Source: the human T2T-CHM13v2.0 reference genome, Homo sapiens. Taken from it: a stretch of 64,000 bases of DNA. The notes under the pieces were generated by a model, which was given only the letters and a program-made list of their open reading frames with translations, ran no database searches and had not been told where the DNA came from. The stretch lies in assembly GCF_009914755.1 (NCBI RefSeq), contig NC_060939.1; one strand, 5' to 3'. Of this stretch, positions 1 through 64,000 are shown piece by piece (the stretch's first letter is position 1; each line of letters begins with the position of its first letter). The translations under genes and the position numbers were made by a program.

Positions 1-100
1 TTAATTCCTTAGCATCAAAATTTGGTCCTCTAATCAAGTGTTTGTAACTGGACAAATTGGGTTAGTATGCCTAGTCTACTTTTCTTTTTTTTTTTTTTAA

Positions 101-427
<327 letters not shown>

Positions 428-469
428 TGAGCAGATCTATCGTTTTCTTCTTGGACTTTACCAGAAGCA

Positions 470-608
470 TTTTTTTTTTTAACTTTTCTGTAGAGACAGG
501 GTCTTTATATTTTTCCCAGGCTGGTTTTGAACTCTTGGCTTTAAGCAATCTTCCCACTTCAGCCTCCCAATGTGTTGGAATTACAAGCACGAGCCACCAT
601 GCCCAGCC
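470..608 (-). mobile_element. Alu left monomer (FLAM-like)
   Basis: poly-T then tgtagagacagggtc...gagccaccatgcccagcc. Confidence 0.8.
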
Positions 609-737
609 ACAGTCATTTTTCTGATTCACATCCTGACAGACATGAAATGGTTTTTTCTATCTGAGTGAGAACAAAACTGAAGCTTTTAATATTCACGAAC
701 TGAATGCTTTTGAATTTGATAATTATACCTATGATAG

Positions 738-1144
738 TGTGTTCGGTCATTTTTGCATGCTATAAATACAAATGGATAATTTATAAAGAAAACATGTTTA
801 ATTGGCTAATGGTTCTGCAGGCTTTACAAGAAGCGTAGTGTTGCCATCTGCTTCTGGTGAGGCCTCAGAAAGCTTACAATCATGGTGGAAGGCAACAGAA
901 AGCTAGCATGTCCCATAGTGAGAGTGGGAGCAAGAGAGACAGGAGGAGGTGCCACAGACTTTTAAACAACCAGATCTTGGGTGAACTCAGAGCAAGAATT
1001 CGCTCATCACCAAAGGGACGGTGCTAAGCTATTCACAAGGGATCCTCCCCCATGATCCAAACACCTCCCAGCAGGCCCTAATTTCAACACTGAGGATTCC
1101 ATTTCAACATGAGATTTGGAGGGGACAACATCCAAATCATATCA
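738..1144 (-). mobile_element. MaLR solo LTR (MST-type)
   Basis: ataatttataaagaaaa...gcttacaatcatggtggaaggc...catgagatttggaggggacaacatccaaatcatatca, the reverse complement of the tgatatggtttgg MST start. Confidence 0.85.
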
Positions 1145-1309
1145 GATAGGTGCCACAAATCCAATCAACCTCAGAGTCCTAAATATCTCTCAGATCCATC
1201 CACTTTTCACTGCCTCTGTCTTAATTTCTTGACGTATCAATAGCTGAGGATATCAATTCTATAGTCTTCTGCAATGCCCTAAGTGTTTCCTCCTTAGATT
1301 GAGGCAATC

Positions 1310-1527
1310 TTTCTTTCTTTTTTTCTTTTCCTTTCTTTTCTTTCTTTCTTTCTCTCTTTCTTTCATTCTCTCTCTCTCTCTCTCTTTCTTTCCTTCTTTC
1401 TTTCTTTTCCTTCCTTCCTTTCTTTCCTTCCTTCTTTCTTTCTTTTCCTTCCTTCCTTCTTTCTTTTCCTTCCTTCCTTCCTTTGTTTCTTTCTTTTTTT
1501 CTTCTTTCTTTCTTTTTTTTTCTTTCT
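1310..1527. repeat. Compound CT-rich microsatellite (TTTC/TTCC/TC), expanded tail of the adjacent Alu monomer
   Basis: ~220 bp almost purely pyrimidine; abuts an antisense FLAM. Confidence 0.95.
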
Positions 1528-1633
1528 GAGAGATGGGATCTCGCTCTGTTGACCAGGCTGGTCTTGAACTCCTGGCCTCAAGCGATCCTCTCATCTTGGC
1601 CTCCCAAAGTGCTGTGAGCCACTGCGCCCAGCC
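1528..1633 (-). mobile_element. Alu left monomer (FLAM-like)
   Basis: gagatgggatctcgctctgttgaccaggctgg...gagccactgcgcccagcc. Confidence 0.8.
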
Positions 1634-2058
1634 AAGACCCTTTCTAACCTACAGCTTATAGCAAAGGCTTCAGGTGAGCATGAGAGAAAAGCAGAAATAA
1701 CCTGCCGATGATAATACTGAATGCCTGATGCTAAATGAAAATGGAGAAGAGAAAAACTCTCTACTGGTATACAATATATAACTGTTTAAAAAGGATTTGG
1801 TCAATATTTTCCTCAAAGGAAAGAACATACTATGGATAGTGAAGACATTGAAAAATTATGCTAAGTGCATAATCTCTGAAACATGTTTATATTGGTACTA
1901 TTTACCTAAAAATTGAACTAGAAATGGTTGAACTTTAAATTTGACAGCTTTTCCCATGCAGTTCTTACAATAATGTTCTGCTACTTCAGAAATATGAAAT
2001 ATATCAGGCAATTTCAATTATTTTTACCATTCCTTTTTGAGTAAAGAATAAATCTAGT

Positions 2059-2130
2059 GGCAAGATCACGCCATTGCACTCTAGCCTGGCAATGGAGTGA
2101 GGCTCTATCTCACAAAAAAAAAAAAAAAAA
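2059..2130 (+). mobile_element. Alu 3' fragment
   Basis: caagatcacgccattgcactctagcctggc + poly-A; aaagaataaatct occurs on both sides. Confidence 0.8.
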
Positions 2131-2532
2131 GAATAAATCTTCATGATTTTTAGGGGCCTCTTGGGAAAACTCAAAAACAGTTAGGTCTAAAAGACATCTT
2201 GAATTTTTGAAAATATAATTTAGGGTTCGATCTTGGAAAAGCATAATCAAAAAGTTATCATAGCAGAATTTGTCACTTGATTAAGAAAAAATCATAGAAA
2301 TCTGAGAACAATGAATTATTTTAACTTGACTACCTATAAATCAAGGTTGGCACAGGAGTTGACACTAGAGAAAAGAAAAATATAGGGTGAAAAAAATCCT
2401 AAAAGATAACACAATTGTAAGGAACTTCAGCTTTTTCAGCATGAGTACTTTGTTTTTTGTTTTTGTTTTTAAGTACTGTAATCAAGGCCATGACAAAATC
2501 AGAAAACTTTTCTTGTGAGATATAAAATTGCA

Positions 2533-2850
<318 letters not shown>

Positions 2851-3589
2851 TTAAATTGAAGGTAAAAAAATAACCTGCCTGTGGTTAACAACAGACTGAA
2901 GGCTCTGAAACCAATTTATCATTTTAACATAAGGGAAAAAATAAATTATAATTTTGTATTAACCTAAACTTTAGGCAGTTAAAAACTTTACATTTTTACT
3001 TTATCTTAAATTTCTACTCGTAAAACTCATAAAAATTGGGCAAAACTTACTAACAGTTGTAATAAATTTTATTGCTTCTTTTCAGGCTCATTATCTGTAG
3101 TTATGATAAACCAAGGCAAATAAAGTTCACTGTTTGCATGACTTTAATTTTCCTCACCATCCAAGTTTCATCCTTTACTATCTTCTTTAACATTCTACAC
3201 CAAACACTTTGCTTTAAATAATAGTGTTCTCTTCATACTTCTCTGTCACACTGCACCTGCAATAATCTCTACCACTTGTATTATTTAGAACTGTAATCAA
3301 AGAAGCTACTTTTACTTCATGGAAACTACTAAGAAGTGGCAATTGAGAACTATTTGTTACATATAAGAAGCATTTAGTAGCCCAGAAAAGCTCATAAGTT
3401 CACATAATGCAACCTCATATGTCCACACACATCCCTTTCACACATTGAAGTGGAAAAAATTAACACGCTCATTAGTAAGACTCAAAGAACCACTCTATAA
3501 CTTATAAAAATAAAATCCAAAAGCATGTGTACGAAATAACAACTGAGATTGGTCTGGGGATTCTATATTACTTAGAAATTATCAAAGCA

Positions 3590-3916
<327 letters not shown>

Positions 3917-5489
3917 TTATGACTTAATTGAATATAGTTCAGAATCTTAAAGTGAATGTTTGGCTCCCACTTATCAGTGAGAACATGTGGTATTTGGTTT
4001 TCTGTACCTATGTTAACTCGCTTAGGATAATGATTTCCAACCCCACCCATGTTGCTACAAAGGACACGATCTTGTCCTTTTTTATGGCTGCATAATGTTC
4101 CATGGTATATATGGACCACTTTTTCTTTATCCAGTCTACCATTGATGGGCATTTAGGTTGATTCCATGTCTTTGCTATTGTGAATAGTACTGCAATGAAC
4201 ATATGCATGCATGTGTCTTTATGCATGTGTCTTTATGATCTTGGCAGAATGATTTATATTCCTCTGAGTATATACCCAGTAATGGGATTGCTGGGTCAAA
4301 TGGTAGCTCTATTTTAAGTTCCTTAAGAAATCTCCAGACTGCTTTCCACAGTGGCTGAACTAATTTACATTCCCACCAACAGTGTATAAGCATTTGCTTT
4401 TCTCCACAACCTCACCAGCATCTGTTATTTTTTGACTTTTTATTAGTAGCCATTCTGACTAGTGTGAGATGGTTATCTCATTGTGGTTTTGATTTGCATT
4501 TCTCTAATCATTAGTGATATTGAGCATTTATTCATATGCTTATTGGTGTGTATGTCTTCTTTTGAGAAGTATCTGTTCATGTCCTTTGCCATTTTTTTAA
4601 TGGGGTCATTTGATTTTTGCTTGTTGATCTAAGTTCTTTATAGATGCTGAATATTAGACTTTTGTCAGATGCATAGTTTGCAAAGATTTTCTTCCATTCT
4701 CTAGGTTGCCTGTTAACTCTGTTGATAGTTTCTTTTGCTGTGTAGAAGCTCTTTAGTTTAATTAGGTCCCTATTGTCAGTCTTTGCTTTTGTTGCAATTG
4801 CTTTTGGAATTCTCATCATGAAGTCTTTGTCAGGTCTGATGCCCAGAAGAGTATTTCCTAGGTTTTCTTCTAGGGTTTTTATACTTTTAGGTTTTACACT
4901 TCAGTCTTTAATCCATGTTGAGTTCATTTTTGTACATGGTGAAACATAGGGTTCCAGTTTCAACATTCTGTATATGGCTAGCCAGTTATCCTAGCACCAT
5001 TTTTTGACTAGTGAGTTCTTTTCCCACTGCTTGTTAGCATCAGCTTTGCTGAAGATCATATGGTTGCAGATGCGTGACTTTATCTGTGGGTCCTCTAACT
5101 TGTTCCATTGCTTTATATGTCTGTTTCTGTACTAGCACCATCCTGTTTTTGTTACGGAAGCCTTGTAGTATAGTTTGAAGTCAGGTAGTGTGATGTCTCT
5201 GGCTTTGTTCTTTTTGCTTAGGATTGCTTTGGCTATACAGGCTCTTTTTTGGTTCCAAATGAATCTTAAAATAGTTTTTTTCTAATTCTGTGGAAAATGT
5301 GAGGAGTTTGATAGGAACAGCATCGAATCTGTAAATTGCTTTGAGCAGTATGACCATTTTAACAATATTGATTCTTCCTGTCCATGAGCATGGGATGTTT
5401 TTCCGTTTGTTTGTTTTGTCTCTGATTTCTTTCAGCACTGTTTTGTAATTCTCATTATAGAAATCTTTCACTTCCCTGGTTAGATGTAT

Positions 5490-5847
5490 TGATATGGTTT
5501 GGCTGTGTCCCCACCCAAATCTCATCTTGAATTCCCACGTGTTGTGAGAGGGACCTGGAGGGAGGTAATTGAATCATGGGGGCAGGTATTTTCCATGCTG
5601 TTCTCATGAGAGAGAGTAAGTCTCACGAGATCTGATGATTATAAAAACAGGAGTTTCCATGCACAAGTGCTCCTCTCTTTGCCTGCCACCATCCACGTAA
5701 GATGTGACTTGCTCCTCCTTGCTTTCTACCGTGATTGTGAGCTTTCCCCAGCCACATGGAACTCTAAGTCCAATTAAACCTCTTTCTTTTGCAAATTGCC
5801 CAGTCTCAGGTATGTCTTTATCAGCAGCATGAAAACGGACTAATACA
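5490..5847 (+). mobile_element. THE1 solo LTR inserted in L1
   Basis: tgatatggtttggctgtgtccccacc...gactaataca; 5-bp TSD TGTAT at 5485-5489 and 5848-5852. Confidence 0.95.
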
Positions 5848-7258
5848 TGTATTCCTAGGTGTTTTATTCTTTTTGTGGTTATTGTGAATGAGATTTTTTT
5901 TTTTAATTTGGCTCTCAGCTGGGACATTATTGGTGTGTAGAAATGCTCCTGAATTTTGTACATCGATTTTTTTTATCCTGAAACTTTGCTGAAGTTGTTT
6001 ATCAGATCTGGGAGACTTTGAGGTTGTTTATCAGATTAGGAGATTTTGGGCAGAGACTGTAGGGTTTTCTAGGTATAGAATCATATTTTCTGTGAAGAGA
6101 GATAGTTTAGCTTCCTCTCTTCTTATTTTGATGTCTTTTATTTCTTTCTCTTGCCTGATTGCTCTATCTAGGAGCTCCAGTACTGTACTGAATAGGAGTG
6201 ATAAGAGCAGGCATCCTTGTCTTGTTCCAGTTCTCAAGGGGAATACTTACAGCTTTTGCCCATTCAATATGATGTTGACTGTGGGTTTGTCATAGATGGC
6301 TCTTATTATTTTGAGGAATGTATCTTCAACGCCTGGTTTGTTGAGGGTTTTTAACATGAAAGTGTGTTGAGTTTTACTGAATGCCTTTTCTTCTTTATTG
6401 AGATGGTCATTTAGTTTTGTTTTTAGTTCTGTTTATGTGATAAATCACATTTATTAATTTACCTGTGTTGAACCAACCTTGCATCCCAGGGAAAAAGCCT
6501 ACTTGGTTGTGGTGGATTCGCTTTTTGATATGCTACTGGACTTGGTTTGTTAGTATTTTGTAGAAGATTTTTGCACCTATCTTTACCAGAGATATTGACC
6601 TAAAGTTCTCCTTTTTGTTGTGTCTCTGCCAGGTTTTTGTATCACAATGATGCTGGCCTCATAGAATGAGTTAGGAAGGATACCCTCCTCCTCAATTTTT
6701 TGGAATAGTTTCAGTAGGATTGGTACCAGCTCTGCTTTATACATTTCGTAGAATGCAGTTGTGAATCCATGTGGTCCAGGGTCGGGTAGGATTTTCATTA
6801 CTGATTCAGTTTCAGAACTCATTATTGATCTTTTTGGGGTTTCAATTTCTTTCTGGTTTAATCTTTGGAGGTTGTATGTTTCCTGGAATTTACCCATTTG
6901 CTGTAGGTTTTCTAGCTTGTGTGCATAGAGATGTTCATAATAGTTTCTGATGGTTTTTGTATTTCTATGGGGTTGGTGTTCATGTCCTCTTTGTCATTTC
7001 TGATTGCGTTTATTTGGATCTTCTCTCTTTTTTTATTAGTTTAGCTAACAGTCTATCAATCTTATTCTTTCGGAAAAGCAGCTTTTGGTTTTGTTGATCT
7101 TTTGTATGGCTTTTCTCATCTCCATTTTGTTCAGTTCAGCTCTGCTTTTGATTATTTCTTTTCTTCTGCCAGCGTTGGGGCTGGCTTTGTGTTTTTCTTC
7201 TAGTTTCTCTAGGTGTAAAGTTAGGTTGTTAATTTGAGATCTTTCTCACTTATTTAAT

Positions 7259-7676
<418 letters not shown>

Positions 7677-10600
7677 TAAACTTTCCTCTTAACATTGCTT
7701 TAGCTATGTCCTAGAGATTCTGGTATTTTGTATCTTCATTTTCATTCATTTCAAATAATTTCTTAGTTTCTGCCTTAATTTTATTGTTTACCCAAAAGTC
7801 ATTCCAGAGCAGATTATTTAATTTCCATTTAATTGTGTGGTTTTGAGAGATCTTCTTGGTAAATAAATAATAATAGAAATAAAATAATAGAAATAAAAAT
7901 TTCTATTTTTATTGCATGGTGGTCTGAGAATGTGGTTGGTATGATTTTTTTTTATTTAGTTGAGAATTGCTTCATGGCTCAGCATGTGGTCAATTTCAGA
8001 GTGTATGCCATGTGCAGATGAGAAGAATGTATATTCTGCTTTTGTTGGGTGAAGTGTTCTGTAGATGTCTGTTAGGTCTATTTGGTCAAGTGTCAAGTTT
8101 AGATCCCAAATATCTTTGTCAGTTATTCTGCCTCAGTGATCTGTCCAATACTGTCAGTGGGCATTGAAGTCTTTCACTATTATTGTGTGGTTATCTAAGT
8201 CTCTTTGTAAGTCTGTAAGAAGTTGTCTTATGAATCTAGTGCTCCAGTGTTCGGTTAATATATATTTAGTCTAGTTAAATCTTCTTGTTGAACTGAGCTC
8301 TTTATCACTGTGTAATGCCTTCTTTGTCCTTTTTGATCATTCTTCATTTAAAGTCTGTTTTGTCTGAAATAAGAATTGCAGCTCCTACTCTTTTGTTTTC
8401 TGTTTACTTGAGAGATCTTTCTTCATCCCTTTACTTTGAGCCTGTGGGTGTCCTTGCATGTGAGATGGGTCTCTTGATGATAGCATACCACTGGGTCTTG
8501 CTTCTTTATCCAGCTTGCCACTCCATGCCCTTTAAGTGGGATTTTTAGCCCCTTTACATTCAAAGTTAGTATTGATGTGTGCTGATTTGATCACATCATT
8601 GTATTGTTAGGTGGTTGTTATGTAGACTTGAAGACTTGATTGCATATTTGCTTTAGTTTCAATGGTCAATATGCTTGAGTGTCTTTTTGTGGTGGTCAGT
8701 AATGGTCTTTCATTTCCCTGTTTAGCACTCCCTTAAAAACCTCTCGTAAGGCAAGTCTGGTGGTAATGAATTCCCTTAGCATTTGCTTGTCTGAAAAGGA
8801 TTTTATTTCTCCTTCACTTATGAAGCTTCATTTGGCTGGATATGAAATTCTTGGTTGGAATTTCTTTTCTTTAAGGATGCTGACTATTAGCCCCAAGTTT
8901 TTCTGGCTTGTAGGATTTCTGTTGAAAGGTCCATTGTTAGCCTGATGGGGTTCCCTTTGTTGGTGACTTGCCCCTTCTCTCTAGCTGCCTTTAACATTTT
9001 TTCTTTCATGTTGACCTTGAAGAATCTAATGACTATGTGTCTTCAGGGTGATAGCCTTGAATAGTACCTTGCAGGGCTTCTCTAAATTTCCTGAATTTGA
9101 ATGTCAACCTTTCTAGTAAGGTTGGGGAAATTTTCATGGTTAATATTCCCAAATATGTTTTCCAAGCTGCTTTCTCTCTCTTCTTCTCTTTCAGGGATGT
9201 CAATGGGTCATTGATTTGGTCTCTTTACATAATCCCATATTACTCAGAGGTTTTGCTTATTCAAAAAAATTCCTTATTTTTGTCTGATTGAATAATTTGA
9301 AGAACTGATTGTCAAGCTCTGAGATTGTTTCTTCAGCTTGGTTTATTATACTGTTAATACTTCTGATTGTATTATAAGATTCTTGTAGTGAGTTTTTCAG
9401 CTCTATCAGCTCAGTTTGGTTCCCTATATGGCTATTTCATCTTTCATCTCTTGAATCATTTTACTGGATTTCTTAGATTCCTTGGAATGGATTTCAGCTC
9501 TCTACTGAATCTCAATGATCTTCATTGCCATCCAGATTCTGAATTCTATGTCTGTCATTTCAGCCATTTCATTCTGGTTAAGAACTATTGCTGGGGAGCT
9601 AGCGCAGTCATTTGGAGGTAAGCAAACGCTATGGCTTTTAGAGTTGCCTGAGTTCTTGTACTGGTTCTTTCTCATCTGTGTGCTGATGTTCCTTAACTGT
9701 GGTGTAATTTCAATATAGCCAGTTGGATTTGTTTCTGGATGTTTTCAGAGGGCTGAGGCTTTGTGCAGGGTGTTTATTTGGGGCTGGATTTTTGTCCTTG
9801 GTTTCACAGGGTCTACTAACAGAAGTATTTTTGATGTTGAAGTTTGAGCTGTGATCCAGTAGATGGCGCTAACCATAGGGCCGGTAGCTCTTAGCCACGT
9901 GGCTCCTCTTTCATTTCCTCACATACGCAGCCATGCTCCCTGTCAGTGCTCTCTGAATGTGGGCTCCTCTTCCACTTGAGTGCTGGCCACAGATCTCGGC
10001 TTGGCACTCCAGGCCTGCACAACACAGCTTTGTGGCAAGCTCAGGCTTTTTGTTCCCTCCCCAGCTTGGGGGCAGCAGGGGCAGGAACCTTGGCAGTGGC
10101 AATGGTAGAGGGCCTTTCACTCGTCTCTTGGGTCTCTGCCCCAGAGAAACGCAGGGCCACTGCCAATCAGAACAATCAGCCCAAGGTGAGGAGGCTGCAC
10201 TGTGGGCTCAAGTCTGGGATCCCTGCTTGGTGAATAGCAGGGGGATGGAGGGCCCATGGGGAAGAGTCTGACTTCTTCTCTGCAGGGCGGCTATGGCGTG
10301 CTGGAGGTGTGAGTAAAGCACTCAGGCTATTTTTTCCTTCCCCAGCCTGATGGCAGGAAGGGCAGATACTGCTACAGTAACAGAGGGGCTGTCAGTTGCC
10401 TGCAGAAGCTCCACCCTAGAAAAACACAAACCTACTGCAGGCTGTGCTACAGGCCCAAGCTGGGGGCCCTACCTGGTGAAAAGCAGTGGGTTGAGGGATT
10501 ATAGGAAAGAGAGACTGGGCTCCTCCACATATGGGAGCTGCCAGCAAAGCAATTAGGCTCTTTGTTCCTTCCCCAGCCAGAGGGCAGCAAAGGTGGGTAC

Positions 10601-10769
10601 CACTGCAGTGGCAATGGCAGACAGCCTGTGGATGGTCTCTGGGATTTCCTCCTCAGAGAAATGCAGAGCTGCAACGGATTGAAGTGATCAGGCAGGGCCT
10701 GGGAAGCTGTGCTGGGGGCCCAGGTCTGGAGGCCCCTAATGTACTGTTGATATTAAAAACTTTGTCAGA

Positions 10770-11086
10770 GGCCAGGAGCAGTGGCTCATGCCTGCAATTC
10801 CAGCACTTTGGGAGGGTAAGGCCAGATAATTGCTTGAGGCCAGGAGTTTGAGACCAGCATGGGCATCAAAGTGAGACCCCCATCTTTACAAAACAAATAA
10901 ATTAGCCAGACATGGTGGCATGGACCTGTAGTCCTAGCTGCTCAGGAGGCTGAGATAGGATGATCACTTATACCCAGGAGTTTGAGGTTACGGTGAGCTG
11001 TGATAGCACCACTGTGCTCCAGCCTGGGCAACAGAGCGAGACCTGTCTCTAAGAAGAAAACAAACCAAAACAAACAAATAACAAAA
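10770..11086 (+). mobile_element. Alu (AluJ-like)
   Basis: dimeric Alu; flanks aaaa(c/g)tttgtcaga form a TSD. Confidence 0.9.
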
Positions 11087-11229
11087 AAAAGTTTGTCAGA
11101 ATTATAAACCAATCCACTTAAACAAAATTATTCACTGTTCCTCATCCTAAATATTACGTAGGAATAATATTAGCTTATCAGATTAAATCTGTATAAGAAA
11201 TGTCAGAAATTCAAAGTAGCAATTCTCTT

Positions 11230-11965
11230 CGAAATGCAAATCAAACCCACAATGAGATAACATCTCACACCAGTAAGAATGGCTATTATTAAAAAGTCAA
11301 AAAATAATAGATGCTGGCAAGGTTGCAGAGAAAAGGGAACACTTATACACTGTTGGTGGGAATGTAACTTATTTCAGCCACTGTGGAAAGCAGTTTGGTG
11401 ATTTCTCAAAGAACACAAAGCAGAATCACCATTCAACCCAGCAATACCATTATTGTGTATATACCCAAAGGAATATAAATAATTCTACCATAATGACACA
11501 TGCACACATATGTCCATCACAGCACTATTCACAACAGCAAAGACATGGAATCAACCTAGATGCTCACGAATGGTGAACTGGATAAAGAAAATGTAGTACA
11601 TATACACCATGGATTACTACGCAGCCATAAAAAAGAACAAGATCATGTTTTTTGCAGCAACATGGATGGAGCTGAAGGCCATTATTCTAAGTGAACTAAC
11701 ACAGGAACAGAAAACCAAATACTGCATGTTCTCACTTACAAGTGGGAGCTAAACATTAAGTGCATATAGACACAATGAAGGAAACAAGAGACACTAGGGC
11801 CTGCTTAAGAGTGAAGGGCGGAAGGAAGGTGAGGATCAACAAACTACCCACCCGGCGCTATGCTTATTACCTGAGTGATAAAATAATCTGTATACCAAAT
11901 CTCCATGACACACAATTTACCTATACAGCAAACCTGCACATGTATTCCTGAACCTGAAAAAAAAG
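11230..11965 (+). mobile_element. LINE-1 3' end (old L1PA/L1PB)
   Basis: gaaatgcaaatcaaa...caagtgggagctaaac...aacctgcacatgtattcctgaacctgaaaaaaaa. Confidence 0.9.
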
Positions 11966-12086
11966 GAACAAAAACAAAATTACCTTTATGTAAACAATCC
12001 ATATTTTTAAAAAGAATAAAACTTGTATACTTGTATTTTTTCTTCACACTGATATAATCAGAAAAATATACGACTTTTTTGGTGTT

Positions 12087-12409
12087 TTTTTTTTTTTTTT
12101 TTTTTTTCTGGAAACAGTCTCACTCTGTCTCTCAGGCTGGACTGCAGTGGTGCAATCTTGGCTCACTGCAAACTCTGTCTCCCAGGTTCAAGCATTTCTC
12201 GTGCTTCAGCCTCCCCAGTAGTAGCTGGAATTAAAGGCATGTGCCACCACACCCAGCTAATGTTTTTTTGTTTTTTTGTTTTTTTGTTTTAGTAGAGACG
12301 GGGTGTCACCATGCTGGCCAGGCTGGTCTTGAACTCCTGGCCTCAAGAGACCCACCCAACTCAGTCCCCAAAGTGCTGAGAGTACAGGCATGAGCCACTA
12401 CACACGGCC
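12087..12409 (-). mobile_element. Alu (J/S)
   Basis: poly-T plus dimeric antisense Alu. Confidence 0.9.
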
Positions 12410-12659
12410 TGATACAGTTATTTTTTAAACCCAAATTATCAGTCTAGTTTAATTGCATGAACTTGATTTCTTGTTTTTTTTTTTTTTTTCTAAGTGCTTT
12501 TTTTTAAAGTGCTTTTGAGCTAGCAGCTTCTGTGAGAAGGACTTTTTTTTTTTAAGCAGGCTATCACATTTAAAGCATTAGACATTCAATTCATGTTGAG
12601 GAAATGTTGAGAATATTAGATTTATATAAGTGCTTTTCAGTTTCTCTAAAACGATTGTC

Positions 12660-12830
12660 ATTTTAAGCCAGATAATTGTTTTGTCATGCAGGGCGGCCCT
12701 GAGCATTGTGAGCTGTGTGGCAGCACACCAAATCTCTACCCATTAGATGCCAAAAGCACCCCCAAATTGTAACAGCCCAAAATGTCTCCAGACATTGCCT
12801 AACATCCCTGAGGAGAGAGTGGTGACATTG
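12660..12830. mobile_element. MER20 (hAT-Charlie) fragment
   Basis: ctctacccattagatgcc...caaaatgtctccagacattgcc matches the recalled MER20 core. Confidence 0.75.
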
Positions 12831-13096
12831 CTCCAAAACAATCATAACGGTACTCTTTAAAGAGTCTTCTAATTTATTTTACTTATACCCTCCCCCTCCA
12901 CCCCCGCTGAGGTAGGAATATATCTCAAACTCACACAACCAGAGGTAAAGACTTTTCCCACTAGATGCTCAAAAACACAAGGCTCTTGCAGCTTCAGTTC
13001 AGCAAATTAGCAACAGATCCTAAGCAATCAAAGGACACAAACTCACCTGTCTGTTATCCTTTTCAGTGGACTGACTAGTTTGTGCACAGAGTTAAA

Positions 13097-13183
13097 CCTG
13101 TGGAACTGTAAGTCCAATTAAAACTCTTTTTCTTCCCAGTCTCGGGTATGTCTTTATCAGCAGCGTGAAAATGGACTAATACA
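13097..13183 (+). mobile_element. THE1 LTR 3' fragment
   Basis: tggaactgtaagtccaattaaa...cagcagcgtgaaaatggactaataca. Confidence 0.85.
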
Positions 13184-13189
13184 GTTATC

Positions 13190-13570
13190 AAGTCTCTTCA
13201 GTTTTCTCCAATCTCAAAAAGCTCCTTAGTCTTTGAAAGAGTACAGGCCTTACCTTTTGTAGAGTGATCCTTGAGCTGGATGTTTCCTTATGATCACACT
13301 CAGGTCATGCATTCATGGCAGGAATATCATGGAAATGAAACTATGCCCTTGTAAGAGTATCAGCCATAGTACGGCCATATGCGGTTGACTGTTCCCACCA
13401 CTGGTAACATTGGTCATCACCTGTCATATTGGTGTCTGCCAAGTTTCTTCACTGTAAAGTCATAATTTTCTTCTTTGTAATTGATTAGTGTTTTGTGGGA
13501 GACAGATAATCTGCAATCACACCAATATCCTATTTCTTATTCTTCCTGCAACTAGTCTTAGCCTCCATTG
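13190..13570 (-). mobile_element. Ancient L1M (L1MC-like) 3' fragment
   Basis: gatgtttccttatgat...tggcaggaatatc...ctgccaagtttcttcactgtaaag resembles an L1MC 3' UTR. Confidence 0.55.
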
Positions 13571-13914
13571 ACATAAAGCTACTTATAGCATTTTCTACTT
13601 TATCTAAGATAATCATGTTTTTATTCCTAATATTGCTTGTTTGTATAATCTCTTTCTGTCCCATCTCTCTTATTACATGTTTATTAGTTTTTTGAAAGAC
13701 TAGTAAAAATAACCTTTATTTTTGTTGATCTTCTCCCATTTTTCATTTCATTAACTTTTGCTCTTACATTTGTTTCCATTCTTCTACTTGTTATTCTTCA
13801 AACTCTTGAGTTAAATCATAATTCATTTTTTTAAAAGCTCCTTGGTTTTTATAGGTTCATTTAAGACTGCAAATTGGCCTTCCAAATATTGTGAGAGCTG
13901 TATCTTAGAATTTT

Positions 13915-15650
13915 AAAGTTAGGTTTACTGAGGTATAATTTACATGCAGTAAAATCCACTCGTTTGAGATATATTGTTCTAGAGTTTTGATCAATATAAA
14001 CAGCTATGTAACCTCAACCACAACCAAGATATAAAATATTTCCATCTCACCAAAGTTTTCTCGTATTTCTTTGCAGTCAATTTCCTCCTCCTGTAACTGA
14101 CTCAAGTTCAACTGCTCACTGTTAGAAGTCAAAGTATGAGAAATGAGGTGTGACCAAAGGGAAACAGCTTTTATTCAAACGCTAGCAGATGGGGAATGTC
14201 CAGACTCGTGCTCTTAACAGACTATTTCAAACTTTAGGCCGTGGACAGGGGTTTAAAGAGGGGAACTTGGAATGGAAGGCATGCAGGAATGGTGCTGGGT
14301 ACGAGGTCTGTGTGTCTTGTTCCACTGGTTATCCTGAGTCATGGTCCACTTGGAGTGCAGGCTGGCATCATCTCAACAATGGTGAGGCTGTTGACTAACT
14401 GCTCTGAGGTAATCTCTAGAATTTCACACCTGGGTTTCCATGCCTGGTTTATCTCAAGATTAGCCCCTGCAACTTCTGGGCACATAATTAGATAAACTAC
14501 CAGTGCACAAGAGTGTCTGGTGGGAAGGCAGGGAAACAAAGAGTATTAAGGTATGTTTCAAGGCTAAAAGGAAGAAAAGGAAGAAAAAAAAGTCTCAAAA
14601 TGCATTTTGAACCTAAGCTGCTCAGTTACATCCTCCCAGCCCCGATCCCTGGCAACCACTGAACTGAATTCTTTTCTTATTGTTTTGTCTTTTTCAGAAT
14701 GTTATATAAGGAAATCATGTAGTATGAACCCTTTCGTTTTCTTCTTATTTAGCTCAATGCTTTGGAGATCCGTCTGTGCTGTTGTGTTTCATGCATTCTT
14801 TTTTTTTACTAAGTATTATATGATATACATGTACAAAGAGTCGTTTGTCCATTCTATAGTTGGTAGACATTTTGGTTGTTTCCAGTTTTTGGTAATTATG
14901 AATAAAACTGCTATAAACATTCAGGAGTAAATACTTAAAAATATAATTGCTGGGCCATATGATAGGTTTAAGTTTACTAATGTTATAAGAAACTACTAAA
15001 CTACTTCAAAAGTACAAATTTTACATTTCTACCAGCAATGTATAAAAGTTTCCATTACTCTGCATATTCACCAGGACTGGGTATCAGTAGTTTTGTGGGC
15101 TTTTAAAACATTTTATTAAATCTAGTAGTTGTCTATTTGTACCTCACTACAGTTTTAATTTGCATTTGTCTGGTGACCAGTGATGTTAAGCATCTTTTCA
15201 TGTGCTTATTTGTTTCACTCTTCGGTGATATGTCTGCTACATGTGTGTTATGTATTCTGGATACAAGAATCCTTTATGAGATATGTGCTTTTCAATTATT
15301 TTATTTTATTGTATGTTTGTCTTTTCATCCTTCACAATGTCTTTTAAATAATAGAAGTTTTGTGATAAAGCTCAGTTTAACAACATTTAAAATATTTGTT
15401 TGAGTCTTAACTAAGAAATAGTTTTCTAACCTAACACACAAAGCTTTTTGATTTTCTTCTAGAAATGTTATGGTTTTAGGTCTTAAATGTAGATCTGTGT
15501 TTCATTTTGAGTTAAATTTTTATATGATACCAAGTATAGGTCCAGGCTCATTTTTTCACATATGGTTGTCCAATTGTCTCGTATCATGTGTTTAAAAAGT
15601 GTACCCTTTCTCCATTGAATTATCTTGGCAATGTTTTCAGAAATCAATAG
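13915..15650 (-). mobile_element. Ancient L1M (L1MD/ME-like) 3' region, interrupted by an LTR
   Basis: tttactgaggtataatttacat... 3' end; ttccagtttttggtaattatgaataaaactgct; tgatgttaagcatcttttcatgtgc. Confidence 0.75.
14092..14630 (-). mobile_element. ERV-type solo LTR (family not assigned)
   Basis: inverted termini TGTAACTGA...TCAGTTACA; minus-strand AATAAA near 14170; flanked by tcctcc on both sides; interrupts an L1M. Confidence 0.8.
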
Positions 15651-15845
15651 ACTATATATATATAGACAGTCTCTCTCTCTATATATATAGACATATATAT
15701 ATAATATGTGGGTCAAAGCAATTACAAACAAGAAGAAATATCTTTTATATTTACCTTCATTTTTACTACTTCCAACACTATTCATTTTTTGGTGTGGATA
15801 CAAGTTTCTCTGCAATATAATCCTTCTGCCTGAAGAACATCCTTT

Positions 15846-16138
15846 TTTTCAGACTTCTCAAAAGAAGAATTATTTATTTCTTTTCGTGTGTGTGTGTGTG
15901 TTTTATTTCCATAGGTTTTTGGGGAACAGGTGGTATTTGGTTACATGAGTAAGTTCTTCAGTGGTGATTTGCGAGATTTTGGTGCGCCCATCACCCGAGC
16001 AGCATACACTGAACCCAATTTGTAGTCTTTTATCCTTGACCCCCTTACCACCCTTTCCCCGAGTCCCCAAAGTCCATGTGTCATTATTGTGGCTTCACAT
16101 CCTCATAGCTTAGCTCCCACTTAGGAGAACATACGACG
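15846..16138 (-). mobile_element. 5'-truncated L1PB 3' end with extra 3' sequence
   Basis: ttggggaacaggtggtatttggttacatgagtaagttc is an L1PB 3' UTR; 15-bp TSD TGAAGAACATCCTTT at 15831-15845 and 16139-16153. Confidence 0.85.
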
Positions 16139-17265
16139 TGAAGAACATCCTTTAATCTTTCTGGTAGCACAGGTCTGCTTGCAACAAATTCTCAGCTTTT
16201 GTTTGCCTTGGCTGAGCTGGGTTTGGGTTTTGTTGTTGGTAGAGCTGTCTTTAGTGCAACACAAACTTCAGATTCCTCTACAGGTGTGCTACTAAGGTCT
16301 TGTGCTTAGGGGAGAGGCACAGGACCTGTGTCTCAGTAGTGGGACTTCCTCATTATTCTTTTCCTTCCTCTCATGGCCACCAGCTCTGCCTTATCTTTGT
16401 GATTGGTCTAGGGACACAGTTTCCTACCCCCTTCCAGGACTTCCTCTCATAATCTGCTTGATATCAATGAAGCCTCCTTTGCCCAAGAAATTCCCTGTCC
16501 TTCCTACAGTGGCAAAGAGTTTTTTCCTTTACCCTTCCTCCCTTACCATTCCAGCAGCAATGGATCTTTGCCTTTGTTCTGGTATTGGGATAGTTTCCTA
16601 TCTGTTACCAAGAAGCAAACAAGCTTTTCTTCTGGCCCTCCCCTAAAAACAATAATTCTTTGCCTGTGTCCAGGGACAAAAGAGTTTGATGATCCTCCCC
16701 AATGTTTTAAGACTTTTGATTTGTAGGAGAGAAGGGGTTAGAAAATTGCACTTTATGCCTGTCGCCAAGAATCTACTAATCACATGAACATTTGAACCAC
16801 TGCTGTGGGTGGTGGGTGAGGGGGATTTCTTCAGTCTTCTCTCCTGCCCCCAGTCATTTTCTTGAGCATCCAGTGAAGGCCTACAAGGGAGTGCAAACTC
16901 ACTTGGTGTCTGAGGCCCCCACCTATGACAAACTGACACACTAACCCATATATGGCCTTTAAAAAAATTTAGTTGATTTCTTCTTTCCCATTGATATGAT
17001 GGCCACCTTTCTCTTCCACTTTGCTAAATGTGAAATCGTTAATGTGCTTTCTCTCCTTGGAGAATCTTGTTTCTCTTTGCTATTCAGATTACTTGATTGC
17101 CTTTAAAATTAGCTCTATGATGGTTTTAGAAAAAGTCATGGTTTTGTGGATTATCCAGCTTTTTCTCATGGTTAGAGTGGAAATGAGGTTCTTTGCAGTT
17201 TTCTATATCCTAAACCTACCCCTGTGGTTTTGATGTGTAGTATTTAAGTTGTCTTTAAGGTATAA

Positions 17266-17586
<321 letters not shown>

Positions 17587-17909
17587 TAGTTTTTTTTCAT
17601 TATCTTTTGGTCAGACAACATAGTCTGCATACTACCTAGTCAATAGTATTCTGTTATAGCAGCCTAAGTGGACAAAAATATATATTAAAAATAATTTTAA
17701 AAAATTTGATGCTTGGACTATCATTTTCTGAAAGAAATTTGTTTTAAAATCTTAAGCAATTGCTGCTTATTTCTCCCTATAATTCTCTGTGATTGTATCT
17801 TCTGCTTTATATATGTTGAGGCTCTTTTGCAATCATACATGTCCATGATTATTTTATCATTTTGGTGGGGTTTTAAAAATATTTATAAAATGTTTTCTTG
17901 GGTGAAAAT

Positions 17910-19372
<1,463 letters not shown>

Positions 19373-20183
19373 TGATTAGTATTTTTCTTTTTCCTATTAT
19401 TTTCCTATTACAGGTGTGAGCCACTGCACCTAGCCCCTTCATTTCTTAATTGCACTTACCCTTTTACTGTCTGTATCATTAGAATAAAAACCTCATGAAT
19501 AGTGATTTTTGTCTGTTTGATTTACTGCTATAGTTCTAGCATCCAGAAGAGCGCCTGAACATATTAAGACAGTAAAATATTGAATGGATTAATGTCTACT
19601 TATTTGGGTTTCATCATTTCTATTTTATTGTTTAGCTTACTTTTCAAAGTCCTAAGCAAACTTATTTAAAGTTTCAGTTTATTCCATTATTTTCATCTTG
19701 AGTGGACTGAAATTTCAAAAGGTATTGATTTGCTGGTTTTCCTGTCTTCAGATCTCATGTGTTCAGAAATTTTGATTCGCAGTGTCTTTTTTGTTCCCTT
19801 CATTTATCTTTCTTTCCTCTGGGTTCATCCTTTTCTTTCTAGCAATTTTGGGTTGCCTCCAACTTGTGTCTTAGGGACCCCAATTCAGCGAGGTGTTACA
19901 TGCTAATTCACTGCTTCAATTCTTTCTTCATATTGTAAACCAGTTACCAACTCTGTACATTTTAAAAACTGCGTATTTCTACCCCCTTAGCCCTGCATCT
20001 TCCTATAAATTAGAGCCCCAGGTATCAGTTGAAGGTAGGTTTCAGTTTTTAGCTTCCTTTCACAAGTGGTACAGCAGCGGAGAGAAATCCCAGCTCAGCA
20101 CCGGCTTAAAGCAGTGCTATGCTTGCCTCCATTTTCATTCCTGATATTTCTGCCTACCATTAAAAAAAAAAAAAATCAGTTTT

Positions 20184-20492
<309 letters not shown>

Positions 20493-20513
20493 TCAGTCTT
20501 GTCAGAGGCTCAG

Positions 20514-20805
20514 TTTTTTTTTTTTTTTAGACAAGGTCTTGTTCTCTTGCTCAGACTGAAGTGCAGCGGCATATCAAGGCCCACTATAGCCTCAACTCCT
20601 GGGCTCAAGCAATACTCCCACCTCAGCCTCCTGAGCAGCTGAGACCACAGGTGTGCACCACCACACTTAGCTAATTAAAAAAATTTTTTGTAGACAGAGT
20701 CTCCTTATGTTGCCCAGGTTGATCTTGAACTCCTGGGCTTAAGTGATCCTCCCACCTTGGCCTCCCAAAGTGTGGAATTACAGGCATGAGCCACCGCTCT
20801 GGGCC
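20514..20805 (-). mobile_element. AluJ-like
   Basis: dimeric antisense Alu with ctcctgggctcaagc. Confidence 0.9.
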
Positions 20806-21511
20806 TCATCTTTATTGTTTAAATAACCTATTTATGGTCTTCTTATTCCTTCTAGTGTTTCCCTATTTTATTTCTTATTATTTCCTTCCTTCTACTTTCA
20901 AGTTTTTTGTTGTTGTTGTTTTCTTAGTCTCTTGAGATCAACTTAGCTCATCATACTTTGGACTTAAAAATAATCTAAAGCTATATATTTCCCTTTTAGC
21001 ACTGTTATTGCATCTCATGTTTTAAGATGTTTAGACCTCATTACCTTGTCAGATTAGAATTTCCTACTGCAAGTTTCTGCTTGAGAACTCAGAGTCAGGC
21101 AGGCTACTGCTTCACCATGGCTCATGCTTTCTTTCTGTACAATATTACTTGTCCTTGGATTTAGCATGGTTTTGAGTTCAATTTTATCTTTTCATATTTA
21201 TCACTGCTATATGTTTAAAACAGAGGGAGTAACTTAGAGCATCAATGTTATTTGATAAGAATTCTCTCTCTATATATCTTCTCTCTCCTTCAGCGAGATA
21301 CACATATTTTTATTTTTTCCTATTAAATTTGAAATGTCACGCATTCAAATTTTATCTTGAGATTTCATCTTATCACTTCTTACCTATAATGTCAAGCTTT
21401 CATCAGTTGACACATTATTTTATTCAGCCTCTTTTTATGTAACAGACTCAAGGCAACTGATGATTGTTTCAAGGAAACTAGAGGTCTTATCATTCAAGAA
21501 AGTTTGTTCTT

Positions 21512-21702
21512 TTTTTCTTTTCTTTTTTTTTTTTTTTTTTGAGACAGAGTCTCGTGAGTCTCGCTCCGTCGCCCAGGCTGGAGTGCAGCGGCACAATCTC
21601 AGCTCACTGTCACTGCAACCTCTGCTTCCTGGATTCAAGTGATTCCCGTGCCGCAGCCTCCCGAGTAGCTGGAATTACAGGCGTGAGTCACTGCACCCAG
21701 CC
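21512..21702 (-). mobile_element. Monomer-length Alu with TSD
   Basis: right-arm sequence joined directly to the Alu 5' end; aagtttgttctt at 21500-21511 and 21705-21716. Confidence 0.85.
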
Positions 21703-22096
21703 ACAAGTTTGTTCTTAATATTTGCTACAGTGGTGTCTCTGCCCCAGGGGTCATTAAGCTGCTGAAGTTGTAAAACTCTTCTCCAAATAATTTTTACTAA
21801 CAGAACTGAAGTCACAAACTGTTAAAATCAAAGTAAATATGTCATGCTCACAATTTCTTAAGGAAATCCAGGACTCAGTTTTCTGAATAGACTTCACAGA
21901 AAAAATATGTATACAGCAAGGCCTGACTAAAAATACTGGTTCTCTCCTTAGTATAAAATTACACTGATAAATTGTAGGCTATTCCCTGCTTGATGTTATA
22001 CTGGACATCTCCCACCCAAAGCCAAGATTCTCACACCTACTTGTCCTGATGAAAGTCAAACGCTTTAAAAAGTTATTTTTCTCTTTAAAAACTAGC

Positions 22097-22102
22097 TTTA
22101 TT
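22097..22102 (-). terminator. PYGO1: Candidate distal polyadenylation signal of PYGO1 (AATAAA)
   Basis: tttatt on +; lies near the far edge of the long, repeat-poor AT-rich block that follows the stop codon; use is inferred. Confidence 0.6.
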
Positions 22103-25100
22103 TAAAAGAATCTGAACCATAATAACACTATAGGAAACAAACTTACAATACATATTATTCAAGAAAGCCTGCCATACATCATTTCTACTAATGGTAGGTC
22201 TATATACTGATAAACAACATTCCTTATACAACGCACAAATAACATTAAGCATTATCCCTGAAAAGAATGGCCAACAATAACATGGACTGTCTTGACAGCA
22301 GAACGTCTACTTGTCTTCTTACTTATCTATAGAATAAAAAAACTAAAATGTAGATGACAAATTAAACTCTTCCAATTTTAAATTCTAGCATGGTTTTTGG
22401 GGAAGAAGGGAATGGGATCAGAAGACGCAAATTGTGTTAAATATCTCAAAAAGAAAAAGGAGAATTGGCTTACCATTATTTAAGTAGTTACTATGAAGTA
22501 ATTCAGAATTGAGAATGTATTTAACACTTGGAAGCCCTTAAAGAGTCAAACTTTCCATTATCTACTATATTCAATCAGTTATCAAGCCAATTTCATTTGT
22601 CTGAGAATTGTAACCTGGTCATTAACCAAAAAAAAAAATAAACAATTTGGGGTAATCTAGTCATTTCATACTTTATTTAAATTTTTCCACAAAGCAGTTC
22701 ATGAATTAATAATACTTCTTTAGACGTCTATGATCTAAATAGAAACAGACTCAGTTCTAAAAGAATGTATGTGAAAATAGCAGACAAAAATAAATCCCTA
22801 ACATGTAATACTAAATTTTTAACATAAAATATAGAACTATGAAAATTTTGGGCATTCAAGTCAAATATAATAGGATTATGATACAGTATGGTATCTAGCG
22901 TTTTAAAAAATATTAAGTCTGAATCAGATTTATTGCTATATCAATCCTATCAATAGTCCACAATCAAAAGTACAAAATATACCATAACCATGCCGAATAT
23001 GATGCAGTATAGAGATATCATTAACATAACATAGGTAGACATTTTGTAATATACATCACTGACATAGTAAAACCTTATTAAGGATAATTTAAACTGATAT
23101 GTCTAAAATTTGAATTTTTAAAAAGATATGCAGTTTAAGCACTCACAAGCCTTCATTTTTTTCTTTCAAGTGTATGATTTCAAATGTACAAATTTGCATT
23201 GGCCAAGTATTACTTATTACAATTCTTTTGGGTACTTGTCTTAATGACAAAATAAGAATGCTTTTAAATTACTATTCTTAAGTAAACACCTCTAAATAAA
23301 AAGCTTAAAAATTTGCCTTCAAGATGAAACATTTTTCTTTAAAATCGTGATTATAACCTTTATTACCAAATCCTTTCATTAGGTAGTACCAAGTAAACAG
23401 CATTCAAGTCCTTGAATCAATGGTTAAAAATTCCAGGTAAATTAGAGGAGTCTTACGGTATCTTAATCATGTCTAAATAAATGAAGATAAATATTACAGT
23501 ACTACTTATTTTGGTTATGATGAAGTGAATGATGTCTTTTTTGGTTGGGAAATATCAGCGCAAGTTAAAAGTTACTATATAATTTTAGTAGTATGTGCTA
23601 AAAAATCCTAATATGCACTGCCATTTAAGGTAATTATTTAGTAAAGTATACCTGTAAGTGGAAAATAAAAATTTTAAGATTTATTGTATTACAAGTGTCA
23701 TGAGTTGGTAACACTAAAATTTACTCCTCTCCCATTTGAAAGACATCAGGCCATCTATTAATCCATAAATATTGATGTTTCACATACTTCATAGAGTAGC
23801 TTAAAACATACCAGCATAAGAAATAATTAGTATTACATAGTAATTTCCTTTGCCATAGGAATAAATGTTGGACAAAGTCTGGAAACATTTTTTTTTCCAA
23901 TTTGAATTACAGTAATTTTGCCACAGACCACAGCACTAGTGCATGTGTTACTTTAGACATGTTCTAAGAACAAAACAAAAAGTTACTGCAAAAATACATG
24001 TCACCAATGTGGAACACACTCAGATTTGTATAAAAGTACTGAACTAATATCCCAAAAAGAGGTATATGTAAACAGTACATAAGGAAGAAATAGTTTTAAT
24101 ATGAAACAATCATTTAAGTCACATACATCATGATAAGAAGCAGGACTTTCTTTTATAAAAGATAATATTTTGACAAACAAGCAACATCATCTACACATCT
24201 ACAGAACAAGAAAGGTACAGGTATTTAGAATAAGTTTTAATATAATTGCAAGTAATGTATTATTGACAAAATATGACAAAGATGCTTATCCACTGAGTTT
24301 CATCAAAAGTTTTAAATTAAATACAGGCAGCTCTGATGTATTAACGCCTGGCATATACATGGCCACAGTCTTTCCTTCATTTCCCCTATACCACTTGTCT
24401 TGGGAGATGTTAATGCTATCCCTAGCCTCTTTGCTCCAGGGGTGCTTCCAAATTCCCATCACTGTACCATAAGTTGGAAGATGCAGATGTGACTTTTATA
24501 ATGCTCTACTGGATAGAACAATAAGCTACTAAAAATTAGAAATGAGAAGAAAATCTCTAAGTTCAGAATTAGAGGAGAGGAAGCTGTGAAAAGTCACAAC
24601 AGCCTAAAGGAAACTGGAAGTACCCTCAGACAGTACCAGCTAATTCACTAAATGTACTGCTTCCCATGGTATCTGAAATGCGGTCATATTGTCTGAAATG
24701 TTAGATATTAAAGATTCATTCTTAATAAACATACTTTTTTAAAAAAGAAATTTAATGACACTTTTCCCACTATCTTCATTCATACCTTAGTAGAAAATGC
24801 TTTTCTCTTAAAGTCTAGCCAACTACTACTGCCACACAAAGACACAGGATTTCTGATGGGAGGAAAGATATAAAATGTTGAAGCACAGAGCACCCAGGAG
24901 AGGAAAAGCCAAGGCTGCTTATACATTTCACCAGAGTTTAGCATGGTAAGGGGGCAAATGCAAAGAAACCCACACCAAAGAACTTAACCTCCTAATCACA
25001 TCAGGAAAAAGACAAGACCTCTGCTTCTTTCTCCCTCCTACACTGATTGATTGGTTTCCTAAAGAAAACTGAGAGTTCAGCATGATACTATTAACTAGAT

Positions 25101-25827
25101 TATGGTCTAAATGAGCCTTTAGGAGCTTCCCTATTGTGTAGAGTTCCAAGCCACTATTTACAAATGAACTTAGGGAGCCTGATGCCTTTAAATTTTTTTT
25201 TAATTGAAAAAGATATAAAACAGCACAAATGTCCATGCATAAGAAACCTCTATACACGGCAGAAAGAAATCCAAAACTCTTGAGAACTCCCTTTTAAAAA
25301 ATCATTGCTTATATATTTTCTTACTATTAAATACAATTACTATAGTACATTGAACAATAAGTGCTAAAACTCTAATTTGTTCGAGACAAACAAGTTTGAA
25401 AGAATATTGAATGAAGACTCTTGATACTTATTTGGATTAAAGTTGGCAGATTTTATGATGACCCACACTATTAAGAGGTTTTTCTGCCACTAGGCAGAGT
25501 TGGGAGTCTAAAACAAACCACCAAAAAACTAGATTTCTTTACACTGTGTTTATGAAGAATAAGCACTAGTACAAGAAAATCTTTAGTTTTATGTATATAA
25601 CCTTCTAATTTGAATAACAATTATAGCAGTACTCTAAAGTATTTCACACAAAAGGAAAACACTGATCACAAATCTAATTCTAAGCACTCTGTCTGAAGAA
25701 CAATTTATCTTTCACAAGCTGAGCTGTTTCAGTATTAGTGAATCGAGTAACACCTAGAAGCATGTGGACCACAAATTCTCTAGTGCATGAGCAAGTCAAG
25801 TTCTGAGAAAGGAACTGATGCTTTTTA

Positions 25828-26173
<346 letters not shown>

Positions 26174-26265
26174 TCAATAACCTAGCTTTGGTGAGTAAAC
26201 CTAGATGCTCATAGTTAGCCAGGTTGAATTTAAGCAAAACTCAAGGATGTTGGAGAAACTGTGGG

Positions 26266-26291
26266 GTGTGTGTGTGTGTGTGTGTGTGTGT
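26266..26291. repeat. (GT)n microsatellite
   Basis: visible dinucleotide run. Confidence 0.95.
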
Positions 26292-27417
26292 AAGATGAGG
26301 ACTTTCAGTGAAGGAAAGGGATTATACCAAAAAAGGTACAATTCCACCTGTGTTTTTTTCCATCACTGCATATTTTTAAAGTTGAAGGCAGCTTATCATT
26401 TATCCTAAGAAGCCATTTCAGTTTGTATAATAGCCTTCTTCAGACAAATTATCATCTGGCTATTCTTACAGTTCATCACTTATTCCATCCAAAAGCATCT
26501 ATATAACTTTTGACTTAGCATTATGTAGAGACAAATGTAGAACTAGCAGGAAAATTAATTCAAACACATGAACGCTATTCATCAGCTATGATTACAGTTT
26601 GGCTATGATTCACTATCAGAATGAACCGTGAGTTTTTCTTTTGAATATTTACAGATTCTTATTTAAGTAAGGTGCTTTGAAGACCTAAACACCTGAATAA
26701 AAATTCACCTGTTTGTAGGTTTTTAAAAACAACTATGTGGAAATAGAAAATGAATTATATTGCATAACACATACCTTTAGACTAGCTTGGGAGAAGTTAT
26801 TTCATTTTCACAAAAACAGCTAACTACTGAAACTTAAAGAGATAAAGGGTTTAAGAAACTGCATAATTGATTTTAGTAATGATCACAACTCAAGTACTAC
26901 CATGTAAAGTGTTAACTCCTGAGAACACTGGAAAGTTCTACTCAAAATATCTATCATCTAGCTCTATTCAGGGTAATAATAAATCATGATCTGATGCTAC
27001 AACTAGGCATACAGCATACAGTGCATCATTTATTAAAAATCAGCACTCATTAAACTTTCAGGAGCAACATAACTAGGTCCTTAAACATTTAGAGAAATAT
27101 GTATAACAAAAAATCCAAGTAAAATGAGATCTTCAAGTACACTACTGAACACCATCAAATGCCTGTCAGCCCAAAATACTGCATTTTAACCTGCTTCAAC
27201 TGGTAAAGTTTTCACACAAAGGAGTACCTAGAAGTATAGTTTATATCATTTTGTTTCCTAAAATTGTAAAGATAAATATTTTACAACTACTGAAAATATT
27301 TTGTACTCACCTCTAACTAGTCAAGGGTAAATGGAGAAAACCTTGTATTACCTTGTACCATATGAAATTGCTGTTTTTGTAGGTCAAAATTAAAACAATG
27401 TATTTAAAAAAATAAGT

Positions 27418-27423
27418 TTTATT
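27418..27423 (-). terminator. AATAAA overlapping the transposase stop codon (TGAATAAA); candidate alternative PAS for PYGO1
   Basis: minus strand reads ttt gat TGAATAAAac followed by U-rich sequence. Confidence 0.45.
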
Positions 27424-28407
27424 CAATCAAAATATGCATCAGGAGCATGAATAGTTTTCTTCCAACAGAATATTAAAGGTCTAACTTTTATAAAATTCAT
27501 CATTTGTTAGGCTGTATAAATTGTTAACATCTTCCAGTTACTTCATCTCGATTGGGGAATGCATTGTTTCTTAGAAAAAGCTCCAAATGATAGACAGTAG
27601 TCCATGGAATAAAGGTCCAGTGACTAAAATGGACATGACAAAATTTCATAGCCCAAGTCACTTAACTTTGCTTTAGTAGCTTGTGACATGTGAGGTCGAG
27701 TCCTTGTCTGTGAAAGTGTAGGTTCTTGTGTGTTACCCAAAGGACATTGTTTTTAAATCACATTTTCATGCATAATTTAAATTTCTTGATAATATGCTGC
27801 TGCCGTCATTGTTTCACTTGGGTTTAAATAACAGTAATTATTTATCTCTTTCGTAGATCACCACACAATCTTCAGAATTTTTTTGGTTGCAGTGATAATG
27901 GTGGCAACATATTAGGGAGCTTTACCAGCCTCCAATGATTGTATAAATTGCCATTAGTTGTCAAACAGCACACATTTTTTTTTTTTGGCCACAGGTTATA
28001 ATCTGCTCCAAAAATGGATTTCTGCTGTTTTGAATCTTAATGAGCACACCTCCAACTGTCTCCATTCTTGATCATCCCTCGAGAGGGTACTCTCAGGTCC
28101 ATTTTTATACTTTTCCCCAGTCAGAGCGGGAATTCCTTAAGTCTGCTGCAAGGCTTCAAATTGTTGTTTGCAAGTTAGATTTCACTTTGGCTCTTAATTG
28201 ATCTTTGTTTAAAATGGATTTTGATCTCCCCTAGGGTTCATTTTTGAAATTCAGATCCCCAGAACAAGATTTTTCAAACCACCACTGAGTAGTTCTTTTA
28301 CTAGCAGAGCCCTCTAAGGCCAAATGGATGTTTCTACCTTCCTCATCTGCAATATGTCCCAGTTCAAAATTATAAAAAAGTATTCACAATTCTTCTGTGG
28401 ATACTAT
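27423..28407 (-). pseudogene. Mariner transposase relic (multiple stops and frameshifts)
   Basis: manual translation: FYNFELGH..RTTQWWFEK..DQLRAKV..PFLEQIITCG..LNPSETMT..RPHMSQ..LGYEILSCPF*SLDL..WKKTIHAPDAYFD*, colinear with the Hsmar1/SETMAR transposase motifs RTVQWWFKK, DQLRAII, PFLDRIVTCD, LNPGETIT, RPHVAQ, LGYEVLPHPPYSPDL, GSYFD. Confidence 0.9.
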
Positions 28408-28991
28408 AGTATTTCTCTGGAAAACAATAAACAATAACAAGACAACTCAATATCAAAGAAAAGTAGGAGCATAATACTATCATAATTCTAAATAGCACAA
28501 CTGGGAACGTACGTTATACCAACTTTACTAATTGCAGTCAATTTTCAACTGATCTAATATTAGCAATTTCATGTGGTACCATCCACAAGTTAATCAACAA
28601 TACTTACTGAGAATTTACTATATGCTAAGATCTGTCTCGTATCTGTACAAACAGATATCCTGAAAACTCACTTGAAATATGAAATTCATTGATTCCAAAG
28701 ACCCTAGTGGAGGAGGAATCTGGTGTCATACTATTATTTTTTTAATCCATAAAAATGTATGCTTTCCCCCATGTTACAGTTACATATATTATGTTGTGAA
28801 GACGTGTTAAGTGGATCCTTGATAAACTTTTTGAACTAAATCTTTAATATGGTACAACCAAAGTTCAGCACTGAAATACATGTTTTTCAATGATTCTAAC
28901 TTTTAAAAGTTAAAACTTGCCTACATTTGTTATATATTATTTTGAAGTTTCAAGAGGCTTTTATGTTTGTGATAAATAACAACAACTAACA

Positions 28992-28997
28992 TTTATT
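28992..28997 (-). terminator. PYGO1: Candidate proximal polyadenylation signal of PYGO1 (AATAAA)
   Basis: first canonical hexamer I found after the stop (~220 nt), followed by GU-rich tgttagttgttgttattt on the minus strand. Confidence 0.5.
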
Positions 28998-29213
28998 TAT
29001 GTTTCTAAAGCACCCCCATATACATTATTCTCATTTAAGACAGCAAGCAAAGACAATAAAAAATTTGCTCTAGTGATGAAGTGATTAATAAAAACTAAGT
29101 AAATAATGTTTTTGTGTATGCATTTAAAAAAATAATGTAAAACATTAAAATCCTGTGTCAATGAACTTCTGCAATGCACAGGAAAATAAACCCACTTTAG
29201 TTAATGCCTTTGA

Positions 29214-30338
29214 TTAAGCATCACTGCCCACTGCAGATGGACCAAAAGTTTCTCTAGTACGCATTAACTGGACATCTTTGTCAGCCATACAGGTATCACA
29301 GCCCCATACTGCAGATGCTTCTGCAGTTAAGAGGCCATAAGCTGTTTCAGTCATTCCAGTACAGATCCGATGAAACCATTTCTGACAAGAGGCCTCACAT
29401 AAGATGGCATCCTGATCATCGTTCACCTCGTTTGTACAAATTCCACAAGGATACACTGGGTCAGAAGACGAATGGCCATGACGGTTTGGGTGAAGAGAGG
29501 ATTTATTGCTTTTTTCTGTGGTGCAGGCATCTGCTGCACCTCTTGGTTGTCGTGGCTTATTCTGCGTCCCATTTGCAGGGTTATTGTTTGTGGCTTCAGT
29601 GCTACTTGAACGGCTGTTCTCCTGATTTACTGCATTGTTTCGATTAACATTTTTTAATTCAATATTACTCTGATTCACTGTGTCATCCATATTCAAGTGA
29701 GGTGGATGAGCAGAGGAATTTTGATTAGTGTTTTTGGTTGCTCCTTGAGTAAAGTCTTGTTTTGGGGGTGGTGCTTTTGCTTGACCAAAAGTGTTTGGGG
29801 GAGGAATAAAAGAATGATTAGATTCTAACGGAGAAGTAAAATTTGAATTATTTCCAGGAACAAAATTAGATGCCAAATCGGGGTTAGAAACTTGGCTAGC
29901 ATTCTGTGGAGGAATTTGACTGAAATTTTCAGCAGGATTTTGTCTAAAATGTTGATTAGGCATGTTGACATTCTGACTTAGTGCATTATTATAAGATGGA
30001 TTACCGAAACTTGAATTATCATGTGGCCCAAAGTTAAAAGCATGAGGTCGATTAAAACCCATGCCCAGAGGATTCTGAGGAAATGGGTGTGGCTGGTTCC
30101 TGAGTGAGTAAGGACCACAGTATGGGGAAGACATTCTTGGGGGAACGTGAGGTGGCATTCTGAATGTACTATAGCCTCCAAAGCCAGGATAACCAGGGCC
30201 AAGATATGGATTTGACGAAGGTAGTGGTTTATAGGAAATAGTATTATAGTTGTCATCAAATGGATTAGCAGCCACTAGATGGTCAGAGTTTGGATTCGGT
30301 GGTGGAGCATACTCAGACAATGGAGGGAAAGAAGGTCC
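29214..30338 (-). CDS. PYGO1: Pygopus homolog 1, terminal coding exon (374 codons plus stop): NPF-motif N-terminal homology domain, Asn/Pro-rich linker, C-terminal PHD finger
   Basis: ORF 29214-30320 extends in frame to the acceptor ttctcatttcag|GGA CCT TCT (GPSFPPLSEY); ANPFDD motif; C4HC3 PHD YPCGIC...CEASC..WFHRIC...WGCDTC; stop TAA. Confidence 0.98.
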   Translation of the reverse strand, partial: GPSFPPLSEYAPPPNPNSDHLVAANPFDDNYNTISYKPLPSSNPYLGPGYPGFGGYSTFRMPPHVPPRMSSPYCGPYSLRNQPHPFPQNPLGMGFNRPHAFNFGPHDNSSFGNPSYNNALSQNVNMPNQHFRQNPAENFSQIPPQNASQVSNPDLASNFVPGNNSNFTSPLESNHSFIPPPNTFGQAKAPPPKQDFTQGATKNTNQNSSAHPPHLNMDDTVNQSNIELKNVNRNNAVNQENSRSSSTEATNNNPANGTQNKPRQPRGAADACTTEKSNKSSLHPNRHGHSSSDPVYPCGICTNEVNDDQDAILCEASCQKWFHRICTGMTETAYGLLTAEASAVWGCDTCMADKDVQLMRTRETFGPSAVGSDA

Positions 30339-31187
30339 CTGAAATGAGAATGTAAAGTAAAATACATGTTTTCGATCAAATACATTATTAAAATTGTCCT
30401 GTTACCTTAATACCTGTGAACCTAGTATTAGTCAAATTTCTCTTGCAGTGTTAACAAACATTTATTATCTTCACTTGACCTTTCAATTTTGACTAATGTT
30501 TATATTTAATTATACTTGCTGATAAAAATATTTAGTTTTATTTCATTTCCAAAAGAAAATAAAGTATGATTTTCTGAGCTCAAATCCATTGTAACTTCAA
30601 AAACCAAAAGTATTTAACTTTCAAAAGAAGCTTCATTATCCTAATTTTCATTTAATATGCTTACCTATAACTCTAGAAACTTTCACTTAAATACTAAAGC
30701 AGTCTAACCTAAAATACCTCTCATACACCAAACAGTCATAAAGTTAAATAACAACAATCAGAATCTAAGTTTTTCCCCTAGCTTAACTTCAGGGAGATAC
30801 AATTAAAATATTTCCAAAACATTAAGTTCTGGGCCTCAGACTGAAAAAATAAACTGCCAGTTTTAGTCACACTGCAAGTTTAACAGATGGTGGTCAAAAT
30901 GATAAAAAGATCAGTAATCTGTACACACATACTTACTAGTAGCCTTTATCATAGAAAGAGTGCTTCAAATTTATAAAGAATAAAACAGTGAGAGCCTGTA
31001 TATATAATTGCTTGTTACAACCACAAGTTATAACAAAAAAAGGCCTCCATCATGATTGCTTCGTGATATGCACATAATACTAAATCACTATTATAGTTGA
31101 ACAATTATTTCAGGTTAAAATTGTTACTATATATTTTGAAATCTTTTAATAGAACTGCAGGCATTCATGCCCTTTAAAAACCTTTAA

Positions 31188-31556
<369 letters not shown>

Positions 31557-31616
31557 TAGTCTATGCCTATAGTCTAACAATAGCCACTAGTTACAGACTT
31601 AAACAAAAAAAAATAC

Positions 31617-31920
<304 letters not shown>

Positions 31921-32079
31921 AAAGTACCATCACTGGAATGATTGATTGAAAGTACAATGAATGATTGAAAGTACAATCACTTGAATAGAAAACAAAACTT
32001 ATGACCAAGTTCAAATTTACCTCATCAGCCTGACCATACTAGCAAAGAAAAACTTTTATTAAAGAAAATGTCAGTTTAC

Positions 32080-32165
32080 CTGTGTATTTGCCTTGCGCTT
32101 TTTCTTATCTGGGCTTCCTAGTTGTACACCTGGTCCTCCTAACCCATCCAGTCCACTATCACCAC
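32080..32165 (-). CDS. PYGO1: PYGO1 internal coding exon (86 nt): (G)GDSGLDGLGGPGVQLGSPDKKKRKANTQ, including the basic NLS
   Basis: acceptor (T)13-ag|GTGGTGAT, donor ACACAG|gtaaac; phase-0 join to the terminal exon gives KANTQ-GPSFPP, as I recall for PYGO1. Confidence 0.96.
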
Positions 32166-33404
32166 CTAAAAAAAAAAAAATTCAGGTAATATTTCCCACT
32201 TGTAAGTGAAGTTACTTTATATCTCATAGTAATATCTATTATATTTACCTGTTAATGTTTTCTATTTTCGTTAGACAAGAGCAATACTTTTATTATCATT
32301 ATCTGTTTCAAAAAAGTCTTTCCCATAGTTTGAGCCAGAAATAGCCATTCATCCCTGCTCCCATATTTATTATTCTTTCAGTGAAAAAGCAAGTCTCTCT
32401 CTCTCACTCTAAAATCTTTAGTAACTGGTTCCCTGTCTCAGAGGCCACCACTATTACTAGTTTCTGGCCTACCTTTCCAAAGATAATCTAGATATATTAA
32501 AGTATATTATTATTATTTTTTTGGCGGGGAGGACACAAATGAGACAAAGTACACACAGTACACACAGTGTACCTTGCTTTCTTACTTGGAGATCATTCCA
32601 TATCACTCTATTTAGAACTTCTTTATTTTGTAATAGCTGAGTAGTATTCTACAGTGTGACTACACCATGATTCATTAAACTAGTCCCCTCCATATTGATC
32701 AATGTTTAAGTTGTTTCCAAGCCTCTGCTGTTGCTGCAATAAAAATCCATGTATAAATGCCTTTAGAGAGATTTACAAGTAGCTCCTAGAACCAGAATTA
32801 TGGCATCAAAGGTATGTGCCTTTTAATTCTTAAAGATAATGTTAAAAATGCAACAATGTTTCCAAATATTGCTTTCTCAACAGTACATGATCAAGGAAAG
32901 CAAAAGCTTGACTATCAATCTAAGAGGTTAAAAAGAGTTTATGAAAGGAATTTTTCCAGCTTTAAGAAACATTTTATTATGGAGAATTCTGAACATATAC
33001 AACATACAGAGAAGAATGAAATTAACCCCATATGCCTATCACCCAGCCCTAATAACCATCACATCTCATCTTGTGTTTTCAACACCATCTTCACCTCTCT
33101 CCATCCAGTACTACTTTGAAGAAAATTTCAGACATCATTTTATTGGTAAATATTTCAGAATGTATTTCTAAAAACTAGGAACTTAAAAAAAATACAATGC
33201 CATTCTAGCCACTACAGAAATTAACAATAATCCTTCATATAATTTCATACCCAATCCAATTATCTCATAATATCTGTATGGTTTGTTTAGATTGGGATCC
33301 AAATATGTTCCATAGATTACAACTGGTTTGACATGTCTTTTAATTGATATACTTCCCTCCATCCTGTTTTTTCCTTGCAAAGTATTAACTGAACCAGGCT
33401 GATT

Positions 33405-33955
33405 ATTGTTCCAATTATTAAGCTACCATCTTTTAGCTCCAACCCCTCTTAGTGACACTGGAACTGGGACTTTGCAAACTACATTTTTCTTTTGCTAGGG
33501 TCTTCCAACGGGAGCTCTAGAGGGATACTTGAAGGCCAGGGGAAGTGATAGGAAATTTCTGCCCCTCCTGTCTGCTTACTCTTCTTATCTCTATCATCCC
33601 AACAGGCCTTCTCTCTGGCACTGGTAGTCCATCCCACTCCCCAAACCAGCTTCAACATGTTTTCTCAGAGGTTATTAATACCAGCTGGGCAGCACCTCAA
33701 TCTCCAAGTCTGAGTCCAAGCTCTATGGCATCTCTCTTCCAATCCTCCAGGTTCTCATAACCCCAACTTCTTTTCTTTGTTCACTAAGTCCCAGATGTGG
33801 AAGTTCCTTCCTGCAGTCACTGTCCATGCTACCTCACTTTTTGCTTTTTTGGTTTTTCAACACCTGTTTAATTCCTTACATAAAATTATATTACAAATTA
33901 TATTACATTAAATTGCAGGTGTGATTTATATTTTCTAGTCTGGAATGTTTGATAT
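33405..33955 (+). mobile_element. ERVL solo LTR (LTR33-like)
   Basis: tagctccaacccctc...gggactttgcaaactacattt...gctctagaggga resembles LTR33. Confidence 0.6.
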
Positions 33956-34037
33956 ATCTTGATTTTGCTGATTATATTTGCTGATTGACATGTTTAACAT
34001 GTTCCTTATTTCCTATAAATTGATATTGGGTCTAGAC

Positions 34038-34359
34038 CAGTGATCCCCAACCTTTCTGACACCAGGGACCAGTGGTGGGGGATGGGAGGTGGCGATGGTT
34101 GTGGAATGAAACTGTTCCACCTCAGATCATCAAGCATTAGATTCCCATAAGAAATGCACAACCTAGATCCCTCGCATGCACAGTTCACAATAGGGTTCAC
34201 CCTCCTATGAGAATCTAATGCTGCTGCTGCTGATCTGTCAGGAGGCGGAGCTCAGGCAGTAATGCTCGCTCACCCGCCAGTCACCTCCTGCTGTGTGGCC
34301 TGGTTCCTAACAGGGCATGGACTAGTACCAGTCCGTGGCCCAGGGGTTGGGGATCCCTG
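34038..34359. mobile_element. MER1B (hAT-Charlie)
   Basis: TIRs cagtgatccccaacc / ggttggggatccctg; 8-bp TSD GTCTAGAC / GTCAAGAC. Confidence 0.92.
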
Positions 34360-34477
34360 GTCAAGACTATAGGCTTGATCAGATTCAGATTTCTGTTTTT
34401 TTGCAAGGCTGCTCCATAAGTGATGGTCTGTTCTTCCACTAGAAGGAACCTAATTTCTGGTTGATTTTCTTTAACAG

Positions 34478-34548
34478 TTGCATTAATTTTCTATTGCTGT
34501 ATAACAAATTACCACATACTTGCTTTGCCACTTAAAACAATGTCCACT
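34478..34548 (-). mobile_element. MLT1-type LTR, left piece
   Basis: ttctattgctgtataacaaattaccaca...cttaaaacaa; appears to continue at ~47915. Confidence 0.7.
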
Positions 34549-34549
34549 T

Positions 34550-35207
<658 letters not shown>

Positions 35208-35242
35208 GGAGGGGTCAAGGTGGCTGATTAGAAGCAGCTGTG

Positions 35243-35552
35243 GGCCAGGCACAGTGGCTCACACCGGTAATCCCAACACTTTGGGAGGCCGAGGCAGGCA
35301 GATCACTTGAGGTCAGGAGTTCGAGACCAGCCTGGCAAACATGGCGAAACCCCGTCTCTACTAAAAATACAAAAATTAGCCAGGTATAATGGCAGGCACC
35401 TGTAATCCCAGCTACTTGGGAGGCTAAGGCAGGGAGAATTGCTTGAGTCTGGGACGCAGAGGTTCCACTGAGTTGAGATCGCACCACTGCACTGCACTCC
35501 AGCCTGGGCAAAAGAGCGAGACTCTGTCTCCAAAAAAAAAAAAAAAAAAAAA
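35243..35552 (+). mobile_element. AluSx-like
   Basis: complete Alu near the L1 5' end. Confidence 0.92.
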
Positions 35553-36569
35553 AGGTAGGGGGAGCTGTGGTCCATGGCTCTCAGGGAGAAGAATGAAAAT
35601 GGTGTGTGAATTAAGCACCTTCAACTGAAATATCCAGGTTCTCACAATGGGACTGACCAAGTGAACAACTTGACCCACAGAGAATGAAGAAAAATGGGGT
35701 AGGGCAATCGCCCGCCCAGGAGCAGCATGGAGCCAAAAAAAAAGCCCCACCTCCAGCCAAGGGAAGCAGTGAGTGATTGTGTGACCCCATCCAGGAAACC
35801 ACACTTCTCCCACAGATCTTTGCAACCCACAGATCAGGGGATCTCCTCGTGAGCCCATGCCACCAGGGCCTTGGGTCCGATATACAGAGCTGTGTATGCA
35901 GAGTCTCAGTAGAGCAGCCACTCAGGCACACACAGAGACCCAGGAGTTTTACATACTCCGGCCCCAGAAGTCCCTGCAAAGATGAAAAAGAATCCTGCAA
36001 GGCAAAAGATCCACCCATACATTCCCTAGGAAGGGTGCTGAATTCAGGGAGCCAAGCAGCATTGTTCTGCGGGCCCCACTTCCATGGCACCTCCCAAGTT
36101 AAGATCCACTGACTTGGAATTCCAGCCACCAGCATCAACAGACTGGAGACTGGCTGAGACAGAGCAAGTTCCTGGGGGAGGGGTGGCCGCCATCTCTGCA
36201 GTTGACTCAGCTGTTCTAGCCTGCTGGCACTGGGGAGTCCAGGCAGTCTGGACGAAGGGGAGTGCTCTACAATGCAGCACAGCTGCTGTGCCAGATCATG
36301 GCCAGACTACTTCCTTAAGTGGGACCCTGATCCATCACTTCTCACAGAGCAAGGCCTCCCTGTGGGAATTTCCAAGCAGGGTTATACAAGCAGAACTCTG
36401 AACTCTCCCCATGATGGAGCCCCTGGGGAAAGGGGCAGCTGCTGTCTCTGCAGTTCAGTAGACAGTCTTTCCTGCCTGCTGGCTCTGAAGAATCTAGGCA
36501 GTCTGGACAAAGAAGGATTCCCCCCAGTGCAGTACAACTGCTCTATCAAAAAGCAGCCAGACTGCTTCC

Positions 36570-36880
36570 TTTTTTTTTTTTTTTAAGAAGGAGTTTCGCT
36601 CTGTTGCCAGGCTGGAGTGCAGTGGCGTAGCCTTGGCTCACTGCAACCTCTGCCTCCTGGGCTCAAGCGATCCTCCTGCCTCAGCCTCTTGATTGGCTGG
36701 AATTACAGGCACTTGCCACCACCACCACTTGCCACCACCACTAACTTTTTTTGTATTTTTAGTACAGATGGGGTTTCGCCATGTTGGCCAGGCTGGTCTC
36801 AAACTCCTGACCTCAAGTGATCTACCCACCTCAGCCTCCCAAAGTGCTGGGATTACAGGTGTGAGCCAACGCGCCCAGCC
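36570..36880 (-). mobile_element. AluS-like
   Basis: complete antisense Alu with an internal cacttgccaccacca duplication. Confidence 0.9.
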
Positions 36881-37352
36881 TCTAGACAGTGGTGAAACCT
36901 CTGAACCGGGGTCTCCAGATACCTCCTATAGAAGCACTCAAGCCAGCAATAGGTCAGGACTGCCCTGGGAAGGAGCTCCCAGAGGAAGGAGCAGGCTGCC
37001 ACCTTTGCTGTTACGCAGCCTTCACTGGTAATATCTCCAGGTACAGGAAAAACTGAGGCAACTAGGGTCAGGAGCAGACCCCCAGCAAACTGCAGCAGCC
37101 CTACAGAAGTATGGCCTGAATGTTAAAAGAAAAACAAACAAACAGAAGCAATGTCAACAACAATATCAACAAAAAAGACCCCACAAAAACCCCATCCAAA
37201 GGTCAGCAACCTCAAAGAGCAAAGGTAGATAAGCCCAAAAAGATGAGAAAGAATCAACACAAAAACGCTTAAAACTCAAAAAAACAGAGTGCCTCTTCTC
37301 CTCCTAATGATCACAGCACTTCTCCAGCAAGGGCACTGAACTGGACTGAGGC

Positions 37353-37776
<424 letters not shown>

Positions 37777-38680
37777 TCATGATAAAACAATACAGGTGCT
37801 GATAACCAGAAGAGCCAGTTTAAAGAGGAATATAGGTGACATGATGGAGCTGAAAAACACAACATGAGAACCTCATGATGTAATTACAAGTGTCAACAGC
37901 AGAACAGACCAAGCAAAGGAAAGAATCTCAGAGCTTGAAGATAATCATTCTGAAATAAGAAAGGCAGACAAGAATAGAGAAAAAGGAAAGAACTAAACCT
38001 CCAAGGAATATGGAATTATGTAAAGAATAAATCTACAACTCATTGGTTTCCCTGAAAAAGGGGGAGAATGGAACCAAGTCGGAAAACATACTTCAGGATA
38101 TCATCCAGGAGAACATCCCCAACCTAGCAAGACAGGCCAACATTCAAAATTCAGGAAATCCAGAGAACCCCAGTAAAATAATGCACAAGAGATCAACCCC
38201 AAGATACATAATCATCAGATTCTCTGAGGTCAAGATGAAAAAAAAAATGTTATGGGCTGCCAGAGAGAAAGGCCAGGTCGCCTACAAAGGGAAACCAATC
38301 AGACTAACAGTAGACCTCTCAGCAGAAACCCTACATGCCACAAGGGATTGAGGACCAATGTTCAACATTCTTAAAGAAAAAATTTCCAACCAAGAATTTC
38401 ATATCCGACCAAACTAAGCTTTATAAGCAAAGGAGGAATAAGATCGTTTTCAGATAAGCAAACCCTGAGGGAATTCGTCACCACTGAGCCTGCCTTGCAA
38501 GAGCTCCTGAAGGAAGCACTAAATATGGAAAGGAAAAACTGTTGCCAGCCAGTACAAAAGCACTGAGGTACATGACCAATGAAGCAACCACATAAACAAG
38601 CCTGCAAATTAACCAGCTAACATCATGATGACAGGATCAAATTCACATATAACAATATTAACCTTAAATGTAAATGGAGT

Positions 38681-38846
38681 GGGGTGGGGGGAGGGGGGAG
38701 GGATAGCATTAGGAGATATACCTAATGCTAAATGACGAGTTAATGGGTGCAGCATACCAACATGGCACATGTATACATATGTAACAAACCTGCACGTTGT
38801 GCACATGTACCCTAAAACTTAAAGTATAATAATAAAATTTTTTAAA
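38681..38846 (+). mobile_element. Young L1PA (L1PA2/3-like) 3' tip, 166 bp
   Basis: gggatagcattaggagatatacctaatgctaaatgacgag...cttaaagtataataat; 15-bp TSD AAATGTAAATGGAGT at 38666-38680 and 38847-38861. Confidence 0.92.
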
Positions 38847-40246
38847 AAATGTAAATGGAGTAAATGGCCCAATTAAAAGGCACAGAATGGCAAGCTGGAT
38901 AAAGAGTTAAGTCTCATCGTTATGCTGTCTCCGAAAGACACATCTCACAGGCAAAGACACACATAGGCTCAAAATAAAAGGAGGGAGGAAAATTTATCAA
39001 GAAAATGAAAAACAGAAAAAAGCAGGGGTTGCAATACTAGTTTGTGACAAAACAGAGATCAAAAAAGGGCATTACATAACGGTAAAAAGTTCAATTCAAC
39101 AAGAATAGCTAACTATCCTAAATATATTTGCACCCAACACAGGAGCACCGAGATTCATACAGCAAGTTTTTAGAGACCTACAAAGAGACTCAGACTCCCA
39201 CAAAATAATACTGGGAGACTTTAACACCCCACTGACAATATCAGACAGATTATCGAGACACAAAATTAACAAAGATATTCAGGACCTGCACTCAGCTCTG
39301 GGTCAAGAGGACCTGATAGATATATACAGAATTTTCCACCCAAAAACAACAGAATTTACATTCTTTTCATCGACACATGGCACTTACTCTAAAATTGATC
39401 ACAATCGGAAGTAAAACACTCCTTAGCAAATGCAAAAGAACAGAAATCATAACAGTCTCTCACACCACAGCGCAATCAAATGAGAACTCAAAACTAAGAA
39501 ATTCACTGAAAACCATACAACTACATGAAAACTGAACAACCTGCTCCTGAATGACTCCCGGGTAAATACTGAAATTAACACAGAAATCAAGTTCTTCGAA
39601 ACTAATGAGAACAAAGAGACAATGTACCAGAATCTCTGGGATGCAGCTAATGCAGTGTTAAGAGGGACATTTATAGCACTAAATGCCCACATCAAAAAGC
39701 TCGAAAGATCTCAAATTACCAAGCTAACATCACAACTAAAAGAACTGGAGAACCAAGGGCAAACAAACCCCAAAGGTAGCAGAAGAAAAGAAATAAGCAA
39801 AATCAGAGCAGAACTGAAGGAGACAGAGACACAAAAAACCCTTCAAAAAAAAAAATCAATAAAGCCAGGTTGGTATTTCGAAAAAATTAATAAAAGAGAC
39901 TGCTAGCTAGACTAATAAAGAAAAAAGAACCAAATAGACACAATCAGAAATGAAAAGGGGGATATCACCACTGACCCCACAGAAATACAATACAGAAATA
40001 CAATCACCAGAGAATATTATAAGCACCTCTATGCACATATACTAAAAAAAAAACTGGAACAAATAAATTCCTAGGCACATACATCCTCCCAAGACTGAAC
40101 CAGGAAGAAACTGAATTAAAGAATAGTAACAAGTTCTGAAATTGAGGCAGTAATAAATAGCCTACCAACCCAAAGAAGCCCGGGACCAGACAGATTTACA
40201 GCCAAATTCTACCAGAGGTACAACTGAAACTGTTCCAAAGAAATGA

Positions 40247-42810
<2,564 letters not shown>

Positions 42811-43841
42811 AGAAATGAAAAGGAGGGACTCCTCCCTAACTCATTTTATGAGGCTAGCATCATCCTGATAACAAAACCTGGCAGAGATAAAACAAAAAGA
42901 GAAAACTTCAGGCTAATATTCCTGATGAACATTGATGTAAAAACCCTCAATAAAATACTGGCAAACCAAATCCAGCAGCACATCAAAAAGTTTACGCACC
43001 ATGATCAATTTGGCTTAATCTCTGAGAATGCAAGCTTGATTCAACAGATGAAAATCAATAAATATAATTCATAAACAGAACTAAGACAAAAAACACATGA
43101 TTATCTCAGTAGATGCAGAACAGGCCTTCAATAAAATTTAACACCCTTCGCGTTGAAAACTCAATAAACTAGGTATTGAACAAACATACTTAAAAATAAT
43201 AATAACCATATATATGACAAACCCACAGCTGATTATCATACTGAATGGGCAAAAGCTGGAAGCATTCCCCTTGAAAACTGGCAAAAGACAAGGATGCTCT
43301 CTCTCACCACTCCTATTAAATATAGTACTCAAAGTTCTAGTCAGGGCAATCAGGCAAGAGAAAGAAATAAAGTGTATTCAAATAGGATGATAATAAGTCA
43401 AATTATCTTTGTTTGTAGATGACATGATATATCTAGAAAACCCCATCGTCTCAGCTCAAAAGCTTCTTAAGCTGATAAGCAACTTCAGCAAAATCTCAGG
43501 ATATAAAATCAGTGTAAAAAAATTGCAAGCATTACTATACACCAACAACAACCAAGCAGAGAACAAAATCATGAATGAACTCCCATTCACAATTGCTAGA
43601 GATAATATACTACCTAGGAATACAGCTAACAAGAGAGGTAAAGGACCTCTTCAAGGAGAACTACAAACTACTGCTCAAGGAAATAAGAGAGGACACAAAC
43701 AAATGGAAAAACATTCCATCCTCATGGATAGGAAGAATCAGTATTGTGAAAATGGCCATACTGCCCAAAGTAATTTATAGACTTGATGCTATTCTCATCA
43801 AACTACCATTGACATTCTTCACAGAATTAGAAAACACTACT

Positions 43842-44137
43842 AGCTGGGCACAGTGGCCCACACCTATAATCCCAGCACTTTGGGAGGCTGAGGTGGGCAG
43901 ATCACAAGGTCAGGAGTTTGAGATCAGCCTGGCCAACATGGTGAAACCCTGTCTCTACTAAAAAATACAAAAATTAGCCAGGCATGGTGGTACACACCTG
44001 CAGTCTCAGCTACTCGGGAGGCTGAGGCAGCAGAATTGCTTGAACCTGTGTTGCAGTGAGCCGAGATCATGCCACTGCACTCCAGCCTGGGCGACAGAGC
44101 AAGACTCTATCTCAAAAACAAACAAACAAACAAACAA
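43842..44137 (+). mobile_element. AluS-like
   Basis: dimeric Alu with a (CAAA)n tail. Confidence 0.9.
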
Positions 44138-44472
44138 ACCCCACTACTTTAAAGTTCATATGGAACCAGAAAAGAGCCCAAATAGCCAAGACAATCCCAA
44201 GCAAAAAGAACAAAGGTGGAGGCATCACACTACCTAGCTTCAAACTATACTACAAGGCTACAGTAACCAAAACAGCATGGTACTTATACAAAAACAGACA
44301 TACAGAACAACGAAACAGAAGAGAGAACTCAGAAATAAGACCACACACCTACAACCATCTGATCTTTGATAAATCTGACAAAAATCTGCAATGGGGAATA
44401 GATTCTCTATTTAATAAATGGTGATGGTAGAACTGGCTAGCCATATGCAGAAAACTGAAACTGGACCCCTTC

Positions 44473-44838
44473 TGTATTAGTCCCTTCTCACATTGCTATA
44501 AAGAATTTCCCTGAGATGGTAATTTATAAAGGAAACAGGTTTAATTGACTCACATTTCCACATGGCCCGGGAGGCCTCAGGAAACTTACAATTATGGCAG
44601 AAGGGGAAGCAGGCACCTTCTTCACAAAGTGGCAGGAGAAAGAAGAGTGAGCAAAGGAGGAACTTGCCAAACACTTATAAAACCATCAAATCTCCTGAGA
44701 ACTCACTCGTATCACAAGAATAGCATGGGGGAAACCACCCCCATAAGCCAATCGCTTCCCACCAGATTCCTCCCTTAATACCTGGGGTTTACAATTCAAG
44801 ATGAGATTTGCACAGGGACACAAAGCTAAACCATATCA
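44473..44838 (-). mobile_element. MaLR solo LTR (MSTA/THE1D-type)
   Basis: tgtattagtcc...aaaccatatca; 5-bp TSD CCTTC at 44468-44472 and 44839-44843. Confidence 0.92.
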
Positions 44839-45550
44839 CCTTCCTTACACCTTGCACAAAAATTAACTCAGGATGGATTAAGACTTAAATGTAAAACCTA
44901 AAATGATAAAAACACTAAAAGAAAATCTAGGCAATACCATTCAGGATTTAGGCATGGGGAAAGATTTCACGGTGAAAACTCCAAAAGCAATTGCAACAAA
45001 TGCAAAAATTGACAAATGGGATCTAAACTAAAGAGCTTCTGCACAGCAAAAGAAACTATCATCAGAGTGAACAGACAACCTACAGAATAAGAGAAAATGT
45101 TTGCCTTCTGACAAAGGTCTAATATCCAGAGTCTACAAGGAACTTAAATTTACAAGAAACAACCAACCAACCCCATTAAAAAGTGGGCAAAGGACATGAA
45201 CAGACACTTCTCAAAAAAAGACATTTATGCAGCCAACAAACATGAAAAAAAGCTCAACATCACTGATCATTAGAGAAATGCAAATCAAAACCACAACGAG
45301 ATACCATCTCACATCAGTCAGAATGGCGATGATAAAAGTCAAGAAACAACAGATGCTGGCAAGGTTGCGGAGAAAAAGGAACACTTTTACACTGTTGGTG
45401 GGAGAATAAATTAGTTCAACCACTGTGGAAGAAAGTGTGGTGATTCCTCAAAGATCTAGAGGCAGAAATACCATTGGACCCAGCAATCCCTTTCCTGGAT
45501 ATAGACCCAAAGGTATATAAATCATTCTGCTATAAAAATACATGCACACT

Positions 45551-45872
<322 letters not shown>

Positions 45873-46175
45873 CTATTCACAACAACAAAGACATGGAATC
45901 AATCCAAATGCTCATCAATGATAAAGAAAATGTGGTACATATACACCATGGAATACTATACAGCCAAAAAAAGGAATGAGAACAAGTCCTTGGCAGAGAC
46001 ATGGATGGAGCTAGAAGCTGTTACCCTCAGCAAACTAATGCAAGAAAAGAAAACCAAAAACAAAACACCACATGTTCTCACTTACAAGTGGGAGCTGAAC
46101 AATGAGAACACATGGACACATTGCGGGGAACAACACACACTGGGGCCTGTCGGGGGGAGCGGGAGGGAGAGCATC

Positions 46176-47905
46176 GTGACCTTGATTAGCCAAGTTTCTT
46201 AATTATAATGCCAAAGCACAAGAAACAAAAGAAAAAAAACATAAATTGCACTTCATCAAAATTAAAAACTTTTGATGAAAGTTTTTCATCAAAGAACACT
46301 ATCACAAAAGTGAAAAGACAACCCACACAATGGGGGAAAATATTTGCAAATAATAAGACTCTGATGAGAGTCTAGTATCCAGAATATATGAATAATTCTT
46401 ACAACTCAAAGAAAACAACCTAACTGAAAAACGGCCAAAGGTTTGTCTTTTTCCCCCCTCCAAATGTATCTTTTATTTCAATATGTTTTTAGGGAGGAGG
46501 TGGTGGTTGGTTACATGAATAAATTCTTTTTTTTTTTTTTTTTTGAGACGAAGTCTTGCTCTGTCGCCCAGGCTGGAGTGCAGTGGCACAATCTTGGCTC
46601 ACTTCAACCTCTGCATCCTGGGTTCACGTGATTCTCCTGCCTTAGCCTCGTGAATAGTGCGCCACCATGCCCAGCTAATTTTTATATTTTTAGTAGACAT
46701 GGGGTTTTACCACATGGGTCAGGCTGGTCTCGAGCTCCTGACCTCGTGATCCGCCTGCCTCGGCCTCCCAAAGTGTTGGGATTACAGGCGTGAGCCACCA
46801 CGTCCAGCCACAAATAAATTCTTTAGTGGAGATTTCTGAGATTTTGGTGCATCTATCACCCGAGCAGTGTACACTGTACCCGACGTGTAGTCTTTTATCC
46901 CTCACCCAGCCAAAGGTTTTGAACAGACATTTCTCCAAATAAAATACACAAATGGCCAAGAAACACATGAAAAGATGCTCAGCACCAGTAGTCGTTATAA
47001 AAAATGCAAATTAAAACCGCAGTGAGATAACACTGGGATGGCTGTAATCAAAAAGACAAATAATAACAAGCATTGGCAAAGATATGGAGAAACTGGAACC
47101 CTCATACTTTGCAGGTGGGAATGTAAAATGGTACAGCCACCGTGGAAAACACGTGGAAAACAGTTTGGCAGTTCCTCAAAAAGTAAAACATAAAGTTATC
47201 ATATGATCCAGCAATTCCTCTCCTAGGTATTTATCCAAGACAAGACAACTGAAAATTTCTTTGCACAAAAACTTGTACAACGTTTTTAGCAGTATTATTT
47301 GTAATAGCCAAAAAAGTAGAAACAACCCAAATGTCCATCAACGAGTGAATGGATATACAAAATGGTATATCTATACAATGAAACATTACTCAGCCATAAA
47401 AAGGAATGAAGTACTGATACATGCTACAACATGGATGAACCTTGAAAATGTTGTAAGTAAAAGAAGCCAGACACAAAAAGCCACATGTTGCATGATTCCA
47501 TTTATAGGAAGTGTCCAGAATGGGAAAATCTTTAGAGACAAAAAACAGATTAGTAGTTGACAGACCACTAGGAAAGGGAGGAAATTGGGAGTTACATGGT
47601 ATCTTTTTGAGGCAATGGAAAGTAATATAGAATTAGAAAGTAGAGGGTAAAGTCCTCTAAAGCTTTGCCTGCTCAGAGCTCCTCTGCTCCTAGTGGCCAG
47701 AACAGAGAGGTGGAGCAGATCTGCAGCCCAGGGGTTCTGGTGGCCATGCCTGTCCCAGGGCCATGCAAGGCACAGGTGTCGCAAAAGAGAGAAACAAAGA
47801 AAGTAGTGACTTTTTAGCACAGTACTAAAAACCACTGAAATGTATACTCTAAGATAGTTTAAATGGTGAATTTTACATCATGTGAATTTTATCTGAATTA
47901 AAAAT
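46176..47905 (+). mobile_element. Old L1M (L1MB-like) 3' region, right piece
   Basis: cttcatcaaaattaaaaacttt...acatggatgaaccttgaaaa...ggtgaattttacatcatgtgaattttatc. Confidence 0.8.
46445..46908 (-). mobile_element. L1PB 3' tip containing an Alu (46527-46809)
   Basis: ggttacatgaataaattcttt...agtggagatttctgagattttggtgc; TSD GCCAAAGGTTT at 46434-46444 and 46909-46919. Confidence 0.85.
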
Positions 47906-47914
47906 AAATTTTAA

Positions 47915-48437
47915 AACCATTGATAATCTCTCAGTCTGTAGTTCAAAAATCAGAAATTGGGCTGCGTTCTCTGCTCAGGATATCAAGGTATCAGTAGGGT
48001 GAGTTCTTGTCTTGAGGCTCTGAGGGAAATCTGCCTCCAATCTCATCATTCTTGTCTGTAGCCAAATTCAATTCCCTGTGGTTGTAGGATTAACATCCTA
48101 CTTTCCTTGCTGGCTGTCAGCTCTTATCTCCTAGAGACCACCCACATTCCTTGATTCATGACTCTTTCTGCTTTCAATGTGTATCAACTCCTTGTGCTTC
48201 AAGTCTCTGATTTCTTCTTCTTGAACTAGCCATAAAGAAGCCTTTGCTCTTAGAAGGTTCATGTAATTAGTTCAGGTCCGCCCAGTTAATCTCCCTATCT
48301 CCAGGTGAACTGTGCCATATGATACAGCCCAATCGAGGGATTAACATTCATGAAATTCACAGTACTGAGCATTACACAGGGAGGTACACTAGCAGGATGG
48401 GACATCTTGGTGGTCATCTTAGAATTCTGCCCCTACA
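47915..48437 (-). mobile_element. MLT1-type LTR, right piece
   Basis: gaggctctgagggaaatctgcctcc...attccctgtggttgtagga...catcttagaattctgcc. Confidence 0.75.
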
Positions 48438-48581
48438 TAAACCACCACTGATAATCAAAGCCTAGGCCCACTGATTCACCAGAGGATGCAAAATGGTCAT
48501 ATTTTCATCTGTTTTCATTTATCTCACCATGTATAAACTTTCATTTCTCTATAATGTATATTTAAAAATCATATGTATTTT

Positions 48582-48903
48582 GGCCAAGCGCGGTGGCTCA
48601 TGCCTGTAATCCTAGCACTTTGGAAGGCAGAGGCGGGCAGACTACCTGAGGTCAGGAGTTCGAGACCAGCCTGACCAACATGGTGAAACCCCGTCTCTAC
48701 TAAAAATAAAAATTAAAAAAAAAAAATTAGCCAGGCTGGTAGCGGGCACCTGTAGTCCCAGCTACTCAGGAGGGTGAGGCATGAGAATCGCTTGAACCCG
48801 GGAGGCGGTGCTTGCAGTGAGCCAAGATCGCACCACTGCGCCCCAGCCTGGTGACAGAGTGAGACTCCGTCTCCCCCCAAAAAAAACAAAAACAAAAACA
48901 AAA
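48582..48903 (+). mobile_element. AluS-like
   Basis: complete Alu. Confidence 0.92.
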
Positions 48904-48945
48904 AGAAACATATTTATTTCCTTTTCCATGTATGTCCTTTGCCAT

Positions 48946-49239
48946 TTTTTCTTTTCTTTTCTTGAGACAGTCTCACTCTGCCACCAGGCTGGAGTGCAGT
49001 GGCACATGTTGGTTCACTGCAACCTCCAACTCCTTGGTTCAAGAGATTCTCCTGCCTCAGTCTACCAAGTAGCTGAGATTATAGGCACACGCCACCACAC
49101 TCAGCTAATTTTTGTATTTTTAGTAGAGACAGCGGTTCTACCATGTTGGCCAAGTTGGTCTCGAACTCCTGACCTTGTCATCAGCCTGCCTCGGCCTCCC
49201 AAAGTGCTGGGATTACAGGCGTGAGCCACCGTGTCTGGC
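48946..49239 (-). mobile_element. AluS-like
   Basis: complete antisense Alu. Confidence 0.92.
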
Positions 49240-50354
49240 TTTTATTTTCAACTTTTATTTTAGATTTGGGGAGTACATGGGCAGGTATGTTACCTGGGTA
49301 TATTGTATGATGCTGAGGTTTGAGGTGTGAAATGATCCTGTCACCCAGGTGCTGAGCATAGGTTTTCAAACCCTGCCCCTAATTGCACTGCCCCTCAGTA
49401 GTCCCCAGGGTCTATTGCTGCCATCTTTATGTCCATGAGTAACCAATGTTTAGCTCCCACTTACAAGTGAGAACATGCAGTATTTGATTTTCTCTTCCTA
49501 TGTTAATTTGCTTAGGATAACGGCCTCCAGTTGCATTCATATTGCTACAAAAAAAAAAAGATTTCATTCTTTTTTTTTTATGGTTGTTTATATTCCATGG
49601 TGTGTATGTACCACATAGTCTTTATCCAATCCACCACTGATGGGCACCTAGGTTGATTCCATGTTGTTGTGATTGTGAATAGTGGTGCCATGTACATGTG
49701 ATTATGTGTCTTTTTAGTAGAACAATTTGTTTTCTTTGGGGTATATATCCAGTAAGGGGATAGCTGGGTTGAACAGTAGTTCTGTTTTAATTTATTTGAG
49801 AAATCTCCAAACTGCTTTCCACAGTGACTAATTTATATTCTCACCAACAGTCTATGTGCATTCCCTTTTCTCCACAGGCCTTATCAACACCTGGTTTTGA
49901 TGGTTTTGAGACAAGGTCTCACTCTATTGCCCAGGCTGGAGTGCAGTGGCGTGATCACAGCTGACTACAGCCTTGCCCTCCTGGGGTAAGGTGATCCTCC
50001 CACTTCAGCCTACCAGGTAGCTGAGACTACAGGTGTGGGCTGCCATGTCCAGCTAATATTTTGTATTTTGAGTAGAGAAGGGGTTTTGCCATGCTGTCCA
50101 GACTGATCTCGAACTCCTGGGCTCAAGCAATCCACCTACCTCAGCCTCCCAAAGTGCTGGGCTTACAGGCATGAGCCACCCATGCCCAGCCATTTTTTGA
50201 CTTTTTAAAAATAGCCATTCTGACTGATGTGAGATGGTATCTTATTGTGGTTTTGATTTGCATTTCTCTGATTAGTGATGATAAACATTGCTTCATGTTT
50301 CTTGGCCACTTGCACGGCTTCTTTTGAGAAATATCTGTTCCTGTCTTTTGCCCA

Positions 50355-50390
<36 letters not shown>

Positions 50391-51480
50391 AGACAGGGTC
50401 TGGCTCTATCACTCAGGCTGGGTGCAGTGGTGTGAAGACAGCTAACTGCAGCCTCAAACTCCTGGGCTCAAGAGATTCTCCTACCTCAGCTGCCCACGTG
50501 TCTGGGACCACAAGCATGTGCCACCATACCTGGCTAATTTCTTTATTTTTTGTAGAGACAGGGTCTCCCTTTGTTGCCCAAGCTGGTCTCAAACTCCTTT
50601 TGCCCATTTTTAATGGGGTTGTTTGTTTTTGGCTTGTTCAATGGTTTAAATTCCTTATAAATTCTGGATATTAGACCTTTGTCAGATGCACAGTTTGTGA
50701 ATATATTCTCCCTTCTGTAGGTTGTCTGTTTACTCTGTTGTTTCTTTTGCTATGCAGAAGCTCTCTAGTTTAATTAGATCCTACTTGTCAATTTTTGTTT
50801 TTGTTGCAATTGCTTTCAAGACTTAGTCATATATTCTTTTGCAAGACTGTTGTCCAGAATGGTGTTTCCTGGGTATTCTTGGATTCTTATAGTTTGAGGC
50901 CTTAGATTTAAATCTATAATCCATCTTAATTTTTGTACATGGTGATAGGTATGGGTCCATTTTCATTCTTCTACATATGGATAGCCAGCTATCCCAGCGC
51001 CATTTACTGGGCCTTTCACCATTGCTTGTTTTTCTCAATTTTGTCAAATATCAGATGGCTACAAGTATGTGGCTTTATTTCTAGGTTCTCCATTCTATTG
51101 GTCTAAATTGTTTTCGTACCAGTACCATGCTGTTTTTGATACTGCTGTCTTATATTTGAAGTAAAGTAATGTGATGCCTCCAACTTTGTTCTTTTTGCTT
51201 AGGATTGATTTGGCTATTTGGGCTCTTTTTTGGTTCCGTATGAATTTTAACACAGTTTTTTCCAATTCTGTGAAAAATTCCATTGTAGTTTGATAGAAAT
51301 AGTGTTCAATGTGTAGACTGCTTTGAGCAGTGTGGCTATTTTAATGAGATTGATTCCTTCAATTCATGAGCATAGAATGTTTTTCCATTTGTTTGTGTCA
51401 TCTATGATTTATTTTATCAGTGTTTTTTAGTTCTCCTTGTAGAGATGTTTCACCTCAATGGTTAAGACGTATTTCCTAGG

Positions 51481-51529
<49 letters not shown>

Positions 51530-53498
51530 TGTAAATGGGATTGCTTTCTTGATGTGGCTCTCAGCTTGTATATTACTGGTATATTGAAATGGTACCAGTT
51601 TTTGAACGTTGATTTTGTATCTTGAAACCTTGCTAAAATTGTTTATAAATTCTAATAGCCTTTTGGTGGAGTCCTTAGGGTGTTGTAAGTATAGAATCAT
51701 ATTGTCAGCAAAGAGAAATAGTTTGTCTTCTTTTCCTATTTGGATGCCTTTTCTTTCTCTTGCCTGAGTGCTCTAACACTTCCAGTACTGTACTGAATAG
51801 GAGTCATGAGAGTGGGTATGCTTGTCTTGTTCCAGTTCTCAGGGTACTGCATCCAGTTTCTGCCTATACAGTATGATGCTGGCTGTGGGTTTGTCACAGA
51901 GGGCTCTTATTATTTGGAAGTATGTTCGTTCGATGCCTAGTTTGCTGAGGGTTTTTATCGTGATAGGATGTTAGATTTTATCAAAAGCTTTTTTCATGTC
52001 TATTAAGATGATTATATGATTTTTATGTTTAATTCTGTTTATGTGGTGAATCACACTTATTGATTTGCTTATGTTGAACCAACCTTGCACCCCAGGACTG
52101 AAACCTACTTAATCATGGTGAATTAACTTTTTGATGTGCTATTGAATTTGGTTTGCTAGTATTTTGTTAAGTATGTTTACATCTATGTTCATCAGGGATA
52201 CTGGCCTATAGCTTTCTTTTTTTTTTCATTGTGTCCTTGCCAGGTTTTGGTATTGGGATGATGGGACTCATTCCACTTTATAGAATGAGTAAGGAAGGAG
52301 TTCCTCCTCAATTTTTTAGAATAGTAGAATTGGTACCAGCTCTTCTCTTTTTGAATTTCTAGTAGAATTCAGCTATAAATTCATTTGATCCTAGGGTGTT
52401 TGTTTGTTTCATTGATACTTTGTATGGATTTTGGTGTCTCAATTTGTTATATTCAGCTCTGATTTAGTTATTTCATTTCTTCTGCTAGCCTTGAGATTAG
52501 TTTGTTCTTGTTTTTCTAGTTCTTCTAGGTGTGATGTTAGATCATTAATTTGAGATCTTTCTAACTTTTTGAGGTGATGTTCAGTGCTACATATGCTCCT
52601 TTTAATACTGTTGCCACTGCATCCCAGATATTTTGGTATGTTGTGCCTCTGTTTTCATTTATTTCAAAGAATTTTTTAAATTTCTGCCTTGATTTCATTA
52701 CCCAGATGTCATTTCATTACCCAAAAGTCATTCAAGAGCAAGTTGTTTAACTTCCATGCAATTGTGTGATTTTGAGAGATCTTCTTGGTACTTCTATGTT
52801 TATTCCACCGTGGTCCAAAAGTACGGTTGGTAGGATTTCAATTTTTTTGAATTTATTGAGACTTGCTTTACAGCCAAGCATGTGGTCAATCTTAGAGTAT
52901 GTTCATGTGCAGATGAGAAGAATGTATATTCTGTGGTTGATGGATGGTGGCTGTGCCTGCCATTGGGGTCCTATAGACATATCTACCACTCCACAGCAGG
53001 CACTCCAATCTCTAGCCTGAGACTAAAATGCCTATATAGCTGCACTGCCAGGTCACCAAGGAATTCCTGATTTTGTACACAACCAGATTTAAAATGGCAT
53101 CCTGCTCTCAGGGTCTTGGAAAATACCTGCAGCTTTTCCCAGTGTCTTTCCCTCACAGTGTCTCCAAGATTTTCCCCATGTTAGCTCCAGGGCTTGGGAG
53201 AAACAAAGGGCTTTCCCTCTACCTGAGTTGCTCAGATCCCCAGTGGAAAGGTCAGTCAGAGAGAGGGGCTCTCTACCTCTTTCACATACTTAGGCCTCAC
53301 TCACTTTTATCAACTGGATGCCATCATGGGGGCTGTTTGCCAGTGTTCTCCTCTCTGGGATTGAGGGTGTCCTTCACAATTCCATTGGATACTCATTTTC
53401 CTTTTTGAATTAAAGCTCACAGAGTTGATCTTTATGTACTATCTTGCTATTTCCAGGTGGCTGAGGCATGCCAAAAGCCTCTAATCTGCCATCTTGGG
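49240..53498 (-). mobile_element. Old primate LINE-1 with internal deletions (3' end at ~49240, 5' end at ~53498)
   Basis: 3' end ttttcaacttttattttagatt; ORF2 remnants ([17 protein letters not shown]); 5' end atctgccatcttgg; contains Alus at 49905-50191 and 50357-50596. Confidence 0.85.
51485..51528. repeat. (TG)n microsatellite, ~22 units
   Basis: perfect dinucleotide run. Confidence 0.97.
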
Positions 53499-54019
53499 GA
53501 AAAAGAAGCCTGCTTTTGTTTTTAAGAAAAATTTTTTCAAATTTTACTCTGATTTATCAAAAATATCTAAACTAGTCATTTTCAATCTTGGCTGCATGTT
53601 GGAATCACTTGGGAGCTAATATTCCTTGCCATTTTTCTACTGAGTGTTTCATCCTTTTCTTACTGATTTATGGAAGCTTTTCATATACTAAAAAAAAAAA
53701 CTGAACATATTTAAACTGTAAATACTTTCATCAGGTTATTATGTTTTGATTTCTTGTTATAAAATTTTAAATACATTTTAAATTTTAGATTTTTACATTT
53801 ATAAAAATGTGAAGATAGTAAAGAGAATTTGCACATACCCTGTACCCAGTTTCCTCTATAATGCTATCCAGAATTTTAAAAAATAATTTTATGTAATAAA
53901 ATGCATCAATATTTTATTTTTTAATTCTGGGCTTTGTCTTATGCTTAAAAGAGCAATCCCCATTTTTAGAGAATAAAACATAATTCTCTCAGGTTTTTTT
54001 CCTAATATTTTTATGGCTT

Positions 54020-55000
54020 AATTTTTTAATTTTAACTTTTAATTGTAGTAAAACACATATATAATTTACCATCTTAAAGTATACAGTTCAGTGGTATTAA
54101 GTATATTCACATTACTGCATAACCAACCTCCAGAATGTTTTCATCTTGTAAAACTGAAACTATATCCATCAAGCAACAACTCCCCATTTTCCCCTTCTCC
54201 ATCCCCTATGATCCTCATCTACTTTTAGCTTTTATGAATTTGACTACTCTAGATATTTTACACAAGTAGAATCATCCAGTACTTGTCTTTCTGTGACTGA
54301 CTTATTTCATTAAGCATAATGTCCTCAAGGTTCTATAGCATGTGTCAGAATTTCCTTCCTTTTTGTGGCTGAATAATATTCCATGTATAGTATACACATA
54401 CTACATTCTGTTTATCCATTTATCTGTAGATGCATACCTCGGTTGTTTCTACCTTTTAGCTACTGTGACTAATGCTGCTAAGAACATACATGTTATAATA
54501 CCTCTTTGAGACTCTATTCTCAACTATTTCGGATATATACACAGAAGTGAAATTGTTGGAGAGTTTATCCTATGATATGGTATGGCTGTGTCCCTACCCA
54601 AATCTCATCTTGAATTCCCATGTGTTGTGGGAGGGATCTGGTAGGAGGTAACTGAATCATGGGGGCAGGTCTTTCCTATGCTGGTTTTATGATAGTGAAT
54701 AAGTCTCACGAGATCTGACGGTTTTACAAACAGGGGTTTCCCTGCACACGCTCTCTCTTTGCCTGCCACCATCCACGTGAGATGTGACTTGCTCCACCTT
54801 GCTTTCCACCGTGATTGTGGGGCCTCTCCAGCCACATGGAACTGTAAGTCCATTAAACCTCTTTTTATCTATAAATCATCCAGTCTTGGGTATGTCTTTA
54901 TCAGCAGCGTGAAAATCATCCAGTATTCGTCTTTCTGTGACTAGACTAATACATCCTATTTTCAATTTTTTGAGGAACCATCAAGCTATTTTTTCGTAAT
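54020..55000 (-). mobile_element. L1MB-like 3' end
   Basis: tacagttcagtggtattaagtatattcac...aatgtcctcaaggtt...tttttgaggaacca. Confidence 0.8.
54573..54953 (+). mobile_element. THE1 solo LTR
   Basis: tgatatggtatggctgtgtcc...agactaataca; TSD TCCTA at 54568-54572 and 54954-54958. Confidence 0.93.
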
Positions 55001-55169
55001 ATGGCCATATTTTTATGTCATATCTTTACTCCATTTGGAATTTATTTTGGGATAATGTGAGGTAAAAAACAATGTTATTTTGTTCCAGATGGCTAGCCAC
55101 AACAGGGAATACTATTCCATTTATTAGAAGTCTTCCTCTGTGTCCCTCAATAGGGTTTTTAGGGAGTTT

Positions 55170-56765
<1,596 letters not shown>

Positions 56766-56807
56766 TGGGTGCATATAGTTGATCCTTGAACTATATACAT
56801 TGTGATA

Positions 56808-57808
56808 TAGTTGATTCTTGAACAATGCGGATGTTAGAAGCTCTGATACTCTGTGCAGTCAAAAGTCCATGTATAACTTTTGATTACCCTAAAACTTAAC
56901 TACTAAAATAGGCTACTGTTGACTGGAAGCCTTAACAGATAACATGAAGAACTGATTAACAAATATATGTTATATGTTGTATTACATACTGTGTTCTTAC
57001 AATAAAGTAGGCTAGAGAAAAGATATAATTAAGAAATCATAAGAAAGAGAAAATACATTTATAGTACTATATTTATCATACTATATGTTTTCATTGTCTA
57101 TTTACAAGATGAATCATCTGTCTGAAATGGCGGGCAACCAAGGTTGAAGACCTCAATCTACGGTATATATCAAGCAATTCAGCTTTTTCTGGTAACGTCA
57201 TGGCTTTTCTGTTTCTTGGGAGCACTTCCAGCATCACTAGTGGCACTTTATATGGGTCCCATGGTGTTATTTAAGGTTTATGGTACAGCACTAAAGATGA
57301 TGAAAAATATGTGAGAACCAAAAGATACTATTTTTTACTGTGATGTGCAATTTATTGGAGAAATGAACTGCTTTCATAGAGATGATTAGCACCATGTGGT
57401 ATTTTAAGCAGATACTTGCAACATTTGACCTCACCACAATAGCAATAGGAGGTGGCTATGAAATTACAGTAGTACAGTAAGCACAGTTAATTTTATGCAG
57501 TTATGATTTAATACTGCATCATTGTTTACCTTCCTCTCTACTGCAAATGGTGCCACGTAGGGTCTGCAAATGCTTGTGTAAGTTTTGATAAATTTTAACT
57601 TTTTGTAATAGATTTGTGTAAGTTTTACGGTAGTAAATAATAAAGTAGACTAGTGTCTACATATATTTTATGCAGTCATGACAGACTTAACTTTTTCTTA
57701 ATTTGTTGGTATTTCTAGGCTATAGGGTTCATCTGTTGAGTTTTTTCAATTTGTTGCAATTCTTCAAAAAATTTCAGGTTCAAACCCATGTTGTTCAAAG
57801 GTATACTG
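56808..57808. mobile_element. Tigger2-family DNA transposon (~1 kb non-autonomous derivative)
   Basis: termini agttgattcttgaacaa / ttgttcaaaggtatactg + TA; internal aaaacttaactactaa, ggaagccttaacagataaca. Confidence 0.8.
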
Positions 57809-58119
57809 TATATGTGTGTGTGTGTGTGTGTATGATACGTAAACATATCTTCAAAGATATATGATATATAAAGATATCTTTATAAGGACAGCTAATGTCA
57901 TTTATTTTTTATCTACCTACAATATATGGCCTTATCCACAGGCAATAAATGTTTGTTGAATTAAATTGAGTCCAAGTATCTTTGTTTTTGTTCGTTCCTT
58001 CATTTGCTATAGTATATTTCAACAGTTAATTAACAATTAAAAGACAAAAACTAAGAAAATTTCCACAATACCAGATTGTTACAAAACTGAAGGGAAGAGG
58101 ATTACCATTTAATAACATT

Positions 58120-58295
58120 AATTCAGTGAATGTTTACTGTGTCAGATACTGGGATAAGCACTTTATATACATTATTTCATCTGATCCTCAAAGAATTCTA
58201 TGGCTATACCCATTTTATAGATGAGAAAACAGAGGCTCAGATTTAACTAACTTGCCCAAGGTCACAGAGTTGTGTCTTTCTGACTCGAAAGCCTA
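58120..58295 (-). mobile_element. MIR
   Basis: cccattttatagatgagaaaacagaggctcag...aacttgcccaaggtcacag. Confidence 0.85.
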
Positions 58296-58319
58296 TATAT
58301 GAAGTTTTAAACTATGTAT

Positions 58320-58508
58320 CAGTGGTTCTCAAACTTCAGTATGCATAAAGATTACCCCAAAAGTGTGTTAAAATGTAGATTCCTGAGTCCTACTCCCAAA
58401 GATTCTGATTGAGTAGTTCTGGGATAAAGCCCATGAACTTGGATTTCTAACAATCCCCCTCAGGTAATACAGATACTGGTGGTCCATCAACCACACACTG
58501 AGTAGCAA
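58320..58508. mobile_element. MER5A-like (hAT-Charlie)
   Basis: cagtggttctcaaactt...gattctgattgagtag...accacacactgagtagca. Confidence 0.8.
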
Positions 58509-58699
58509 TGTACAATTCTCTCCCCTAGGCTACACTACTTTGCTTTTTAAGCTTTATGACAAATACTGTAGTCAGTACTTTTAAAAAAATCACTGTGTTT
58601 TTGTAGGAAATAGACATGCTCATTATAAAGAAGTATAAGCAATGCATACAAATACAAAGAAAAAAATCAATCACCCTGTTCACATCATTCTATACTCTC

Positions 58700-59250
58700 T
58701 GCTTGATCTCTATTAGGCTATGCCAACAAGGTGTGCTAGAGGGAGACTGGAAGGCTGGAGGACAAAAATGAATATGATGCTTCTGTTCTTCTCCATGGCA
58801 ACCCTGGCCTGATGTCTACTATCCTGCATTGGCAGTTTGTTTCAGTCATAGCAGTTGCGGTAAATCTAGTTTGTAGTATTTCCAACACTTGCAGAAACAG
58901 ACTTCTGCACTCCTCAGAGACACCTGCACCAGGTGTCTGGGTCCCAGGCCTACAGGGCTGCTCTTCCAAGCCCAGAGGTATTAATACCAGCTTAAACAGT
59001 ATTCCTTTCTCAGAGATCTGAGTTTATACTCCACAGGGCCCCTCCTCTGAGTTTGTACAATTTAATAATTTCAGCCACAATCCTTTGTTCCACAGCCTTA
59101 GGAATGGCAGCTAGTTCTCACAGTTGCTATCTCTGTGAAAACTTTAGCATCTTATTTTTGCTACTTAAATCTCTGTTAGCAATACTTTATATTATTTGTT
59201 AAAAATAACTGGTGTGGTTTCTGTTTCCTGACCAAATCCTAGTTGATTTA
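58700..59250 (+). mobile_element. ERVL solo LTR (LTR33-like)
   Basis: gctagagggagactggaaggctggagg...aaataactggtgtggtttctgtttcctga. Confidence 0.65.
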
Positions 59251-59332
59251 CATTTCAAGTCCCATCAGCCAGAAACTATCATTACTATTAACATCAATAA
59301 AGCTGTTAAAGCTTGTTAATTTAAAAAAGAGA

Positions 59333-59983
<651 letters not shown>

Positions 59984-60048
59984 TTAGAAGTCTGTTGGAT
60001 ACAACATCCATGTTCTTTTCCTTCATCTTCATAAACCTATGAGGTAGG

Positions 60049-60661
60049 TGTGAAAGTAAAATAAACCTTAGAACCCCAAAATCACTAAGCCAAGGGAAAG
60101 GTCAAGCTGAGAACTACGTAGCTAGGCAAACCTGCCTCCCATTCTATTCCTAAATAAGATAGCAACAAAGATAAAAAAAAAAAACTACATACCTCCCTCA
60201 CGATTTGCTCACAAGGAAGAGTTCTGTTGAATTTCACCCTGCCAATGTAAACTGATAGCTTATCTTCAAAGATGTGGGACAGAAAGTCATCTCTGCTCAT
60301 CTGAGACAAATGCATATCTGATCGGTTTCTCTGCCCTGTTGTTTATGTAAAAATGGAGATTCACTGAGCCAGACTAAATTATGTATTCAGTGAAAGGCTG
60401 ATCAAGGATTCAAAAGAATGCAAACTTTTGTCTCTTATCTGCCTATGACCTGGACGCCTGCCTACCCCTCACCCCGCCGCTAGCCAATGTATCAATATTA
60501 GTTGATGTCTCACGTCTACCTAAAATGTATAAAAGCAAGCTGTATCCCCACCACCTTGGGCTCAGGAACCCCTGAGGCTATGTCATGGGTACATGCTTAA
60601 CCTTGGCAAAATAAACTTTCTAAATTGATTGAAATCTGTCTCAGATACTTTTGAGTTCACA
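60049..60661 (+). mobile_element. ERV1 solo LTR (MER4 family)
   Basis: tgtgaa...ccccaaaatcactaagcc...gtataaaa (TATA)...aaaataaac (PAS)...ttcaca. Confidence 0.8.
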
Positions 60662-60749
60662 AAGCAAGTCATTCCCAATTTTTAAAAAGTTAAGAAAAAT
60701 AAATGTAAAGCAGTCACACCATTGGTCAAAAGAAGCAATGAAATCTAAA

Positions 60750-62030
<1,281 letters not shown>

Positions 62031-62664
62031 AGTAAAACTAAGCTTATCTACCTCTAAGATACTAGTTGCCTCCCTAAAATCTGATCCATACACTAAGTCT
62101 TCCTCAGTGACTCACAGAAGGCAAAATTAGAAACTTCTGGTTCAAATTAAAAGAACTTCTATATTTTAATTTTAATTTGATGTTATAATCCCACTTGGGA
62201 AGATGGTAAATAAAGAATTGACAGTAAGAGCCAGTGCTCTCCTCAAGGTCATTTTTTTTCAAATTTGATGGTTTAAATAAACCTATTACCAATTTATAAT
62301 TATTCAGTAGTCCGTATAAAATGATGATTGCAGATTAATAATTTGCATGCAGTTTTTCTATAACACCATATACCCACATATTGAACAGAGAAATGTGATA
62401 TCCTTGAATCTGAATACCTTGAGATGGTGATGAGTCTGATATGGAAAAAGAATTAGCAATGGTCTTAGAAGTCAAATAATAAAGTGGTTATATAAACAAA
62501 CGAAGGCGCCAAACTTCAAAGTCCTATCTTCCCTAACATGTCATGAGTATTTCATTTTAACAAAAGTATAAATAGAAAAAGGTAATTCTTAAAAATAAAA
62601 CAATTATTAATAAATTAATCTCCAATCTCTAATCTAGGACATCTAAATTATTACTCATATAATT

Positions 62665-62828
62665 CTTTTTTATTTTATAAGCGACTGGGTCTTGCTCTGT
62701 CACCCAGGCTGGAGTGCAGTGGCACCATCACAACTCACTGCAACCTTGAATTCCTGGGTTCAAGCAATCTTACTACTTCAGCCTCTCAAAGTGCTGAGAT
62801 TACAGGCATAAACCACCACATCCAGCCC
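62665..62828 (-). mobile_element. Alu monomer (FAM/FRAM-like)
   Basis: single-arm antisense Alu. Confidence 0.8.
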
Positions 62829-63644
62829 ACAGCATTCTTAAGACTACTGAACAGACATAATATTACAATTAAAATGCTGTAATTTATAAATGGACAAAAT
62901 ATACTCTTAATGGTATCTATCATCTTGCTTACTTTTCAAGAATCAAATAATTGCTTATACTTACTATACAGCAAAATTCTGATGCTTGAAATCATTGAAA
63001 TAACTTTTTCATTTTCAAGCAATCTGTGAGCAAAACCACCTAAAATTCTTTTTTGAACATTGAGTTTTATGGTATTAATTTTATATTTAAGAATCTAACA
63101 TTTCCCTCTGTAAAACAAATCTTCACATTCCCACTGGTCTCCCACTTACCTCTTTGTGTTACTGAGGTCCATGGGGTTTAAGGTTGCTTAGAAAGGTAAA
63201 GCTTAGGAGAGTAGGTGGATGGTATTCACATGTGAAGATAACTATACAATAATACCTCTGATAATGAACTTCTTTCATGAACGAAGTCAGGCAAACTTTT
63301 AGCCAAAAAAACTCAGAAATCATGGGGAACAAAGTTGCAGATATTCATAAATATTATTCAATAAACAGCTTCTATTTGTCTTTTCCAACAAAACGGTGAA
63401 ACCTCAGAGTTTTCTGCTTAAAAAATTTTTTTTTGTTCATTGTTTTCTTTCTGTAAGAAGAAAACCATTTCTGTTCTCTTCACACCCACTCCTAAACAAA
63501 ATAAGAATCTGCTGTAGGTTATTTACATTTATTGATTGATTAAATATACCTAAAAGAGAATGTTGATCACATTACTTACACAGAATGTGTATTTTAGACC
63601 TGTTTCTGATGTTAATAGCAAACAGATAACTTAGAAGGCAGAAG

Positions 63645-63850
63645 ACAATGTTCTAAGTGGTTCATACATATTAACCAATTTAATCCTTCCAACAACTCCA
63701 TGAGATAAGTACCATTATTATTCTCACTTTGCAGCTGAGGAAACTGATGCAGAGATGTTAAGTAACTTGCCAAGGACCATACAGCTAATAAATGGCAGAG
63801 CTGGGATAAAAACCTTGGCAGTCAGGCTCACAGTTACAATGCTGTACTGT
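63645..63850 (-). mobile_element. MIR
   Basis: atttaatccttccaacaac...ctgaggaaactga...taagtaacttgcc. Confidence 0.82.
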
Positions 63851-64000
63851 TTCTCATTAATGCAGTTAGCACATCTACAGAGATTAGGGATAAAAAAGCA
63901 GATCTGAAATCATTCTTGACCATACTTTAAGGCTAATTTTGATGTTAAAGATGACTTAGACCTATCGGGTTGCCTAAAACAAGAATGTCAGAAGACAGAA

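What the first reader, a model, noticed from the sequence alone, without database searches (positions are those of the whole stretch)
28384..28450. SETMAR-like capture layout: splice-acceptor-like site at the transposase start is in frame with PYGO1 exon 2
Seen: the minus strand reads ttgtcttgttattgtttattgttttccag|AGA AAT ACT ATA GTA TCC ACA GAA GAA TTG TGA, a U-rich tract plus CAG (AG at 28418-28417) nine nt before a possible decayed start codon (ACT ATA, compare ACT ATG). PYGO1 exon 2 ends in phase 0 (CAG|gt at 32080), so splicing exon 2 to this site skips the NPF/PHD exon and enters the transposase frame: the PYGO1 N-terminus with its KKKRK NLS plus RNTIVSTEEL* today, or plus a full transposase before decay. 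Known: SETMAR arose by splicing a host exon into an acceptor just upstream of the Hsmar1 ATG. Inference: an extinct, or in other lineages extant, PYGO1-mariner fusion, or a current truncating isoform. Frame agreement has a 1-in-3 chance of being coincidence.
Basis: partly seen in the sequence, partly recalled or inferred. Interest (0 to 1): 0.7.

Follow-up and report, generated by a model that had tools for sequence, protein, structure and literature searches.

The report
Mariner-derived splice acceptor in PYGO1 3'UTR
An ancient, dead mariner transposon in the PYGO1 3'UTR supplies a real splice acceptor, but the annotated splice removes a piece of 3'UTR after the stop codon and makes no PYGO1-transposase fusion protein.

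Summary
The minus strand reads ...tattgttttccag|AGA AAT ACT ATA GTA TCC ACA GAA GAA TTG TGA, with AG at 28418-28417. PYGO1 exon 2 ends in phase 0. The frame entered at 28416 is the N-terminal frame of a decayed mariner transposase.

The hub's RefSeq table already lists this site as an exon boundary (22076-28416). The only annotated partner is exon 29196-30338. Its donor, AAA|gtgggt, lies 18 nt after the PYGO1 stop codon. The result is a 779-nt GT-AG intron inside the 3'UTR, and the protein is unchanged.

The acceptor belongs to the transposon. The same pyrimidine tract plus AG precedes the Hsmar1 ATG at SETMAR and in 13 of 15 Hsmar1 copies examined. Proteins annotated in many non-primate mammals join a C16orf87-like zinc ribbon to an intact DNA-binding domain of this mariner family at the equivalent point.

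The PYGO1 copy is dead, with at least 13 stops and at least 2 frameshifts. No PYGO1 sequence occurs in the 150 listed mariner-domain relatives. In one probable orthologous copy the spacing between the AG and the start region is out of frame.

Verdict: a transposon-derived 3'UTR splice site with a SETMAR-like layout but no fusion. Modest interest.

The parts
27348..28593 (-). Decayed full-length mariner element, about 1.25 kb, in the same orientation as PYGO1 and inside its 3'UTR. Ends are good to about 3 nt.
   Evidence: The inverted-repeat cores are 18 nt long and 94% complementary. Homology to the chr16 copy ends near 27353, and homology to the chr20 copy starts near 28577. Pfam Transposase_1 matches at E 2.4e-5, and the SETMAR DNA-binding domain at E 1.1e-10. 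The terminal bases were read against short elements that share the repeat.
28562..28579 (-). 5' terminal inverted repeat core
   Evidence: repeat I1.
27355..27372 (-). 3' terminal inverted repeat core
   Evidence: repeat I1. The same end is seen at 12 other genomic places.
28419..28450 (-). Pyrimidine-rich tract of the mariner 5'UTR, which acts as the polypyrimidine tract of the acceptor
   Evidence: The tract is shared with the chr20 paralog (A1). In relatives it is read as LLFVF-type residues (A2). A branch-point-like TTGAT has its A at -37.
28417..28418 (-). AG of the 3' splice site. The first exon base is 28416.
   Evidence: The hub's RefSeq table lists exon 22076-28416.
28402..28407 (-). 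ATA GTA: one of these two codons is the decayed transposase start codon
   Evidence: Hsmar1 reads AG|ACT ATG. Relatives P0155, P0162 and P0169 have Met here, and A2 aligns that Met to GTA.
28384..28386 (-). First in-frame stop (TGA), 10 codons after the acceptor. Intact relatives have Arg at this position.
   Evidence: The chr20 copy also has TGA here.
28417..29195 (-). 779-nt GT-AG intron lying wholly within the 3'UTR
   Evidence: It starts GTGGGTTT and ends TTTTCCAG, is 71% A+T, and contains 3 AATAAA/ATTAAA hexamers. The hub table supplies the two exon ends.
29194..29195 (-). GT of the donor AAA|gtgggt. The last exon base is 29196.
   Evidence: It matches 7 of 9 consensus positions, the same as the exon 2 donor.
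29214..29216 (-). PYGO1 stop codon TAA, 18 nt (6 stop-free codons) before the donor
32080..32165 (-). PYGO1 exon 2. It ends in phase 0 and encodes the KKKRK motif.

Best explanation
An ancient mariner transposon inserted in sense orientation into the PYGO1 3'UTR, starting about 620 nt downstream of the stop codon. Like other mariners, it carried a pyrimidine tract and an AG just upstream of its transposase start codon.

The splicing machinery pairs this transposon-borne acceptor (AG at 28418-28417) with a host donor 18 nt after the PYGO1 stop (AAA|gtgggt, last exon base 29196). This removes 779 nt of 3'UTR in an alternative transcript.

Both splice sites lie after the stop codon, so the PYGO1 protein is unchanged. 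The junction is less than 50-55 nt downstream of the stop, so nonsense-mediated decay is not expected (an inference from the textbook rule). The likely effect is a shorter 3'UTR that lacks three poly(A)-signal-like hexamers and four AUUUA motifs. It may equally have no effect at all.

The transposase reading frame has decayed neutrally. Its frame agreement with the PYGO1 donors is most likely a coincidence that arose through later small indels.

Shown: the sequences, the frames, the mariner identity, the homology of the acceptor, and the decay. Taken from the hub annotation: that the site is used. Inferred: the pairing of the two alternative exons, escape from decay, and any regulatory effect.
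For: (1) The hub's RefSeq table lists alternative exons 22076-28416 and 29196-30338. The exon ending at 29196 needs a downstream exon, and 22076-28416 is the only one listed. Canonical GT and AG sit at exactly those ends.

(2) The stop codon TAA is at 29216-29214 and the donor follows after 6 codons.

(3) Mariner identity is shown by the terminal repeats, by Transposase_1 at 24.6 bits against a cutoff of 24, by the SETMAR DNA-binding domain at E 1.1e-10, and by tblastn at E 1.3e-17 and 2.5e-22.

(4) The acceptor is a transposon feature. At the SETMAR locus the sequence reads ...gtttattttag|ACT ATG. The AG is kept in 13 of the 15 Hsmar1-type copies examined. Those 15 were taken from the 30 loci. 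The self hit, 13 loci of a more distant family and one N-terminally short hit were left out.

(5) The pyrimidine tract is shared with the chr20 paralog.

(6) In relatives of the same family, the fusion proteins diverge from unspliced reading frames right at the end of the pyrimidine-tract translation (A2).

(7) The passages read from Cosby et al. [quoted passage not shown]

(8) Decay: 22 stops in 372 codons of frame 1; 5, 7 and 1 stops in the three aligned segments, which lie in three different frames.

(9) The donor and acceptor are as consensus-like as the constitutive PYGO1 sites.
Against: Use of the site rests on the hub's annotation table alone. No reads were seen. The table does not say whether the alternative model is curated or predicted, nor how abundant it is.

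The table lists exon intervals, not junctions. A further transcript joining 32080 directly to 28416 would add no new interval and so cannot be excluded from it.

By pyrimidine content alone, 22 of 428 AGs in the 3'UTR score as well as this site. The sequence therefore does not by itself single it out.

No other mammalian genome could be read, so conservation of the two splice sites is unknown.
Confidence: 0.8

Rival explanations
1. One reading: exon 2 (donor at 32080) is spliced to 28416, skipping the NPF/PHD exon. This gives a 55-residue product, made of 45 PYGO1 residues including KKKRK plus RNTIVSTEEL, as a real minor isoform.
For: Both sites are real splice sites and both are in phase 0. 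In the four-exon model, exon 29196-30338 is an internal exon of 1143 nt. Skipping it would give exactly this junction. The stop would lie in the last exon. The hub table cannot exclude this junction.
Against: No annotated interval requires this junction. The exon 3 acceptor at 30338 has an equally pyrimidine-rich tract and lies closer to the donor. The added peptide comes from decayed sequence. No data support the junction.
Confidence: 0.12
2. An extinct, or elsewhere extant, PYGO1-mariner fusion protein: PYGO1 joined to the transposase or to its DNA-binding domain, either through exon 2 or through the 3'UTR donor after loss of the stop codon.
For: The layout resembles SETMAR. There is a host donor just past the stop and a transposon acceptor just before the ORF. 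Today both PYGO1 donors are in frame with the transposase frame. The same mariner family was captured by another host sequence in other mammals, so its acceptor can support capture.
Against: The TAA stop is intact in human. The ORF is dead. The blastp of PYGO1 exon 2 and exon 3 translations against the 150 listed relatives of the domain (of 185 hits) gave a best E of 0.048.

The probable orthologous reading frames P0022 and P0017 pass through another frame, so those copies are broken as well. P0022 reads the AG region in human frame 2 and the start region in frame 1, so the in-frame 9-nt spacing is not shared. The chr20 paralog and the intact relatives have a longer stretch between the tract and the start, which implies the human spacing is derived.

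'PYGO' occurs 0 times in the main text of the Cosby preprint. Its Table S3 could not be opened.
Confidence: 0.04
3. The 3'UTR intron is maintained by selection as a regulatory switch. Splicing would remove proximal poly(A) signals or destabilising elements, or deposit a junction complex near the stop codon.
For: The intron holds 3 AATAAA/ATTAAA hexamers and 4 ATTTA motifs. The donor lies only 18 nt from the stop.
Against: The ATTTA density is not unusual: 4 in 779 nt, against 32 in the whole 7138-nt 3'UTR. No conservation or expression data were available.
Confidence: 0.12

Closest known systems
SETMAR (SET gene plus Hsmar1 mariner transposase, anthropoid primates)
   Same: A mariner sits downstream of the host coding sequence in sense orientation. 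The acceptor is the transposon's own pyrimidine tract plus AG, directly before the transposase start. The SETMAR locus reads ...gtttattttag|ACT ATG and PYGO1 reads ...tattgttttccag|AGA AAT ACT ATA. The donor lies just beyond the end of the host coding sequence.
   Different: In SETMAR the frame behind the acceptor is open for 344 codons and the host stop is gone. That loss of the stop is recalled from Cordaux et al. 2006, a paper that is not held. In PYGO1 the TAA is intact and the mariner frame stops after 10 codons. The PYGO1 element is a different, older family: 35-38% protein identity to the SETMAR transposase part. That SETMAR exon 3 begins at this AG is also recalled, not tested.
KRABINER and the general rule of Cosby et al. 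(transposase capture through transposon-borne acceptors)
   Same: The acceptor pre-exists in the ancestral mariner, immediately upstream of the ORF, and is used by host transcripts (passages read).
   Different: Those cases join coding sequence to an open transposase domain that is under purifying selection. Here the junction is non-coding.
C16orf87-like zinc ribbon plus mariner HTH proteins annotated by NCBI as 'SETMAR-like' in horse, cats, whale, bats, camel, elephant and others
   Same: The mariner family is the same. The human PYGO1 copy is the most identical human match to P0009, at 55%. The host/transposon boundary falls at the end of the same pyrimidine tract (A2).
   Different: The DNA-binding domain is intact and about 90% identical between the zebra (P0009, the query) and the elephant, whale and hyaena proteins. 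The host partner is different, and no human counterpart was seen.
Transposon-derived splice sites and introns in 3'UTRs (general class)
   Same: A GT-AG intron lies entirely downstream of the stop, and one of its splice sites is supplied by a transposon.
   Different: Nothing beyond the particular origin of the acceptor.

Membership tests
Tc1/mariner DNA transposon (mariner) | Terminal inverted repeats about 1.2-1.3 kb apart | tested here: met
   18-nt arms, 94% complementary, with 1189 nt between them.
Tc1/mariner DNA transposon (mariner) | TA target-site duplication | tested here: inconclusive
   TA follows the 3' end at 27347-27346. At the matching 5' place the bases read GA, or TA if the end is set 3 nt further in.
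Tc1/mariner DNA transposon (mariner) | N-terminal paired helix-turn-helix DNA-binding domain | tested here: met
   SETMAR DNA-binding domain 7s03 matches at E 1.1e-10 over residues 11-97. Pfam HTH_48 alone is below its cutoff, at 13.1 bits against 24.1.
Tc1/mariner DNA transposon (mariner) | DDE/D catalytic domain | tested here: met
   PF01359 matches at E 2.4e-5, 24.6 bits against a cutoff of 24, in a second frame. The tblastn segment for residues 125-283 has E 2.5e-22. The catalytic residues were not checked.
Hsmar1 family | High identity to Hsmar1 copies | tested here: not met
   31-42% protein identity to SETMAR and the Hsmar1-type copies. DNA searches found only two diverged partial paralogs, at 67% and 69% identity.
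Host-transposase fusion gene (SETMAR-like) | Transposon acceptor used by host transcripts | not testable with these tools
   The exon end at 28416 is in the hub's RefSeq table. No reads were available.
Host-transposase fusion gene (SETMAR-like) | The junction joins the host coding frame to the transposase frame with no stop between them | tested here: not met
   TAA lies 18 nt before the annotated donor, and TGA lies 10 codons after the acceptor.
Host-transposase fusion gene (SETMAR-like) | Transposase domain open and under constraint | tested here: not met
   22 stops in frame 1. Three frames are needed for the alignment. dN/dS across species is not testable here.
3'UTR intron | Canonical GT-AG with both sites downstream of the stop codon | tested here: met
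3'UTR intron | Junction more than 50-55 nt after the stop, which would predict nonsense-mediated decay | tested here: not met
   The distance is 18 nt, so decay is not predicted. The rule itself is textbook knowledge, recalled.

The most novel reading that the evidence does not exclude
The PYGO1 3'UTR intron is a frozen first step of transposase capture. A host donor six codons past the stop is spliced to the mariner's own pre-ORF acceptor, and today only one TAA separates the PHD-finger frame from the transposase frame. In some mammalian lineage, or transiently in the eutherian ancestor, stop loss or skipping of exon 3 gave a PYGO1-mariner DNA-binding protein. That would be a Wnt co-activator or histone reader tethered to mariner repeats.
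Probability: 0.04. Interest if true: 0.65.

Novelty: new member of a known kind. Interest (0 to 1): 0.3.

Why it matters
The locus is a clean human example of a rule proposed for host-transposase fusion genes: mariners carry a ready-made acceptor in front of their ORF. Here that acceptor is used by a host gene but never produced a fusion, so it shows the non-productive outcome of the same process.

It also links the PYGO1 element to a mariner family whose DNA-binding domain was domesticated in other mammals. For PYGO1 itself, the practical point is that one annotated isoform differs only in its 3'UTR.

Tried and rejected
- **Pfam on raw references.** I repeated it with X at the stops.
- **Word-indexed protein search.** The frame-1 read-through found nothing. 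With P0022 as query it found only P0022 itself.
- **More paralogs.** The 5' 361 nt found only itself and the chr20 copy. With the chr20 copy as query, the 39 non-self matches of 40 all lay in query positions 926-1101, outside the mariner part. A family consensus could not be made and was not attempted.
- **Hsmar1 membership.** Rejected on identity, 31-42%. A second, more distant human family gave 24-31%. I did not name it.
- **Extra constraint on the DNA-binding part.** The N-terminal 145 codons align in one frame, but so do the next 159. There is no local excess of frame preservation, and 5 stops lie in the first segment.
- **Papers.** Searching 'PYGO1' with 'mariner' gave 2 papers, judged irrelevant from the listing only. 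Searching PYGO1 transcript accessions gave 2 papers, also judged irrelevant from the listing. The Science version of Cosby et al. and Cordaux et al. 2006 are not held. Table S3 of the preprint is closed. The SETMAR paper PMC8327481 did not describe the birth steps in the passages read.
- **More genome loci.** The other mariner copies found there could not be inspected.

Full report
**What is in the sequence**

PYGO1 exon 2 ends CAG|gtaaac at 32080. Its phase follows from arithmetic. The last coding part, 29214-30338, is 1125 nt, or 375 codons. Exon 1, fetched from the same genome, gives ATG, 16 codons and one extra base, so exons 1 and 2 hold 49 + 86 = 135 nt, or 45 codons. Exon 2 therefore ends in phase 0. 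Splicing it to 28416 would give 45 PYGO1 residues followed by RNTIVSTEEL and a stop.

**The element is a mariner, and the acceptor frame is its N-terminal frame**

- Inverted repeats of 18 nt, 94% complementary, lie at 27355-27372 and 28562-28579.
- Read through with X at the stops, frame 1 from 28416 matches the solved SETMAR DNA-binding domain (7s03, E 1.1e-10, residues 11-97). It matches Pfam HTH_48 only weakly (E 0.11, below cutoff).
- A second frame matches Pfam Transposase_1 (E 2.4e-5, 24.6 bits against a cutoff of 24).
- A tblastn of the open 343-residue transposase part of the SETMAR locus against the element gives three segments:
  - residues 13-157 on 28383-27982, in the acceptor frame (35% identity, E 1.3e-17, 5 stops);
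  - residues 125-283 on 28076-27597, in the +1 frame (E 2.5e-22, 7 stops);
  - residues 288-313 in the third frame (weak, E 2.8, 1 stop).
- The copy is therefore full-length, about 27348-28593, but dead. Frame 1 has 22 stops in 372 codons.

**The family is old and rare in human**

The whole human assembly was searchable.

- A DNA search gave 16 matches: the element itself, one partial copy on chr16 (69% identity, 3' part), one on chr20 in two pieces (67% for the 5' part, 81% for a 60-nt internal piece), and 12 short matches of 35-81 nt to the 3' end only.
- The 5' 361 nt found only itself and the chr20 copy.
- The chr20 copy used as query found no further mariner copies.
- At the protein level SETMAR is 38% identical, the 15 Hsmar1-type copies examined are 31-42%, and another family is 24-31%. 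The element is neither of those.
- Pairwise identity of 67-69% corresponds to roughly 0.2 substitutions per site per copy (my Jukes-Cantor arithmetic). That is what repeats dating from before the placental radiation show. The dating is an inference.
- The hub's list of the 20 longest masked stretches contains no stretch that covers this element. It is either unmasked or masked in pieces shorter than 320 nt.

**The acceptor is already annotated, with a different partner**

The hub's RefSeq table lists, for other PYGO1 transcripts, exons 22076-28416 and 29196-30338. The second must be followed by another exon, and 22076-28416 is the only candidate listed.

At 29196 the sequence reads AAA|gtgggt. 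The PYGO1 stop TAA is at 29216-29214, so the donor comes 18 nt later, after six stop-free codons: TCA AAG GCA TTA ACT AAA.

The feature is therefore a 779-nt GT-AG intron (28417-29195) lying wholly in the 3'UTR, and the protein is unchanged. Because the junction is only 18 nt downstream of the stop, the textbook 50-55-nt rule predicts no nonsense-mediated decay (inference).

The intron is 71% A+T. It holds three AATAAA/ATTAAA hexamers and 4 ATTTA motifs, against 32 in the whole 7138-nt 3'UTR. There is no sign of special content.

**How good are the sites?**

- The acceptor has 14 of 18 pyrimidines at -20 to -3, the same as the constitutive exon 3 acceptor. 187 of 4474 minus-strand AGs in the window are as good or better, as are 22 of 428 in the 3'UTR.
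- A branch-point-like TTGAT has its A at -37.
- The donor matches 7 of 9 positions of the recalled consensus MAG|GTRAGT, the same as the exon 2 donor. 142 of 3389 GT sites do as well.
- Both sites are thus ordinary, usable splice sites, but sequence alone would not single them out. MaxEntScan and SpliceAI were not available.

**The acceptor belongs to the transposon**

- At the SETMAR locus, the open frame of 344 codons is directly preceded by ...ctgtttatgtttattttag|ACT ATG.
- I examined 15 Hsmar1-type copies, taken from the 30 loci returned. I left out the self hit, 13 loci of the more distant family, and one hit that starts at residue 35. The AG is kept in 13 of the 15; L037 and L038 have lost it.
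- The PYGO1 element has the same arrangement: ...ttgtttattgttttccag|AGA AAT ACT ATA.
- Its pyrimidine tract is shared with the chr20 paralog. That copy has lost the CAG and carries 7 more bases at this point (A1).
- This fits the passages I read in Cosby et al. 2020. [quoted passage not shown]
- That SETMAR exon 3 starts at this AG is my recollection. It fits the in-frame TAG that closes the frame just upstream.

**Relatives from other species**

An exhaustive HMMER search with the first 150 codons (X at stops) gave 185 proteins at E up to 0.001, of which 150 were listed. Two groups matter.

*Group 1: short reading frames from unnamed contigs.* P0005, P0022, P0017, P0016 and P0037 share derived residues with the human copy: GRSKSIL, and FKNEP in three of them. 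They are probably the same insertion in other mammals, but orthology is not proven.

- At the first four human stops they carry sense codons. P0022 has W where human has TGA at codon 11. Q stands at codon 62 (P0022, P0005, P0017). C or Q stands at codon 87 (P0005, P0017, P0016). K stands at codon 104 (P0017, P0016). Intact relatives have R, R, R and K at these positions. These human stops are therefore lineage-specific, and three of them look like CGA decay.
- Reading frames are stop-free by construction, so this observation alone is weak. P0022 and P0017 both pass through a different frame in the middle, so those copies are also broken.
- P0022 reads ...LFSREI across the AG. That is human frame 2, identical to the human frame-2 reading LLFSREIL at 28404-28487. 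It then reads IVSSEEL, which is human frame 1. The distance between the AG and the start region therefore differs from human by a number of bases that is not a multiple of three. The human in-frame spacing is not shared.

*Group 2: proteins of about 180 residues that NCBI names 'SETMAR-like' or 'C16orf87 homolog'.* They occur in Equus, Panthera, Lynx, Hyaena, Lutra, Canis, Balaenoptera, Camelus, several bats and Loxodonta.

- They join a C16orf87-like zinc ribbon (PF10571) to an intact mariner helix-turn-helix domain (PF17906). Primate and rodent entries in the same list carry PF10571 only.
- Their mariner part is 46-52% identical to the human PYGO1 copy (A2).
- When P0009 is searched against the human genome, the PYGO1 copy has the highest identity of all 150 listed matches, at 55%; SETMAR has 50%. 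It is the same family.
- In alignment A2, the fusion proteins (...SEKSSPF|TEVNNT...) and the unspliced reading frames of the same exon (P0169, P0007...LLFVFSTEANNTMS...) part company right at the end of the pyrimidine-tract translation. That is where the human copy has its AG. This family's acceptor has therefore supported a real capture, though not by PYGO1.

**The start codon**

Relatives P0155, P0162 and P0169 have Met in ...NNTMS or ...SNAMS, and P0014 has ...NMMSSEEL.

- Anchoring on the nucleotides ACTAT, as in Hsmar1, the human ATA (28407-28405) is the decayed ATG. The chr20 copy has GTG there.
- In the gapless protein alignment A2, the Met falls on the next codon, GTA (28404-28402).

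Either way the start lay 9-12 nt after the acceptor and in the same frame.

**Is there any sign of a PYGO1 fusion?**

- A blastp of the exon 2 and exon 3 translations against all 150 listed relatives gave nothing better than E 0.048.
- This is not a strong negative. The library holds one representative per 50%-identity cluster, so a fusion isoform could hide behind plain PYGO1. Also, 35 of the 185 hits were not listed.
- 'PYGO' occurs 0 times in the main text of the Cosby preprint. Its table of all fusion genes could not be opened.
- The intact human TAA, the dead frame, the unshared spacing, and the longer stretch between tract and start in the chr20 copy and the intact relatives all point the same way. 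The present frame agreement most likely arose by later indels in neutral sequence. It was a 1-in-3 event in any case.

**Verdict**

It is a SETMAR-type layout by homology, not only by analogy. As annotated, it makes a 3'UTR intron, not a fusion.

A low-level exon 2 to 28416 junction, produced by skipping the 1143-nt internal exon of the four-exon form, remains possible and untested.

Noticed in passing
Proteins P0008, P0009, P0154-P0168; human C16orf87 at G000:C16:52599848-52628044: Proteins of about 180 residues join a C16orf87-like zinc ribbon (PF10571) to an intact mariner HTH domain (PF17906) of the same family as the PYGO1 element. NCBI annotates them in horse, cats, hyaena, otter, dog, whale, camel, several bats and elephant. 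The mariner part is about 90% identical between zebra (the query) and the elephant, whale and hyaena proteins.

Primate and rodent entries carry the zinc ribbon only. No human counterpart was among the 150 scored hits, and the normal C16orf87 protein found only the 4 known exons in human. The host part of the fusions differs from normal C16orf87 at several positions, so it may be a separate locus.

C16orf87 is reported as a subunit of the MIER/HDAC corepressor (PMC13133221; abstract listing and passages read). Neither that paper's passages nor the Cosby preprint's main text mention the fusion: 'C16orf87' occurs 0 times in the latter. Its Table S3 was not readable.
   Followed up: partly
12 places in the genome, e.g. 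L010, L012, L016: The 3' end of the element (about 27344-27426) matches 35-81-nt stretches elsewhere at 79-94% identity. In L010, L012 and L016 an inverted copy of the same end lies a few tens of bases upstream. These look like miniature elements of about 80-100 bp that share this mariner's terminal repeats. I could not name the family.
   Followed up: partly
G000:C20:54646488-54647089 (L005) and G000:C16:79405608-79405848 (L002): These are the only two diverged partial paralogs of the PYGO1 mariner found in the human assembly, at 67-69% identity (plus an 81% 60-nt piece on chr20). The chr20 copy shares the TGA at codon 11, which is probably independent CGA decay.
   Followed up: partly
L020:1230-1320 (SETMAR locus): An Alu-like tail with a long poly-A run lies just upstream of the Hsmar1 5' region at SETMAR, where the 5' terminal repeat would be expected. 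I recall this as a known feature of the locus.
   Followed up: no
window 28671, 28990, 28512 (minus strand): Three further donor-like GT sites match 7 or more of 9 consensus positions and lie between the PYGO1 stop and the acceptor: CAA|GTGAGT, AAT|GTTAGT and AAC|GTACGT. None is annotated.
   Followed up: no
window 14051-17324: The hub table lists a predicted misc_RNA described as 'uncharacterized mitochondrial protein AtMg00860-like'. This is an odd name for a human locus and may reflect a retroelement-derived model. I did not examine it.
   Followed up: no
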